From assembly GCA_963815195.1 (NCBI GenBank), contig CAWFGE010000021.1, positions 160,001-224,000 of the forward strand: DNA of 64,000 nucleotides, given 5' to 3'. The translations under genes were made by a program, and so were the position numbers. Shown here in pieces: positions 1 to 64,000 of this stretch. The notes under the pieces were generated by a model. The model was not told the DNA's origin. It did no database searches and worked only from the letters and a program-made list of their open reading frames with translations. The DNA comes from an uncultured Planctomycetaceae bacterium. GTDB lineage: Bacteria; Planctomycetota; Planctomycetia; Planctomycetales; Planctomycetaceae. Each line of letters opens with the position of its first letter. Within the stretch, counting starts at the first letter, position 1.

Positions 1-88
1 CTCCGCGATGACCGACCTGGATTCATTCGCCCCAGGGCGCTCGCCCCGGTTCAGCGGATTCTCCGGGCCGGTTCAGTGAATTGTCGGT

Positions 89-1300
89 TTACCACGGAAT
101 TACGTCAATCCAAGTTCCGGCGGGATAAGTGGTTTCGCCCGCGGGAAACACGGCCATCGCGCCCGCGTCCACCGTGGCCCGCAAATCCGCGGAACCCATC
201 CAGGGGATCAATTTGACCCTCGTCCCCTCTTCCGACCACGACAGTTGGGCGGGATGATACACCGGCCGGTCCCCGCGGTTGGCGAAATTCTCTTTCAGAA
301 CCGCTTTGACAGATTGGGGTTGCGGCGATTGATCGCCCAGCAGTTTTCGTAAGACCGGCCGAGCAAACAGCTCGAAACAGACCATGCTGCTCACCGGATT
401 GCCGGGCAGCCCGAAGACCAGGCAGGGGGAATCGCCGGCTTCGCGGACGCCGAACCACACTGGCTTTCCCGGCTTGACGTTGACTTTGTGAAAGATTTCC
501 TTCACGCCCGCGCTTGCCAGTTCGGAAGGCACCAAGTCCAGCGTGCCCGCCGAGACTCCGCCGGAGAGGATCAGCACATCGCATCCGAGCCCGGCTTGGA
601 TTTTCCCAGCGAGATGGGACCGCTCGTCTTTCGCGATGCCGAGTTTTTCCGCAACTCCTCCCGCCCGCGCGATTTGCGCCGCGAGCATGGTTTCGTTGGA
701 ATTGCGAATCTGCCCCGACCTCGGCGTTTCCGAGACGGGAACCAGTTCATCTCCCGTCGCCAACACCGCCACCCGCGGCCGCCGGCGGACCGCGATTTCC
801 GCCCGGCCCAGTTCCGCCAGGACGCCCAGTTCCTGCGGCCGAAGCTCGCGACCGGCTTTGAGGATGGTTTCCCCCTTCCGCATTGCCGCCCCTTTTCGCA
901 GGATGCTCTCGCCGGGCGAGATTTGAGAAATCGCAAACCGCACTTTTTTGCCTTCCGCATCCATCTCGGCATCTTCGATACGGACCACGGCATCGGCCCC
1001 GGCGGGAATCGGAGCCCCCGTCATAATCCTTGTCGTAGTCCAGGTTTGCAGCGATTGCGTCGGCACTTGGCCGGCGGTGATGACCTCCAAAATCCGAAAT
1101 TCCGCCCCGGCGGTGACATCGGCACTCCGCACCGCGAAGCCGTCCATCAAGGCCTTATCGAACGGCGGCGAGTCGATGTCGCTCAAAACATCCTCCGCCA
1201 GCACCAGCCCGAGCGTTTCATCGAGCGCCATCCGCACCGGCGAAAACGGCACCGCCCGCGCCAAACACAACTCCAACGCTTCGCTCACGCTAATCATCAA
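89..1300 (-). CDS. moeA: Molybdopterin molybdotransferase MoeA (gephyrin-like)
   Basis: Motifs PPFDKALMDGFAV, RIMTGAPIPAGADAVV, TGDEL, SGGVSAG, KPGKP, LPGNPVS. Confidence 0.95.
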   Translation of the reverse strand: MMISVSEALELCLARAVPFSPVRMALDETLGLVLAEDVLSDIDSPPFDKALMDGFAVRSADVTAGAEFRILEVITAGQVPTQSLQTWTTTRIMTGAPIPAGADAVVRIEDAEMDAEGKKVRFAISQISPGESILRKGAAMRKGETILKAGRELRPQELGVLAELGRAEIAVRRRPRVAVLATGDELVPVSETPRSGQIRNSNETMLAAQIARAGGVAEKLGIAKDERSHLAGKIQAGLGCDVLILSGGVSAGTLDLVPSELASAGVKEIFHKVNVKPGKPVWFGVREAGDSPCLVFGLPGNPVSSMVCFELFARPVLRKLLGDQSPQPQSVKAVLKENFANRGDRPVYHPAQLSWSEEGTRVKLIPWMGSADLRATVDAGAMAVFPAGETTYPAGTWIDVIPW

Positions 1301-2460
1301 TCGCCTCGTTGCTTCAAAATCTCTTGATACACCTCGCGGATGCGGCGGGTCATGGTTTGATGGCGGAACTGGTCGGTGAATCGCTCCCGGCCGGTTTGGC
1401 CCAGGCGTTGGCGAAGCCCGGCGTCGTCGGCGAGCTCGCGGAAGGCTTCGATCATCGCCTCGACATCGCGGGGCGGGAGGAGATAGCCCGTCTCGCCCGG
1501 AATCGCCACCTCGCGGGCCCCGTCCACATCATACGTGACGATCGGCTTTCCCGAAATGAGAGCCTGCGGCAACACGCGGGCCAGGCCTTCCCGCAGACTC
1601 GCATGGACCACAATATCCATCGCCCCCAAGAGCTCGGGAACCTCTCCGGGCGGCACCAGCCCCGTGAACACGAACCGTTCGCTTAACCCGGCCGCGGCAA
1701 TCTCTTTTTCATAAGCCTGCCGCAAAATCCCGTCGCCCACGAACAGGAACTTGATCCGCGGGTGCTCCGCACAGACGGTTCTGGCGGCGGCGATCACATC
1801 ATCATGTCCCTTCAGATGAAACAGCCGGGCGATCTTGCCGATGACGATGTCCTCGGCCTTAAATCCCAACTCTCGCCGGACCGTTTCGCGATCTTTGGGT
1901 GGATCGAGAAAGGACTCGACCTCCATGCCGCTGTAGATGGTGATGTATTGCTCCGGCCGGCCGACGCCAGCGGCGAGGTAATGGGCGGTCATGGCATCGG
2001 CGACGCTGATGAGCCGTTCGCACCGCCGGGCCGCCCAGCGCTCGGCCGCGATGTAAATCCGGTTCACGAAAGCGTTTTGGTACGGATGAAATGAGGCCCC
2101 GTGGATGGTGTGCACCGCGGGGATGCCGAGCTTCGCCGCCGCCGCCCGGCCGAGGATGCCCGCTTTGGAGCTGTGGGTATGCACGATGTCGGGTTTTATG
2201 TCTTTGAGCAGCCGGATCAAGCCGCGATAGCTGGCGCAATCTTTTAGCGGGGCGATGTTCCGCCGGAGTTCGGGCAGAACCCGCATGTCCAAGCCGCCGG
2301 CTCGGGCCCGGTCTTCCAAGCTGCCCTCCGGTCCCAAGCCCGGCCCGGTGATCAGCGTGACCTCGTCCTGATAGTCCCGCACCTCATCTTCCACCGTCAA
2401 GAGCGTATTCTCCTGGGCTCCGCCGATGATCAGTCTCGTAATGAAATGCACAACACGCAT
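1297..2460 (-). CDS. Glycosyltransferase family 4 (GT-B)
   Basis: GGAQEN N-terminus, PDIVHTHSSKAG, KGH, EGLARVLPQALISGKP; stop overlaps moeA start (ATGA). Confidence 0.9.
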   Translation of the reverse strand: MRVVHFITRLIIGGAQENTLLTVEDEVRDYQDEVTLITGPGLGPEGSLEDRARAGGLDMRVLPELRRNIAPLKDCASYRGLIRLLKDIKPDIVHTHSSKAGILGRAAAAKLGIPAVHTIHGASFHPYQNAFVNRIYIAAERWAARRCERLISVADAMTAHYLAAGVGRPEQYITIYSGMEVESFLDPPKDRETVRRELGFKAEDIVIGKIARLFHLKGHDDVIAAARTVCAEHPRIKFLFVGDGILRQAYEKEIAAAGLSERFVFTGLVPPGEVPELLGAMDIVVHASLREGLARVLPQALISGKPIVTYDVDGAREVAIPGETGYLLPPRDVEAMIEAFRELADDAGLRQRLGQTGRERFTDQFRHQTMTRRIREVYQEILKQRGD

Positions 2461-2657
2461 GGCGAGCGTGGGGCGTCAGCCCCATGATAACTCCATGTTA
2501 AAATGTCTCCCTGGCACAAAAATCGAATCGATTTCAACAGAATCTATTCGACGAAGATCAATCGATGGCGGCGAAGATCAGTCTCTATTCCACGACGATC
2601 GATCTCTATTCCACGAAATCATGGGGCTGACGCCCGGGCTGACGCCCCACGCTCGCC
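2461..2657. repeat. REPIN-like inverted repeat element, copy 1
   Basis: Left arm GGCGAGCGTGGGGCGTCAGCCCCATGAT (2461-2488); complementary right arm 2618-2657 with a tandem 12-bp duplication GGGCTGACGCCC; interior has short CTCTATTCCACGA repeats. Confidence 0.8.
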
Positions 2658-2772
2658 TTATCGTAATCTCTGACGTAGGAAAAATCTCTTAAACAAATTT
2701 CAAAAATCGGCGGGTCTTTAGGGTAGCGGGAGATTTGGGTGGCTCAATCACCGAACCGAAATAAAACCGAAA

Positions 2773-4023
2773 ATGGACGAAACCCCGTCGGGATTTTTTC
2801 AGAAATATCTGCCTGACAGCAAACCGAACGACCCCGAACGCGTGCCGCAGGTCGTGGAGGCGATTCTCACGGCCGCGCGGGATGCGGGCACGAGCGATGT
2901 CCATCTCCGGCCCACCGCCGACAAGCTGGAAATGGTCTGGCGATTGGATGGGGTTTTGCAGCCGGTGGCGGTGTTTCCGCGGGAGTTGGGGCCTCAGATC
3001 GTGGCCCGGCTGAAAGTGCTGGCGGAGCTTTTGACCTACCGCTGCGATATGCCGCAGGAAGGGCGGATCCGCTCCGCGAGCACAGTCTCCCCCCACACGA
3101 TCCCCGGCGAGCAAGATGTCGAAACCCGCCTGAGCACGTTTCCCACGCTGTTCGGCGAGAAAGCCGTGCTGCGGTTGTTCGTCGGCTCCGGCAAATACCG
3201 CCGGCTTGGGGAGCTGGGTCTCCATGAGGATGTGCTGCCCAAGCTTCGCGCGTTGTTGGAAGAGACCAGCGGCGTGATTTTGCTCACCGGACCGGCCGGC
3301 AGCGGAAAGACGACGACGATTTACGCCTCTCTGCGGGAGATCGACCAGCAATCGGGTGGCGGGCGGAGCCTGGTTTCGCTTGAAGATCCGATCGAAGTCG
3401 TCGTGCCGGGCGTCGATCAGTCGCAGGTGCATCCGTCGTCGGGATTTGACATGGCGATCGGTCTCAAATCGCTCTTACGGCAGGATCCGGATGTGCTGAT
3501 GGTCGGCGAAATCCGCGATGCGGAGACCGCGGAGACCGTGTTCCAGGCGTCGCTCACCGGGCATCTCGTGTTGACGACGTTCCACGCCGGCAGCAGCGCC
3601 CAAGCCGTCAGCCGGCTGGGCGACATGGGCATCGAACCTTATTTGCTGCACAGCGGGCTCTTGGCCATTGTCTGCCAGCGGCTCTTGCGGCGGTTGTGCG
3701 AATGTGCCCGCGAATCGCAAGAGCCCCGCGACCTGTTGGGCCTGCCTTTGGAGAGCGTGCGTGTTCCCGTGGGCTGCCCGAACTGCCGGGGCACGGGCTA
3801 CCGGGGCCGATTTGTGATCGCCGAGTTGCTGTTGCCTCAATTGGGCGAAATCGGCGAAGGGATTTTGGTGAACAGTAACGCCCGCAGGCTGGAGGAACTC
3901 GCCATTGAAGCCGGGATGGTCAGCCAATGGGACCGCGGACTGAAAGCCGCCCGAACCGGCCAAACCAGCCCGCACGAACTCCGCCGGGTCCTGGGCGTCG
4001 GGAAAGGCGAGCGGGGGGCGTAA
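2773..4023 (+). CDS. GspE/PulE/PilB-family secretion/pilus assembly ATPase (no N-terminal extension)
   Basis: TSDVHL, Walker A GPAGSGKTTT, LEDPIE, LRQDPDVLMVGEIRD, TGHLVLTTFH, CxC...CxxC zinc motif. Confidence 0.92.
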   Translation: MDETPSGFFQKYLPDSKPNDPERVPQVVEAILTAARDAGTSDVHLRPTADKLEMVWRLDGVLQPVAVFPRELGPQIVARLKVLAELLTYRCDMPQEGRIRSASTVSPHTIPGEQDVETRLSTFPTLFGEKAVLRLFVGSGKYRRLGELGLHEDVLPKLRALLEETSGVILLTGPAGSGKTTTIYASLREIDQQSGGGRSLVSLEDPIEVVVPGVDQSQVHPSSGFDMAIGLKSLLRQDPDVLMVGEIRDAETAETVFQASLTGHLVLTTFHAGSSAQAVSRLGDMGIEPYLLHSGLLAIVCQRLLRRLCECARESQEPRDLLGLPLESVRVPVGCPNCRGTGYRGRFVIAELLLPQLGEIGEGILVNSNARRLEELAIEAGMVSQWDRGLKAARTGQTSPHELRRVLGVGKGERGA

Positions 4024-4158
4024 GCCCCCTGGTGATGTGGAACCAAAAATTCGTCATGAAGAGAGACAAAAAATGTCTCGCCTGAAAAACGGAAACTGAT
4101 TCAAACAATCGGGAGTAACCAGGGGGCTGACGCCCGGGCTGACGCCCCCCGCTCGCCT
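4005..4158. repeat. REPIN-like inverted repeat element, copy 2
   Basis: Left arm AGGCGAGCGGGGGGCGTAAGCCCCCTGGT (contains the ATPase stop codon); right arm 4118-4158 with the same 12-bp duplication as copy 1. Confidence 0.8.
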
Positions 4159-4180
4159 TGATTTTAATTCAAGCAACATC

Positions 4181-5260
4181 ATGCCCACGAAGCCAAATCA
4201 TCAAACATCCAAAATCACGCTTGAGGAACTCGTGGCCCTCAATGACGAGATTGTTGCGCTCGTGCGGGCGGGGGTGCCTTTGGAGTTGGGGCTGGCGGAA
4301 TTGGGCGAGGACCGGGCGGGGACGCTGGGCCGGCTCAGTTCGCGGTTGGCGGCCCGTTTGAGCCGGGGCGAAACGCTGCCCGAAGCGATGGCCCAGGAAG
4401 ACGTGGGCTTGCCGTTTTCCTACCGGGTCGTCGTGGAAGCGGGCCTCAAGGCGGGCCGGCTGACGGTGGCGCTCGAAGGCGTTTCGGAGATGGCCGGGAA
4501 AATGGCCGATCTCCGCCGGCGAATCGGGCTGGCGATGGTCTACCCGCTGATCGTGCTGATGCTGGCTTATGGACTCTTTTTGCTGTTCTGCATGTATCTG
4601 GCGCCGAAGTTGAAAGACGTGTTCGACACCTTCGGCCTCGATGCGAGTTTCGTGCTGGATTGGCTGACCATGTGCGGCCGGACCGTCACCTGGTGGGGCT
4701 GGATCCTGCCCGTGACGGTGGCCGGGTTGATCTTGTGGTGGAAGAAGACCGGCGGTCGCAAGTTTCTGACCGGCGGCATCCCGGCAAACCTCGCTTTCTG
4801 GTGCCCGGGCGTCAGGCGGATTGCGAAGTTCTATCGCTACGCCCAGTTCGCCGACTTGTTGGCGTTGTTGATCGAACACGACGTGCCGTTCTCGGATGCG
4901 ATCGTGCTCGCAGCGGATACCACGAGCGACCGCGCCATGGAAGATGCGGCCCGCGCGATCGCCGAGCTCGGTGCGCGGGGACACATCCGCTCGGGCAGCT
5001 TGCCGGGCCACGGGGGCTTTCCGCCGTTTTTGCACTGGCTCATCACCCGCCGGGAAGAGCAGACGGGCATCGTCTCGGCCCTCCGCGCGGCGGCCGACAT
5101 GTACCGCCGCCGGGCCGTGCTCCGAGCCGAGTGGATTCAAGTCGTGTTTCCGGTGCTGGCCGCGGTCCTCATCGGCGGCGGCGCCACGCTAATTTACACC
5201 GTCACCGTGTTTTACCCCGTGACGGAGCTGTTACGAAAGCTCGCGGGGCCGGCGATCTGA
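4181..5260 (+). CDS. Type II secretion system F family (GspF/PilC-like) platform protein
   Basis: LVRAGVPLELGL, LSRGETLPEAM, AMVYP + TM, FADLLALLIEHDVP, C-terminal VFYPVTELL. Confidence 0.85.
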   Translation: MPTKPNHQTSKITLEELVALNDEIVALVRAGVPLELGLAELGEDRAGTLGRLSSRLAARLSRGETLPEAMAQEDVGLPFSYRVVVEAGLKAGRLTVALEGVSEMAGKMADLRRRIGLAMVYPLIVLMLAYGLFLLFCMYLAPKLKDVFDTFGLDASFVLDWLTMCGRTVTWWGWILPVTVAGLILWWKKTGGRKFLTGGIPANLAFWCPGVRRIAKFYRYAQFADLLALLIEHDVPFSDAIVLAADTTSDRAMEDAARAIAELGARGHIRSGSLPGHGGFPPFLHWLITRREEQTGIVSALRAAADMYRRRAVLRAEWIQVVFPVLAAVLIGGGATLIYTVTVFYPVTELLRKLAGPAI

Positions 5261-5321
5261 AGAAATCCGAATGACCGAAACGGAAAACGATCCTCACCCA
5301 AACTGACAACTGACAACTGCC

Positions 5322-6583
5322 ATGTCGGACTTTTTTTACGAAGGCGCGATGAAACCGGCCGATCCATTTCGGGCCGCATCCGGGCGATGGACGTGAAAGA
5401 CGCCATTCGCCAATTGGAGGCGAACCATTGGGAAGTGGTCTCGGTCCGCACGGTTCCGCGGGCGGCTTTGGAAGCCGACATCGATGCGGGCGACGAAGGC
5501 TCGGAGCAAAGTTCGAACGAAAAGGGCATGCCGCCGATGTCCCGGCAGGAGTCGCTGGAGCTTTTGGGGCACGTGGGCGAAGCGATGCAGTCCGGCTTGC
5601 CGCTGGTGCCGGGCCTGGCGGCTCTCGCGAAAGAACTGCCCGACGGCAAAGTCCGCCGGGGCCTGAAGGTGATGGTCGCGCAGCTCGAAGCGGGGCGGAG
5701 CCTGGAAGCGGTTTTGGAGAACCGGCACATCCCGCTCGATTTGCGCGGCCTGGTACGGGTGGGGGTCAGGAGCGGGCACACGGGCGAAGTCCTCAGCCAA
5801 TACGTCCGCCACACGCAGCACATGCACGACCTCCGCCGGCGGATGGCCTTGGCCTGGGGCTATCCGCTGGTGCTGATCCTGTCGTCGGCTGCGATCCTGT
5901 TCTTTTTCCTGTGGTATCTCGTTCCGCAGTTCGCCAAGATCTTCGAAGACTTCGGCACCGAATTGCCTGCGATGACCCAATCGCTGATCTGGATGTCGCG
6001 AGTGCTCCACGAGAATTGGGCCGTGATCGTCCTGGGGTTGTCTCTGTTGGCGTTCGTCCTGCGGTTTTTCTGGCGGCGCGTCCTGAGCGCGGCGGAGCGG
6101 CGGCGGTTTTTGTGGTGCGTGCCTCTGGCGGGGAACATGGTCCGCTCGGCGGCGATGGCGCGGTTCGCGCGGCTGTTGGCCTTGTTGATCGAAAACGATG
6201 TCCCGCTGCCCGAGGCCTTGCGGTTGGCCGGGCAAGGCAGCGCCGATGCCCAGTTGGGCGAAGCGGCGCTCGATTTGGCGGACGTGGTGGAATCGGGCCG
6301 GCCGCTCAGCCGGAAGGAGCCCGCGTGCCAGCAGTTTCCTTCGACCTTCGTGCAACTCTTGTCGCAGATGGAAGACCCTAAGCCGCGGGCGGCCGCGCTC
6401 CACACCCTGGCCGATGCCTGTTTCGCGAGCGCGCGAATGTTCGAAAGCCAGGCCCGCGTCGCCGCCGCCCGCATTACCGCGTTATGCCAGCCGTTGATCG
6501 TGATCTTCACCGGTTGCACCGTGGGCTACCTGGTGATCGCGCTGTTTATGCCGTTGGTTAAGTTGTTGAACGATCTGTCGTAA
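5322..6583 (+). CDS. GspF/PilC-like platform protein (apparent missing base near 5345; intact frame 5387-6583)
   Basis: Restoring one base gives the PilC-type N-terminus MSDFFYEGRDETGRSISGRIRA; SGLPLVPGL, LVPQFAKIFEDFGTELP, ALFMPLVKLL. Confidence 0.85.
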
Positions 6584-6699
6584 AGACAGCGGAGAGCCAA
6601 GAGCGGAGAGCCGGAACAAGACATTGAGGAATGGGTGCCAATCGTGCTACTTCTTGCGAATGGGAATGAGATGAAGAACTTCCTCCGGGAACCTTTGTT

Positions 6700-7770
6700 A
6701 TGAGTCCTTGGGAAAACTCGCCCCTTTTGAGCTTCGTGACAGCGGTGTTGGACGGCCGGCGCGTGATGCGGCAGAACTCGCTGCTGTGGGTGCTGGCGGT
6801 CTCCGCCGAGCAACAGCGCCCGCTGGGACCGATGCTTGCGGCGCTTGCGCGGGACGAGAGCAGCTACCATTGGAGCAACAAACTCGAAGCGCTCGTCCGG
6901 CGATTGAACGCGGGCGTGCCGCTGCCCGATGCGTTGCAGCAGGTGCCCGGCCTGTTGCCGCCGAACGTGGTGCTCGCCATCCGCGTCGGGGCGGAGACCG
7001 GCACGCTGGCGGAGACGCTCAAACAAGCCGCCAAGGAGTTCAGTGAAAAACAAGAGCAGGCGAACTTCACCTGGCAGGGCACGTTTTTGTATCTGGCGGC
7101 GGTGATGTTTGCGCTGTTTTCGGTCGCCGGCTTTGTGATGTATTACATCATTCCCAAATTCAAAAAGATCTTTGAAGACTTCGGCGTGGAACTGCCCGAA
7201 CTGACGATGTGGGTCGTCAGCGTCTCCGACGCCTTCGCCAAATACTATTGGCTGATCGTGCTCGCTTGCGGCGCGATCCTGGTCTGGCTGGCGTGGCGGT
7301 CCCGATATGGAGCGTCCGCGGGCCCGATGCGGCGGCTGTTGTTTTCGTCCGCGCGCGGCGAGGCCCCGGTCGTCCTGAGGATTCTGGCCGTGGTCGTCGA
7401 CGCCGGTCGGCCCGTCGCCGGGGCGCTGTCCACAATGGCCCGGCATCATGACAGCGCGAGTGTGCGGAACCGCCTGCTCTACGTCCGCAACGAAGTCGAG
7501 CGCGGCGGCGACGTGTGGTGCGAACTCGCCGAGGTCGGACTGCTCAGAACCTCCGAAGGCCGCATCCTCGACGCCGCCCAAAGAGCCGGCAACCTCCCCT
7601 GGGCTCTCCAGGAGGTGGCCACGAGCATCGAACGCGACATCGATTACCGCGTCATGCTGGTTTTGGAAATCCTCCGCCCCGTGTTCCTGTTGATGATGGC
7701 GGCCGTCGTCGGGATTTTCGTCATCGGCCTCTTCATGCCGCTTTTGAAACTGATCAACGACCTCTCCTGA
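6700..7770 (+). CDS. GspF/PilC-like platform protein
   Basis: AGVPLPDAL, VGAETGTL, IIPKFKKIFEDFGVELPELT, GLFMPLLKLINDLS. Confidence 0.87.
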   Translation: MSPWENSPLLSFVTAVLDGRRVMRQNSLLWVLAVSAEQQRPLGPMLAALARDESSYHWSNKLEALVRRLNAGVPLPDALQQVPGLLPPNVVLAIRVGAETGTLAETLKQAAKEFSEKQEQANFTWQGTFLYLAAVMFALFSVAGFVMYYIIPKFKKIFEDFGVELPELTMWVVSVSDAFAKYYWLIVLACGAILVWLAWRSRYGASAGPMRRLLFSSARGEAPVVLRILAVVVDAGRPVAGALSTMARHHDSASVRNRLLYVRNEVERGGDVWCELAEVGLLRTSEGRILDAAQRAGNLPWALQEVATSIERDIDYRVMLVLEILRPVFLLMMAAVVGIFVIGLFMPLLKLINDLS

Positions 7771-7784
7771 GCGATTTTTGAACG

Positions 7785-8231
7785 ATGATGAAACGATTGC
7801 GTGCGAATGCGATTCCAAGTTTCCCGCCTCCAGCCCCGGGCCGGTCGGGGTTGTTGATCGTGGAGATGATCGTCTCCCTAATTCTCCTGGGGGCGGTCGT
7901 GGCAATTGTGGTTCCCACGTTGGGTTGGATGAGCCGGCAGAATCGGCTGTCGGTTCAACGACAGGAAGCCGTCCAGGGCCTCCAGAATCTGATGGAGGAT
8001 CTGACGGCCCGGCCCTATGCGGAACTCACGCCGGCATCGGCCAAAAAAATCGAACTCCCGGCCGCGCTCCGCGAGCAACTGCCCGGCGCGGAATTGCAGG
8101 TGGAGATTACAAATGCCCCGCCGAACGCGAAGCGGATTCGACTCCGGCTGTCGTGGAATCAGCAAAACGGCTCGCGTTTGGCACCATTAAGGCTCTCGGC
8201 CTGGGCTTACGCGCGGGAGGGCGAACGATGA
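7785..8231 (+). CDS. Minor pseudopilin-like protein (GspI/PilV-like)
   Basis: Prepilin-like site RSG|LLIVEMIVSL then hydrophobic helix; stop overlaps next start. Confidence 0.7.
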   Translation: MMKRLRANAIPSFPPPAPGRSGLLIVEMIVSLILLGAVVAIVVPTLGWMSRQNRLSVQRQEAVQGLQNLMEDLTARPYAELTPASAKKIELPAALREQLPGAELQVEITNAPPNAKRIRLRLSWNQQNGSRLAPLRLSAWAYAREGER

Positions 8232-8806
8232 GGCGGATCCTTTCCCAACCATTGAAGAGACACCGCAACGGATCGTCGCTGGTCGAAGTCGTGATCGGCA
8301 TGTCCCTGGCGAGCATCGTGTTGTCGCTCGGCGTCGGCATGCTGCATTTGCTGATGCGGTCGGAATCGGCGCTGTCCGATTCGCTCAACCGCTTCCAAGC
8401 CGGGTCCCAGCTTTCGCGGCAGTTTCGCAGCGACATCCACGCCGCGCGCTCGGCGGCCATCGAAGCCCCGGCCAGAGACGATCCCCAATCCCAGCCCGTG
8501 TTGAAGTTGCAGCTAGGCCCCGATCGCGAGGTGCGCTACGCCGCGGCAGACCACGCCGTAGAGCGCACCGAGACCCAAGGTGACAAGGTGTTGCAAAGCG
8601 TGCGGTTTCGATTTTCCAAAGGCACCGTGATCGAGTTTTCGCAAGCTGACCAAACTCCGCCGCGGGTGGCGATCGTCGTCAAAAGTCCCAGCCTGAAAAC
8701 CGCCCGTCTCCGGACGAGCGAACCGGTCGGCCGATTGCGGGAACTGAAGATCGAAGCCCGCTTGGGCCGCGATCATCGTTTTGAATCGAAAACCCCACCC
8801 CAGTGA
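8228..8806 (+). CDS. Minor pseudopilin-like protein (GspJ/PilW-like)
   Basis: RNG|SSLVEVVIGMSL; QFRSDIHAA motif; ATG 8228 coupled to upstream stop. Confidence 0.72.
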   Translation: MRRILSQPLKRHRNGSSLVEVVIGMSLASIVLSLGVGMLHLLMRSESALSDSLNRFQAGSQLSRQFRSDIHAARSAAIEAPARDDPQSQPVLKLQLGPDREVRYAAADHAVERTETQGDKVLQSVRFRFSKGTVIEFSQADQTPPRVAIVVKSPSLKTARLRTSEPVGRLRELKIEARLGRDHRFESKTPPQ

Positions 8807-8817
8807 GTTCGCGGAAC

Positions 8818-9282
8818 ATGAAACGACTGATTCCCTCTAACGAAATCCGCCGATCCGGAGTGATCCTGGTGGTGGCGATGATTTGTTTGTTCCTGGCAAG
8901 CGCGCTGGTGGCGACGTTGCTCAAGATGACCGCGGCCCAGCGGCGGTTTGGGGAAATGGACGCCGCCGCACTCCAGGCGGACTGGCTGGCGGACTCGGCC
9001 CTCGACCGGGCCGCGGCTATGTTGGCTGAAAACTCAGATTACCCCGGCGAGACCTGGAGCGTTCCGGCGGAGGACTTGGACGGCAGGCATCCCGGCCGGG
9101 TGACAATCGAAGTCGTTCCCGTCAAAGCCGGCAGCCGGCACGAGCTGAAAGTCATCGCCCAATACCCCGCGGAAGGACGGCTGACCGCCCAGCGGACGAA
9201 GCGGATTTTCATTGCGGTTTCCTCTTCGGTCAATAGATCCGCGAACGAAGCTCCGGCCAAAGCGGAAAAGCCCGATCGTTGA
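8818..9282 (+). CDS. Minor pseudopilin-like protein (GspK/PilX-like)
   Basis: RRSG|VILVVAMICL lacking Glu5; QADWLADSALDRA. Confidence 0.68.
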   Translation: MKRLIPSNEIRRSGVILVVAMICLFLASALVATLLKMTAAQRRFGEMDAAALQADWLADSALDRAAAMLAENSDYPGETWSVPAEDLDGRHPGRVTIEVVPVKAGSRHELKVIAQYPAEGRLTAQRTKRIFIAVSSSVNRSANEAPAKAEKPDR

Positions 9283-9467
9283 ACCAACCCGGAAACCACA
9301 CATGGAAACAACAAAATCATGCGGCACAAAATCATGTGGGCAATCGGAGTCGGTTCCATGAGGCTTCAGATGATTCTGTGACGATGATTTTGGAATGGAT
9401 GTTTTGACAAATCCCCCGAATTAAGCCTTTGAGTACAACAGAAATCTCTCTGAGAAGGAGTCAACCC

Positions 9468-10334
9468 GTGCTTGCAACGACCGACACTCGGCCCGCCCCC
9501 CGGCGGGGTTTTACACTGATCGAATTGCTCGTGGTGATTGCGATCATCGCGATCTTGATCGCCCTCTTGTTGCCGGCGGTGCAACAGGCCCGCGAAGCCG
9601 CCCGCCGCACCCAGTGCAAGAACAATCTCGCCCAGGTGGGCCTCGCGCTTCTCAATTATTATTATTCGTATGAAACGCTGCCGCCGGGCACGGTCAATTC
9701 CGAAGGCCCGGTTCGCTGGGACGAGCAAGGCTACGACTTCAGTTGGACGGTGGCGATTTTGCCGTTCGTCGATCAATACCCGTTGTTTGAGCATTACAAT
9801 TTGAAGAAAGGCGTGTACGCTCCCGAGAACGCCGACGTCCGCAAGTCGCGGATCCCGGTTTACGAATGCCCGTCCTCGCCCAATACGGATGCCCAAACGC
9901 CCGGCGGAATGCCGGTCGCGCCATCGAGCTACGCCGGCTGTTATAACGACGCGGAGGCTCCGATCAACGTGGACCAAAGCGGGGTGTTGTTCTTAAACAG
10001 CAGCGTGCGGTTCGAGCAGATCCGCGATGGGAGCACGAACACCATTTTCGTCGGGGAAAAGCTCGATCAAAGGGTTTCCTTGGGCTGGGTCTCGGGCACG
10101 CACGAAACCCTGCGGAACACCGGTTCGTTCGAGTCGCCTTCCCGGAACTGGAACGCCCGCGAGGAGAATCCGCCCGCGGCCAATGAAGTCGGCGGGTTCG
10201 GCAGCTATCACGTCGGCGGGGCGCAATTCGCGTTGGGCGACGGCTCGGTCAGGTTTTTGAGCGTGAACATCGACCCAGAAGTCTTCAAACACCTCGGCAA
10301 CCGGGCCGACGGCGAATTGTTGGGAGACTTTTAA
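9468..10334 (+). CDS. DUF1559 prepilin-type N-terminal cleavage/H-X9-DG protein
   Basis: [70 protein letters not shown] before GTG 9468. Confidence 0.93.
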
Positions 10335-10374
10335 GCAGCCGGTGCGGCTGATGAATCGTTTCCAACACACACGT

Positions 10375-13300
10375 TTATTTGTCTGTCGCTTTGATGCGGT
10401 TATCCAGGCTTTCAATCAGGCGAATCAGATTCGTAATTTCCTGATCCACGGCGGTCCGGGCTTGTTCGGCAAGGTCGGCGTTGATGTTGGGATTCAAGAA
10501 CATTTCCGCGATCAAGCCCAGCACGTAAGCCACGTTGCCCAGGTCGTGCTTGAACTGCCGCAAGTCGAACTCGGGGGATACCGGCGGCTGGGCGACATTG
10601 GCGGCGGGCGGTTCGGGTGTCGCCGGTTGGGTCCGGGAAACGGGCGCGGTCCGGGGCCGGACGGTGTTCAATTTGGGATGAGCCAGCACGCTTTGCACCT
10701 GGTCGATCGACGGGGGCTTCACCAGATGCTCGTCGATTCCCGCTTCCTTCGATTTCCGGCGATCTTCCCGTTGGCCGTACCCCGTGAGAGCGACGAGCAG
10801 CACATCATCGTAGGCGGCGTCTTTCCGAACTTCCTTGGCGACTTCGTAGCCATCCAGCCCGGGCAGCCCGATATCCAGAAGCACCAGGTCCGGATGCATC
10901 TCCCGGATGATGGTCAAAGCCGCGTGGCCGTCGTGGGCGATCTCGACGTCGTGATCGCCGAGCTTCATCACCAGCTTGGACAGCATCCGCGCGGCTCCGA
11001 CGTTGTCATCGACCACGACCACCCGGCGGGGGACGGTGGCCAAAGGCGGCTCGTCTTTCGTTTCGGGATTGGCGGTCCTTTTCGTCAAAGGCAACTCGAC
11101 GCGGAAGAGGCTGCCCCGGCCCGTGCCTTCGCTCTCGGCCGTGATGCTTCCGCCGTGAAATTCGACCAGGCTTTTCACGAGCGTCAACCCGATGCCCAGC
11201 CCGCCTTGGGCCCGGTCGAGCGAGCGGGACGACTGCGTGAACAGGTCGAACACGTGGGGCAATAGCTCCGGCTCGATGCCCACGCCCGTGTCCCGCACGC
11301 ACACCTGAACCTGCCCGTTTTGCGGCAGGGCGGTCAGTTCGATCCGGCCCTTGCTCTCCGTGTATTTCGACGCATTGTTCAAAAGGTTTTCAAAGACCTG
11401 CACGATCCGCACCGGATCGGCATTGAGCCACAACGGTTCCTCCGGCAGGGAGACCACCAGTTCCTGGTTCAGCCCTTCGATCATCGGCTGCACCGTGGCC
11501 ACCGAACGATGGACGAGCGTGGCGAGGTCGACCGGCTCTTTTTTGAGTTCGATCCGCCCCCGCATGATGCGGGACATGTCCAACAGGTCGTCCACCAGGC
11601 GAACGACGTGCTCGACCTGCTCCTGCATGAGCTCGATCGTGTCTGGATGCCCGGCCGACTCGTCCATCGCCAGGATGTCCAGGCCGCTGCGAATCGGCGC
11701 GAGCGGATTGCGAAGCTCGTGGGCCAGCATGGCCAGGAACTCGTCCTTGCGGCGGTCGGCGTCTTTGAGTTCCTGATACAACCGGGCGTTCTCGATCGCG
11801 ATCACCGCCCGGCGGGCGAGATCTTCCGCCAAGGACAAATCGTCGGTGTCGTACCGCCGGCCCGAATCGGAAAATACGAACGACAGCACGCCCAGAACCC
11901 GGTCCTTGCCGGCGAGCGGAACGCAGAGAAAGGATTGCAAATTGAGCTGCTGAAAGAGCCGGCGATGTGCCTCGTCGCGGGCCGTCTGTTTCAAGAGATC
12001 GGGATCGATATGTTCCGCCAGTTCCGGCTCGCCGGTGCGGAGGACCTTCATCACTCCCATCGGCGCATCGGGGCGGGGCGGATAGCGGCGGAACAGTTCC
12101 TCGGCCAGGTGGACCTCTTCGGGGTTTTCGTGGGCCACGGCCAACCGCTCCAAGGTGCCCTCGGCATTCAACATATCCACGGCGCACCAGTCGGCAAAAT
12201 CCGGCACGGCCAGATGGGCCACCGTTTGCAGCGTGCTTTTGTAATCCACCAGCGTCGAAAGCGACTTGCTGGCTTCGGCCAGAAACCGGAGCGAGTCTTC
12301 CATCCGTTTCCGCTTGGTGATGTCCCGGATGAAGCTGCGGGAATGGACAAACCGCCCTTCCTCCCAGAGGCCGTTCGAGTCGAGCAGAACGTGCTTGAAG
12401 GTCCCGTCTTTGCACCGCAGCCGGACTTCGCAATTGGACACGGGCTCGCCCGCGGTCAGGCGATCCAGGAGGTCTTGCATCCGGTCTTGATCGACGTGAA
12501 ACTCCGCGATGGAATGCCCGACGTATTCGTCCCGCGCATAGCCCAGCATGTCGAGTTCCGCCTGGTTCACCCGCAGGATGGTTCCGTCCGGCCCCAACCA
12601 ATGCAGGCCCACCGCCGCGTTGTCGAAAAAGTCGTTGAGCTCTTGCTCGCTGCGGCGGTGCTTTTGCTCGGTCTGCCGCCGTTCGATGAATTGCCCGATC
12701 TGAGCGCCCAATGTGGCCATCATCTCCAGCAGGTCTTCGTCGGGCTCTTGGATTTCGTGGCTGAAGAACTCAATCACTCCCAAGAACGCGTTGTCGATGG
12801 CGACGGGACACGCGAAGCCTCCGTGGAGGCCGCTCGCCTCGGCTTCGGCGGCGCGAAGAAACTTCGGATCGCACACGACGTCCGAGATCCAGTTCGGCGC
12901 ATTGCTGCTCCAGACCCGGCCCGGCAGGCTCATGCCCCGCGGGAAGACCGCGTGGAACGTGACCTCGCGAAACGCCTCCACCCGTTGCGCAGGGTTGTGC
13001 CAGAATTCCTCGCAACGGAGCGTGTTTTCCTCGTCGATCACGCGCCAAAAGCAGCCCACGTCCCATTCGAGCGCCGAGCACACCGCGGTCAAGATCTCGG
13101 CGAGCGCCGTTTCGATGCTGCGTTCCTGGGCCAGGATTTGCGTCACGGCCAGCCGCGCGTTCCGCCGCCGCTCGGTCGCCCACTGCGGCGAGACGTCGCG
13201 GTCGATGGCGGAGGCGCCACCACGTCCCCTTCGGCGTCGAGAATCGGGGAAATGTGGATCGACACCGGGATCCGCCGGCCGTCTTTGTGTTGCCGGAGGG

Positions 13301-14270
13301 TTTCGTAATCCTGGCCCATCCGCCCGTCTTCGATCCGAGCTAAAACGTCTTTGAGTTCCTGGTGGCGGTCGGGCGGCACGATGAGCGAAAAGATTGATTG
13401 GCCCACGGCGTGTTCCGTGGAGTATCCGAACAGCCGCTCGGCGCCGGCGTTCCAATCGGTGATGAGGCCCTCCAACGTCAGCCCGAGAATCGCGTCCTCG
13501 GACGAATTCACCAATGCCGCGAGCCGGCCGCTTTCCAGGTGCGCGGCCCGCTTGAGCGTCACGTCCCGGAACACGAGCACCACGCCGATGACGCGTCTGT
13601 TTTGATCACGGAGGGGCGCGGCGCTGTCGTCGATGGCCCGCTCGGTCCCGTCCCGGGCGATCAAAACCGTCTGGTTGGCCAGACCGACGATCTCTCCGTC
13701 CCGGATCGCTCGCAACGCCGGGTTCTCGACCGGTTGCCGGGTCTTCTCGTTGACAATCTGAAACACCGTTTCCAGCGGCTTTTTGTGAGCCTCCGCCAAC
13801 GTCCATCCTGTGAGGGCTTCCGCCACCGGGTTCAAAAACATCACCCGCCCCTCTTGATCGGCGACAATCACGCCGTCGCCGACGCTGGAAAGCGTGACCG
13901 AATATCGCTCCCATTCCCGCTGGATCTGCTCCGATTTTCGCCGGACAACCTTGCTGAAAAACGCCACTCCGACACCGAAAAACGTGAACAGCCCCAGAGC
14001 CATCCAGTCGGACGATTGCTGCGGAAAAAACGATCTCGACGGAGGCATGATGAAGAACATCGCGATCAGCGCGCACAACACGACCGTCAACAGCGTCGGA
14101 CGAAAGCCGGCCAAAAGCGCGGTGATAAACACCGCCGGGAAATACGTGACGAAAGGCACCTGACCGCCCACATAGGGTTCGAGCAGCCAGCGAACTCCCG
14201 TGGCCACCAATGTGACGACGACGGCCAGGCCATACCGATAGGCCGCGGCATTCAATTGACGATTCACCAA
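10375..14270 (-). CDS. Membrane hybrid sensor histidine kinase (TM-PAS-PAS-GAF-PAS-GAF-HisKA-HATPase-REC); apparent missing base near 13217
   Basis: ORFs 13143-14417 and 10375-13455 join as DAEGDVVGASAIDRD with one G added; LAHELRNPLAPI, NLLNNASKYT, GGLGIGL, LLDIGLPGLDGYEV. Confidence 0.88.
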
Positions 14271-14903
14271 ACGACGCTCCGGGCAACCTGCAAGAAGAGG
14301 ACAGCCAGAAACCGGGCGGGATGAAATGCGTCCCGCCCCGTCACCACAAGACGCGAGACTTCCTCGAACCGCCGGATCAGCCCGCCCGGAGCTGTCCGCC
14401 GAACCGGAACCCACCACTCCTCCCCCACGCGATCATCCCGACCGTCCCGAATCCAGACCATCATGCCTGGATAACGATTCCGATTTTTGATTGTAGCGAA
14501 ATTCTAGGAGAGAGATGCGAACTTGCGAAGCGGAAGCCAACGATTTCCGGCATTTCTCCACCGAATTTCGGCCGCCCGCCTGAACGACGCGGAAAATCTC
14601 TGACCGCACACATTGCCAGTACGAAATTGCGCACGCCAAGACGCAAAAACCCAAGCCGACGCGGTGATGCAGCACAAAGCAGAGACCCCCACCGGAAAAC
14701 AACGCTCCCTCGCCGTGAACGCGTTGCGACACGAGCACGAGGCGCGGAACAGGCGGGAGACGGTCCGGGAAATCTACAAACGTCTTGAAGCCCAGAGGCC
14801 AGACAACGCAAAGGCGATGGAACGACATGGCCTGGAAGCGGACAATCTTTCCCGACCCGCACGTTCGGAAAGCAAAGCTCGCGGCGGCACGCGCCGAAAG
14901 GGT

Positions 14904-16472
14904 CTAGGGTTCATTGGACGCCGGCTTGGGAAGGGCGAGCGGCGGGGGAGGCGTTTTTCCCTCAATGAATGCCAGAGCCGTGGCCATCTGATGGTCGTAC
15001 AATTTTTCCGTCTGGGTGGGTCCCTTCGGTCTGCGTCCCAATGCGGCCCCGCCTCCTTCGAGAATGGCTTTCAAATTGCCGACCGCCGAGTACATTTGAA
15101 ATTTCGGCCCCTCGCTTGAGGCGGCGGAATCCTTCAATTCGGCTTCCAAGGCGTCCAATTGCGGCATGACTTGTCTCTTGAAGCTGTCCACTTGCGAGGG
15201 GCCCGGGTTTTTGGCCTGAAGCTCTTTATAGGCACTGCCGATTTGGGAGATCTCGTCGAAATACGCCTGGCTCCCTTTGCCGAACGGCCAGGGCACATAT
15301 TTGACGATCAGCACCAGCAGCAGCACCACCATGACGCCCATCACCTTGGGGTTTTCCTTGAACTTTTCTCCAAGTCCGGAAAACCTTTCGCCCATCGACG
15401 GGCCTTGCACCTTGGCTTGGGCGGCGGGCTTCCTGTTGGCGGCCTGCTGCCGGGCGAGTTCCGCCATGCGGGCTTGATACGCGGCAGCCGGGTTCGGTTG
15501 CTCCACCGGCGTCGGAGCCGGTTCTTCCTCGGCTGCGGGCTTGGCCTCGACCGGTTTTTCCGGCTCCGAAGGAACTTCATCCGAGAGCCATTTTTGAAGA
15601 ACCTGCGGCTCGGACTCGGCCTTCGGCTTGGAAGCCGATCGCGATCTGGCGGACGGCCGAGATTCCGCGACGGCTTTGCCGGCGGGAACCGGCCTGGCCC
15701 GTCGGCTCGGCCGCGAGGGGGACGTTTTTCCCGCAGACTTTTGCGGACTGATGAGTGTCGCCTTTGACAACTCGAAATCGTCTTCGTTCGCGAAGGACTC
15801 GTCGGCCGGCGTGTATTCGAATCCCGGAAACAACCCGTCAATGGCGCGGGCGGGCCGCCACGGGGTTTCATTGACTCGGCGGACGTCATCGTCCAAACCG
15901 ACTTCGCCGTTCCGGGCCATCACGCGAAGTTCTGCCAAGGACATCGGGCCGAGTTGGTGACCCAACGTCTGACAGATCCACTGGTCCTCGTCTTCCGCTT
16001 CCGAAATCGGCGAGCCATAGGCGTCCGTGGGCCCCGACGATTTCGCGGCCGGAGCGTCGGCGATTTGAATGTCCAAATCATCCAAGCTGCCCAGCCGCGT
16101 TTCCGCTTCCTCGACAATCAGCGAGCCGTAGGCATCCACGCGGCCGGACGCTCTGGCGGCCGCCGTGGGAGCATCGGACACCTGAATGTCCAAGTCGTCC
16201 AGACTGCTCAGTTCGCGTTCCGCATCGCCGTCGGCCAGTTCGATATTGTGAAACTCCGAGTCGTCGATTTCCTCGACGGCTTCGCCATCCGCCGCGACCC
16301 GATGTTTGGGAAACAACTGCGGCACGGTGCGGGCCGCGACCCACTCCTTCCACTCCGCAGACCGCACCCGATCCTGCGGCGAAAGCTGGTTCTTCAGGGC
16401 CATTTCCTGCAATCGCTCAAACGAAACGGGCCCATGTTCCTCGCCAAACGCTTTGTAAAACCATTCATCCAT
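14904..16472 (-). CDS. GYF_2/DUF4339 domain membrane protein
   Basis: Two GYF-like domains (WFYKAFGEEHGPVSFERL; WICQTLGHQLGPMSLAEL), low-complexity linker, one TM. Confidence 0.75.
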   Translation of the reverse strand: MDEWFYKAFGEEHGPVSFERLQEMALKNQLSPQDRVRSAEWKEWVAARTVPQLFPKHRVAADGEAVEEIDDSEFHNIELADGDAERELSSLDDLDIQVSDAPTAAARASGRVDAYGSLIVEEAETRLGSLDDLDIQIADAPAAKSSGPTDAYGSPISEAEDEDQWICQTLGHQLGPMSLAELRVMARNGEVGLDDDVRRVNETPWRPARAIDGLFPGFEYTPADESFANEDDFELSKATLISPQKSAGKTSPSRPSRRARPVPAGKAVAESRPSARSRSASKPKAESEPQVLQKWLSDEVPSEPEKPVEAKPAAEEEPAPTPVEQPNPAAAYQARMAELARQQAANRKPAAQAKVQGPSMGERFSGLGEKFKENPKVMGVMVVLLLVLIVKYVPWPFGKGSQAYFDEISQIGSAYKELQAKNPGPSQVDSFKRQVMPQLDALEAELKDSAASSEGPKFQMYSAVGNLKAILEGGGAALGRRPKGPTQTEKLYDHQMATALAFIEGKTPPPPLALPKPASNEP

Positions 16473-16842
16473 AAGACCAAATCGCAAATCGAGAACTGTG
16501 ATTACGCGGCCGCCGACCCGGTGGCGGCCGAAGGTGGATCTGCCTCGCCGAAGACCAAAAAACGATTCGCCTGCGAGAACTCGGCGCACGCCGGTCTGGC
16601 AAGCATCTTCATTCAAATTCCGCCGGCCTTTGCGAGGAAGGATCACTGGGATTGTGTGGGTGTTAGATTAGGGCTGAAAATGTAACTGTTATGAAGAAGT
16701 TGTGAATAAATGAAGAATTCAATGGGCTGACGAGTGTGTGGGGCGTGATGACTTTTCGGAGTTGGGCTTGAACATGATGACCCCGGGGATCGATTTCAAT
16801 GCCCTGCGATCGGCTGGGGTGAGCGAGCGGAGATGCCACAAT

Positions 16843-16885
16843 GCAACGAAACCGGGCCATCGATGGATGACCCGGTTTCGCGGGG
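16843..16885 (-). terminator. Terminator-like hairpin after DUF1559 gene, identical to 19878-19920
   Basis: CGAAACCGGGCCATC/GATGACCCGGTTTCG stem (U-G pair on minus strand); weak U tract. Confidence 0.6.
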
Positions 16886-16910
16886 TTGAGGTCGAAGTTG
16901 TCAGCGCGAA

Positions 16911-17900
16911 TCAATGGACGTTCGCTGGAGTCTCCGCATTTTGAATGGTGGCGACATTCCGGTAGATGGCGAGGCTGATGTTGTCGGACACGAAGACCAC
17001 CGAGCCGTCGCACATGCAGAATTGCGCTCCGCCGACGTGCATGCTCATAAAGGAGTAGTTGTTGTTCCAGTCGCCAATGCACGCGCGGAGTCCCTGGTCT
17101 TTGGTCAAGCCGCTGGCGGCCCCGCAGCGGGGCGGTGCATTGAGGGGAATGCCGCAGGTGGCCGTGGACCCATTGGACCACCACCACCAGTTCCACCTCG
17201 AATAGGCGGGAACGGCCTCTCCAATGGCGAACGTGTTGGACGCTCCGTCGGTTATGTCGCGGAGACGGGTCGAGTAGGGGAAATTCCAGCCGCGGAAAAT
17301 CAAACCGTTGCCGCGATCGAGGCCGTGGCCTCGGTTATGATTCCAGCGATCGCGCGCCGAGATGCCTGATCGATTCTGCCATGTGCCCCACTCCCAATTG
17401 GCTCCGGCGCAGGCTTTGTAGCTGGTGACCGCCCTTGTCCCGCCTCCGTCGGACCGGCCGCCCATTGGATCGGGGGCGCTGGTGTCGGACGGACAGCGAT
17501 AGACTGGAAGGGGCTGCCGGGAGACCCACGAATTGCTGGGTTGTTTCGGCGAGTTGACGTTGCCGTTGCGCGGATCGTTCCCGTAGCCGTATTTGAAATT
17601 GATCATTTTAAATAGCGGGGCCTGATCAACATTCGGAAGAATGCACACCAGCCAGCTTGTACTTTTTCCGTTTCTGCCATTGGTTGGCTTGGCATAATTG
17701 ATGGGAAAATGGCTGAAGCTGTCGTGATAGTTGTGGATGGCGAGCCCCAACTGCTTGAGATTGTTTTTGCAGGTGCTGCGACGCGCCGCCTCCCGCGCCT
17801 GCTGAACCGCAGGCAGCAATAGAGCAATTAAAATGGCAATGATGGCAATGACCACCAAGAGTTCAATCAGCGTGAATCCCCGTCTACGGCGCTGGGTCAT
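16911..17900 (-). CDS. DUF1559 prepilin-type protein (paralog A)
   Basis: [14 protein letters not shown]...[40 protein letters not shown]. Confidence 0.93.
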
Positions 17901-18037
17901 TTCGTCCCTCCTTCTGAGACTATGAAATGATGAAAAAAGCGGCCCGTCCCATAGAGAGATATGGGCTCAGGATTTTGATGGGAGATTGATTTGGGTGAGA
18001 CGTTTGAACTGAAGGATTACCAGACGGGTGTAGCCTG

Positions 18038-18065
18038 ATTAGAACAAATGAGCCTGATATGTCAA
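18038..18065 (-). promoter_or_regulatory. Putative sigma-70-type promoter of DUF1559 paralog A
   Basis: TTGACA-N16-TCTAAT with TGn extension; same architecture at 19775-19802. Confidence 0.55.
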
Positions 18066-18121
18066 CTCTCTGGCGTAAGATTTTCTTCGATCGGCGGGCA
18101 GGGCGAATAAAGATTGATCCC

Positions 18122-18159
18122 CAAAAAAAGAAACCGGGGCATCCGAAGATGCCCCGGTT
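18122..18159 (-). terminator. Rho-independent terminator
   Basis: 12-bp stem AACCGGGGCATC/GATGCCCCGGTT, UUCG loop on minus strand, then TCTTTTTTT. Confidence 0.85.
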
Positions 18160-18196
18160 CGCGTGTCGGTCTTTGGCGAAATTGCCGCGGGCTATT

Positions 18197-18616
18197 CTAC
18201 TCCACGACGAAGACGACTTTTTCGTCTTGCTCGGGTTTGACCGTGACCGTCAGGCCTGACGTGTCCGGCGAGGCAAATCGGCCGTCCACTTCAGACTTGG
18301 CTCGCTCCTTTTCCAGAGCCGCGAGGGCTTCAGGCGATGTGTCCTCGGAGCTGGCCGAGCCGTTCGCAACGACGGCGACCTTGCACTCGCCGACCGGAAC
18401 GGTCGCGGTAAACTTTCCCGCGGCGTCCGTGTTGGCGACGGCGGAAGGTCCGGTTTCGGGGTAAAACACAACGGTCACATCCCCAATCGGTTTCCCGTTC
18501 ATCCGCTTGACTTCGCCGGTCAACGACGCCGTGGGAACTTCCTTTGCGCCGCTGGAACAGCCAGAGATCATCCCCGCGAAGACGAGCAGCAATATCAGCG
18601 TGGTTCGGGTCGGCAT
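18197..18616 (-). CDS. Carboxypeptidase-regulatory-like-domain lipoprotein (usual DUF1559 partner)
   Basis: Lipobox ISGC; G.V...GKPI...V.FYP, TDAAGKF, TSGLTVTV; GGAG RBS. Confidence 0.8.
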   Translation of the reverse strand: MPTRTTLILLLVFAGMISGCSSGAKEVPTASLTGEVKRMNGKPIGDVTVVFYPETGPSAVANTDAAGKFTATVPVGECKVAVVANGSASSEDTSPEALAALEKERAKSEVDGRFASPDTSGLTVTVKPEQDEKVVFVVE

Positions 18617-18674
18617 GAAATACACTCCCATCGTAAGTTCAAGTTCTGTTCTACTGATTAAAATCACGACGGAA

Positions 18675-19671
<997 letters not shown>

Positions 19672-19774
19672 GAGCTTCCTCCGACAGAAAAGGGATGAAA
19701 CACCCCCTGCCCGAATTAAGGAAATGAGGGCGGGGGAAAAACTCGGAAGAGAAAGTGAAGATAAGTTAATGTTG

Positions 19775-19802
19775 ATTAGACCATAGTCGCATAAGAAGTC
19801 AA
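19775..19802 (-). promoter_or_regulatory. Putative sigma-70-type promoter of DUF1559 paralog B
   Basis: TTGACT-N16-TCTAAT with TGn extension. Confidence 0.55.
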
Positions 19803-19877
19803 TTCACTGAGGAAAGAACCTCATAAACTTTTGAATCCTGTTTGGAGGCGGAACGGACTTCTTTCGCCCTTCGAAAC

Positions 19878-19920
19878 GCAACGAAACCGGGCCATCGATG
19901 GATGACCCGGTTTCGCGGGG
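19878..19920 (-). terminator. Terminator-like hairpin after DUF11 gene, identical to 16843-16885
   Basis: Exact 43-bp direct repeat, stem-loop. Confidence 0.6.
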
Positions 19921-19985
19921 CTTGTCGGTCTGCGACGACCGGCGTTTCGAGGTGGGACTCTCGTTTCGAGAATCGTCCCCTCGGG

Positions 19986-21925
19986 CTACTCGCCGTAGAA
20001 GTTCGTCAACTCTTCGACGAGCAACGGCTCCTGGATAGAATCGCTGGCGAGGCGGGCGCGGAAGCGGTGGTAGCCCGCGGTCTTGCCTCGCACAAGAATC
20101 CGGTAGACGGCGGCGTTCTCGGCTTCGAGCGCCGGGAGGGCTTGAAACACGAGCACCCGGCCCTCGAGGTTATGGGCCGCCGGGGCCTTCACATCGGCCA
20201 GCTCGACGCCTTCGGGAAGTTCGCAAGCCACCTGAACGTTCTGGGCGTGCTTTGTCCCTTGGTTTTTGACGTGGATTTCGTAAGCCGTTTCGGTCCCGAC
20301 TTCCACGGGGTCGTTGAAGTCTTTGATTTCGAGCGTAAGCGCCGCGATGCCTTCGATCTTGGTAAGGATGTGGTCTTCGCTACGCGTGCCCTGATCGGTG
20401 ATCGCGGAAACGACGTGCTCGAACTCGCCGAGCTTGACGGCTTCGAGCGCGAGTTCCATCGTTGCGGATTGGCCGGGCTCGAGTCGGCCCACGAACCAGC
20501 CGGCGGTCTTGGACAGCGCGTCGAACTTGCCGCCTTCGGTCGCCGAGAGAAAGCGGAAGCCTTCGGGGACCTTGTGCATTACGCGGACGTTGTTTGAGAC
20601 CGTCGTGCCGTCGTTGGTGACGGTCAGCTTGTAGATGGCGTTTCGGTTCTTATAGCGCAGTCCCGGCCCATCGACTTCCATTTTCACGCTGGGGGAAATG
20701 ATGCGGATTTCGGTTTCGGTCAGCTTGCGGAGGTAGGGCGCGGAGTCCGCCGCGAGCTTGGCCTCGGCGAGGACTTTCACGCGATGCGTTCCGCCCGCCG
20801 CGGCGGCCAGAGCCAGCCGGACCATGCGCGTCTCGCCGGGATTCAGCGAGCCGATGGACATGCTAAGCTGCTTGCCTTGGGGATGTTCCAAGCCTTCGGG
20901 AATGAGGGCTTTGATTTCGACGTTGCGGGCGGTGCCGGTGCCGGGGTTGGAAACCTGGACGATTTGCGAAGCGGGATCGCCGAGTTGAACTTCGGTCGGG
21001 CCTTTGAGGACGACTTCCAACAGCGGTTCCTGCACGTGGAACACGGTCGCGGCGGCGGTGGTAAAGTGCACAAGAGCCGACGCATTCAGGTCGCCTCGGC
21101 CGGTGGGGATCATGTGGATTTGAATGACCTTCGTTTGATTGGGAGCGAGTTCGCCCAGGGACCATTGGAGCCGATCGCCCACGGGCTGGGGAGCGGGCGT
21201 GATCGCGGGCAGCAACCGGGCGGTGGCGGGGACCGCGGCTTCGACGGTCACGTCCCGTGCGGACAGGCCGCCGGTGTTTTTCACGACGAGATCACATTGG
21301 CATTCCTGGCCCACGTTGATTTCCGTGCGTTTGATCCATTCCAACGTCACCGTGGCCGTTTGCGGTCCGGTGGTCGGAGCCACGTCGATTGCCGACTTGG
21401 TTTGGGCCACCGGCCAGGACGAGATCGGTTGTTCGCCGGGGGTTTCCAACGCCTCGGCGGGAGCCTTCTCGACGTCCAGAATCGTCACGCGACCGCCGGC
21501 GGGCTGCGGCGTGCCGGGGGAAACAGCGGCGGGTCGGTGGCAGTCGGGGCCGGTTCAGCGGACGGCGGGGCGATATCCACCACACTGATCGAGCCACCGG
21601 TTGCGGGGGCTGCGGCCAGCGGATCGCCGGGAGGAATCGCGGGCTCGCCGGTTTCGGACAGCGAGGGCAGCGCGGAGAATTCATCGCGTCCCGGTGCCAA
21701 AGGCGGCTCGGCGGGCGAGGCGGCGGGATTTCCCGCCAGGTGCTCTTCGTCCGCGAAAGCCGATTCGCGATGTCTCGAATACCGCGAGATCCCCGGCGTC
21801 ACGGCCGGTTCGGTTTGGGCCGGCGGCGCTTCGGGGACGGGTTTTTCTCCGGCCCAAGCGATGAGACCCATCAATACACAGGCACACAGGCCGGTCAGGC
21901 CCACAAAGAGGATGCCCTTCCTCAT
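19986..21925 (-). CDS. Secreted DUF11 (OmcB-like Ig-repeat) protein; apparent missing base in run 21516-21520
   Basis: Signal peptide MRKGILFVGL..., Pro-rich linker, repeated V.N.G...A.NV modules, DPVEVGTETAYEIHVKNQGT. Confidence 0.8.
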
Positions 21926-22214
21926 GAGTTCACTCCTTGAACAGTTCGAAACGCCATGTGTCGCAGAATCGCCGCGGCATTCCAAGCCCCGGAATGCCCC
22001 GGCTGCCGATGTTTTGAGACCGGCATGTCTCATTGCTATCGGCAGCGGGGCGGCGTCAGGTTGAGAAGATTTGGCAAACTTTTCCGATTTCGGCGAATTT
22101 TCGGGCGAGCTTTCCTTTCCTCAAGAAATGTCCCCGTGGATTTGAATTCCCGCGGAATTTGCGCGAGACTGCACAGATTAACGAGCGTGCGCAATTCTGC
22201 GCCTGATCTGATGT

Positions 22215-22373
22215 AAATCCGAAGCACGAAATCCGAAATCCGAAACAAATCCGAAATGCCAAATCCGCATGTCCCAAACGAATGCCTCCACCCATAAAGC
22301 CCACCTGACGATGCGAGGTTTGGACATTCGGGCGTTGGGATGTGTTTCGGATTTCGAGATTCGGATTTTCGGA
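22215..22373. repeat. Inverted heptamer-repeat element (AAATCCG)n...(CGGATTT)n
   Basis: Direct reading; second copy at 62269-62428. Confidence 0.75.
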
Positions 22374-22423
22374 CGCGGGGCCTCGATCACAACGCGGCGA
22401 CTTCATCACGAAGGCGGTGGACG

Positions 22424-24148
22424 ATGAACAACCTTTTGGCACATCTGGGTTTAATAGCCTTTCTGTTGGGGAGTTGGGGAATGGGGGAATCGCTGACGGC
22501 GGGCGAATACGATCGGCCCGCGGGCTGGCCGCAGCAAAGCCGATCGGCCGTGCTCGCCAAAAACGGGATGGTCGCCACGAGCCATCCGCTGGCGGCCCAG
22601 GTCGGTTTGAACATTTTGCAATCCGGAGGCAACGCCGCGGATGCCGCGATCGCCGTGGATGCGATGCTCGGACTGGTCGAGCCGATGAGCTGTGGCATCG
22701 GCGGGGACCTGTTCGTCATTTATTGGGACGCGAAAACCCAAAAGCTCTACGGCCTCAACGCCAGCGGCCGCAGCCCGTACAAACTCACGCGGGAGGTGTT
22801 TCGCGAAAAACAGCTTTCGCAAATCCCGGACGAGGGGCCGTTGTCCTGGTCGGTGCCGGGTTGCGTGGACGGTTGGGCGGAACTCCAAAACCGCTTCGGC
22901 GATACCGATCTCAAAACCGTCTTGGCCCCGGCGATTGAATATGGCAAACAAGGCGTCCCCGTGCCGGAGGTGATCGCGTCCTATTGGAAAGGCGGCGAGA
23001 AGGCCTTCAAGAAATGGCCGGACTCGGCGGCGACCTATCTGCCCGGCGGCCACGCTCCGGCGTTCGGCGAGGTCTTCAAGAATCCCCGGTTGGCGGCGAG
23101 CTATCAAGCCATCGCCGACGGCGGCCGCGATGCGTTTTACAAAGGAGCCATCGCCGAGAAGATCGTGAACTTCAGCCACGCCCGCGGCGGGTATTTTGAA
23201 CTCAAAGATTTCCACGACCACACCTCCACCTGGGTCGAGCCGGTGAGCACGAACTACCGCGGCTACGACGTCTGGGAGCTGCCGCCCAACGGCCAGGGGA
23301 TCGCGGCGCTCGAGATGCTCAACATTCTGGAAGGTTACGACCTCAAAAAAATGGGCCGGTTGAGCGCGGACTATCTGCATCTGTTCGTGGAAGCCAAGAA
23401 GCTCGCGTTTGCGGACCGGGCGAAGTTTTACGCGGACCCCGATTTCGACAAGCTGCCGATCACGGAGTTGATCTCCAAAAAATACGCCGACCGGCAAAGG
23501 CAGCGGATCGACATGCAGAAAGCCGCCGTGGATGTGCCCGCCGGCGATCCGCAACTCGCCCAGGGCGACACGGTGTATCTGACGGTCGTCGATAAAGACC
23601 GCAATTGCTGCTCGTTCATCCAGAGCAATTATTTCGGGTTCGGCTCGAAAGTCGTGCCGGGCGATGTGGGGTTTGTTCTGCAAAACCGCGGAGCATTGTT
23701 CGCCTTGGACGACACGCACCATAACCGCCTGGAGCCTCACAAGCGGCCGTTTCATACGATCATCCCCGCGATGGTCACCAAAGACGGCAAGCCTTGGTTT
23801 TGCTTCGGCGTGATGGGCGGCGACATGCAGCCGCAGGGCCACGTGCAAGTTTTGGTGAACCTGATTGATTTTGGATTGAACGTCCAACAGGCGGGAGACG
23901 CGGCCCGCGTTCGGCACATCGGTTCGCAGACGCCCACGGGATTGCCGATGGCCAAAAAGGGCGGCTCGGTCGCGGTGGAGTCGAGCATTCCGCGGCCCGT
24001 GCTCAGGGACCTCCGCAACCGCGGGCATCAAATCGTCAAAGCCCCCGGCGGGTTCGGCGGCTATCAGAGCATTCTGATCGACTGGACCAACGGCAGCCTG
24101 CAAGGCGCCACCGAACCCCGCAAAGACGGCGCGGTGCTTGGCTATTGA
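22424..24148 (+). CDS. ggt: Gamma-glutamyltransferase
   Basis: GMVATSHPLAAQVG, GGNAADAAIA, GIGGDLF, SVPGCVDGW, GDTVYL, KRPFHTIIP, GVMGGDMQPQGH, EPRKDG. Confidence 0.93.
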   Translation: MNNLLAHLGLIAFLLGSWGMGESLTAGEYDRPAGWPQQSRSAVLAKNGMVATSHPLAAQVGLNILQSGGNAADAAIAVDAMLGLVEPMSCGIGGDLFVIYWDAKTQKLYGLNASGRSPYKLTREVFREKQLSQIPDEGPLSWSVPGCVDGWAELQNRFGDTDLKTVLAPAIEYGKQGVPVPEVIASYWKGGEKAFKKWPDSAATYLPGGHAPAFGEVFKNPRLAASYQAIADGGRDAFYKGAIAEKIVNFSHARGGYFELKDFHDHTSTWVEPVSTNYRGYDVWELPPNGQGIAALEMLNILEGYDLKKMGRLSADYLHLFVEAKKLAFADRAKFYADPDFDKLPITELISKKYADRQRQRIDMQKAAVDVPAGDPQLAQGDTVYLTVVDKDRNCCSFIQSNYFGFGSKVVPGDVGFVLQNRGALFALDDTHHNRLEPHKRPFHTIIPAMVTKDGKPWFCFGVMGGDMQPQGHVQVLVNLIDFGLNVQQAGDAARVRHIGSQTPTGLPMAKKGGSVAVESSIPRPVLRDLRNRGHQIVKAPGGFGGYQSILIDWTNGSLQGATEPRKDGAVLGY

Positions 24149-24159
24149 TTCAAGAAAAT

Positions 24160-24429
24160 AACCAATGACCAAGCCCCAATGACCAAAGGGGAACATGAAA
24201 CGTTAGGCTGTGTCCCGTGAATTCCACTGGCCCGAAGCGCGAGCGAGGGAAGCTAAGGAAACGGGGTCCAAAACACTCGAAAGCCCCGAAGCGGCGGCAG
24301 CACATTTTGCTCCGTCGCTTGCTGTCGCCCCTTCGCGGCTTCATATGTCTTCTCGAATAATCCTGCGGGCTGATGCCCGCAGCTATATGCTGTCGCCGCT
24401 TCGCGGCTAAAATGCGCAACTTCAAAACT
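24160..24429. repeat. Composite REP-like cluster
   Basis: CCAATGA heptamers; GCCCGAAGCGCGAGCGAGGG; AGCCCCGAAGCGGCGGCAGC with two inverted GCTGTCGCC(C/G)CTTCGCGGCT copies; GCGCAACTTCAAAAC tail also at ~38240-38255. Confidence 0.7.
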
Positions 24430-24475
24430 GGCACTTCGGGCTGTTTATCGATTGATGTGTTAGAGATTCATTCCA

Positions 24476-25372
24476 ATGCCGATTTCCGTTCATTGTCCCT
24501 GCGGGGCGCAGTTCCGCGTTCGCGATGAGTACGCGGGCAAGAAAGCCCAATGCCCGACCTGCGGCGAGCCGGTCGTCATTCCCACGGCCGACCAATCGCC
24601 CGCCTACATGGCCGCTCCCGGCGCCGCCATGCACGAACCCGGCGGCGAATTCGCGCAGTTTCCGGCTCCGAGTTCCGCTGCGGCCGCTGGTCGTCGCGGA
24701 GCGGGATCCAAGTGGCTTGCCGGTCTGGATTCGGGATTGTTCGGATTGGGCCGGCTCAGCGGGCTGGCGTGTTTGCTGATCGGGTTGATCTTCGTGCTGA
24801 TGGCCCGCGGATGCGATTCGCTCGCCAGCCGCTCCGCCGCGTCTTATACCGCCGAGTACGAATTGGCCCAGAACGAGTTCTCGCAGGAGTGGGAAGACAA
24901 GCGCGTCGATCTGCAAAACCGCATCGACAATCTCCAGGAGAACATCGACGACCTCAACCAAAAAATGTTGGAGGCCGAGACGCCCAGCGCCCGCGACGGG
25001 TTTCGGCAAGACATCGACGACTACCGCAAACAGATGGCCGACGAGCGCGAAAAACTCGACGAGTTGGCGAAAGATGAGCAAAAATCCCGCCGGGAAAAAG
25101 AACGCGGCGAATGGCGGAGCCTCCGCACCAACGCCCAGAACGCCGCGGCCAACAACACCAGGGGCCGGTACTGGCGGGAACTCTTGTTCGTATTCGGCAC
25201 GGTCGTGCTCAGCATCGGACTGTTGACGGTCGGTTTCACCGGCGAAAAGCACGAACGCCTGATCTGTCTGATTATGATCACCATCATCACCTTCAGCATC
25301 TACATCGGCGGCATGGCCTGGGTGCCCTCGGCGATCCCTTCGCCCCCATCGGCCGCCCGCGGATTGCGCTAA
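24476..25372 (+). CDS. Hypothetical membrane protein with zinc ribbon and coiled coil
   Basis: CPCG...CPTCG, TM, heptad-rich segment, two C-terminal TMs. Confidence 0.75.
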   Translation: MPISVHCPCGAQFRVRDEYAGKKAQCPTCGEPVVIPTADQSPAYMAAPGAAMHEPGGEFAQFPAPSSAAAAGRRGAGSKWLAGLDSGLFGLGRLSGLACLLIGLIFVLMARGCDSLASRSAASYTAEYELAQNEFSQEWEDKRVDLQNRIDNLQENIDDLNQKMLEAETPSARDGFRQDIDDYRKQMADEREKLDELAKDEQKSRREKERGEWRSLRTNAQNAAANNTRGRYWRELLFVFGTVVLSIGLLTVGFTGEKHERLICLIMITIITFSIYIGGMAWVPSAIPSPPSAARGLR

Positions 25373-25545
25373 TCCCTCCCGCCGATGGGCTGATTGGCTC
25401 GACACGGGCGTTCGAGTTTGAGACAGTCCGTGGAACAATCCCAAGCCGACGCCGCCGACGCCTTGGCGTCGGTTCCGACCGCAAACGGTCGGGTTGGGTG
25501 ACGTTGTATCGACGACTCAACGAAAACCACTGACGGGAGACGCTT

Positions 25546-26267
25546 GTGGATTACACCTACGAAGACGTGGCCAAGATGATCGACCACTCGCTCTTAAATC
25601 CCACCTTGACCACGGCGGAATTGGACGCGGGGATCGATTTGGCGCTCGCGTACAATGTCGCCAGCGTGTGCATCATGCCTTACGACTTGAAGACCTGTGC
25701 CGAGCGTCTGGCCGGCAGCAGCGTGCAGGCTTCGACGACCATCGGCTTTCCCCACGGCGGCCACACCACCGCCATCAAGCGGGCCGAAGCCGAGCGCCGG
25801 TCGCCGATGGCTGCCAAGAGCTGGATATGGTCGTCAACATCTCCCAGGTGCTCAGCGGCGATTGGGATTACGTCCGGCAGGACATCGCGGCCGTCATCGA
25901 AGTCGCCCACGCCGCGGGCCAAAAGGTCAAGGTGATTTTTGAGAACTGCTATCTGAACGACGACCAGAAAATTCGCCTGTGCCGGATTTGCGGGGAGCTA
26001 AACGCCGACTGGGTCAAAACCTCCACAGGCTATGGCACCGGCGGAGCGACGACCGAAGACCTCAAACTCATGCGGGCCAACTCGCCCGAGCACGTCCAGG
26101 TCAAAGCGGCCGGCGGCGTCCGCGATTTGGACCGCCTGCTCGAAGTCCGCAGCCTCGGCGTCAGCCGCGTGGGAGCCAGCCGGACGAAAGACATTCTGGA
26201 CGAATGCCGTACCCGCTTGGGCTTAACCGCGATCGAAGTGAAGGATGCCAACGGCGGCGGGTATTGA
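25546..26267 (+). CDS. deoC: Deoxyribose-phosphate aldolase; apparent missing base near 25797
   Basis: IDHSLLNP, IGFPHG, ELDMVVNI, VKVIFENCYL, VKTSTGY, VKAAGGVRD, RVGAS across two frames. Confidence 0.9.
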
Positions 26268-26292
26268 TGCGGCAAACGAGTTCGCCGCAAAG

Positions 26293-26353
26293 AGAGCCGC
26301 GCACGCAGTAAGCGGTCGGGGGATTAAGAACCGCTTACTGCGTGCGCGGCTCT
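26293..26353. repeat. REP-like perfect 24-bp inverted repeat
   Basis: AGAGCCGCGCACGCAGTAAGCGGT / ACCGCTTACTGCGTGCGCGGCTCT with 13-nt loop, just after deoC. Confidence 0.8.
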
Positions 26354-26541
26354 TTGTCGTGCTGCGGCTACGAGTCGATGGGCCGCTACAATCCGCATAG
26401 TTTGTTGATCGGATCGTTGTCATCCGAATCCTCAGCGCGAATGGGCTTCGCGTGGCTTTTTAGCAACGTGCATCGCTGGAATTCGTGTCTCCCATGCTAC
26501 GCTTGAGGCGAAGTTTCGCTATTTGCGTGGAGGGAGAAACG

Positions 26542-27999
26542 ATGATTGGTTTCCACCGGTTTTGCCGATTCCAAAGTTTTTCCGTGACGGTGCGGATGAT
26601 GATCGCGGCTGCGGTTTTGTCGGCCGCGGGCTGTATGCAGATTCCCCGCGCGCCGTTGATGCCGCCGCATTGGTCCGGGTCGGGATATGCTCCGTACGCG
26701 AGTCCGCTGCCCGGTTCCACGGTGCCTGTGCCGGAAGATGTTCCCGCGCCCGTGAAGGATGAGCCTCCCGAGCCGACGTTCGGGGAAGATTACTCGGCTC
26801 CGATGCCGGTGCAATCCAACCGTTCCGCCCCCGTCGATGTGCTCCCGGCTTCGCCCAATTCCGCGAACAATTCCGCGAATCCGAACGTGCAACCGCCGCG
26901 GTTGGAGGCGCCGACCATCGTGCCGGAAGACATCACCGTGCCGCTGATGCTCGATCTCAAAGTCGCGGCTCCCGAAACGAATCTCGTGGGCGAGGTCAGC
27001 GTGTTCGAGATCACACTCCAAAACCCGAGCGACCACGATGCCCAGGATGTGGTCGTCGAATCGCGGTTTGAGGAAGGCCTGATCTTCCCCGGCAGCACCG
27101 ACCAGCAGGTGAATCAAACCATCGGCACGTTGGCGGCCGGCGAAACCCGGCAGGCGAAGTTGTCCCTCAAAAGCCTCCGCGCGGGTTATCACTGCGTCGA
27201 GTTTCGGCTGCTCGCGAAAGGGGCCGAGCCCGTGTCGAAGAAGGTCTGCGTGAAGTATCAGGACTCGGCGGTTTCGCTCCAAGTCGAAGGGCCGGCCAAA
27301 CGCATGGTCGGCGGGAACGCCGAGTGGAACCTGACGGTCCTCTCGCGGGAATACCTGCCGGTGTCCGACGCGGTGGTCACGCTGGATTACGATTCCACGT
27401 ACCTCAAACCGGTGGGCGGCTCGGAGGGAGCCAAACAAGAATTGGGCAAAATCACCTGGCCTTTGGGAACGCTGCAATCGTCCGAACGCGTGGAACTGCA
27501 AGTCGAGTTCGAGTGCCTGATGCCGGTGGACTCGACGTGCCTGTCCCTCAAAGTCACCGCCGACGGCGATCACGAACAGACCGCCCAATCTTGTCTGGCC
27601 ATCGACCGCCGGGTCGGAGCTTTGGAGATCGATTTGGCCGATTCGCCCGACCCCGTGAAAGCGGGCGGGGACATCGAATACGTCGTCACCATCGCCAACC
27701 GCGGCCTGGAGTCGGTGCACGATCTCCAAGTGACGGCGTCGCTGCCGGAACTGCTCCGTGCCGGCACCACCCTCGTCCGCGAAGCCCGCCGGCCGCTGTC
27801 CGGCATCCGTGCCCGCGTGGACGATTCGCTGGTGCGGTTCGACTCGGTCGATGTCTTGGCCCCCGATGCCCAATTGACCTTCACCATTAAAGCCAAAGCT
27901 CTGCACCCGGGCACCGGGCGATTGCTGCTCAGCGTGTCGTCCGACGACCGAAGCGCCGGCAAGCTTCGCCTCGAAGAAGTGACCACCGTTGTTCAATAA
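26542..27999 (+). CDS. DUF11 domain lipoprotein
   Basis: Lipobox AAGC, Pro-rich linker, modules such as DSPDPVKAGGDIEYVVTIANRG; GGAGGG RBS. Confidence 0.78.
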   Translation: MIGFHRFCRFQSFSVTVRMMIAAAVLSAAGCMQIPRAPLMPPHWSGSGYAPYASPLPGSTVPVPEDVPAPVKDEPPEPTFGEDYSAPMPVQSNRSAPVDVLPASPNSANNSANPNVQPPRLEAPTIVPEDITVPLMLDLKVAAPETNLVGEVSVFEITLQNPSDHDAQDVVVESRFEEGLIFPGSTDQQVNQTIGTLAAGETRQAKLSLKSLRAGYHCVEFRLLAKGAEPVSKKVCVKYQDSAVSLQVEGPAKRMVGGNAEWNLTVLSREYLPVSDAVVTLDYDSTYLKPVGGSEGAKQELGKITWPLGTLQSSERVELQVEFECLMPVDSTCLSLKVTADGDHEQTAQSCLAIDRRVGALEIDLADSPDPVKAGGDIEYVVTIANRGLESVHDLQVTASLPELLRAGTTLVREARRPLSGIRARVDDSLVRFDSVDVLAPDAQLTFTIKAKALHPGTGRLLLSVSSDDRSAGKLRLEEVTTVVQ

Positions 28000-28119
28000 A
28001 CTCAGCGACCGGCGAAGGCGAGCAATCCTTGCGTGCCGATGTTCGGCGTGCGAGAATACTTGCGTCTTTTGCAATTCGCCCTTGATGAGGCTCGGTCACC
28101 AGCGGAAAGGCAGACGCAT

Positions 28120-29085
28120 ATGATGACAGACTCGATGATCCGCAGGGATTTTCTAAAAACTAGCACAGCGGGGTTGGCGGCGATGGCGATGGGCGTGTCC
28201 ACCAGCAATCAGTTATTGGCTCAAGAAGACAATGACCTCACCAAGGGTTGGATCGATGCCCATTCGCATATCTGGACGCGGGACATAGAGCATTACCCGC
28301 TTCGGGAAGGCAAGACGCTCAAGGATCTCGACCCGCCGAGCTTTACAACGGAAGAGTTGATCGAGGTGTCATCGAAAGAGGGCGTGTCGCGCGTGGTGTT
28401 GATTGCCCATAACATTTACTACCGTTACGACAACTCCTATATGATCGATGCGGCCAAGCAGCACCCCGGCAAGTTTCGCATCGTGGGCATGGTCGATGAG
28501 AGCAAGCCGCATCCGGATGTGGAAATGCGAAATCTTTTGAAGCAAGGGGTGACGGGCTTTCGCATCACGCCGCGGGTGCGCGGCCGCGAGGTTTGGCTGA
28601 AAAGTCCCGGCATGGAGGTGATGTGGAAGACGGCCGCCGCGACGCGTCAGTCCATGTGCTGCCTGATCGATCCCGCAGATTTGCCCGATGTCGAAGCAAT
28701 GTGCCGCAAGTATCCCGAAACGCCTGTGGTCATCGATCACTTTGCCCGCGTCGGAGCCGACGGGACGATCCGCGAAAAAGACGTCAAACAGCTTTGCGAT
28801 TTGCACCGGCATCAACAAGTCCGAGTCAAGGTCTCGGCATTCTATGCCCTCGGAAAAAAACAGCCGCCTTACTTGGATCTCCTCCCGGTGATTACGCGGT
28901 TGCTCGACGCTTATGGCCCGGAGCGGCTGATGTGGGCCAGCGATTCGCCCTATCAACTTGCGGGCGAGAATACCTATAAAGCCTCGATTGAACTCATCCG
29001 CGACCGCGCGGATTTCTTGTCGGATTCGGATCGCCAGTGGCTGTTGCGCAAAACGGCGGAGAAAACGTATTTCTTTAAGATCTAG
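28120..29085 (+). CDS. Amidohydrolase_2 family protein with Tat signal
   Basis: RRDFLK; IDAHSHIW, VVIDHFA, VKVSA, RLMWASDSP. Confidence 0.88.
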   Translation: MMTDSMIRRDFLKTSTAGLAAMAMGVSTSNQLLAQEDNDLTKGWIDAHSHIWTRDIEHYPLREGKTLKDLDPPSFTTEELIEVSSKEGVSRVVLIAHNIYYRYDNSYMIDAAKQHPGKFRIVGMVDESKPHPDVEMRNLLKQGVTGFRITPRVRGREVWLKSPGMEVMWKTAAATRQSMCCLIDPADLPDVEAMCRKYPETPVVIDHFARVGADGTIREKDVKQLCDLHRHQQVRVKVSAFYALGKKQPPYLDLLPVITRLLDAYGPERLMWASDSPYQLAGENTYKASIELIRDRADFLSDSDRQWLLRKTAEKTYFFKI

Positions 29086-30563
29086 TTTTCTTCGAGCTTC
29101 CGCAGGACTTGAGGATGAGGATTCGTCACATGGCCGGGCGGCCGTTGATTGCGGCCGGTCCGATTCGTGTCGCCGAGATCCCGCCGGGCCTCCTCTGCCA
29201 GGTCGAGTAGTTCCTTGACGATCCGCGGATGCTTCGCGGCCATGTTTTTCGTTGAGCCTCTGTCTTCCACCACGTTATAGAGAAGCGGTTCGCTGCTTTG
29301 GCCCTTGCGAAAGTGCGGGTGCCGTTGAAAGGTCTTTAGCGGCACGAACAGTTTCCAGGGACCTCGGCGGACCGCCTGGAGTTGGTCGGTCTGGTAATAG
29401 TAGAACGCCTTATAGGGAGTTGTCGCTCCCTCTTCGCCGAATAAGAGCGGGCGGATGTCGTGTCCATCGATAATGCGGTCCCGGGGTTCCATGGTCCCGG
29501 CGAGCCGGGCGAACGTGGGGAGCATGTCCATGGTCGTGGCGAGCTCATGACAATCCGTGCCCGCGGAGATGCGGCCCGGCCACCAGGCGATCATCGGCAC
29601 GCGAAAGGCCCCTTCCGCCGTGGTGTAACCCCGGCCAAACAGCGGCTGATTGCTGCCTCGCCGGGGACTGTTCACATCCTGGGCGAGCGGCGCGCCGTTG
29701 TCGGAAGTCCAGATCACGAGGGTTTTCCGGTCGAGTTTCAGCTCGGCGAGCTTGTCGAGGATCCGCCCGGCGGACCAGTCGAGCTCTTCCACCGCATCGC
29801 CCCAGGGACCGTTTTGGCTTTTGCCCCGAAAGGCGGGGCTGGAAAACGGGGCGGTTGTGCTGCCGGGCATGGCTTGCGGCAGATAGAGAAAAAACGGTCG
29901 CGCGCGGTTTCGCTCGATAAACTGAATCGCCTGCTCGGTGTAGCGCTCGGTTAACAGGTTTCGATCCACGGGAGCTTCGACGACGGTTTCGTTTTGCATC
30001 AAGGGCAGCGGCGGCCATTTCGAGCCATCCAAACGGCTGCCTAAACGTTCTCCAGTTTGCTGCGTCATATCATCGCTATAGGGAATCCCAAAGAACGCAT
30101 CGAAACCTTGCCGGGTCGGCAAGAACTCCGGCTGATCGCCCAGGTGCCATTTCCCGATAATGGCCGTTTGATAGCCGGCCGATTTCAAGACGTCGGCGAT
30201 CGTGATTTCTTCGGGGTTTAATCCATAGGGCGAAATGGGACGGAGCACCTGCCCGTCGCGGGGGTTCTGATGCATGCCCACGCGTTGGGCATAGCAGCCC
30301 GTCATCAGGCTGGCCCGGGAGGGCGTGCACACTCCGGAGGTCGCATAGAAGTGCGTAAACTTTCTCCCCTCGCGGGCCATGCGATTGAGCCGAGGCGTGC
30401 GGTTCACCTGCGACCCAAAAGGTTCAATGTCTCCGTAGCCCAGATTGTCGCAGAAGATGAGAACGAAGTTCGGCTTTGCCGGCGGAGAATCGGCGAACAG
30501 CGGAGAAATTCCAGCCGCGTAGAAGGCAACGAGCAGCAATCCGAGCCGTGGAATGTGTTTCAT
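29082..30563 (-). CDS. Secreted Cys-type sulfatase
   Basis: PNFVLIFCDNLGYGD, CTPSRASLMTG, GKWHLG, TSDNG; signal peptide. Confidence 0.92.
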   Translation of the reverse strand: MKHIPRLGLLLVAFYAAGISPLFADSPPAKPNFVLIFCDNLGYGDIEPFGSQVNRTPRLNRMAREGRKFTHFYATSGVCTPSRASLMTGCYAQRVGMHQNPRDGQVLRPISPYGLNPEEITIADVLKSAGYQTAIIGKWHLGDQPEFLPTRQGFDAFFGIPYSDDMTQQTGERLGSRLDGSKWPPLPLMQNETVVEAPVDRNLLTERYTEQAIQFIERNRARPFFLYLPQAMPGSTTAPFSSPAFRGKSQNGPWGDAVEELDWSAGRILDKLAELKLDRKTLVIWTSDNGAPLAQDVNSPRRGSNQPLFGRGYTTAEGAFRVPMIAWWPGRISAGTDCHELATTMDMLPTFARLAGTMEPRDRIIDGHDIRPLLFGEEGATTPYKAFYYYQTDQLQAVRRGPWKLFVPLKTFQRHPHFRKGQSSEPLLYNVVEDRGSTKNMAAKHPRIVKELLDLAEEARRDLGDTNRTGRNQRPPGHVTNPHPQVLRKLEEN

Positions 30564-30827
30564 AAAAACGCCCAAAACTTGAGTCGAAGAACCGTCTATC
30601 GAAGTCTTAACATGTCTGCGGTAAGATTGCCATTCTTTTGGAATTTGAGGGAAACGGGCGACAGAGGTGTGGTTGTCGAAATCTGGAACCGAACAGTGCA
30701 TATGAATCGATGGCTGGTGTTGTTACAAGGTCGTTACGCACCGCCGGAAAGTTTTATGGAACAATGCGTCGTGTTGCCGCGTCTCAGATGGTGTGCAAAC
30801 TGACTGGCATTTTGTTCTGGAGGAAGT

Positions 30828-33338
30828 GTGATGTTGAACAACGGAAAAAACCAGGGATGTGGTTTGGGCACTCTTGGCCTGCTCATCGCAGTATTGGCGG
30901 TGGCGCAGGATCACGGCCTTGAAGCGGGGGTGATTTTTATTCCCGGAAAGCTGGTGGACGGTCAATTTGTTCCGCCAAAAGCGAACGAACCGGTTCCCCA
31001 TCGAGACGCCAATCCTCAATCCTCCGAATTTGGTTACACGATTCGCTACAGCCGCGTGACCGCCGACGTGACCGAAGGCAAGACCACCATCCAGGCGGCG
31101 GAAACGGTCTCGGGTCCGAAATCCGAAACCGAAACCGTGTGCGTGGTTCCGTTGCCGGTCGGCACAAGGGCTTCGGATGCGAGCCTGTTCGCCGGGAAGG
31201 ATGCGAACACGCTCGCTCCGGTCGCGGGGGCCAAATACCTCAGTGCGGACAAAGCTCAGGCGTTCTACGAACATCTCGTCAAACACACGAACCAAGTGGG
31301 GTTCGCGGCGTTTTCGGGTCAGCCGGCTTTGTGGGTTCCCAGCTTTCCTCTGCAAGGACGGATGGAGTTTGTGCTGGAACTTTCCGGGTCAGTCGGTGAA
31401 TACCAAGGGGTGAAGAACTTGAGGATTCCGCTGCCCTTTACATCCTGGAGCAACGGGACCGTGGATCGGCTTTCGGTTTCCGCAACAATCCGCGCTCAAC
31501 AACCCGTGCGGGCCGTTTTCAGCCCCACGCACCAAACCAACATCCAACGCGGAAGTCTGACCAGCGCGGTTGTCGAGGTCCACAAGGAACACGCGGCCTG
31601 TCACGAGGATTTTCGGCTGTGTTGGGTGGAAGATGAGGACGATCTCGGTTTGCGGATGCTGACCTACCGCGTTGAAGGCGAAGACGAGGGCTACTTCTTG
31701 CTGTTGGGCAATCCCACCGGACGGGCCGACGGTACGGATGTTGTGGAAAAAGATGTGACCTTCGTGCTGGACACCAGCGGTTCCATGCGAGGCGAAAAAA
31801 TCGAGCAATGCCGGGCCGCGATCGAGTACTGTCTGAACCACCTCAATCCCCAGGACCGGTTTAACATCGTGACGTTTGGCACAAAGGTGACGTCGTTCCG
31901 GGAAACGCTGGTGCCCCACTCCGCGGAAACGGTGGCCGCCGCCCAGGATTTTGTGGAAGAGATCGTGGCCCACGGTCGCACGAACATCAACGAGGCCCTC
32001 GTGCAATCTCTCAAAGGGGAACCGCAAACGGGGCGGCCGCGGATTACGATTTTTCTCACCGATGGAACCCCCACCGAGGGCGAACTGTTGCCGGAAAGAA
32101 TTCTGAAAGCCGCAACGGAAGCCAACACCTCGCAGTCGCGGATTTTCGTGATGGGCGTGGGGCATGATGTGAATGTGCATCTCTTGGAGAAACTGGCCGA
32201 AGCCACCGAAGGCGACAGCGAGTTCGTGGATCTCGAAGAAGAAATCGACGGAAAAATCGCGAGCTTGTACGACCGGCTGGCATATCCGGTGCTACAAAAC
32301 GCCAAGCTCGATTTCGGCAAGCTCTCCGCGGATTCGCTCTTTCCGCGAAAAGTCCCGGCCCTGTTTCGCAATAACCCCGTGATGCTGTTTGGCCGTTACC
32401 GCGAGGGAGGCAAGTATCGCGTTAAAATCCAAGGCACGCTGGCGGGAACGCCCCGCGAGTTTGTCTGCCAGGTCGATGCAGACACGGCTCCCCAAGGGCT
32501 CGCCAACGAGTTCATCGCCCCGCTTTGGGCCACGCGGAAGGTCGGGTTTCTGCTTCAGGAAATCCGCCTGCACGGGAGCGATCCGGAATTGCTCAAAGAA
32601 ATTGTGCGGCTCAGCCAGAAATATGGAATCATCACGGAATACACCGAGTTCGTGGCCCAATCCGGTTTTGGTGGAGGAGCGGTTGGCGGCGCTTTCGCCG
32701 CGATGGATGCTTTCCGCGAAGCCGACCGCCGCTTGGCAACGGCCCGCGATTTTAATTCCGGGCGATGGGCCTTCAATCAGGCGAAAAACGACAAAGCCTT
32801 GCAATCCCGCCTGGCCGTGAATGAAGAAACCAATTCCTTTATCGATCGCGCGGGCCGCACGGTGGCCTCTGAATCCATTCGCCAGGTGGGCGGCAAAGCC
32901 TATTACATGCGGCAAGGCCAGTGGGTCGATTCCACCGACAACGCCAACCTGAAAGAACACGTCGTCAAACTCTACAGCGACGAGTACTTCAAACTTCTGC
33001 GGACGAACAATGACTTTGCCCGCGCCCAACGGTTGGGCTGGGCCGTCTCCGTCAACGTGGGAGACGAGCGGATCGTCGTCGAAAAAGACGGCAAACGCGT
33101 CGATGAGGAACTGCTCAAGAAAAGCCAGCAGTTGCCGCAGATGCCTGCCCAGAATGGTCCGCAAAACGGTTTTCGCGGTTTGCAGAACTTCCAAAAAAAC
33201 CAATTTCAAGATGTGAATCAGCAACAATTCAACCAGTTGCCGGTGCAACACGAATTCAATCGCCGACAGCAGATTCCGGGTCGGCGAATCGACGGCAATG
33301 ACAAAGCCCCCGCACCCGAGCAACGGGAGGAGCGATGA
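30828..33338 (+). CDS. VIT/vWA domain protein
   Basis: MIDAS DTSGSM, FLTDGTPT, LWATRKVGFLL, YGIITEYT; signal peptide. Confidence 0.85.
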   Translation: MMLNNGKNQGCGLGTLGLLIAVLAVAQDHGLEAGVIFIPGKLVDGQFVPPKANEPVPHRDANPQSSEFGYTIRYSRVTADVTEGKTTIQAAETVSGPKSETETVCVVPLPVGTRASDASLFAGKDANTLAPVAGAKYLSADKAQAFYEHLVKHTNQVGFAAFSGQPALWVPSFPLQGRMEFVLELSGSVGEYQGVKNLRIPLPFTSWSNGTVDRLSVSATIRAQQPVRAVFSPTHQTNIQRGSLTSAVVEVHKEHAACHEDFRLCWVEDEDDLGLRMLTYRVEGEDEGYFLLLGNPTGRADGTDVVEKDVTFVLDTSGSMRGEKIEQCRAAIEYCLNHLNPQDRFNIVTFGTKVTSFRETLVPHSAETVAAAQDFVEEIVAHGRTNINEALVQSLKGEPQTGRPRITIFLTDGTPTEGELLPERILKAATEANTSQSRIFVMGVGHDVNVHLLEKLAEATEGDSEFVDLEEEIDGKIASLYDRLAYPVLQNAKLDFGKLSADSLFPRKVPALFRNNPVMLFGRYREGGKYRVKIQGTLAGTPREFVCQVDADTAPQGLANEFIAPLWATRKVGFLLQEIRLHGSDPELLKEIVRLSQKYGIITEYTEFVAQSGFGGGAVGGAFAAMDAFREADRRLATARDFNSGRWAFNQAKNDKALQSRLAVNEETNSFIDRAGRTVASESIRQVGGKAYYMRQGQWVDSTDNANLKEHVVKLYSDEYFKLLRTNNDFARAQRLGWAVSVNVGDERIVVEKDGKRVDEELLKKSQQLPQMPAQNGPQNGFRGLQNFQKNQFQDVNQQQFNQLPVQHEFNRRQQIPGRRIDGNDKAPAPEQREER

Positions 33339-35599
33339 TGAGCGTGCGTGGATTTTTATCGGGCATCCTCCTGGTCGCCCTGGCGAGTACGGCGAACGCT
33401 CAAACGTTGCATCAACCTTTCCGGCCGCCGATCACCGCCCGCAAAATTCGAATCGCCATTGACGATGCCGTGTTGCATCTGCGAAGCCAGCAGCAAGAGA
33501 ACGGGGCGATCATCGATTACGACAACCCGGGCGGCGGCACATCGCTGGCCGCGCTGGCGATGTTGGCCGCGGGCGTGGATCCGGTGTCGGACAAACAACT
33601 GCAAAAGGCGCTCGATTACCTGGGCCAACTCGAACCGAACAACACCTATATTCGCGGAATACGGGCGAATGTCTGGGAGTACGCCCTGCGAAAAGCCCCG
33701 CACGAGAAAAAGTATCGCGATCTGCTCAAGAAGGATTTCGATTGGCTGATAGAGGCCATCGGAGACCGGGAGGGCTGGCGGTACAATATGCAGTCGCGGG
33801 ATTGGGATAACTCCTGCACGCAATACGGTGTCCTCGGCGTGTGGGCCGCGACGCGCGGGGGAATCGATCCCGGGGACAAATTTTGGAAAACGATGTCCAC
33901 GCACTTTCGCAAATGCCAAAATGCCGACGGCGGTTGGGGATACACTCACAGTGGGGCGTCGACGCCCAACATGGCGACCGCGGGGCTGGCGAGCATGTTT
34001 CTCGTGTTCGACACGTTTCACGGCAAAAATTTTTACTCCGCCAAAAACCCGCGGACTTTTGAAGGCGGCGATGCCGCCGCGGTGCTCAAATCCATTGAGC
34101 GCGGCATGAAGTGGCTCGGGCCGTCCCAAGGCGACAAATCGGACGGCTATTACCTTTATGGAATCGAGCGCACCGGCGTGGCCAGCGGCCGAAAATACAT
34201 CGGCGGCGAAGACTGGTTTGCCAAGGGCGCGACGACGGTGCTGGCCGCTCAACGAAACGATGGTTCCATCCCGCTGTGCCGATGGGGAGCCCAGTATGGA
34301 ACGCCGCTCTGCACGTTGTTCCTCGTCTACGGCGGCGCGCCGGTGGCGTTCAACAAACTCCAATACGGGACTGGACATGACTGGAACCTGAACCCCCGCG
34401 ACCTGGCGAATCTCTCCAAAGAGTTGTGGTCGGCCTACGAACGGCCCATTAACTGGCAAACCGTTTCGATTGATGCCCCCCATGCGGAACTCGAAGCCCC
34501 GGTTCTGTTCATCAGCGGAACCAAAGCCGCCGAGTTCGATGAGAGTCAGATGGTCAAACTTCGGGAATATATTCAGCGGGGAGGGACCATTCTCGCGGAA
34601 CCGAGCGATCACAGCCCGGCCTTTGCAAATTCGATGAAGAAACTCTTGAGGGATATGTTCGACGAGCGGGAGTATCCCGCCATCCAACTCCAGCCGATTC
34701 CAGCCGAGCACCCAATCTATACCGTCATCAAACAGGATTGGAAAAACCGTCCCAAACTGCAAGGGGCTTCCGACGGTTCGCGTGTGTTCTTTGTTCTCTC
34801 CGAAGAATATCTCTCGGCCGACTGGCAAATGAACCACACGGACAGCGATGCCTTCAAACTGGCGATGAACCTTCTGTTTTATGTGACGGACCTGGGCGCG
34901 CTGCCCGGCAAATTCACGTCCATCTTGCCGGACACCGAACCGGCGCCCGCCACGAAGAAGACCGTCACGCTTGCTCGCGGGCGGTTTCATAGCGAATCCC
35001 CCTCGACCCGCGATTGGGATGCCGCCGAAATGACATGGTTGACGATGGCGGAGTACGTGCGGCATGTCACAGGTTATGAACTGAAAGAGAGTTCCCCCGT
35101 TCACCTGAACGCCGAAGCCCTCAAAACAATCCAATTGTTGCATCTGAGCGGACGGCACAAGTTCCACCTCCGTGAGGAAGAACGCCTGGCTCTCAAGGGG
35201 TATGTGGAAAACGGGGGAACGATTTTGGTCGATGCGTTCGCGGGATCGAATGAATTCGCCGAATCGGCCAGGAACGAATTGGAAGCGGTGTTTGGCGAAC
35301 TCCAACCCTTGGACAAAGAGGATCCACTTTCCGCGGGTCAGTTTGCCGGTGGGGCCGATCTCTCTCAAGACGTCCGTTACAAGTTGCCTGCGCGATTGGT
35401 GCTTCGCAAACGCCAACAAGCAACGCGCGGGCAGCACCTTTTGGTCGCCGAGCACCAGAACCGGCCCGCGGTGATTTTTTCGGAGTTCGATCTTTCCGCC
35501 GCCATCGCGGGACAGACACCCTACCGGGCCCTTGGCTACAAACCGGACTCGGCCCGAAAAATCGTCGCCAACCTCGTTGCCTACATCATGGCCGACTAA
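33335..35599 (+). CDS. DUF4159 protein with prenyltransferase/squalene-cyclase-like repeat barrel
   Basis: DNSCTQYGVLG, QNADGGWGY, YYLYGIERTG, two LxxYxxxGGTIL modules; ATGA coupling to vWA gene. Confidence 0.8.
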   Translation: MMSVRGFLSGILLVALASTANAQTLHQPFRPPITARKIRIAIDDAVLHLRSQQQENGAIIDYDNPGGGTSLAALAMLAAGVDPVSDKQLQKALDYLGQLEPNNTYIRGIRANVWEYALRKAPHEKKYRDLLKKDFDWLIEAIGDREGWRYNMQSRDWDNSCTQYGVLGVWAATRGGIDPGDKFWKTMSTHFRKCQNADGGWGYTHSGASTPNMATAGLASMFLVFDTFHGKNFYSAKNPRTFEGGDAAAVLKSIERGMKWLGPSQGDKSDGYYLYGIERTGVASGRKYIGGEDWFAKGATTVLAAQRNDGSIPLCRWGAQYGTPLCTLFLVYGGAPVAFNKLQYGTGHDWNLNPRDLANLSKELWSAYERPINWQTVSIDAPHAELEAPVLFISGTKAAEFDESQMVKLREYIQRGGTILAEPSDHSPAFANSMKKLLRDMFDEREYPAIQLQPIPAEHPIYTVIKQDWKNRPKLQGASDGSRVFFVLSEEYLSADWQMNHTDSDAFKLAMNLLFYVTDLGALPGKFTSILPDTEPAPATKKTVTLARGRFHSESPSTRDWDAAEMTWLTMAEYVRHVTGYELKESSPVHLNAEALKTIQLLHLSGRHKFHLREEERLALKGYVENGGTILVDAFAGSNEFAESARNELEAVFGELQPLDKEDPLSAGQFAGGADLSQDVRYKLPARLVLRKRQQATRGQHLLVAEHQNRPAVIFSEFDLSAAIAGQTPYRALGYKPDSARKIVANLVAYIMAD

Positions 35600-35725
35600 A
35601 AATGGAAATTCCCATCCGCTCAGTCCGGGTGAACTCCGATCACCCGGATGCCATGCAGTCCGCAATTTCCAAAAACCTGACCGCCAAGGTTCTGGTCGAA
35701 GCAGAGAAACAGTGCAGGGAAAACG

Positions 35726-37146
35726 ATGCCGGGTCCGAATATTTTGTGGATTTGCACCGATCAGCAGCGGTTTGACACGATCGCGGCCCTGGGCAATTCT
35801 TTGATCCGCACGCCGAATGTCGATCGGCTCGTGGCCGAGGGCGTGGCGTTCACCCAGGCCTACGCCCAAAGTCCCGTCTGCACGCCGAGCCGGGCGGCGA
35901 TGCTCACCGGCCGCTATCCCCGCACAACCCGCTGCCGGCAAAACGGGCAGCAGATTCCCTCCGACGAACGCCTGCTTCCGCGGATCCTGGCCGATCACGG
36001 TTACTTTTGCGGACTCGCGGGCAAACTGCACTTGAGTTCCTGCGCAGGCGGCCGCGTGGAGCAGCGGATCGACGATGGCTACCAGGTCTTCCATTGGAGC
36101 CATCACCCCCAGCCCGATTGGCCGGAAAACGCTTACACCCAATGGCTCGCCGAGAAAGGCAAGACCTGGAAAGCGCTTTACACCGGCGAGTCCACGCGGT
36201 TTACCAAGCGAGGCGTTCCCGCGGAGTACCACCAAACCACGTGGTGCGCCGAGAAAGCCTGCGAGTTCATCGAGGACCGGGCGGACGCGGAATCGCCTTG
36301 GTTGTTCAGCGTGAATTTTTACGCGCCGCATCATCCGTTCGATCCGCCGGGCGAGTATCTCGACCGCTATAATCCCGCCGACATGCCGCTGCCCAAATTC
36401 CGCGAAGGCGAACTCGCGAACAAACCCAGGTTTCAACAACTCGACCACGTCTGGCGCACAACACGCCGGGCTATTATCCCACCGGCGAGATGTCGCCCGA
36501 CGAAGCCCGGCAAGTCGTCGCGGCTTATTATGCGATGATCGAGCACATCGATCACGAAGTCGGCCGGATGCTGAAAGCCTTAGACGACACCGGGCAGCGG
36601 GAGAACACGATCGTGATTTTTATGTCCGACCACGGCGAGATGCTGGGCGATCACGGATTGCTTTTGAAGGGGCCGCACTTTTACGATGAGGCCGTCCGCG
36701 TGCCCTTGGTCGTGCGCTGGCCGGGAAAGTTTCGAGAAGGCCTCTTGGCGGAGGGTTTGATCGAACTCGTGGATCTGGCCCCGACGCTGCTCGAGTGCGC
36801 GGAGCTTCCGGCTGAACCCCAGATACAGGGACGGTCATTCCGTTCGATCTTAACCGGCGAAGCCGACCCGTCTCGGTTTCGGGATTATGTGTATAGCGAA
36901 TATCTCAACGCGTGGACGCATCCGGGTGCCTACGCCACGATGCTCCGCACGGCCGAGGAAAAGATCGTTGTGTATCACGGCAGCGAGCCCGGGGAACTTT
37001 ACGACCTGGCGGCCGATCCGGACGAGTTTGACAACCTCTGGGACCGTCCCGATCAGGCGGCGAGAAAAGTTCGGCTCCTGAAAGCCGCCTGCGATCGGAT
37101 CGCATTCACGGCCGACCCCTGCCCCCCGCGATTGGGGCCGTTTTAA
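35726..37146 (+). CDS. Cys-type sulfatase; apparent missing base near 36454
   Basis: PNILWICTDQQR, CTPSRAAMLTG, GKLH, PHHPFDPP, MSDHGEMLGDHG across two frames. Confidence 0.88.
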
Positions 37147-37278
37147 CGCGATTTGTGCAACGCCCGGCGTAAAAATTACAATCGGTCCGAGAAATTCGCA
37201 CTCCGGCCGGATGATGAATTCCCAAAAACGGCCTGGAATTCCGGCGTTTTTTCTTCGGATTCCCAATGACCCGGCGTT

Positions 37279-37294
37279 TGGCCCGCATCTTGCT
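37279..37294 (+). promoter_or_regulatory. Putative sigma-54 (-24/-12) promoter
   Basis: TGGCCCGCATCTTGCT, GG-N10-GC, 70 bp upstream of CDS 37364. Confidence 0.65.
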
Positions 37295-37363
37295 TTGGAA
37301 GACAGTTCGGAAGACTTCTTTTGATGACGGACAAACACCGCGAAGGGATCTGGAGGCGGAATC

Positions 37364-38074
37364 ATGGCGAAATTGCGATATTTGTTGTGGCTGGCGGCGG
37401 CGGTTTTGGGAATCGCTGCCCCGCGTTTGCTGGCGGGAACCGTGGACCTGGCGACACAGTGCGAGTTCTCGGGCCAAGTGGCCGATATGTCCCAGACCAC
37501 GCAAAAGCTCGGCGTGGCGATCCGCGTGGACATGCGCGGCGTGAGCTACTCCGGCAAGCTCACGCGGACGCTGCTCGAACAATCCCAACCGGGCAAAGTC
37601 ACGTTATGGTTCGGACTGCGGAACGTGCGGCTCAACGTGAAACGCATCGACATCGCCGGCGGTCCCGGCGGGGCCGCGTGCGGTCCGATGGACGTGGTCC
37701 TCGGCCATCAAAAAGAACTCTGGCTGGCGTTCGACATCGAAGCCGACAGCAAGGCGGGCTCCTCGCAGATGGTCGTCCGCAAGGTGCGGTTTCAGTTGCC
37801 TGCCGACAACTGGGCCATCGGCCGGCCGGCTTGGGTGCGAACGCAGGGGCTCGGATTCACGCAGCAAAACGTCGTGGAAGGCCTCCGCGAAGGCATCGCC
37901 CAGGACCGGTTGAGACTCGAGCAAAAGCTGCTCAAGGATGCCCCGCAAATCCTCACGCAGGTGGTCAAGCAAACCACGCCTCAAAACGCGGAAAGCCCGA
38001 TGGTGCGGGCCATCCGCAGCCGGCTGACGGGCAGCCGCCAAGACAGCCAGGCCATTTCGTCATCCTCGCCGTGA
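37364..38074 (+). CDS. Hypothetical secreted protein
   Basis: Signal peptide, GGAGG RBS, beta-rich body. Confidence 0.75.
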   Translation: MAKLRYLLWLAAAVLGIAAPRLLAGTVDLATQCEFSGQVADMSQTTQKLGVAIRVDMRGVSYSGKLTRTLLEQSQPGKVTLWFGLRNVRLNVKRIDIAGGPGGAACGPMDVVLGHQKELWLAFDIEADSKAGSSQMVVRKVRFQLPADNWAIGRPAWVRTQGLGFTQQNVVEGLREGIAQDRLRLEQKLLKDAPQILTQVVKQTTPQNAESPMVRAIRSRLTGSRQDSQAISSSSP

Positions 38075-38121
38075 CCCGAGAACCTAGATGTTTATTTCGT
38101 AAGTTTCTCGGCAGCTTTATG

Positions 38122-38316
38122 AGCCCGAAGCGCAAGCGAGGGTCGCCGCACGGCGCTAGCCCCGGTTTTCGTGGGCGAAGTGGAAGTTACCTGTCGGGCG
38201 ACTCGGATTTTGGGATGATCTGCACCGGCCCGAAGCGCCGTTTTGAAGTTGCGCTTTTGCGGAGTCGCGAAGCGACGGAAGCAGATAGCTTGGGCGTAAA
38301 CCGGCGTAAGCCCAAG
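38122..38316. repeat. Composite REP-like cluster between convergent genes
   Basis: AGCCCGAAGCGCAAGCGAGGG; GTTTTGAAGTTGCGC..AGTCGCGAAGCGACGG is an inverted relative of 24363-24429. Confidence 0.65.
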
Positions 38317-38349
38317 ACCTCAGGCTCAAAGAAACGATGATCGTGACGA

Positions 38350-39783
38350 TCAACGAAGGTCCCGTGCCCACTCCTTCGTGTGCACGTCGCTGCGGATGCG
38401 CCATTCCCTGAGCACGTCCAACAGTTCGCGTTTTTTCTCCTGATGGGCCGGGTCGTTCCAGAGGTTTTTGACCTCGTCGGGGTCGGTTTTCAAGTCGAAG
38501 AGTTGCCCGGTGGGTTCATCCAGGAAATGGACCAGCTTCCAATTCCGGCTTCTGACCATCGTCATAAAATCGGTGTCGGTGAGGATGTTGTCCCGGCCAT
38601 GCTCGGCGAAGACGTAATCCCGGCCCTGCCAGTCTTCGCCTTTAAGAGCCGGGAGCAGCGATCGGGCTTCCATCGTCGGCGAAGGTTCGAGGCCCGCCAG
38701 TTCCAAGAGGGCCGGGCCTAAATCCATCTGCTGGCAGAGGCCGTCCAATTTCCGGCCGCCTTCAAAACGTCCCGGTGCCCAGACGATCGTGGGCATCCGC
38801 GTGATGAGATCGTACATCGTCCATTTCTGGCTGTGGCCGTGGTCGGTCAGGCAATCGCCATGATCGGACGTAAACACGATCACCGCGTTCTCCAGATAGC
38901 CTTTCTCGTCGAGAGCCTCCAGAATCTCGCCGATCTTCTTGTCGATCATCGTCACGTTCGCCAGGTAATACGCCCGCTGCCGATGCCGTTGCGCTTCGGT
39001 CGGATTCAACATGTGCACGACGGAATCGTGATCGACCTGGGTGTTATGGATGCGGAGTTCCTTGAACGGGGCCGGCTGGTTGTCGAGTTCCTCCTCGGTC
39101 ACCGGCAAGAGCGGCAGGTCCTTCTTCATGTAAGGCTCGGCGTATTCGGGCGTGGGATCATAAGGCGGATGCGGACCCGGAAAGCCGATCTCCAAAAACA
39201 ACGGCTGCTCGGATTTGGGTTTCGTGCGAATCCACCACGCCGCCATCTCGCCCACGAACATGTCCGGGTGCATGTCCTCCGGCAGTTCCCACTCGAACGC
39301 CCCCAGGCACTCGTTGTAATCGGTCCGCTGGCGGTAAAGCTCGCGCTGCTGCTTGACCAGCCCCCGCGCCCGCAGGGCTTTGTCCCATTCATCGAAGTAC
39401 CACCGCTCTTCGAGGTAGCGGTCTTTGTTCTCGACGACGTACCGTTCGTCAAAGCCGAGCTGCGTGTGATAAGGGTAGCTGTGCATCTTGCCGATGTTGA
39501 CGGTGCGGTAGCCGCTCTCGGCGAGCTTTTCAATCCACGAATGCCGCCAGAGGTCCGCGTTTTTTAAGATGCCGGTGGTGTGCGGATAATAGCCCGTGAA
39601 CAGACTCGCCCGCGACGGCGCACACGAAGCCGCGGTCACATGGCAGTTGGTGAAAGTCACGCCCTCGCTCACCAGCCGGTCGAGGTTGGGCGTGTCCATG
39701 TAGTCGAAACCCAGGGCGCGGATCGTATCGAACCGCTGCTGGTCGGTGATGATAAAAACGAGATGCGGACGCTCGTCGGGCAT
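38350..39783 (-). CDS. Cys-type sulfatase (cytoplasmic, choline-sulfatase-like)
   Basis: PHLVFIITDQQR, CAPSRASLFTG, GKMH, PHPPYDP, TSDHGDCLTDHG. Confidence 0.92.
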   Translation of the reverse strand: MPDERPHLVFIITDQQRFDTIRALGFDYMDTPNLDRLVSEGVTFTNCHVTAASCAPSRASLFTGYYPHTTGILKNADLWRHSWIEKLAESGYRTVNIGKMHSYPYHTQLGFDERYVVENKDRYLEERWYFDEWDKALRARGLVKQQRELYRQRTDYNECLGAFEWELPEDMHPDMFVGEMAAWWIRTKPKSEQPLFLEIGFPGPHPPYDPTPEYAEPYMKKDLPLLPVTEEELDNQPAPFKELRIHNTQVDHDSVVHMLNPTEAQRHRQRAYYLANVTMIDKKIGEILEALDEKGYLENAVIVFTSDHGDCLTDHGHSQKWTMYDLITRMPTIVWAPGRFEGGRKLDGLCQQMDLGPALLELAGLEPSPTMEARSLLPALKGEDWQGRDYVFAEHGRDNILTDTDFMTMVRSRNWKLVHFLDEPTGQLFDLKTDPDEVKNLWNDPAHQEKKRELLDVLREWRIRSDVHTKEWARDLR

Positions 39784-40015
39784 GGTTTCGATGCTTTCTT
39801 TTGTGTACGGTGGAGTGCCGATAGTTGAGAGCCGCCGGCGGCAAATGTCAAGCGTGTTGGTCCGCTGTGCGGTTGACCAACGAAGCAGGATGTGTTTGGA
39901 CGGAAGAGGTTCGACGACCGCACCGAGATGGCCGTCTGTAGAGAAAAAAGTCTCCGCCATTCTCCGGGGTTCGTTGAATTTCATTTTAATTCTTTATCAG
40001 TGAGGACCCCCTTTC

Positions 40016-41139
40016 GTGCCGTACGCTCAGTTTGATCGTTACGCGGTTCGCATGCAGCCGCTCTCGGCCCGTACGAATAAAAAGCGGATCGACCAGGACC
40101 ACATCTCGCCGGACAGCCCCGCGCCGAGTTGCCGGCGGCGTCCCGGGAGCTTTTGGAAGACGCCGCCGACCGGATTCGCCGGGCCCGCGGCCAGGATCGG
40201 CCGGTGGTCGTGGCGTTTGGGGCGCACGCCATCAAGAACGGTTTGGGGCCGGTGTTTCTGCGTCTGGTGGAACGGGGCTGGTTCACGCATCTCGCCACGA
40301 ATGGGGCGGGGATCATCCACGACTGGGAGTTCAGTTTCCAGGGGCAAAGCTCGGAAGATGTCCAGGCGATGGTCCACGAAGGCCGCTTCGGGAACTGGGA
40401 AGAGACGGGCCTTTATATCAATCTGGCTCTCAACATCGGAGCCTTCGAAGGCAAAGGCTACGGCGAATCGATCGGGGCCATGATCGAGACCGAAGGCCTC
40501 ACGATTCCAGAGCCCGATGATCTGGCGGCCGCGATTGAGGAATGGCCGATGTCGCCGGAACGGGCCGCCGCCGCCGCGGATTTGACGCAGATCTTAAAGC
40601 GATGGTCCTGCGAGATGGGCCGGCTGAAGCTTGAACCGGGCCGATTGGCGATTCCGCATCCGTGGAAAGGATACAGCATCCAAGCCGGGGCGTATCGCTT
40701 GGGCGTGCCGTTCACGGGGCATCCGATGATCGGGCACGACATCATCTACAATCATCCCATGAACCATGGCGCGGCCTTGGGCCGCGCGGCCCAGCGGGAT
40801 TTTCTCGCCTATGCCGAAGCCATCAGCCGCATCGACGGCGGGGTGTATCTCTCCATCGGGTCGGCGGTGATGAGTCCGATGGTGTTCGAGAAGTCGCTAT
40901 CCATCTCGCAAAACATCGCGATCCAGCGCGGCGAGCACATCGACGACCATTACATCCTGGTCTGCGATCTCGCGAAATCGACCTGGGATTGGCGAAAGGG
41001 CGAACCGCCGGAGGACAACCCGGCGTATTACTTAAGGTACAATAAGTCCTTCAGCCGGATGGGCGGGACGATGCGGTATCTCGAAATCGACAACCGGGAT
41101 TTGCTGTTGTCCCTGGTGCATTTGCTGGGGGCCTCGTGA
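40016..41139 (+). CDS. Deoxyhypusine-synthase-fold-like hypothetical protein; apparent missing base near 40126
   Basis: GAHAIKNGLGP, LATNGAGIIHDWE, TGHPMIGHDIIYNHP, GSAVMSPMVFEKSLS. Confidence 0.6.
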
Positions 41140-42193
41140 TGAACACCGCCTCGCTCAGCCCGGGCCGTCTCGCGGAAATTGTCGCCAGGTTCTCCGAAAG
41201 CCGGATCGCCGTGGTCGGGGATTTCTTTCTGGATAAGTACCTGGAAATCGATCCGGCCCTCAACGAGCCAAGCCTCGAAACCGGCAAGACGGCCTACCAG
41301 GTGACATCGATGCGCTGTAACCCGGGCGCTGCGGGCACGGTGGTTTGCAATCTCGCGGCCTTGGGGGCCGGGGAACTTCACGCAGTGGGTCTCACCGGCC
41401 ACGACGGCGAAGGCTTCGAACTCCGGCGGGCTTTGGAGCAATTGGGCTGCACAACGCGGCATCTGCACGCCTCTCCAGAGCGGTTCACGCCGACCTATTT
41501 AAAACCTCGCGACCGGACCCGGCCGGGTTTGGAAGGCGAGCATTCGCGGTACGACACCAAAAACCGTACGCCCACGCCACGGCCAATTCAAAACGCGGTG
41601 CGGGCTTCGCTCGAATCATTGTTCCCCTGTGCGGACGCCGTCGTGGTGATGGATCAAGTGGAGTTGGAGAACTGCGGCGTAGTGACGACGGGGATTCGAG
41701 ACGCGATCTCGCAGTTCGCCCGCGAGAATCCGCAGGTCGTGTTCTGGGCCGACAGCCGCCGGCATATTCGGCAGTTTCGGAACGTGATTACCAAGCCGAA
41801 CCAGTTCGAAGCGCTTAAAGTTGTGCCCGCTCATCCGGACGCCGCCGTGCCGTTGGAGGAGTTGATCGAGCAAGGCCAACAGCTTCGGCAACAGACCGCC
41901 GCGCCGGTGTTTGTCACGCGGGGCGTCGAGGGGATGCTCATCTGCGACGAGGATTGCACGCTGGTTCCGGGAATGCCGATCGAAGGCCCGATTGATCCCA
42001 CGGGAGCGGGCGACAGCGCGACCGCGGGCTGCGTGCTGGCTCTCTGCACGGGGCCACGCCGGCCGAAGCGGGCGTGATCGGCAACCTCGTGGCGTCCCTC
42101 ACAGTCCAACAGCTCGCCACCACCGGCACCGCCCGGCCGGATCAACTTCCGCTGCGACTCGAAGAATGGCGAAACAGCCAGAAAGCCCGCTGA
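41136..42193 (+). CDS. PfkB/RfaE-like carbohydrate kinase; apparent missing G in run 42050-42053
   Basis: VVGDFFLDKY, PGAAGTV, KPNQFEA, VTRGVEG, DPTGAGD; restored C-terminus GNLVASLTVQQLATTGTA. Confidence 0.85.
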
Positions 42194-42197
42194 CGGA

Positions 42198-42743
42198 TTA
42201 TTCGTCTTCCTGAAGCTGTATGCGCTCGGTTTCGTATCGTTTGCGGGCGGATTTGTAGTCCTGGGCTTTTTGATAATTGCGGATCGACATCACCGCGCCG
42301 CTGATCACGAACAGCACCCCAAACGCGGGAAAGGCAAACCGGGCAATCGCGAAGGGGCCAAAATTCGGCGCGCTGGACGTGATGCCCGTCGCCATGATTG
42401 TCCAAAAGATGCCGAATACGACGATGACGATTCCTCCAACGACCGAACTGGTTTCATCGGGCAATCGCGATCGGCCGTGTTTGTCGGTCGTCATATAGGA
42501 TTCCCGCTGCTGTTCCCACATCCGGTCGAGCGCGGCCAGCTTGTTCTGGCGGGTGAGTTCCTCGACTTGCTCAGAAAGCGCCTCGGTGGTTTCCGTGAGC
42601 TGCTCGACGGCTTCCGTGAACACAGCCGACTCGGTCCGGCGGACCGCCAACTGCTGGCCGCAGTGTGTGCACTTCACATAGTTTGTGCCTTCAGGAACAT
42701 TCAGCGGAGCACCGCACGAATTGCAGCAGAGCGTTTCCATCAT
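42198..42743 (-). CDS. Zinc-ribbon membrane protein
   Basis: CNSCGAPL...CTHCG, coiled coil, two TMs. Confidence 0.78.
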   Translation of the reverse strand: MMETLCCNSCGAPLNVPEGTNYVKCTHCGQQLAVRRTESAVFTEAVEQLTETTEALSEQVEELTRQNKLAALDRMWEQQRESYMTTDKHGRSRLPDETSSVVGGIVIVVFGIFWTIMATGITSSAPNFGPFAIARFAFPAFGVLFVISGAVMSIRNYQKAQDYKSARKRYETERIQLQEDE

Positions 42744-43072
42744 CGGTCTCAGCGATTGGAGGAATCGTAGATTGGGGACGGGACTTACGTTGCCAACGTG
42801 TATGATGGGCAATCGGATGAAGAACTCAACCAGAATTTTGCGAATCTCCGCAAGATGGCATTGATGCGGACGCCATCGCAGGCCGCATTGGAAAGCCACA
42901 ATGGAACGGATTTGCCGGGAAAATCCCGGTATCCTGTTCATTATGCCGATCCTACCATCCGCTGGCGGAAAGCCATCCCTAAAGACCCCAGGATTCTCAA
43001 GTCCCCCCGTTTGTCTTTCCGATTTGGTTTAGCAATGGGGCAATTCGTCTGGGCATTTTCCTGAGGGAGTTT

Positions 43073-43360
43073 TTGCATGTCGCAATCGTCGCCGGAGTCG
43101 GTCTGCGGGCGCTCCAACACCTGCGCGAACGGCTGGAGAAGTTGAAGAACTCATGGACGGTATTACAAGGAAGGGAGGAGGACTCCGATTTCTCGTTTCA
43201 CAAAGAATGGCAAAGCAGGTGGTTGCGGATTGTTTCCGGCTTGCGGGATCTCGACGAGGCGCTGAATTGCCGGTGGGGTCGGAAAAACTGGAGGGGGCAT
43301 CCCGAGATTTTGCGATTTCCACCCGCGGAGGATGGCGTCCTCTCAATTGAGCCGTCTTAA
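43073..43360 (+). CDS. Small hypothetical helical protein
   Basis: GAGGGAG RBS before TTG; two amphipathic helices. Confidence 0.4.
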   Translation: MHVAIVAGVGLRALQHLRERLEKLKNSWTVLQGREEDSDFSFHKEWQSRWLRIVSGLRDLDEALNCRWGRKNWRGHPEILRFPPAEDGVLSIEPS

Positions 43361-43467
43361 TCCTCCCGCTGAGGATGACAAAGCGAAAGGATGGCCGTCC
43401 CTGGCCGAAAACGGCTTCCCTTGCCGTTGAGGGGATCGCATCACAGCGGATTCGAGATGTGTAAATG

Positions 43468-43646
43468 CAAAAAGCCCTCAAGAAAGGAGGGGTTCAAGAC
43501 AACCAACATCACCTTGAGCGATGGGGAACTGATTTGCAGAGTGGGTCAGGCTGCTAATCAGGGGACCTTCCACAGACTGGTTGTTGAACACCAAACCCTT
43601 TCCTGAGGGCTAGGCTGGGTAAAGGAGTGGGTGGCTTTCCCACAAT
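43468..43646 (-). ncRNA. Putative sigma-54-transcribed structured RNA (6S-like rod or sRNA), ~180 nt
   Basis: 15-bp closing stem AGCCCUCAGGAAAGG/CCUUUCUUGAGGGCU followed by U run; inner GUUCAA/UUGAAC and CAACCA/UGGUUG stems; apical UGAUUAGCAG/CUGCAAAUCA; G-U wobbles favour minus strand. Confidence 0.65.
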
Positions 43647-43656
43647 GACATAGGCA

Positions 43657-43672
43657 AGCAGGTCCCATGCCA
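43657..43672 (-). promoter_or_regulatory. Putative sigma-54 (-24/-12) promoter of the structured RNA
   Basis: Minus strand TGGCATGGGACCTGCT, GG-N10-GC; predicts +1 near 43646. Confidence 0.65.
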
Positions 43673-43771
43673 TTAAGGGGATCAATTGAAGATTTACACG
43701 AAACAAACGCCGTAATATCTTTTTTAACAGTCAGTTATGTAAAATAGCTTTGCCAAAAAAATCTTAGGGTT

Positions 43772-43858
43772 CGATGGATTTTCGGCGCCGAAACTTGCTT
43801 TTTCGGCGCCGATTCTGTTTGATGGGAGAGATCGGCGCTCGGCGCCGAATTTTCGTCG
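43772..43858. promoter_or_regulatory. Putative enhancer (UAS) palindromes for the adjacent activator
   Basis: TCGGCGCCGA at 43782, 43803 (21 bp later) and 43839. Confidence 0.55.
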
Positions 43859-43880
43859 CCCCCTTTTGTTGGGTTCATCG

Positions 43881-46800
43881 ATGCTCTTCCATCGAAAATG
43901 GACATTGATCGTCATCGGATCCGCCGTGCTGGTGTATTCGATTATTGTCCTCTGTTTCATCGTCACCACGCCCGATGTCGGCTTGCGGGTTTTGCTTTCG
44001 GAGGCGGACTCTTCTCAACAAGCCCCGGTCCAGGGGATCCGCATTCACGCGACCCCGCATTTGATGGCCAGCGTCCCCAAGGGACAGAAATTGACACCGC
44101 AAGTCGGCGACCGTCTATTGCAGTTGGGCGGTTTGCCCACCCACAGTTTTTTGGATTTCGCCTGGAAGATGGATCGGCTGCGGAATGCGAAACCTAAAGA
44201 TGCTCCTCTGGCGCAGGGAGAAGATTTATGGCGGGCCGTGGAGAAATTTGTGGGCCCCTCCGAGCCTCGTGGAGTATTCGGGCGGGGAACGCTGGATCAG
44301 AGCCGAGTTTTCGCGGCCCGCCTCCGGGGGGAAGCCGGGGCCACCCTTCACCGCCTATCTTCAGGTGCAGTCGCTGCCTTTGAGCGAAGTGTTTTTGAGC
44401 TTTATCTGGTTCGCGCTGCAGCTCGGGTTTTTCATGCTGAGCGCTTTGTTGTGCTGGAACCGGCCGTTTGACCGGGCCGCGCGGGTGCTGTTTGGTTTGG
44501 GGATCGTTGGATTGGGGGCCTTCATCGCGGGGAATCATTGGTGGGTGATGGCTGCGAACCGCTGGCTGATCGTGCCTTGCGCGACGTGCGGGATTCTGCT
44601 GCCGGCGGTCTTGTTGCATTTCTTTTTGGTGTTTCCTCGCCCCAGGCTGTTTCTGCAAACGCACCGCGTGCTCTCGATGTTTGGCGTGTACCTGGTGCCG
44701 ACGCTGGCGGTCGCGGCCACGATGATGGTCGTGTGGCTCACCGGCCAAACACACGATCCCGGGGATCCGGCCGACGTCGCCGAGCTGGTTCCTCTCCTGG
44801 ATGGATTGCGATACGGCATCTACGGCTACTTCTGCGTGGCGGCGGTCTACTTCTTGCTTTCGCTGTTCGTGCTCTGGCAGAGCCTCGGGCAGTCTCAACA
44901 GGCCAAAGAGCGTCAGCAGCTTCGCTGGATTTGGCACGGGGCGACGCTGGCTTCCCTCTTTATCGCCATCACCTTGGTGCTCGCCTTCAAGAACCGCGGG
45001 GACTTTGCCTTGGGCAGCGGACGGGTTCCGATGTTCCTCGCGGCGGTGTCCTTCATCGTCGCGTTTTCCGTCGCGATGGTTCGGCATCAGTTAATGCAGG
45101 TCGATCAGATCATCAGCCGGAATATGCTGTATTACGTCGCGAGCCTGGGGCTCACCGCTGTCATCAGCCTGATGATCGCGCTCAGCATTCTCGTGCCGCA
45201 GTGGTTCAACCTCACCTTGTCGACGCAGCAAGCCCTCACGGTCGCGGCGGTGCTCACCCTTTCCGTGATTTTGCTGCTCTGGCTCCGGGATTTGTTCCAG
45301 CAGATGATCGACCGGCAGTTTTTCCGCGACCGCTACCGCCTCGACAAGGCGCTCGAGCGGATTCAGCATTCCGTGGCAAAGCTCAGCGATCCCGAGGCGA
45401 TCGCCCAACTGTTTCTCGGCTCCTGCCGGGATGTGTTGGGTGTGGAGCGGGGGGCGCTTTATCTTCGCCCGGCCACTGATGAGCCGTTCCGGTTAATGGC
45501 TCTCGCGGGCGACGGCCCGGCTTCGCTGCCTCTGGAGGGGCCGTTTTTGTCCACTCTCAAAATGCGGTCCGTCGACGGCTGGCTTTTGCCGTCCCTGCTT
45601 CCCTTGGATCCGCCGTTTTTGTCGACGCTCAAAGACCAGGGCAGCCTGCAGCGGATCACGCCGGGTTCCAGGAGCGAGCTTTCCGCCGAGCAGGCCTTGC
45701 TCTGGGAACTCGACGTCGATTTGGTGCACGGTTTGGAATCCTCCGAGGGCGTGGCGGGGCTGGTGCTCTTGGGGCCGAAGCGGCACGCGATTTCGTTCAC
45801 GTCCGAAGACCTCACCTTCTTAAACGCCCTGGGGCAGATTGCCAACGTAGCGATGTACAGCGCCCAGGTGGTCGATCAAAACATTTCCCGCTTGAACGAG
45901 GAGTTGGAGCTCAAGCTGGAAAAAATCGCCGAGCAGCAACGGCAGATTCTCGCTCCTTCAAGCCCAGTTGACGCAAATCAGCGATGAGCCCGCGCGGACG
46001 CCCGCGGCCCGGCAAGCGTTTCGTCGGGAGGATTGCAAAGGCAGCAGCCCGGCGATGAAGAAAGTCCTCGACACCGCGCGAAAGGTCGCCGCCAGCGAGA
46101 CGTCGGTGCTGCTCCGGGGGGAAAGCGGGACCGGCAAAGAGGTGATCGCCCAGGTGCTCCACAACAACAGCTCGCGGGCGGGCCAACCGATGATCCGCGT
46201 GCACTGCGCTTCGCTGTCGCCGAGCCTTTTGGAAAGCGAATTGTTCGGCCACGTCAGAGGCGCGTTCACCGGGGCGCACCAGGACCGGGTCGGGCGGTTT
46301 CAAGCCGCGAACGGCGGCACGCTGTTTCTCGACGAAATCGGCGACATTTCCCTGGAAACGCAAATCAAGCTGCTGCGGGTGCTGCAGGAACGGTGCTTCG
46401 AGCCGGTCGGCAGCGTCGAAACGGTGCGCGTCGACGTGCGGCTCATCACGGCGACGCATCAGAATCTCGAAGAACTCATCCGGGCCGGCAGGTTTCGCGA
46501 CGATCTGTTTTACCGGCTGAACGTGATCAGCATGGAACTCCCCCCGCTCCGAGAACGGCGGGAAGACATCTTGGAACTGGCGTTGCACTTTTTGGGGCGG
46601 GCGGCCAAGCGGCTCGGGAAAACGCTGACGCACATCGACGAGGAGGCTTTGGAGCTTTTGGAACGCTATCCGTGGCCGGGCAACATCCGCGAGTTGGAGA
46701 ACATCATCGAGCGGGCGGTCGTCCTGGCCGAGGGCACGGTGCTGACTCCCACGGAATTGCCCGCGGAATTGATCTCCGCCAAAGGCCGGAAACGGCCGGA

Positions 46801-47098
46801 CTCCGCGCCGGCGACGCCCTTCGTGATTCAACAAACCGCCGCCCTGAGACGCGACGATGCGGTCACGAAATCCGCCCGAAGCGATGCGGAGAATCACTCC
46901 GCCCGCGAGGCGGCGTTCGCCAAGTCTTCAACAAAACCGGCGGTTGCAAAAGCCTGCCTGCGAAGCGTCGAGGTCGAACGGGAAGAACTCCTCGCCGCGC
47001 TCGATGAATCGGGCGGCAACAAATCCCAGGCCGCCAAGAGACTCGGCCTGCCCCGCAGCACGTTCTTCAGCAAACTCAAACGCCACGGGATCGCATGA
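43881..47098 (+). CDS. Membrane-anchored sigma-54 activator (TM, PDZ-like, multi-TM, GAF, AAA+, Fis HTH); apparent extra bases near 44256 and 45955
   Basis: Three ORFs join to ~1071 aa; GESGTGKE, ELFGHVRGAFTGA, FLDEIGD, RDDLFYRL, WPGNIRELEN, GNKSQAAKRLGL. Confidence 0.82.
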
Positions 47099-47117
47099 GG
47101 TTTTCGGGCGTTTGTCC

Positions 47118-47169
47118 GTAGCGGCGGCTTCCCGCGACCGAAGAGACACGGCGGCAAGATCCCGCCGCT
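47118..47169. repeat. GTAG-class REP-like doublet between convergent genes
   Basis: GTAGCGGCGGCTTCCCGCGACCG ... CGGCGGCAAGATCCCGCCGCT. Confidence 0.5.
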
Positions 47170-47189
47170 TGGAGAATCATCGGTCCTCC

Positions 47190-48230
47190 TCACGCGCGGT
47201 CGAAGGGGAAAGCTTGGACCTGATCGATGGACGAGAGATCCAAGGCGAGCATGACGAGCCGATCCACGCCCAACGCGACGCCCGCGCAATCCGGCAAGCC
47301 GGCTTGCATCGCGGGGAGCAAGCGGTTCGTTTCCGGCAGCCGGCGGGCGTGTTCTTTTTGGCGGAGTTCGTTCTGCTTTTGTATGCGGATTTGAAGCTCC
47401 GCCGGGTCGGTCAGTTCGTGGTAGCCGTTGCAGACTTCGACGCCCTCGATGTACAACTCGAACCGCTCGGCGACCGGGGGATGGTCGCCCCGCACCTTCG
47501 CGAGGGCGGCTTGCGAAGCGGGATAATCATAAAGAAACACGGGGTGATCGATTCCCAACTCCGGCTCCACGAGGCTCGCCAACAGGAAGTTGAGCCATCC
47601 GTCCCGGTCTTTTAAGGAAAGACCCTCCGGCGGAGGGGCATCGTGCATCAGGGCCAGTTGGGCAAACTCGGCGGTCTCCAGATCGAGCACCTCGCAACCC
47701 GCATAGCGTTCGAAGGCCTGGTTATAGGTGAGGCGTTCAAACGGCACTTCCGAGAATCCCGCGTCCGGCCGGAAGCGGGCCGCCTCCGCGAACGCCCGGC
47801 GAACGAGCCCTTCCGTAAAATCCATCTGGGCGTGGTGGTCGTCGCCCGCGCGATACCACTCGGCCATCGTAAATTCCGGGTTGTGCCGGCCGCCGCGCTC
47901 GCCGTTTCGCATGACGGGCGAGATTTGATAAATGGCCTCCGCCCCCGCCGCGAGCAATCGCTTCATGGCGAACTCCGGCGACGTTTGCAGGTAGAGAATC
48001 TCTCCGCCGCCGTCTTCCGCGGGCAATCGGCCGCGGTGGTAATGCGCGATGAAGGGATCCAGGTGGGCGTCGACCACGATGTCGTGCGACAAGATCGGCG
48101 TTTCCACCTCCCAATAGCCGGCCTCGTCGAACACCCGCCGAAGCGCGGCCAACAGCGCCGCCCGCTGTTTGAGGACCTCCAGCGAAGCCGCCGGCCGCCA
48201 ATCGGATACGGGATCGTCGGATTCGGACAC
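47190..48230 (-). CDS. epmA: EF-P lysine aminoacylase EpmA (GenX/PoxA)
   Basis: YLQTSPEFAMKRLLAAG, HNPEFTMAEWY, ERFELYIEGVEVCNGYHELTD, GVALGVDRL. Confidence 0.95.
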   Translation of the reverse strand: MSESDDPVSDWRPAASLEVLKQRAALLAALRRVFDEAGYWEVETPILSHDIVVDAHLDPFIAHYHRGRLPAEDGGGEILYLQTSPEFAMKRLLAAGAEAIYQISPVMRNGERGGRHNPEFTMAEWYRAGDDHHAQMDFTEGLVRRAFAEAARFRPDAGFSEVPFERLTYNQAFERYAGCEVLDLETAEFAQLALMHDAPPPEGLSLKDRDGWLNFLLASLVEPELGIDHPVFLYDYPASQAALAKVRGDHPPVAERFELYIEGVEVCNGYHELTDPAELQIRIQKQNELRQKEHARRLPETNRLLPAMQAGLPDCAGVALGVDRLVMLALDLSSIDQVQAFPFDRA

Positions 48231-48305
48231 CAAAAACCTCCGTGATTTCAAAGTAAAAAAACGCGCTGTTTTGGGAGTCTTTTCGGCGGAGAATGGAACC
48301 GTGGG

Positions 48306-49160
48306 CTAACGCCCAGCGGCTGATTCGATCGGCCAAATGCCCTCGAAGACTTCCACGGCCGGGCCGGTGAGATAGACCTGGTTGTCGTCGGTGTTCCAAT
48401 CTACGTCGAGCACTCCGCCGGGGAGTCGGCAGCGGACTTTTGGTTCCGTGTGATTCAAAAGTTTGCAGGCGACGACGGCGGCGCAGGCTCCCGTGCCGCA
48501 GGCGAGAGTTTCGCCGGCACCGCGCTCCCAAACGCGGAGGGCGATCTCCTCGCGGGAGAGGACTGTGACGAACTCCACGTTCGTGCGATTGGGGAATCTT
48601 GGATGCCGTTCGATCCGCGGGCCGATCTTCAACACCCAATCGTCGCAGAGTTCTTCCACAATCACGACCACATGCGGGTTGCCCATCGAAACACAGGACG
48701 CCCACACCTGCCGGCCGCCGATGTCGAGCGAAACGTTGAGCGGCGGATTGCCAGTGAGTTTTGTGGGAATGCTCGCGGAATCGAGGACGGGCGATCCCAT
48801 GGAAACCCGCACGCGGCGGGCGAAGCCGGCTTCGGCTTCCACTTGTACGGCTTTCACCCCGGCGTCGGTTTCCACGGCGAACTCCGGCCCCGCGACCATC
48901 CGCCGATCGAACAGATATTTCGCGACGCACCTGAGACCGTTGCCGCACATCTCGGCGGGCGTCCCGTCGGCGTTCCAGATTCGCATGCGGGCTTCGGCGA
49001 CACGGGAGGGGCCGATGACGATCACGCCGTCCGCCCCCGCACCGGTGTGGCGATCGCTCATCGCCGCCGCCAACCGCGAGAAGTCTTCAGGCACGGTTTC
49101 CGTGAATGCGTCCAGGTAGATGTAGTCGTTCCCGGCCCCGTGCATCTTGGTGAACCGCAT
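48306..49160 (-). CDS. dapF: Diaminopimelate epimerase
   Basis: FTKMHGAGNDY, EMCGNG, SMGNPH, TNVEF, ERGAGETLACGTG. Confidence 0.96.
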   Translation of the reverse strand: MRFTKMHGAGNDYIYLDAFTETVPEDFSRLAAAMSDRHTGAGADGVIVIGPSRVAEARMRIWNADGTPAEMCGNGLRCVAKYLFDRRMVAGPEFAVETDAGVKAVQVEAEAGFARRVRVSMGSPVLDSASIPTKLTGNPPLNVSLDIGGRQVWASCVSMGNPHVVVIVEELCDDWVLKIGPRIERHPRFPNRTNVEFVTVLSREEIALRVWERGAGETLACGTGACAAVVACKLLNHTEPKVRCRLPGGVLDVDWNTDDNQVYLTGPAVEVFEGIWPIESAAGR

Positions 49161-49312
49161 GCCGCCTTCCATTTCGAGAAATCCTGAAAAATGTCGCCCG
49201 CCGGCTTTCGCGAGGGGCGGAACCATCATCGGATCTCAAGCATACCAAACCAAGCGCGGAAAGGCGCGCCGGGCCAACCCGCCCGGAACGAAGCCAAGCG
49301 AGGCCGAGGCGG

Positions 49313-49657
49313 TTATTCCGGAGTGGCGGTATTCAGAACGCCGATGCAACCACTGGAAAGACGCGTGGGCGGGAAATTGTCGTTGAAACCAGGGGTGCAG
49401 AAATCGGTCTGGTCCTGAAACACCGATCCGCTGATCGTGCCCACGTTCGACTTCGTCACGCCGCAAAAGCTGTAGCTTTGGTTGAGGTCGCCGACCGCCG
49501 TGGCGACATCCGCCAATTCATACATCACGGATGTGCGCAGCGTGCTGAGTCCGGCGATGCTGCCGATGACGACAATCACCGCCACCAAAATCAGCTCGGA
49601 GCTCACAACAAACCCGGATTCATCCCGCAGAAGTTTGGCGAACAGGGAAATTGGCAT
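49313..49657 (-). CDS. Flp/type IVb pilin-like small protein
   Basis: RDESG|FVVSSELILVAVIVVIG, ELADVA..VGDLNQSYS. Confidence 0.75.
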   Translation of the reverse strand: MPISLFAKLLRDESGFVVSSELILVAVIVVIGSIAGLSTLRTSVMYELADVATAVGDLNQSYSFCGVTKSNVGTISGSVFQDQTDFCTPGFNDNFPPTRLSSGCIGVLNTATPE

Positions 49658-49728
49658 GGCGTCTCGCATGAACAGGATTCTGGGTGAGTGGAATCAAAAC
49701 GTGCTGCCTGGAATTAGCGCTAACCGTT

Positions 49729-50661
49729 TCAGGCCGTAACCTGCGGCGACAAAAGTTTTTTGCGGAAAAAGACGGCTGCCGCGGTCAAACCCGCCAGCAA
49801 CAAGATAATCGACGACGGTTCCGGAACCGTAGGCGTTTCCGGTCCCGCGGAAACTACCAAATTGTCAAAACCAAACCGGTCTTCCAAACTGGTGGCGTTG
49901 CTCGCATCGACACCAATCAAGCGGACTTGCGAAATGGGCATATCACTCGTGAATCCAAAGAAAAGCAGGGAGGCGTTCAATTCGTTCGTCGGCGAGGAGA
50001 TCGGCACAAAGGGATGCGGCATGTTGAACTGCGTCGTCATGCCGTTGGAATCCGTGACCGCGACCATCACCTGTCCGTTGAAGTCACCAAAATCCGTGCC
50101 AAAAAAGCCCAAAGCGTTGACGGGCGTCTGATCAAAGTCGATTAAGAAGTCGAGATTGACCGTATTGGTGTCCAAATACTGCGTTCCGCCAATGGGTATT
50201 TGCACGGGGAACCGGCCGGCGGCATTGTCAACGGGACCCGGATTGGCCAGGGTGATGTCGGACAGAATCGCAGGGTTGGCCGTCAAGCTGGCTGAGATGG
50301 GAAGAGACCCCGAACCCGGAGGCAACCGCTGAAAATCCAAATTGAGCGAGATATTCGAAGGCACACTTTGAGGGCCGACGCCGACGAAGGAGGAGCGATT
50401 CCGAAATTCAAAATCTTCGATACCGAAATCCGCCCCGTTCAACGCGGCGATAAAACTGTCGTATCCGGCTTGAGAATTCGTGTTTGCGGGCAAGCCGACC
50501 CCGGGCATTTGCGGCGTCGCCAACAGGTCGTCGACGATGAGTCCTGAGTTGTCTGCACTGTTAATGCCGGTGGCGTAGAACGTCAGCATCCCCGCCGCGG
50601 CCGTGTGAGTCAAAAAGAGGACGGCGGATACCATTCCCAAAAGTCTTCTCGCAATAAACAT
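49729..50661 (-). CDS. PEP-CTERM sorting domain protein
   Basis: Signal peptide; C-terminal VPEPSS + TM + RKK. Confidence 0.88.
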   Translation of the reverse strand: MFIARRLLGMVSAVLFLTHTAAAGMLTFYATGINSADNSGLIVDDLLATPQMPGVGLPANTNSQAGYDSFIAALNGADFGIEDFEFRNRSSFVGVGPQSVPSNISLNLDFQRLPPGSGSLPISASLTANPAILSDITLANPGPVDNAAGRFPVQIPIGGTQYLDTNTVNLDFLIDFDQTPVNALGFFGTDFGDFNGQVMVAVTDSNGMTTQFNMPHPFVPISSPTNELNASLLFFGFTSDMPISQVRLIGVDASNATSLEDRFGFDNLVVSAGPETPTVPEPSSIILLLAGLTAAAVFFRKKLLSPQVTA

Positions 50662-51068
50662 TTCAGTCGCTTTCAAGCGGACGGCCCATCCCGCTACCAA
50701 AAAAAGAAGGAAAAGTCAGACCCCGCGTTGCGATAAAGCAAACACCATTCCTGACCTTGGCAAATCGCCCTAAAAATCGGCGATTCCGCGCGGTTGGGAG
50801 CGTCTGCGCGGCAGAAACGGCACCCTCGCGCCAACGGTTTCAGCCGGGATGCGCCGATAGTTCATGGAACCCTTTGCCGGACAGAGAGCGATCGCGAGAG
50901 GCGATTCGGTGCGCAGAGAAGCGCGGAAGCAACGGGCAGGCCATTCTTGTGGTTGTTTGTCGATCGTCTGGCCCGCGATGGAACGATTATAACACCGCAC
51001 GCAGCCTGCCAACAGTGAAAATTGATGTGGTTTTGGGAGTTTTGCGAACCGAGCGGTTTTGCGGTTCG

Positions 51069-52364
51069 TCAGAGAATGTTGGCGAAGTCCGCTTCCGCGC
51101 GGCCGAGGTCGAGGCGGTTCAGAAAGTTGGAATAGCACATCCAAGCCGTCAATGCGTTCAAATCGGCCACCTGCGGCGGCAAATACTTGGGGGGTGCGAG
51201 CACGCCCTCCTCCGCCAGATGCGACAGCGTCCGCATGTCCTCGAGCGTCGTCTTGCCGCAGAAGAGCAGCGGAATCCGGTCGATCAGGCCTTTGCGAGTC
51301 GCGAGGCGGATGTAGTTATAAATCAGAATAAAGCCTTTGCTGTAGCTGATATCCTTGGTAAACGGCCCGCCTTCGGGCGTGCTGCCGCGGTACACGCGCA
51401 TCGTGTTGGAAAAACTCTCCTCGTCGCCCAATCCCTGGCTGCGGAAGAACTCGAACACATCGCGGAACGTCGCCCCATCCTCGGCGAGGCTCACCGCGCG
51501 GATGCGATTGGTCACCCGCCGCAGCCGGGCGGGATGCGACGCGAACGCGAAGATTTCCATCACGATCGCCAGGCCTTCCTGCGTGATCGTCGCGGACGGG
51601 GGGCCTTTGCTGAGGAATGTGCACACCGGCTGGCTCATCCCGTTGAGCGTCGTCCCCACGTGCACCCAGCCCTCGTGGACTTCCAAAAGTCTGAGGTCCT
51701 GCATGTTGAAACGGGCTTCTTTGCGAATCTTGAGGTAATCCGTGCCCGCCGCGGCGTCGGAGACGATGCCGTCGCTCAACATCACGCGAATCGGCCGGTC
51801 CGGGTCGGAAAACGCCTGGTTCAGCCGCTCTTGCAGAATGGCGACCGCATCTTCGCCGGTGATGGTCTTTTCCTGCGTGGGCAGGCTGCCTTTCTGATCG
51901 ATCTTGCCGAGGGCTTCGGACATCATCATGCCCAGATCCGCGAGCGTGGGGTCGCCCGCGTGGAACACGTCGCTCGCGCTCCCGTAAAGCTGTTGCGAAT
52001 AGCTGGCGAACTCCGGAAGTCCGCGGGCTTCGAGCATCCGCACGACGATGCGGTATTCGTGGCACATCCGCCGGAGAATCACGCCCACCGGGCTGAACTG
52101 CCCCAGCCGCCGGCTGACTTGCCGCTCGAGTTCGTGAAACTCCAGCCGCTTCGCGACCGGATCGAACCCCAGCGGGCGGTTCTCATAATACGCCCGGTCC
52201 ACCGCCGGCTGCTCTTTAAAGCCCTTTTCGAAAAACTTCTTTTGAACGTCGGCGTCCCATTTGATCGCGTCCAGAATCCGGATTGGCCGCTGGGCTTCGA
52301 CGATCTGGTCGGACAACTCGCGAATGGCTTTTCGGTAGGCTTCTTTGTTGACTTCGGACGGCAT
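51069..52364 (-). CDS. QEGLA-motif protein (DUF1704, tyrosine carboxypeptidase-like)
   Basis: HEGWVH zinc motif, TQEGLA, FTKDISYSKG. Confidence 0.85.
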   Translation of the reverse strand: MPSEVNKEAYRKAIRELSDQIVEAQRPIRILDAIKWDADVQKKFFEKGFKEQPAVDRAYYENRPLGFDPVAKRLEFHELERQVSRRLGQFSPVGVILRRMCHEYRIVVRMLEARGLPEFASYSQQLYGSASDVFHAGDPTLADLGMMMSEALGKIDQKGSLPTQEKTITGEDAVAILQERLNQAFSDPDRPIRVMLSDGIVSDAAAGTDYLKIRKEARFNMQDLRLLEVHEGWVHVGTTLNGMSQPVCTFLSKGPPSATITQEGLAIVMEIFAFASHPARLRRVTNRIRAVSLAEDGATFRDVFEFFRSQGLGDEESFSNTMRVYRGSTPEGGPFTKDISYSKGFILIYNYIRLATRKGLIDRIPLLFCGKTTLEDMRTLSHLAEEGVLAPPKYLPPQVADLNALTAWMCYSNFLNRLDLGRAEADFANIL

Positions 52365-52566
52365 TGGGGTGGAGCTTTCGGAAATCGGCGCAAGGGAAAC
52401 CGACAATGCCGAATTATATCGTCTTTTGGAAAATCCCCTATGGAGAAAATCCGCCGGCCCTCGCTTCGCGATGCCAATTGGATCCAACTCACAAATTCCG
52501 CAGCTTCCCTCCAAGCCGTCAAACCGCTCAAACCCGAAACCGGGAGAAGCAATGTCCGTCGGCGGA

Positions 52567-53988
52567 TCAAGCGCGGATCGAGTCGATCGCCCGGGGTTTT
52601 CGGTTTTTCGGGCCGAGGCGGATTGTGGAGCCGAAGGCCTCGAGCATGGTATTGTAAACGTCAAGGCCTTCGGCACCGACATCCATGATCTGGCCGGTCT
52701 TGAAGCGGCCGTTCGCACTGGAAATGCAGTGGAACACGCCGGACAGTTCGCGCTTGACGTCGTTATGCCGGCCATCTCCCGATTCGGTCGAGATGGTGAT
52801 CAGCGAGTTTTCGAGGATGGTGCGGCCGTTGGGTTCCTTGCACTCGACCGTGTCCAAAGCCTTCAGGAAATAGGCGATCTCGCGCATTTTCATGTGAGCG
52901 TGCGCCCGCAGCGCCTCGTTCTTTTGCTTCTCGTTGAACTTGTGCCACCACTCGTGGCTGCAACCTTTGTCGCCGCTGGCGTTGTGCTGTTTGGCATCGT
53001 CGAATCGCCAGCGTTTTTCGCCGTGATAACTGTAATCACCGGTCAAGCGGATGCGTTCGCCGGCCGCCAGGAAGGTCAGCGACCCAAAACGCACGCGGTC
53101 CATTTGGACCGCGAGCGCATAGATGTCGGTGAGCAACCGCCACTCGGTCGAGAGTTCTTCCAGCGTGATGTCGATGCCTTGGCCGCCCGGATCGGCCGGA
53201 CCGCCGTGCGGGATGGCCGAGCGCGGCGGCAGCTTCGGCCCCTCGGTATTCTTGTGCTTCATCGCCAAAGCGCGCTGTTCGAACTCACGGATGCGGTCGA
53301 GGTGATCGGCCACGCGGGCTTTGGACGCGCTGCCCAGCGGCGAGTTGGGACCGGTGTAGAAGCGGTAGTCCTCGACCACCGTATCCAAGACGCTATGCCG
53401 CAGCCGCTGGTTCAGATCTCCCTTGGCGACGGCGACGCCTCCGAAGACGCGCTCGAACAGATCGCGCGGCTTCTCCTGAATCGTGGCGGCCACCGTGCCG
53501 TCCAAGTTGTAGCTGTGCACGTACCGTCCCACCCGGCTGCGGCGAAAGAATGTCCCGCCGATCAAAGTCGGCACCATGCCTTGGGGCAGTCCCTGAGGAT
53601 AACAGGTCTTGCGGATGACCTGATCGATCGACGGCCCGCCGGATTTGGCTTCGCCGTCGGGCGGTTCCGCGGTGAAGGCCCCGGACGCCCCGTCATAGTG
53701 CGCGTTGATGCCTTTTTCGTCGCAGCGGACCTGATCGACGTTCCGCATGATGAGCAGCTTCTTGCTCAGCGGTTCGAGCGGTTCCAACACGCCTTTAAAG
53801 CCTTCCTTTTGCAAGGGGGCGGGAATTCCCAGCCCGAAGAAGACGTTAAACGCCCGCACGGGACTCTCCGGCTGAGGAGCCGCAAGTAGGCGGGATGAAA
53901 GCATCTCTTCGAGCAGCGGCAATCCGATGGTGGCGGTTCCCAGGCTCTTGAGCATTGTCCGGCGGCTAATGGGTGTGTGAGGCATCAT
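52567..53988 (-). CDS. DUF1552 domain protein (Tat-like signal)
   Basis: ISRRTMLK..LPLLEEM, SIDQVI, PRDLFERVFG, HLDRIREFE, GRTILENSL. Confidence 0.85.
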   Translation of the reverse strand: MMPHTPISRRTMLKSLGTATIGLPLLEEMLSSRLLAAPQPESPVRAFNVFFGLGIPAPLQKEGFKGVLEPLEPLSKKLLIMRNVDQVRCDEKGINAHYDGASGAFTAEPPDGEAKSGGPSIDQVIRKTCYPQGLPQGMVPTLIGGTFFRRSRVGRYVHSYNLDGTVAATIQEKPRDLFERVFGGVAVAKGDLNQRLRHSVLDTVVEDYRFYTGPNSPLGSASKARVADHLDRIREFEQRALAMKHKNTEGPKLPPRSAIPHGGPADPGGQGIDITLEELSTEWRLLTDIYALAVQMDRVRFGSLTFLAAGERIRLTGDYSYHGEKRWRFDDAKQHNASGDKGCSHEWWHKFNEKQKNEALRAHAHMKMREIAYFLKALDTVECKEPNGRTILENSLITISTESGDGRHNDVKRELSGVFHCISSANGRFKTGQIMDVGAEGLDVYNTMLEAFGSTIRLGPKNRKPRAIDSIRA

Positions 53989-54081
53989 GATTCTCCATTG
54001 GTGTTTGGCAAGGGGCAATGGAACAAAAGCCGGCGAACCGGCTGCGATTTACAACGGGTTTGAAAACGGACCGTCGCAAAC

Positions 54082-54273
54082 GTGAGGGGTACGGGGCTAG
54101 CCGCCGGGCTTGACGTTGACAACACCACGTCATCGACGCCGGAGGCTAGCGCGTACCGCTCACATTTTCAAGCCGGAGGCTAGCGCCTACCGCTCACTTT
54201 TTCAAGCCGGAGGCTAGCGCCTACCGCTCACTTTTTCAAGCCGGAGGCTAGCGCCTACCGCTCACATTTTCAA
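54082..54273. repeat. REP-like element: one inverted arm plus four tandem 34-bp units
   Basis: GCCGGAGGCTAGCGCCTACCGCTCACTTTTTCAA at 54138, 54172, 54206, 54240; inverted diverged arm at 54082-54109. Confidence 0.88.
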
Positions 54274-54292
54274 GTTCTTAGACTTACAAGCG

Positions 54293-57200
54293 TCAGTTCT
54301 GTGTTCGCGCCTTCTGCACGAGATCGCTCATCACGATCGCCGTGATTAAGGCGGGATAGCTTCCCCGCTGTTCGAGGGCCGTTTTATGGATCCGCTCGAC
54401 CTCCGCGGCGTCGGCGGCGCCCAGCGGTCGTCCGAGGGCAAATTGCGTGAGCTTCCAGGTGAGCGTCTCTTGGACCCGATCGCTTTTCGCCAACAGGTCC
54501 ATCAACTCGGAGCATGTCTTGTACTTTATGGTCTTGGCGGTTCCCGGGAACAGAATTTCCCCATCGGCCCGCAGCCGATTCCCGAACTCGTCCTTCGCAT
54601 GAAATGCTCCGAGTCCATCGAACTGCTCCAAACCGAAGGCGAGCGGTTCGAACTTCTGATGGCAGCTGCCGCACGCCATGTTGGCGATGCGTTGCTCGGC
54701 GATGTCCCGCAGCGTCATGCCCGGCTTGGCGGGGACGGGCGTCGTATCGACTCCCGGCGGCGGGGCCCCGATCACGCCCCGCAGAACATCTTTCAGCACA
54801 AACAGCCCGCGCGTGACCATCGACGCATCGTCGCCGCCAATCGTCAGCACGCTCCCCTGGGTCAAGAGACCGCCGCGGGAAGCGACTTTCGAGAGGTCGT
54901 ACCGCTGGAGTCCGTCGCCCTTGGGCTTTAGGCCGTAATGCCGGGCCAATCGCGGCGTGGCGTAGGTGAACTGGGCGTTGAACAAATCGCGGAGCGGCCG
55001 GTTTTCCTTCCAGGCCACCTCCTCGAAAAAGGCCAGCGTCTCGTCGCGCATGTCGCGCCCCAACGCCTGTTCCCAATTCGGATAGCGTTTCGCGTTCGGC
55101 TGCATATTGCCCAGCCGGTCGAGATTGAGCCAATCCGAGACGAACTGTTTTGAACGCAACACCGCCCGCGGATCCTTGAGCATCCGCTGGATCTCCGCGC
55201 GGCATTGGTCGCGGTTGGAAAGCCGGCCTTCGCGCGCCGCTTGGAACAGTTCCACATCCGGCGGGCCGCCCCAGAGAATATAACTCATCCGCGAGGCGAG
55301 TTCATAGTCGCCCACGCGCCGTTCGCCGCCGGGGCCGCGCTGCCGTTCGATGCGGTAGATAAATCGCGGCGATTGGAGCATCGCTTCCACCATCAGCGAA
55401 ACGCCTTGCTCATAACTCCCGCCGGCACTCGCGACCGCTGTGAGGATGCCGCTGAAGTTGGTGACTTCGCGGTCGTCGAGCGGCCCGCGGAGCAGCCATT
55501 CGCCCGCAGCGGCGACGAATTTTCGCGCGGTGGCATCGGTATTCAGGCTCCGCGACTTCGAGAACCGGCCGGCGAACTTCAGCACATCCATCCGCGCGGC
55601 GATTAACTGAGCCAACTGCGAATAGGCTTCGACATGCTTCAGATCGACGTTCAAATTGTAGGCGGTGTTGCTGAATCCATCGGCTCTGAGGTCCGGAGGC
55701 AACAACTCGCGGGCCTCGTTGGCAATGTTGACGCCAACGGCGCTCCGGACCGTTTCGATGTACTCATCCACGGTCAGCCGCTGCACCCAAGCCTCACTCG
55801 CGCCGGGACTGCTTCTGTAAACCGCCGGGTCGATAAGTTCGACGGACCAAACCGCCCCTTCGTCGATCCACTGTTTCAGCAGTCCCTTTTCGGCTGAAGA
55901 CAGTGACGGGCCCTTGGGCGGCATTTCGCCGGAGGCCACGCGTTCCCAGAGCAGGCTGCCCTCCGATTTGCCGGGGACGATCACCTTGCCGCTCTCGCCG
56001 CCGGCGAACGCGGCTTCTTTTTGCGACAAATCGAGACCGCCTTTTTTGAGGGTCGGGTCGTGGCATTCGAGGCAATTGCGGGCGATCACCGGGGCCACTT
56101 GGGTGGCAAACGTTCGCGCGGCTTGCGCGTGGGCGAGTCTCTCGGCGGCGTGCGGATCCATTCCGGCCCGCGGCCCCGCGCGAAAGTTCTGGATCACTTC
56201 CTCCGAATCGAGCGCTCGGTGATAAATCGCGACGAGATGAATTTCCCCCAGCCAGGGCCGATCCGATGTTCTCTCGTTGGCCAGCACCAGCGGAAAGCCG
56301 CCGTCCCAGTTGGAAAGGTTTCCCGCAACCTTCTTGGCGGCGCGCTGTTTTCCGTCCAGGTACACCCGCGCGTCGCCGGCTTTGTCCCGCGTGTAAACGA
56401 TGTGGGTCAGCCGGGAAGCTGCGGTGCGGGCTCCGCTGTCGGTTTCGGGAATCCCGTTTTCACTGGTGGCCGTGGTGCGGAAGCGAATGTGATAGTGATC
56501 GCGTTCCTGCCCCAACGTGAAGTTGCGGAAACCGGAATCGTTCGAAAGCGAAACGATGCGGGCGGGGCCGTTCTGCGAATCGTTCGCCGGCGTGACCCAG
56601 GCTTCGATCGTCGCCGCCCCCGATTGCTTGAGAGCATCGACAATCTTCCGGGCCGCTGCGACCGATTGAATCTTCGTCGCCGACCGCACCACCAGAGAAC
56701 GGTCGCCCCACTGGATGGCCGAAGGCTTTTCGATCTTCAAGTCGAGCGGTTCGCCTTGTCCCGAACGATCTTTGACGAGGTCCCCGCGGCCGGCTTCAAA
56801 TGTGTAGAAGGCGGAGAGGCCCTGACTGACGCGCGGCGAAGTTGTGGGAGCATTCCGAACAAGCATCGGCGTCTCAGCGGGGCCGTCACGACCTGCGGCG
56901 AAGTTCCGCGTGACTTCGTTCGCCGAGAGAGCCCGGTCGTAAATCGCAACCAGATGCAATTCCCCAAGCCAGGGGCGATCGCCGGTGACTTCGTTGGCCA
57001 GCGACAGCCGGAAGTTCTTGTCCCATCCCGAAAGCCCGCCGGCGACCTTCTTGGATGTTTTGGGCTTGCCATCGATGAAAATCCGAACGCTGCCGTCGGG
57101 GCTGCGTGTGAAGACGACATGCGTCAGCGATGTGGCCGCCGATTGGTCCGGGGCGCTCGTGGAGGGGATTCCATTCGTGCTGGTCGAGGTCGTCCGCAGC

Positions 57201-57682
57201 CGCACATCGTACCGCCGGCCGTCTTGCCCCAGCGTGAAATTGCGTTGGTTGGGGTCGGCGGAAAGGGAAACAATCCGCGCGGGACCGTCCTGCGTTTCCC
57301 GCTCCGGCTTGATCCAGGCTTCGATGGTGAGCGCATTCGTCCGCCGGATGGCATCGATGATCTTCCGGGCCGGTCCCGTGGAATGGATAAGCGTCGACGA
57401 GCGAACTCTCAACCCCGCTTTCCGCCACTCGACGGCCGAAGTGTTTTCGATCTTCAAATCGAGCGCGCTGCCGACCCCCGACCGATCGCGGATGAGGTCG
57501 CCTTGGCCCTCGTCAAATGTGTAGAGCACTTGCAAACCGTCCGTGACCCGCCCCGCATCCGCCGCGCGTATTCCGGGAATGGAGGACATTGACAGGAGCA
57601 TCAAGACCGAAAGGGACAGGCTTCGTCCGACCGTCCTCATTTTCCGATTCGAACTGCTCAAGGTGTGGAGTCGATCGATCAT
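54293..57682 (-). CDS. DUF1592/DUF1588-family protein with two LamG-like domains and cytochrome c motifs
   Basis: Two TIEAW..P...Q.GPARIVSLS domains, CLECH, RLTVDEY, LQSPRFIYR, ELASRMSY, RGGLLTQGS, CGSCH. Confidence 0.85.
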   Translation of the reverse strand: MIDRLHTLSSSNRKMRTVGRSLSLSVLMLLSMSSIPGIRAADAGRVTDGLQVLYTFDEGQGDLIRDRSGVGSALDLKIENTSAVEWRKAGLRVRSSTLIHSTGPARKIIDAIRRTNALTIEAWIKPERETQDGPARIVSLSADPNQRNFTLGQDGRRYDVRLRTTSTSTNGIPSTSAPDQSAATSLTHVVFTRSPDGSVRIFIDGKPKTSKKVAGGLSGWDKNFRLSLANEVTGDRPWLGELHLVAIYDRALSANEVTRNFAAGRDGPAETPMLVRNAPTTSPRVSQGLSAFYTFEAGRGDLVKDRSGQGEPLDLKIEKPSAIQWGDRSLVVRSATKIQSVAAARKIVDALKQSGAATIEAWVTPANDSQNGPARIVSLSNDSGFRNFTLGQERDHYHIRFRTTATSENGIPETDSGARTAASRLTHIVYTRDKAGDARVYLDGKQRAAKKVAGNLSNWDGGFPLVLANERTSDRPWLGEIHLVAIYHRALDSEEVIQNFRAGPRAGMDPHAAERLAHAQAARTFATQVAPVIARNCLECHDPTLKKGGLDLSQKEAAFAGGESGKVIVPGKSEGSLLWERVASGEMPPKGPSLSSAEKGLLKQWIDEGAVWSVELIDPAVYRSSPGASEAWVQRLTVDEYIETVRSAVGVNIANEARELLPPDLRADGFSNTAYNLNVDLKHVEAYSQLAQLIAARMDVLKFAGRFSKSRSLNTDATARKFVAAAGEWLLRGPLDDREVTNFSGILTAVASAGGSYEQGVSLMVEAMLQSPRFIYRIERQRGPGGERRVGDYELASRMSYILWGGPPDVELFQAAREGRLSNRDQCRAEIQRMLKDPRAVLRSKQFVSDWLNLDRLGNMQPNAKRYPNWEQALGRDMRDETLAFFEEVAWKENRPLRDLFNAQFTYATPRLARHYGLKPKGDGLQRYDLSKVASRGGLLTQGSVLTIGGDDASMVTRGLFVLKDVLRGVIGAPPPGVDTTPVPAKPGMTLRDIAEQRIANMACGSCHQKFEPLAFGLEQFDGLGAFHAKDEFGNRLRADGEILFPGTAKTIKYKTCSELMDLLAKSDRVQETLTWKLTQFALGRPLGAADAAEVERIHKTALEQRGSYPALITAIVMSDLVQKARTQN

Positions 57683-57744
57683 GTTTCGTTTCCCTGTCTT
57701 GGTTTCAATCACACAAACGGCGGCCGGCGGATCTTGAGGAAGCT

Positions 57745-58419
57745 TTACACATCAGTCCAGAACCGCCGCAACCCGCGCTCGAGATGCTCACTCGCGAGAC
57801 TCGCGGCCCGCGCCCCGTCGCCCGCGACCAACGCCTCCAGAATCGCCTGATGTTCGTCGCACGACTCCGCCATCCGCTCGGGCGTTTTTTGCGAAATCTG
57901 ATAGATCACCCGCCGGATCCTGTCGCTAAGACGCTGAAGCACCCGGGTGATTTCCTCGTTTCCGAAGAAGTCGAACAACATCCGATGAAACTCGGCATCG
58001 CATTCCACCACATCGTCCACCTGCTGTTTTCGCGTTGCCTCGCGATACCGCGTTTGGTTCTCGCGCAGTTGGCGAATTTGATCCTTCGATAACCGGCCGG
58101 CCAGGCGATTGAGGACAAATGGCTCGAGCGCCTGCCGGATTTGGTAATGATTGACGACGTCCTGGAGGGACATCTCCCGCACGATCACCCCGTGCTGCGG
58201 GGCGAGCGAGACCAGCCCATCGGCCTCCAGGCGTTCGATCGCGGCGTGCACGGGCGTCCGGCTCATCTTGAGTTGCACCGCCAGTTGCCGGACAGAAAGC
58301 ACCGCGCCCGCGGTGAGTTCACCGGCCAGAATCAGCCGTTTCAGCTTCAGATACGCTTGTTGCTTCAAAGACGCATTGCTTGCCGGGACAAGCTTTGAAG
58401 TGGTTTGGGGCATTACCAT
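57745..58419 (-). CDS. GntR/FCD family transcriptional regulator
   Basis: LAVQLKMSRTPVHAAIERLEADGLV, DAEFH, DEHQAILEAL. Confidence 0.92.
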   Translation of the reverse strand: MVMPQTTSKLVPASNASLKQQAYLKLKRLILAGELTAGAVLSVRQLAVQLKMSRTPVHAAIERLEADGLVSLAPQHGVIVREMSLQDVVNHYQIRQALEPFVLNRLAGRLSKDQIRQLRENQTRYREATRKQQVDDVVECDAEFHRMLFDFFGNEEITRVLQRLSDRIRRVIYQISQKTPERMAESCDEHQAILEALVAGDGARAASLASEHLERGLRRFWTDV

Positions 58420-58468
58420 GGGAAAGGTCCATTGGTCGTCATCGGGACAACGCGGCTTTGATTTAGGC

Positions 58469-58498
58469 AGCATAACTGGCATGCCAGCGGCGTGTCAA
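58469..58498 (-). promoter_or_regulatory. GntR promoter with palindromic operator
   Basis: TTGACA-N18-TATGCT; perfect palindrome CTGGCATGCCAG (58476-58487) in the spacer. Confidence 0.6.
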
Positions 58499-58595
58499 CC
58501 GAGTGTCCGTGAATCGCAAACATGAACGAAAGCGCAACTGACAACAGAAATTGAAAGCGGCAAAGCGACCTCTTTTGCAAAACGAATGCGCGAAT

Positions 58596-58659
58596 CGCCC
58601 GTGAGGATCAATGACCGGATCGGATCGGATCGGATCGGATCAAAAACATCCCACGGGCG
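58596..58659. repeat. Hairpin with (CGGAT)5 in the loop, downstream of ACP
   Basis: CGCCCGTG(A)GGAT / ATCCCACGGGCG arms; five CGGAT units 58616-58640. Confidence 0.6.
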
Positions 58660-58692
58660 TCGGCAAGCAGAAGGTCGGGGCCTGACCTATCG

Positions 58693-58956
58693 TCAGACGT
58701 GGCTTTCGACGTCTTTGAGTTTGGGGGTGAGGTAATCGACGGTGCTGCTCATGCTGGCGAGATGGACGTAGTCTTCTTCGGGGATCTGGACGCGGTATTG
58801 TTTGCGCAACTCCATCACGATGTCCAGAAAATCCATGCTGTCCAGTTCCATTTGCTCGCGGAACGGCTCTTGGTCTTCCAGGTTCGTCAGGTCTTCATCG
58901 GGGGCGATGCGCTCTAAGATGTCGAGGATAACCTGCCTGATTTGTCCCGAATTCAT
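58693..58956 (-). CDS. Acyl carrier protein
   Basis: Acidic 87 aa; LDSMDFLDIVMEL phosphopantetheine motif. Confidence 0.9.
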   Translation of the reverse strand: MNSGQIRQVILDILERIAPDEDLTNLEDQEPFREQMELDSMDFLDIVMELRKQYRVQIPEEDYVHLASMSSTVDYLTPKLKDVESHV

Positions 58957-59009
58957 TCAGTGGCTCCAGCGGATGGTTGCGTTGTGTCTCGGATCGGGTG
59001 GGTTTTAGG

Positions 59010-59063
59010 AGCCCGAAGCGCAAGCGAGGGATTTTCGTTTTTCCCTCGCTTGCGCCTCGGGCT
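59010..59063. repeat. REP-like doublet
   Basis: AGCCCGAAGCGCAAGCGAGGGA / TCCCTCGCTTGCGCCTCGGGCT; arm also at 38122 and 24230. Confidence 0.8.
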
Positions 59064-59089
59064 GGTGTGTTTAGGTTTCGGATTGAGAA

Positions 59090-60344
59090 TCAATCCCCTT
59101 CGTATTTTTTGAGGATCACCACGGAGTTGATCCCTAGCATTCCGAACGAGTTGTTCAGAATGTAGCGGACCGGCCCGACTTCGCGGGGTTCGTTGGCGAC
59201 GATGTTTCGGAGCGGACACTTGGGATCCAAGTGATTCAGATTGATTGTAGCGTGTGCGATCCCATCGTCAAACGAAGGCAGATTTCCCAAAAGCTCCAAA
59301 GCCCCGGCGGCGCCCATCGCGTGGCCGATGAAACTCTTGGTGTTGTTGACCACGGCTTTCGTGTCGTCGCCGAAGACTTCGTGGAGAGCCAAGGCCTCTT
59401 CCAAATCGCCCTGCTCGGTGGCGGTGGCGTGGCTGCTGACGATGTCGATTTCGCCCGGCTTCAAATTCGCCCGCCCGAGAGCCAGGCGGATGCACTCCGC
59501 CTGTCGGCCGTGGTGAGGCAGGACGAAATCGTGGGCGTCGGAATTCATCGCATAACCCACGATCTCTCCGTAAATCGTCGCGCCGCGGGCCAAGGCGTCG
59601 GGCAGGCGTTCCAGGGTGCACAGGGCGCCGCCCTCGGCCACGACGATGCCGTTGCGGTCCCGATCGAAAGGCCGGCAGGCTTGGGCGGGATCTTCGTGGC
59701 GGGCCAGGGCCCCCTGGCTTTGAAAGCTCGCAAAAATCCCGAAGGTGTGAATGCTCTCCGAAACACCCCCGGCGATCGCCAGATCGACCTCGCCCAAACG
59801 CAGCATTTGCGCGGCTTGAATGTAACCCGCATTCCCCGCGGCACACGCGGCCCCGATCGTCAAATGGGGGCCGGTGATTTTGAGGCTCAGCGTGATCTCG
59901 CCCGCCGGGTTGTTGGCGACGGTACGGGGGTTGTGGTGATGCGACCAGACTTTGGTGTCGTAGTCGAATTTCGAGATTTCGTAGATTTCGTTTTCGGTCT
60001 CGACGTTGCCGTGCTCGGTGATGCCCACATACACGCCCACGCGGTTTCGCGGGACGGTTTCCCAATCCAGCCCGGCGTGGCGGATGGCTTCGTTCGCGCA
60101 GTATACGCCGATGGACCCGGCCCGCGTGCCCCGGCGGACTTCCTTCCGCTTCTGATAACGAAGTTCATCGAAGTGGCAGACCCCGGCGAGCACCGGCCCC
60201 ATGATAGCGGGTTTCGTACGGGATCACGCCGGACCGCCCCGAGAGCAAAGCCGCCCGGAACTCCGCGAGGTTATTCCCGTTGGGAGCCGTCAGACCGATG
60301 CCCGTGAGGACGATCCGGTCCCGATCAGATGGAGAAGTCTGCAT
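59090..60344 (-). CDS. Beta-ketoacyl-ACP synthase (FabF-like); apparent extra base near 60203
   Basis: RIVLTGIGLTAPNG, GAACAAG, PFDRDRNG, SHATAT, KSFIGHAMG, NNSFG. Confidence 0.88.
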
Positions 60345-60649
60345 CCGTTCTACCGCACGCTCGCCGGACCGCAATGCCGCCCGGCGCGAAAAACGAGGAA
60401 CTGCTTATGAGGGTTGGACTTACGAAAAATGGTTCGGAATGAAGCCGGGAGCGCGAAACTGTGTATTTTAGGAGATTAACCTGTTCCCCACCGGCTCGCA
60501 AGCGGGGGCAAATTCCAATTTCCGGGTTTTCTCTGAAGTTCCGGTCCGAAAGGCTTCCCTTGCCCCGCGGTTTCCGGGGATGAATCCTCGAAAAATCCGG
60601 TCTTGCATTAAAGTTTGGGTTTCGCATAATCCCCGCGTGCCTGGTCAGA

Positions 60650-60685
60650 TTCTCCGCGGCGAAACCGCCGCGGCCCCATTGAAGC
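60650..60685 (+). CRISPR. Solitary type I-G-like CRISPR repeat (single unit, no array or cas genes in window)
   Basis: 36 bp TTCTCCGCGGCGAAACCGCCGCGGCCCCATTGAAGC with CCGCGGCG/CGCCGCGG stem and ATTGAAGC end. Confidence 0.55.
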
Positions 60686-60700
60686 ACGGAATGAGTCCGC

Positions 60701-61597
60701 ATGTGGTGCACGAAGTGTCAAGCGGAGGTGGCGGCGGAAATGGCTCCGGACAACCGCCGGCTGTTATGTGCGAGCTGCGGTTCGCCGGTTCGCACTGTGC
60801 CGCTTTCGCCCACGGAGGACAAAACCCGCCAGGCGCGGGAACTTCTGGAGCGCTGGTCCAAAACCCGCTGGTCCGAACCCGCCGCGGATCCGGCGGATTC
60901 CCTGCGGCTGAATTTCGCGCCCTCGCCGCAAATGTCGAATGAAGGCCCGGCGGCCCGGGTGCCGCCCGGCTCCACATTCCGCGTGGACGATCCCCACCCC
61001 GACCGCGGCACCGCGACCGACGCCGACACGCGGAAGGAAACTCGCCAGGCCGCGGAAGCACCAAAGCCGGCGGCTGCTCGGCAGGAATCTTACAGTCCGC
61101 CCCCGTCGCGGACGCACCATCCGCACGGCGTCTCGGCTCCGCCACCGCATTTTCCTGCCGAGCCTCCGCCCGCGATAGATTTTTCCGACGACATCCCCCG
61201 CAGCACGTCGTCCAAGCTGCAAGCGTTTTGGGGGCAGATGCTGGCCTACGCGGGCGTGTTGGCCCTCACCATCGGGGCGGTGTTCGTGCTCTTGGGATAC
61301 TTCGGCGGCGCCCAATGGCAGTCCTACACGCCCACCGGCTGGCTGGTAACGACCATCGGCCAGATGCTGCTGTTTCTGGGCGTCGTGACGCTGGTTTCCG
61401 GGGGAATGGAGCAAACCACCGAAGAAGTCGCCCGGCGGATTGATCGGCTTGGCCAACGCATCATCCGCATCGAATGGGCCGCGGGAAACCATGTCCTCAA
61501 AGGCCCCAATTTGCCCGCCGAGCAATTCCAGGCAAACGCCGACGGGCAAACCAGCGGCCAAACCGCCGGGCAGAGCGAAACTCAGAAAACGTCTTAA
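60701..61597 (+). CDS. Zinc-ribbon/Pro-rich membrane protein
   Basis: MWCTKC...CASCG, disordered middle, two TMs, coiled coil. Confidence 0.78.
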   Translation: MWCTKCQAEVAAEMAPDNRRLLCASCGSPVRTVPLSPTEDKTRQARELLERWSKTRWSEPAADPADSLRLNFAPSPQMSNEGPAARVPPGSTFRVDDPHPDRGTATDADTRKETRQAAEAPKPAAARQESYSPPPSRTHHPHGVSAPPPHFPAEPPPAIDFSDDIPRSTSSKLQAFWGQMLAYAGVLALTIGAVFVLLGYFGGAQWQSYTPTGWLVTTIGQMLLFLGVVTLVSGGMEQTTEEVARRIDRLGQRIIRIEWAAGNHVLKGPNLPAEQFQANADGQTSGQTAGQSETQKTS

Positions 61598-61689
61598 GCA
61601 GAACCAGGGAAGCCGTCGGGGAAGTTTCTGGGGTTTTTGTGAGTGATCAGCCAGCTTGCGCTGGCCGTTCGCCTTGCTGGTTTTTCACG

Positions 61690-62187
61690 TCACGGGGCGA
61701 TGAAGGCCAGGTAATAAAACAACAGGCCGGTGATCGAGGTCAGCGTGAGGTCGATCGTGGAAATCCAGCCCAGCGTCTTGTGAAGCCCGCTGTGCACTCC
61801 GGGAGCGGGCGGCTTGGGGAACCGCCGGAGGGCCAGAGCGATCGTGACCGCCCACAGAATCGGCGTCGTCACCGCAAAGCACAAATGCACGTAAAGCATG
61901 CTGCGGATGCGGGCCATCTCCTCGGCCGATCGGCGCGGGGCGTCGGGGTTCTTGTTGACCACGTTTTCCCAGCCGCCGTGGACAAGTTGCACGTCCACCT
62001 CAAACGCCGCGACCGCAAACAACAACACGCCGGCGAGAGTCAATTGCAGAAATTTATGCCGGGGGTAGTTCTGCCGCTTTTTGACGAGAAATATGCTATA
62101 GATCAGGGCGGGCACGACCAGCACCAGCGCGCACACCACCACGTCCAGCATAAACGTCGTCTGATAGCCCAAAAATCCCTCGGCCAT
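61690..62187 (-). CDS. DUF420 family membrane protein
   Basis: Four TMs; HKFLQ, LYVHLCFA, HKTLGW, TSITGLLFY. Confidence 0.8.
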   Translation of the reverse strand: MAEGFLGYQTTFMLDVVVCALVLVVPALIYSIFLVKKRQNYPRHKFLQLTLAGVLLFAVAAFEVDVQLVHGGWENVVNKNPDAPRRSAEEMARIRSMLYVHLCFAVTTPILWAVTIALALRRFPKPPAPGVHSGLHKTLGWISTIDLTLTSITGLLFYYLAFIAP

Positions 62188-62268
62188 GGTCGCTCCTTGT
62201 CAGAAATTCACCTGGAGAGACATTAGCAAAAGCGCCCGCGTTGTCCAGCGGCAAAGATCCCGCGGTGG

Positions 62269-62428
62269 GAAATCCGAAATCCGAAGCACGAAATCCGAAA
62301 AAAAATCCCAATCACTGAAATCCAAAGATCCAAACTTTGCGCGTCGGGTGTGGTAATGAATGGAGGGATTTGTTGGGATATTCGGATTTGGGATTTGTTT
62401 CGGATTTCGGATTTCGTCCTTCGGGTTT
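62269..62428. repeat. Inverted heptamer-repeat element (AAATCCG)n, second copy
   Basis: Shares AAATCCGAAGCACGAAATCCGAAA with 22215. Confidence 0.75.
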
Positions 62429-62584
62429 GAGGTCTCGAAAGAAATCGCCAAGCGGGGTGGGGAATTGCCCCCGGTCTGATTGCTCCCCTGGGCCGGGTTT
62501 TGTAACCTGCAACTTCGCGTATAGAATTGATCTGACCTCCTCTCGCTGGAGAGAGTGACCGCTAACGGAGTACAAAAGCCCGAT

Positions 62585-64000
62585 ATGTCCGCCCCGCCTC
62601 CGGAGAAACCCGCCCCGCCGCCCGGCAAACGCCCGCCTTCCCGCCGCGACAGCGGAGACGAAGCCCCGCGTCCCGGCTTTTCCAGCGGCTGGCTGATTGT
62701 GATCGTCCTTTTGGGTTTTCTGATGATCTATTTGTATCAGCAGAATCCCGAAAACTCGGGACGCACGGTGGCGTATTCGCTGTTCCTCGAACAGGTCGAA
62801 AAGAAAAACGTCAGCGAGGTTACGTTTCACGGCGAGGTCCTCACCGGGAAATGGAAAAAACCGCCCCAGGATCCCGATGACACCAAGGAGCCCCTGCCGG
62901 ACGACTTCAACACGGTCGTCCCCCCGCCGGCTCTGCAGGACTCCAAACTCAACACGAAACTCGAGGATGCGGGCGTCCAAATCGTCGCGAAGGCCACCGG
63001 CACGGGCATGGGGACGCAACTTGTGTTCTGGATGCTCGGGCCGATCTTGCTGATCGGGTTTTTCTGGTTCATGATGCGCCGCTCGAGCGATCCGATGGGC
63101 GGCGGCATGATGGGCAATTTCATCCGCAGCCAGGCCAAGCGGTTCCAAGCCTCCGACCAGCGGACCACCTTCGACGACGTGGCCGCGATGGAACAGGCCA
63201 AGATGGAGATGCAGGAACTGGTCGAATACCTCAAAAGCCCCGCCAAGTTCCAACGCCTGGGGGCGACGATTCCCAAAGGCGTGCTCTTGATGGGGGCACC
63301 CGGCACCGGCAAAACTCTGATCGCGCGGGCCACGGCGGGCGAAGCCGGCGTGCCGTTTTATTCGATCAACGGTTCCGAGTTCATCCAGATGTTCGTCGGC
63401 GTGGGGGCGAGCCGGGTCCGCGATCTGTTCCGCACCGCCAAGGACAACGCGCCCTGCATCATCTTTATTGATGAGATCGACGCCGTCGGCCGGGTTCGCG
63501 GAGCGGGCGTCGGCGGCGGGCACGATGAACGCGAGCAAACGCTGAACCAGATCCTCAGCGAGATGGACGGTTTTACGCCCACGGAAGCTCTGATCGTGAT
63601 GGCCGCCACCAACCGCCCCGACGTGCTCGATCCCGCGCTTTTGCGGCCGGGCCGGTTCGATCGGCACATCACCATCGACCGCCCCACCAAAGCGGGCCGG
63701 CTCGGCATCTTGAAAGTCCACTGCCGCAAAGTCCCGCTGGGCGAAGATGTGAACCTCGAAGAAATCGCCGCCGCCACGATCGGGTTCTCGGGGGCGGAAC
63801 TTAAAAACCTCGTGAACGAGGCGGCCCTAAACGCCGCCCGCAGTTCGCAAAGCGTGGTCAAGCGGGACGATTTCGATTATGCCCGCGACCGCGTGCTGAT
63901 GGGGCCGCGCCGCGAGGAAATCCTCAACGCCCACGAACGCGAGATGACGGCTTACCACGAAGCCGGCCACGCTTTGTTGGGCTGGATCCTTCCCGAAGCC
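62585..64000 (+). CDS. ftsH: ATP-dependent zinc metalloprotease FtsH (runs off window end)
   Basis: Manual translation: two TMs, [51 protein letters not shown]. Confidence 0.95.

Follow-up and report, generated by a model that had tools for sequence, protein, structure and literature searches.

Locus organization

We analyzed a 64,000-nt stretch of DNA from an uncultured Planctomycetaceae bacterium (the window), in which a predicted minus-strand RNA of ca. 180 nt (about 43646 to 43468) lies divergent from the gene of a membrane-bound sigma-54 activator, with a promoter box, a spacer and three palindromes between them (Table 1).

Table 1. Features of the locus (window coordinates)
Feature	Position	Strand	Basis or remark
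Non-coding RNA (predicted)	43468..43646	-	fold z -4.6; +1 inferred from -12 box position
Closing stem, 3' arm, and U run	43469..43490	-	closing stem doubles as intrinsic terminator (predicted)
Third C-rich CCCA motif, junction 3' side, less conserved	43522..43526	-	homolog comparison
Apical hairpin, loop motif (G)ACCCA	43536..43554	-	two-sided changes in 5/5 stem pairs
Basal closing stem, 5' arm	43596..43611	-	two-sided changes in 13/14 pairs
5' tail motif CCCAGCC, single-stranded	43613..43619	-	mean unpaired probability 0.88
Variable 5' leader hairpin	43627..43643	-	not conserved; box and core 9-124 nt apart, depending on locus
Sigma-54 -24/-12 promoter box	43657..43672	-	box match and ortholog conservation
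AT-rich spacer, weak IHF-like matches	43673..43770	.	best has 2 mismatches
Three TCGGCGCCGA palindromes, inferred activator binding sites	43782..43848	.	sole cluster in genome
Sensor-activator gene	43881..47098	+	TM1, PDZ-like extracytoplasmic domain, TM2-10, GAF, coiled coil, AAA+, Fis-type HTH; three ORFs here

The first-pass annotation had described the divergent gene as encoding a multi-TM protein fused to a complete sigma-54 activator. The activator is complete as described: the GAFTGA motif is intact (46259-46276), Pfam finds Sigma54_activat (PF00158, E = 1.5e-69) and HTH_8 (PF02954), and the motif or a one-residue variant occurs in all 27 of the first 30 loci whose open frame reaches it. 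The fusion is likewise right, in that relatives carry a single open frame of about 1,010-1,120 codons, but in the window the gene is spread over three ORFs rather than one. Relative to a same-genus ortholog, the frame is broken by single-base indels near 44263 and 45947, both of which are probably assembly errors. The protein has ca. 1,040 amino acids and ten hydrophobic segments, its GAF domain was identified by fold, and neither a receiver nor a kinase domain was found in it. The loop between TM1 and TM2 appears PDZ-like according to look-alike clusters for PDZ/7TM and a weak Pfam PDZ match in 1 of 20 sequences, although structure comparison gave no match for it, and a seven-helix match to GPCR folds has Z-scores of 13-14.5, a range common for helical bundles. 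The PrsK model TIGR02916 matches 15 of 20 orthologs with E-values down to 1e-12, far under the family cut-off; residues 180-638 align to profile positions 10-462 with 47 bits against a cut-off of 300, covering the membrane and GAF part only. Judged by profile match and predicted topology, the sensor is related to PrsK and appears to be laid out like ComP. In a search of protein representatives, the best 150 matches were all close relatives. A search for plasmid-borne relatives of the sensor found none. In a transposon study of Planctopirus limnophila, rpoN and five enhancer-binding proteins are described as having low insertion indices (PMC10632474). The activator is probably dispensable in the laboratory in this species, because the gene lengths implied for these enhancer-binding proteins (1.4-2.0 kb) do not fit a 3.1-kb gene.

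The 16-nt minus-strand promoter box was confirmed. Within the window, the box pattern has 6 matches compared with 11.6 expected and is thus not beyond chance on its own. Across orthologs it does exceed chance: of 80 distinct homologous loci, 74 have a box scoring at least 10 within the 150 nt that precede the RNA core, on the same strand as the RNA, and none has one on the other strand. The RNA calls were partly anchored on the best box, but a covariance model returns the same coordinates. In 17 of the 80 loci, the tail motif and the predicted +1 are no more than about 5 nt apart, and in none of the 80 does the box overlap the core. The palindromes noted upstream were also found as reported, with TCGGCGCCGA at 43782, 43803 and 43839, and form the only cluster of their kind in the 8.9-Mb genome. 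Two to five copies are present in 77 of 79 loci at a median of 137 nt from the box; among 128 intergenic sigma-54-like sites in the genome, only that of the RNA has more than one palindrome match upstream. The proposed IHF-like site fared less well: matches with at most one mismatch occur in 17 of 79 loci compared with 6.3 expected, but the best one in the window has two mismatches.

A conserved, predicted rod-shaped RNA

The segment 43646-43466 folds with -71 kcal/mol (z = -4.6), and none of 200 shuffled sequences reached an equally low energy. The predicted fold consists of a rod, a junction and an apical hairpin, and its closing stem runs into a U run (43469-43473). Fold z-scores were below -2 at 80 of 80 loci, values which are inflated since the closing stem was used to choose the ends. 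A first covariance model (R1) retained just 10 base pairs and was superseded by a model with a hand-given structure (R2), which matches 43465-43623 at the locus. Using alignments of 44 and 95 sequences, compensatory two-sided changes were observed in 22 of 23 base pairs, compared with 0 of 500 shuffles and far lower values in slid controls, so that the fold looked for across the regions upstream of activator orthologs is indeed conserved. Covariation extends beyond the terminator stem to the apical and junction helices. Mean column identity in the 44-sequence alignment is only 44%, yet the CCC of the tail and the ACCCA of the loop are invariant. In 46 representative homologs, with predicted lengths of 121-272 nt, the tail motif has an invariant CCC followed by A (98%) and G (89%), and the loop motif an invariant A-C with CCA at 96-98%. 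Depending on the locus, the rod measures between about 120 and 180 nt. Comparison of homologs shows the predicted transcript to fold as a closed rod with its basal stem as its own terminator, and to leave CCCA unpaired in the 5' tail, in the apical loop and often in 3' bulges.

CCCA is the invariant motif and is present in two to five copies per homolog. The flanks differ from site to site, leaving a common word of just 4 nt, and elsewhere in the RNA the most frequent unpaired 4-mers are CCCC, UCCC and CCCA. Beyond the loop copy, 48 further CCCA copies (mean unpaired probability 0.65) are spread over 32 of 46 RNAs, a modest excess over the ca. 38 expected from base composition; UGGG has 9 occurrences compared with these 48. 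An 11-nt repeat shared by tail and loop is apparent only, as both sites carry a copy in 4 of 80 loci.

Under strict filters, at least 121 of 150 Planctomycetaceae genomes have the RNA, in a single copy. Re-examination of the region beside the activator in 20 of the 29 RNA-negative genomes yielded 16 full-length matches and one loop-only match. Outside the family, weak model matches were obtained in 5 of 115 genomes (E = 0.002-0.046); of the two inspected, one is a coding stretch and the other a fragment resembling a terminator. A second match in genome G031 is a terminator after a tRNA. One genus, g9 (genomes G011, G114 and G153), keeps the rod and terminator and has lost the CCCA motifs; here RNA motifs, palindromes and activator, the latter on a long branch, have diverged jointly. 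Rfam returned no credible match for the window region or for 11 homologous loci. The gene downstream of the RNA varies, being convergent in 34 and on the same strand in 19 of 53 loci, and a riboswitch or leader was rejected because this gene is not conserved. With regard to a small protein, an AUG-started ORF is absent from 21 of 46 predicted transcripts and no ORF position is common to the homologs. For one homologous locus (L072), no RNA run was listed, and four sequencing runs were examined. Two of them have a single short contig each over the RNA (171 and 204 nt) and none over the flanking spacer, but both contigs overrun the predicted ends, are probably DNA and had been selected with this very sequence; a third run covers the upstream region and the fourth has no reads.

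We found no description of planctomycete regulatory small RNAs of this kind in the literature searched, and the main texts of two genome-wide non-coding RNA screens (PMC11109978, PMC8632094) do not mention planctomycetes. The RNA appears to be a small, folded, previously undescribed molecule and the main target of the activator.

Linkage to the activator

The activator is present in 147 of 150 Planctomycetaceae genomes, and no full-length RNA was found in the three genomes of the family that are devoid of it. In 28 of 29 positive genomes the RNA adjoins the activator. In the exception (G034) the RNA is located on another contig with its own box and palindromes, and the activator there has none. 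The earlier proposal of a one-component receptor whose direct output is the RNA gains support from box, palindromes and RNA being conserved together and having moved together in this genome. Three other families lack the RNA, and there the same activator has an alpha/beta hydrolase gene opposite it. The swap of a hydrolase gene for an RNA behind the same activator would represent a rare natural case of regulon rewiring. Taken as a whole, the arrangement makes it very probable that the palindromes, ca. 100-200 nt upstream, are bound by the HTH domain and that the divergent sigma-54 promoter is the main or only target it opens.

Cofactors and candidate partners

The class seems to lack Hfq, as a search with PF17209 gave no match in 60 relatives. 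The sole Hfq match is that of the source genome itself and is situated amid foreign-looking genes. CsrA has 10 matches in the source genome, 9 of them over the cut-off, while nothing over the cut-off was obtained for KhpA/B in the same genome. SpoVG is encoded in 60 of 61 genomes and is equally common in families without the RNA. RRM proteins were rejected as partner, being present in just 25 of 41 Planctomycetaceae genomes. Genes with CCCA-rich leaders in the source genome showed no clear theme. REP-like repeats with a core complementary to the 7-nt tail are expanded (at least 27 copies) in 16 of 36 Planctomycetaceae genomes and in 0 of 24 others. They are dispensable as a target, since genomes G009, G021, G025 and G031 combine a normal RNA with 0-3 copies.

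Proposed mechanism and related systems

The reading we favor, to which we give a probability of roughly 0.5, is a family-wide one-component switch with a protein-titrating small RNA as its output. The AAA+ domain would be switched on by an external signal, which the PDZ-like loop and the helix bundle would read and which is most likely a peptide or the terminus of a protein. The HTH would then very probably bind the palindromes and open the divergent promoter. The repeated 4-nt CCCA words may bind, and thereby sequester, an RNA-binding protein with no involvement of Hfq, a step we consider slightly favored once activation of the promoter by the HTH is granted. The signal would thus be relayed post-transcriptionally, like in CsrB/RsmZ with their GGA motifs. 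A stable protein-titrating RNA is therefore our best guess, and SpoVG and the CsrA paralogues are possible partners as candidates only. CCCA copies are few for a sponge because 14 of 46 RNAs carry no copy in addition to that of the loop.

Several known systems resemble parts of this arrangement. CsrB and RsmZ also repeat short single-stranded motifs in loops, and CsrA is encoded in the genome; CsrA, however, recognizes GGA, and mostly unpaired GGA occurs in just 7 of 46 homologs whereas CCCA is the invariant motif here. In Vibrionaceae quorum sensing, 20 of 21 taxa are reported to have a Qrr gene that is oriented opposite to luxO (PMC10162802). Like LuxO-Qrr, the present locus combines a sigma-54 enhancer-binding protein with a small RNA it would activate, here at the level of sequence only. 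LuxO, however, is a soluble response regulator that receives its input from separate kinases, whereas sensor and activator are one membrane protein here, and the candidate RNA has no sequence or Rfam similarity to Qrr RNAs, which are described as using Hfq (PMC11407668), a protein not found in the 60 relatives. The Pxr RNA of myxobacteria is reported as a lineage-wide small RNA with a sigma-54 promoter that adjoins its enhancer-binding protein Nla19 and gates a life-cycle decision (PMC5568312). The candidate RNA shares the lineage-wide occurrence and the promoter beside an enhancer-binding protein, but Pxr comprises three stem-loops and is placed downstream of a response regulator, whereas the planctomycete RNA is divergent from a membrane one-component activator, forms a single closed rod and has no Rfam match. 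PrsK/PrsR of the PEP-CTERM system are described to act via an upstream motif and a sigma-54 box (PMC1569441), in line with the membrane/GAF profile match and the promoter layout found here; in contrast, the present protein has no kinase or receiver, its predicted output is an RNA instead of PEP-CTERM genes, and the genome has no second palindrome cluster of this kind. The Bacillus ComX pheromone receptor ComP is predicted, according to the published model, to have TM1, an extracellular PDZ-like loop, ten helices and an alpha/beta subdomain before the output domain (PMC9620489). The sensor appears to share this layout, to which it is likened by arrangement and not by sequence; the output domain of ComP is a histidine kinase and comQ/comX adjoin its gene, whereas the present sensor ends in a sigma-54 activator. 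Finally, the Listeria small RNA Rli31 is reported to bind SpoVG in vitro and to be a long hairpin whose apical loop is C-rich (PMC4959528). The planctomycete RNA is likewise a long hairpin with a C-rich apical loop in genomes that encode SpoVG, but in Rli31 the terminator is a separate element and the spoVG leader carries a 14-nt complement to the RNA; neither a sequence match nor such a complement was found here.

More speculatively, and with considerable doubt, a complete cell-density or surface-sensing circuit might consist of two parts, a sigma-54 activator with a built-in ComP-like peptide receptor and an Hfq-independent RNA titrating a CCCA-reading protein, and might gate the attached, stalked life cycle of the family. 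The RNA would then have replaced an enzyme output once, in the promoter slot that holds the alpha/beta hydrolase gene in three sister families. If true, a CCCA sponge would be a new class next to the GGA and CA-rich ones, and a CCCA reader, if found, could define a new post-transcriptional system. The pheromone-sensor layout and sigma-54 activator in one polypeptide point towards the signal-sensing step in a group where cell-cell signaling is poorly known. With its near-universal, single-copy occurrence, its precise promoter, its candidate activator with a binding site and its pair of invariant motifs, the RNA family makes the circuit directly testable in a cultured member, and the module suggests an unstudied signaling switch in one family of aquatic bacteria.

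Alternative explanations

Short C-rich loop motifs also serve as base-pairing seeds, and the C-rich motifs of RsaE/RoxS and LhrC pair with G-rich mRNA sites. The same promoter and activator could accordingly drive an Hfq-independent base-pairing small RNA whose C-rich tail and loop pair with G-rich mRNA sites, which we regard as a real but distinctly less likely possibility. In its favor, the loop is exposed and the 5' tail offers a conserved single-stranded word of 7 nt; Qrr (PMC11407668) and Pxr, the two nearest parallels in architecture, act on mRNA or are thought to, as described, and Rli31 is reported to pair via its C-rich apical loop in vitro (PMC4959528). However, the common word has only 4 nt, its complement differs from the local Shine-Dalgarno sequence (AGGAG at start codons of the source genome), and in k-mer scans of this genome neither UGGG nor GGCUGGG is enriched near starts. 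A duplex scan over all called genes of one genome, using home-made gene calls and no conservation filter, gave no convincing target, no conserved complement was present in spoVG or RRM leaders, and that Hfq was not found in the 60 relatives also argues against pairing.

Instead of acting as a sponge for a global regulator, the RNA may belong to a dedicated complex, for instance one with the receptor itself or with a membrane partner, and work there as a scaffold or feedback ligand. A single-copy, very stable closed rod with invariant motifs at two opposite ends, the strict co-occurrence with one activator and the joint divergence in genus g9 would fit this explanation, which is nevertheless improbable given the variable rod length and the three families that run the same activator without the RNA. 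It is still less probable that no functional trans-acting RNA exists and that a conserved terminator or DNA-level element beside the activator regulates something else: the terminator is the best-conserved helix, but the apical and junction helices covary too, the promoter aims solely at the RNA segment, the neighbor downstream is mostly convergent and not conserved, and the unit of box, palindromes and RNA moves intact.

The first-pass annotation had compared the RNA to 6S RNA and suggested a signal-induced decoy of RNA polymerase, which we now consider highly improbable: length and rod form are alike and three short 6S words occur in the sequence of the window, but across 80 homologs these are found in 2, 13 (GUCCCCUGA) and 3 (a further word, CCCUGA, in 32), the 3' partner word of the 6S closing stem is found in none, no minimum-energy fold has the central bubble (a two-sided internal loop of at least 10 nt per side), the 5' tail is unpaired whereas 6S pairs both ends, RF00013 matches neither the window region (E<=10) nor 11 homologous loci (E<=1), and the genome has a separate 6S RNA over the Rfam cut-off (C10:181837-182023). 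SRP RNA was rejected as well, with no RF00169 or RF01854 match at the locus and a word similarity in 17 of 80 homologs that looks like chance. An SRP-like candidate under the cut-off is located elsewhere in the genome (C5:27946-28042).

Results and discussion

The sigma-54 RNA module is real and found throughout the Planctomycetaceae, and it apparently has not been described so far. At the locus in the window, the promoter box, folded segment, palindromes and divergent gene of the first-pass annotation were all located where it had placed them (see table). The -24/-12 box is directed into the folding segment, which as claimed is strongly structured (-71 kcal/mol, z -4.6, 0 of 200 shuffles equally low; folding was also computed on a slightly longer stretch). 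The upstream palindromes are three copies of TCGGCGCCGA, a word with 39 occurrences in the source genome (G000) and no other cluster. An IHF-like site is present but weak. The divergent gene does encode a sigma-54 activator with PF00158 and HTH domains, but in the window two single-base indels, seen against a same-genus ortholog, break it up into three ORFs. Judged from sequence, this split is likely an assembly error, since other activator genes of G000 are also split and the ortholog of one further same-genus genome is broken in a different place.

Coordinates of the features discussed (positions without a contig are window positions)
Feature	Position	Strand	Locus
Predicted non-coding RNA	~43646-43468	minus	
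Sigma-54 box	43657-43672	minus	
TCGGCGCCGA palindromes	43782, 43803, 43839		
Activator gene	43881-47098	plus	
Split sulfatase-like gene	35726-37146	plus	
VPEP-motif protein gene	49729-50700	minus	
6S RNA, G000	C10:181837-182023	minus	L031
Hfq gene region, G000	C23:578000-587000		L198
CsrA paralogue with upstream box, G000	C12:163720		
SRP-RNA-like sequence, G000	C5:27946-28042	minus	L201
Hydrolase gene without activator, family f9	G052:C129:2841-3716		L261

Frame breaks likewise affect a sulfatase-like gene of the window and, on contigs C14, C19 and C23 of G000, several further sigma-54 activator genes, as assembly indel errors would produce. A further protein of the window ends in a VPEP motif, a hydrophobic stretch and a basic tail, as PEP-CTERM proteins do; no palindrome cluster lies upstream of its gene.

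Conservation of the RNA

A scripted search found the tail-stem-terminator unit upstream of 91 of 105 activator orthologs with enough flank (80 distinct), and a model recovered it at 11 of the 14 loci missed. In a 44-sequence alignment with a mean identity of 44%, the CCC of the 5' tail and the ACCCA of the apical loop are invariant. The expectation that the fold would covary across activator-upstream regions was borne out: 22 of 23 pairs of the named structure change on both sides, none of 500 shuffles reaches the score and slid controls drop to about one third or less, counts that overstate significance because related sequences are not independent. The result was the same on 95 model-fitted sequences, a fitting that leans towards structure.

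Our covariance model (R2) detected a single complete copy in 28 of 36 Planctomycetaceae relatives and in 0 of 24 genomes of other families. In a class sample, 34 of 36 Planctomycetaceae genomes and, as weak matches, five among 115 others were found. Strict filters retained the RNA in 121 of 150 genomes of the family; among the 29 negatives, 20 were re-examined beside the activator, yielding 16 full-length matches (E<=0.02), one loop-only match and none in three genomes of one genus. Since RNA homologs share no common AUG ORF and the downstream gene varies between loci, the RNA is stand-alone and non-coding by all sequence criteria. No Rfam family matched it in the region searched here or at 11 homologous loci.

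The RNA at L146 (genome G107) has two apical-loop motif copies and no recognisable 5' tail motif. In genus g9 (L139, L151, L152) the rod-and-terminator unit still lies beside the activator while the CCCA motifs are gone, the palindromes are changed and the activator sits on a long branch, making these units a natural variant that could help to identify the RNA's partner. At 9 of 53 loci (L033, L035, L036, L062, L069, L077, L102, L108, L110) the convergent downstream gene encodes the same small protein, presumably QueD-like, and perhaps represents the ancestral neighbour.

Promoter logic

At 74 of 80 loci the RNA core has a strong sigma-54 box no more than 150 nt away on the RNA strand; on the opposite strand, no locus has one. 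Two to five palindromes occur at 77 of 79 loci (median distance from the box 137 nt). At 17 of 80 loci the predicted +1 and the tail motif are about 5 nt or less apart; at the remainder the two are separated by a leader that varies in length and can reach about 115 nt. Genome G034 carries RNA, box and palindromes as one group on a different contig from the activator, upstream of which all three are absent; this assigns the sites to the RNA's promoter. The proposal that the RNA is the receptor's direct output is thus favoured by sites that stay with the RNA. By home-made gene calls, the window site is the only one of 128 intergenic sigma-54-like sites of G000 to be preceded by two or more palindrome matches. 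No full-length RNA was found in the three Planctomycetaceae genomes without an activator match, nor in two fragmented genomes carrying one. We consider it very probable (about 0.88) that the activator drives transcription of the RNA.

The activator and its exchanged neighbour

Orthologs of the activator each consist of one uninterrupted frame, about 1,010-1,120 codons long. They are present in 45 of 61 relatives (one marginal), in 147 of 150 Planctomycetaceae genomes and, in a phylum sample, in 2 of 276 genomes outside the family. A structure model built from 20 orthologs (pLDDT 78) and mean hydropathy indicate that TM1 is followed by an extracytoplasmic domain rich in beta structure, then by nine further helices and a GAF domain. 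A PrsK model matches the membrane and GAF part in 15 of 20 orthologs, far under cut-off; among language-model look-alikes, 10-83% of members bear PDZ and 7TM labels; and helices 2-8 align to GPCR-like bundles with Z 13-14.5, a range common for helical bundles. The same layout is predicted for ComP (PMC9620489), a resemblance taken here as an analogy. In the data covered from a Planctopirus limnophila study (PMC10632474), transposon insertion indices are very low for rpoN and for five enhancer-binding proteins; sigma-54 appears essential there and the activator, unlike rpoN, is probably dispensable in laboratory culture, as judged from these indices.

In families f4, f6 and f7, all 11 genomes with a strong activator match have an alpha/beta hydrolase gene as the divergent neighbour; its ORF is complete in 10 and truncated by the end of a contig in one. 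The hydrolase is loosely PcaD-like, under every cut-off, and at E<=1e-20 occurs in 0 of 37 Planctomycetaceae genomes and 10 of 24 others. A sigma-54-like box precedes it with a score of at least 10 in 6 of 10 cases and at least 9 in 8 of 10, as raw counts without a null control. The activator recognition helix is similar across families. In a quick tree of 33 activators, labelled by family (2 of 22 Planctomycetaceae rows lack an adjacent RNA), one branch parts Planctomycetaceae from the hydrolase-bearing families (SH-aLRT 99); its root is unfixed and so it gives no direction for the exchange. In genome G052 (family f9), the hydrolase gene has no activator alongside.

New here are the predicted RNA family, a one-piece membrane receptor-activator feeding an RNA, the exchange of hydrolase for RNA behind one activator and the RNA's apparent independence from Hfq. 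As far as their descriptions were covered, LuxO-Qrr and Nla19-Pxr are wired similarly, and the module belongs to neither. The mainly open-access literature searched, including the main texts of two ncRNA screens and the accessible parts of a cross-phylum sigma-54 survey (PMC12316311), contained no description of the module.

Possible mechanism

The kept feature of the RNA is unpaired CCCA at both rod ends, often also in 3' bulges. We favour protein binding over base pairing, since the flanks of CCCA differ from site to site, Hfq was not detected in any of 60 relatives and, in G000, UGGG, the complement, is not enriched at gene starts and nothing stood out in a scan for mRNA targets. This preference is not decisive because extra CCCA copies are only modestly above base-composition expectation, one genus lost the motifs and C-rich base-pairing seeds are known. 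The sole Hfq gene of G000 adjoins hflX among foreign-looking genes, possibly a contamination or chimeric contig. In full, the activator-induced RNA would titrate a protein as a sponge via its CCCA motifs, a mechanism we regard as an even bet.

SpoVG (60 of 61 genomes) and the CsrA paralogues (nine or ten in G000, at ten loci, L112-L121) are candidates only for the RNA's partner. Listeria SpoVG binds a C-rich apical loop, according to the parts covered of PMC4959528. One CsrA paralogue is preceded, at a distance of 130 nt, by a sigma-54-like box.

A CsrB-type reading fails on GGA motifs. The resemblance to 6S RNA first proposed did not survive its tests: RF00013 matched neither the RNA nor 11 homologous loci, and G000 has its own 6S elsewhere.

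Other RNAs and repeats

Copies of a REP-like repeat, whose core GGGTGGCTGGGG can pair with the 7-nt tail of the RNA by complementarity, number 164 in G000 and at least 27 in 16 of 36 Planctomycetaceae genomes (0 of 24 others); repeat and RNA show no sign of co-dependence. An SRP-RNA-like sequence of G000 scores 30 bits, below the Rfam cut-off, and has a non-GNRA apical loop.

Follow-up and report, generated by a model that had tools for sequence, protein, structure and literature searches.

A solitary, intact type I-G CRISPR repeat within the 5' leader of an ordinary planctomycete gene

Introduction

In the preprint text of Shangguan et al. (10.1101/2022.08.08.503147), Csb2 cuts the 36-nt type I-G CRISPR repeat 4 nt 3' of the hairpin base, leaving an 8-nt handle, and TTN is cited as the PAM for this type. 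Another preprint text places the Csb2 cut in its repeat RNA at a distance of 5 nt from the 5' terminus (10.1101/2022.08.19.504415). Repeats that stand alone have also been described. The text of Shmakov et al. (10.1101/2023.03.03.530964) judges many solitary repeat units (SRUs) to be spurious, describes ectopic copies as dynamically gained and lost, and presents repeat-like sequences as depleted outside cas loci. According to the text of Camara-Wilpert et al. (PMC10651486), Racrs are solitary repeats that often lie directly after a promoter. The term 'I-G' is absent from the main text of Shmakov et al. and from that of Camara-Wilpert et al. In I-C loci, SRUs are described as producing regulatory guides of the CreA/CreR type, or crlRNAs (preprint text of 10.1101/2024.12.27.630466).

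Here we describe a repeat of this kind in the genome of an uncultured Planctomycetaceae bacterium. The window, that is, the whole stretch of DNA that was analyzed, is 64 kb long (64,000 nucleotides). It holds a solitary, intact type I-G repeat that lies in sense orientation within the 5' leader of an ordinary planctomycete gene (Table 1).

Results

A complete type I-G repeat precedes the start codon

The unit consists of an 8-bp stem, a 4-nt loop, a CCCC linker and then ATTGAAGC at 60678-60685. It begins 19 nt 3' of a -10-like hexamer and ends 15 nt 5' of ATG 60701. A first-pass annotation, made from the sequence, had described a 36-nt unit with an 8-bp GC stem at this distance from the ATG, downstream of TTGCAT (60603-60608), a 16-nt gap and CATAAT (60625-60630); the anatomy is correct, and the promoter coordinates are borne out by the sequence. 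By the published geometry, Csb2 would be expected to cut at 60678, 23 nt ahead of the ATG, and the proposal that an 8-nt handle would start at 60678 fits the published rule.

Table 1. Coordinates of the repeat unit and of neighboring features in the window
Feature	Positions	Strand	Basis or detail
Weak CRISPR-DR10-like hairpin 5' of the promoter	60550..60586	+	15.1 bits, E 3.1
Promoter-like element of the downstream gene (CCGGTCTTGC ... CATAAT)	60597..60630	+	Motif in orthologous upstream regions
Host-derived leader, -10 box to repeat	60631..60649	+	BLAST similarity to G001 to 60638
Solitary type I-G CRISPR repeat, 36 nt	60650..60685	+	Stem 60654-60661/60666-60673, loop 60662-60665, CCCC 60674-60677
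Equivalent of the 8-nt 5' handle	60678..60685	+	Predicted Csb2 cut 60677/60678, from the published rule
Ancestral host sequence before the start codon, in the spacer's place	60686..60700	+	BLAST similarity to G001 and G003 begins at 60686
Gene for a 298-aa protein	60701..61597	+	Orthologues in the planctomycete family

The hairpin has a predicted energy of -17 kcal/mol (z -3.68), and none of 200 shuffled sequences folded equally well. A covariance model (R1), built on 13 array repeats with the window unit left out, scored 60650-60685 at 50.1 bits (E 8.8e-12); among the matches listed, the live-array repeats of relatives scored 49.8-57.8 bits. This score agrees with the type I-G form that had been attributed to the unit. 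All 19 invariant columns of the repeat alignment (A1) are present, and the top Rfam match is CRISPR-DR16 at 25.6 bits (E 0.0016), which lies under the gathering score of 35. The unit had been reported as the sole copy in a window free of cas genes, and both statements stand: the covariance search of the 64 kb gave no further significant match (under E 1, the one further match is the same palindrome on the opposite strand), and, when the whole genome was searched, nothing on the window's contig matched Cas1, Csb1, Csb2 or either of two Cas6 families. The unit is thus a single near-complete repeat with no partner in its flanks, the only look-alike, at 60550-60586, scoring at chance level.

Chance and mis-assembly were ruled out as the origin of the unit by several measures. 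With a weight matrix the unit scored 45.2 bits, and nothing in the reversed genome reached 14; a fifth-order Markov model predicts 0.0016 occurrences of its 3' 18-mer in the genome; and the covariance score is that given above. In addition, a 227-nt contig from sequencing run X1 is identical to 60497-60723, that is, to the unit and both flanks. Zero differences count against an assembly chimera; since X1 may be the source sample, its agreement bears on mis-assembly alone. In runs X1-X3, contigs folding back over 60653-60687 with 36-39 intervening letters were taken as arrays of other organisms or loci and left unused.

The hairpin at 60550-60586 was considered as a second repeat and rejected: it has no match to the I-G model and aligns colinearly with the sequence of G001. 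Given this colinearity and its E value of 3.1, it is probably chance or host sequence; the patterns by which it is unique outside arrays are post hoc. The hairpin is similar to the 3' portion of the type III-like repeat in this genome.

The repeat family is linked to csb1 and csb2, which were not detected in the host genome

Arrays of the unit's repeat family adjoin csb1/csb2 in relatives. In G012, a family array lies on contig C45 together with csb1; in G022, a family array at 509-513 kb is followed by csb2/csb1 at 519-522 kb; G037 has both family arrays and csb1/csb2 genes; and at locus L070 the array lies 3' of csb1- and csb2-like ORFs, identified by eye. Repeat orientation was taken from loci in which the repeat follows cas genes and a leader (L090, L091, L093, L098). 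By sequence and by hairpin, the unit belongs to this family. It is identical to the 13 array repeats at 23-32 of 36 positions, 32 being the best array repeat found, and to the repeat of this genome's own orphan arrays at 28 of 36. All eight differences from the latter fall in positions 1-18; repeats of the family differ mainly in this 5' half (mean identity 11.7 of 18, compared with 17.1 of 18 in the 3' half). The unit's stem is longer than that of the genome's arrays and includes a compensatory change. Its exact stem variant with a 4-nt loop occurs in three places among 185,579 genomes, and in none of these three with the unit's own loop. Since eight of 36 positions mismatch the genome's own arrays, the donor repeat appears to be absent from the assembly.

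The host genome (G000) comprises 8.87 Mb in 25 contigs and is 94.6% complete. The search for arrays that the first-pass annotation had proposed found three of the repeat family, on contigs C7, C15 and C22, none of them with cas genes; ten of their repeats are identical to each other. The accompanying search for csb1, csb2 and cas8g came back negative in this 94.6% complete assembly. Profile HMMs detected neither csb1 nor csb2 in the host genome, and the same Csb1 and Csb2 profiles matched in three and two, respectively, of five relatives' genomes used as positive controls. A tblastn search of the host genome at E 1e-4 with the ORFs of four I-G loci returned no csb1, csb2 or cas8g among the matches listed. 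By labels taken from a reading of the query ORFs, these matches were genes that belong to other systems (Cas1, Cas2-region, Cas3-helicase and WYL-like) and flanking genes that are unrelated. One Csb2 query gave nothing at E 1. Within the genus, csb1 was found in none of four genomes (85-95% complete). A functional I-G array would comprise at least two repeats with spacers, and csb1, csb2, cas8g and cas3 in the genome; the window has one copy, and this gene set was not found in the host assembly, from which, at 94.6% completeness, an operon could be missing. The CRISPR systems that are resident, two loci with a Myxan-type Cas6 and one type III-like locus, have different repeats. Cross-processing of the unit by the resident Cas6 enzymes (two PF09559 matches and one PF10040 match) was considered and set aside; the arrays of these enzymes have other repeats.

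The promoter motif and the gene are shared with relatives

The product of the downstream gene has an N-terminal CxxC...CxxC, a Pro-rich linker and a C-terminal hydrophobic stretch, as judged from reading its sequence. It has no Pfam match above cut-off, and its neighbors in the Atlas are hypothetical proteins of Planctomycetota. Orthologues were found in 22 of 24 genomes of the same family, and 16 genomes of other families gave one weak match. The order of the fabF-like gene, promoter, 298-aa gene and DUF420 gene is the same in G001, which indicates that the repeat locus is not a mobile element; the genes flanking the repeat are core functions.

The conserved element at 60597-60630 is the host gene's own putative promoter and not a part of the repeat. 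It is near-identical in G001 and G003, and a CGRTCTTGC...(-10) motif, which was drawn after the sequences had been seen, occurs in 13 of 20 orthologous upstream regions (those with a placeable start) compared with 17 of 1000 shuffles. A consensus promoter scanner did not call a promoter at 60597-60630.

Several other features of the neighborhood were noted. Within the window, a frameshift interrupts the divergent fabF-like gene; an X1 contig is one base shorter at 60203, and the break is therefore probably due to faulty assembly, which may also explain other apparent frameshifts in this genome (the cas1 gene on C3 and the HTH gene on C22). The stretch at 60471-60513, upstream of the fabF-like gene (AGGAGATTAACC...GGCTCGCAAGCGG), is well conserved in G001, G002 and G003 and is probably that gene's promoter or operator. 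REP- or MITE-like inverted repeats lie at 59010-59063 and 62270-62428, and the latter is matched by many X1 and X2 contigs. The genome has several families of short dispersed repeats, one of which is found in the G001 leader.

Orthologous leaders lack the repeat, and host sequence resumes exactly at its 3' end

The first-pass annotation had proposed a comparison with the leaders of orthologues. A search with the model found the repeat at none of 22 orthologous loci (the weak out-of-family match being left out of this count), and the comparison thus lends function no support from conservation: promoter motif and gene are retained across orthologues and the repeat is not. Leaders span 62 to 255 nt across the 13 motif-bearing regions (70 nt here, 255 in G001, 152 in G003 and 62-144 in the others), a variation which indicates that the site tolerates insertions. 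No decayed repeat was recognized in the leaders of congeners, which had no model match and whose local scores were reached by 50, 163, 175 and 255 of 300 shuffles.

BLAST similarity to G001 ends at 60638, and similarity to both G001 and G003 restarts at 60686, the first base past the repeat. The junction, as would be expected of the scar of a self-targeting event, thus lies exactly at the repeat's 3' end with host sequence in the place of a spacer. Because the junction is of the repeat/spacer type, the host DNA may once have been captured as a spacer. The bases directly 5' of the junction are ATT in G001 (with TTA one base off) and CAA in G003, both being other species with diverged leaders. 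On the left side, 60631-60667 aligns weakly with the G001 leader, with a score reached by four of 300 shuffles; for G003 this number was 157. A metagenome scan for close relatives with the 298-aa protein gave 93 pattern matches, none a confirmed relative, and scanning with a junction pattern at the level of the genus returned none at all.

Stray repeats of the same family occur elsewhere

The orphan arrays on C7 (38884-39265, L001) and C15 (142238-142634, L002) abut complementary halves of one NOV_C domain (PF13020; profile portions 1-37 and 39-89). Both junctions fall in a short stretch resembling the repeat's 3' end, and IS21-like genes lie near both; this looks like one array that was inserted into a NOV_C gene and split later. 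The third is a mini-array on C22 (183819-184090, L003) between an HTH gene and a gene that we call toxin-like by resemblance, as it has no Pfam match. A mini-array in G001 (L057) lies ahead of the same HTH gene, and seven of nine homologous loci are without repeats. None of the 14 sequences that follow repeats in the three orphan arrays is matched over its full length at another place in the genome. Several stray arrays begin at the repeat's 3' arm.

In G000, G001, G122 (L111), G023 (L095) and G084 (L097), degenerate I-G mini-arrays immediately precede genes of the XRE-HTH type or pairs that are toxin-antitoxin-like, and in G023 a repeat ends 1 nt before an ATG. These mini-arrays could reflect repeated insertion or a regulatory design.

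Full lone copies were found at unrelated loci in G074, G105, G015, G135 and probably G122, and half copies in G143 and G001; except for G122, all these genomes are without a csb1 match. This survey covered 24 genomes chosen for low match counts or for genus membership and gives no family-wide rate. Contig-end matches were excluded from the count, as were L104 (G002, 28 bits), which lies inside a coding sequence and was taken as chance, and L089, which follows cas1 and a leader-like stretch and was taken as a collapsed array. The lone repeat of G122 (C236:9793-9828, L086), a genome with csb1, has an integrase-like gene on one side and a tRNA-like sequence on the other, a position that is probably the edge of an integrated element. 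Five viral loci had the repeat pattern, three of them with a solitary repeat, and a phage donor is thus possible. The viral contigs L134, L137 and L138 carry solitary I-G repeats, one of them right after a major-capsid-like gene; these are candidate type I-G Racrs.

Discussion

Origin of the unit

An exact junction between repeat and spacer at the 3' end of the repeat is the product of joining by Cas1-Cas2. On balance, we favor the view that the unit is an ectopic copy of recent date whose Csb2 site is latent, with no partner enzyme. The absence of the repeat from all 22 orthologous loci, the variable length of the leader, the exact junction, the lack of detectable csb genes and the presence of ectopic repeats in the same genome support this origin, as do the lone copies in relatives without a csb1 match and the gain and loss of ectopic copies described by Shmakov et al. 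A complete I-G repeat would have been copied into the variable leader of a core gene after the split from congeners, with host leader DNA either captured as a spacer or joined to the repeat directly. By one route, a self-derived spacer with its repeat would have recombined back into the targeted locus, the PAM being lost and self-attack ended; by another, Cas1-Cas2 would have linked a broken chromosome end to the repeat. Collapse of an ectopically inserted mini-array would fit the junction less exactly. Most likely, the unit today is inert: it would form a stable hairpin close to the mRNA 5' end, with a Csb2 site that stays latent unless an I-G system returns. Recency would account for its intactness, and ten repeats of the orphan arrays are identical to each other as well. 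Of the three options raised in the first-pass annotation, a relic or ectopic integration thus fits best, and neither a co-opted site nor a decoy finds support, as no csb genes were detected, orthologous loci lack the repeat and there is no guide target.

Several observations nonetheless count against this origin. The unit matches live repeats in intactness, and its stem is extended with a compensatory change; selection could explain this as well as recency does. It lies on the sense strand between promoter and ATG, where a regulator would sit. Neither congener has a TTN PAM immediately ahead of the junction, which leaves the self-targeting step conjectural. The donor is not in the assembly, and an I-G operon could be missing from an assembly that is 94.6% complete. 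Finally, given the depletion of repeat-like sequences outside cas loci, so good a copy in the leader of a core gene is uncommon.

Alternative explanations

One alternative is a co-opted cis-element, at which Csb2 would bind or cut the leader and tie the gene's output to an I-G system that is either resident and unassembled or incoming. The sense orientation in a leader, the geometry of a Csb2 substrate and the retention of every invariant column favor such an element. Predicted cleavage would modestly free the start region (mean unpaired probability rising from 0.48 to 0.59 at 25 C), and repeats stand directly before HTH genes in G000, G001, G122 and G023. However, orthologues lack the repeat, the cognate genes were not found and the 298-aa gene has no known link to defense; we therefore consider this explanation unlikely. 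Slightly less likely again is a Csb2-gated leader, in which the host gene has kept the repeat so that an I-G system cuts or coats the mRNA and alters its output. A stray repeat might instead have been retained independently of CRISPR, for a hairpin that stabilizes the mRNA 5' end. The 8-bp stem, about 20 nt past the -10 box, longer than in the genome's arrays and worth -17 kcal/mol, would serve this purpose, but the 12-nt single-stranded tail is perfect too, which structure alone would not preserve, and orthologues manage without the repeat; such an exaptation seems to us as unlikely as the co-opted cis-element.

It is improbable that the unit is a hybrid, in which a host hairpin gave the 5' half and the repeat only the 3' 18 nt, or that it arose by chance or as an artefact. 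The confinement of all differences from the genome's arrays to positions 1-18, a 13/16 look-alike in the G001 leader, the alignment of the left part of the leader and the stray arrays that start at the 3' arm speak for a hybrid. But the family likewise varies mostly in this half, the G001 look-alike alone was reached by 50 of 300 shuffles, and of about 11,900 non-repeat CCGCGG sites only nine have a partner 8 nt away, which makes a host hairpin of this form an unlikely source. Marginally less credible is a host-encoded, Racr-like decoy, whose processed RNA would sequester Csb2 or Cas7 of a mobile I-G system. The position soon after a promoter and the solitary repeats at three of the five viral loci are in keeping with a decoy, but the locus, colinear in G001 from the fabF-like gene to the DUF420 gene, is not mobile, the promoter is older than the repeat, and the RNA past the handle is the mRNA itself. 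Least probable of all is a regulatory guide, in which the stretch 3' of the handle would direct Cascade to a promoter, as SRU-derived guides do in I-C loci. No TTN-flanked site with a seed of at least 11 was found (two of 12 shuffled guides had some), what stands in for the spacer is ancestral sequence, both pre-ATG and coding, Cascade was not found and the locus lies outside a cas locus.

Significance

As a relic, the ectopic copy captures cleanly how CRISPR repeats come to be seeded into promoters and leaders, where they are the presumed raw material for crlRNA regulators and RNA anti-CRISPRs, and its exact junction makes the route of insertion testable. A unit at which Csb2 did act would be the natural equivalent, on a core gene, of engineered Csy4 switches; the open literature that we searched showed no such natural case, of which supplements of the cited preprints may list examples, and no study of planctomycete I-G repeats. 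A Csb2-gated leader, if real, would mean that CRISPR processing controls a non-defense core gene post-transcriptionally, and the same design would then extend to the repeats that directly precede HTH genes in four genomes of planctomycetes.

Comparison with known systems

The unit is best classed as a solitary repeat unit that belongs to the I-G repeat family, and not as a functional array, a Racr or a crlRNA guide. The Thioalkalivibrio sulfidiphilus repeat, as described in the preprint text (10.1101/2022.08.08.503147), is likewise 36 nt long with a GC hairpin and 4 nt to an 8-nt handle, and the unit shares its family with the repeats beside csb1/csb2 in G012, G022, G037 and L070. In contrast to the T. 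sulfidiphilus system, the unit is single, has no leader or spacer and an 8-bp rather than a 7-bp stem, and its cognate cas genes were not found. With the SRUs in the text of Shmakov et al. (10.1101/2023.03.03.530964), many of them thought to be non-functional by-products, it shares the form of one near-perfect repeat without a downstream partner; those SRUs lie in or beside cas loci, whereas this unit lies in a core-gene leader of a genome with no cognate cas genes detected. Like the Racrs in the text of Camara-Wilpert et al. (PMC10651486), it is a solitary repeat soon after a promoter, the motif ending 19 nt before it, but this is the host gene's own promoter. Racrs are small RNAs of phages and plasmids, and this unit belongs to the mRNA of a syntenic chromosomal locus, with flanks that are colinear in G001 and encode core functions. 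The crlRNAs CreA/CreR and the CRISIS SRUs, in the preprint text of 10.1101/2024.12.27.630466, also have one repeat followed by unique sequence; unlike them, the unit is outside a cas operon, is not conserved among relatives and has no PAM-flanked partial target (no site with a seed of at least 11, for the TTN PAM only). Finally, in the engineered Csy4/Cas6f sites in mRNA leaders (PMC4604432), a CRISPR hairpin makes an mRNA a nuclease substrate. Those sites are synthetic and of type I-F, whereas the unit described here is natural, of type I-G, and a predicted substrate should Csb2 be present.
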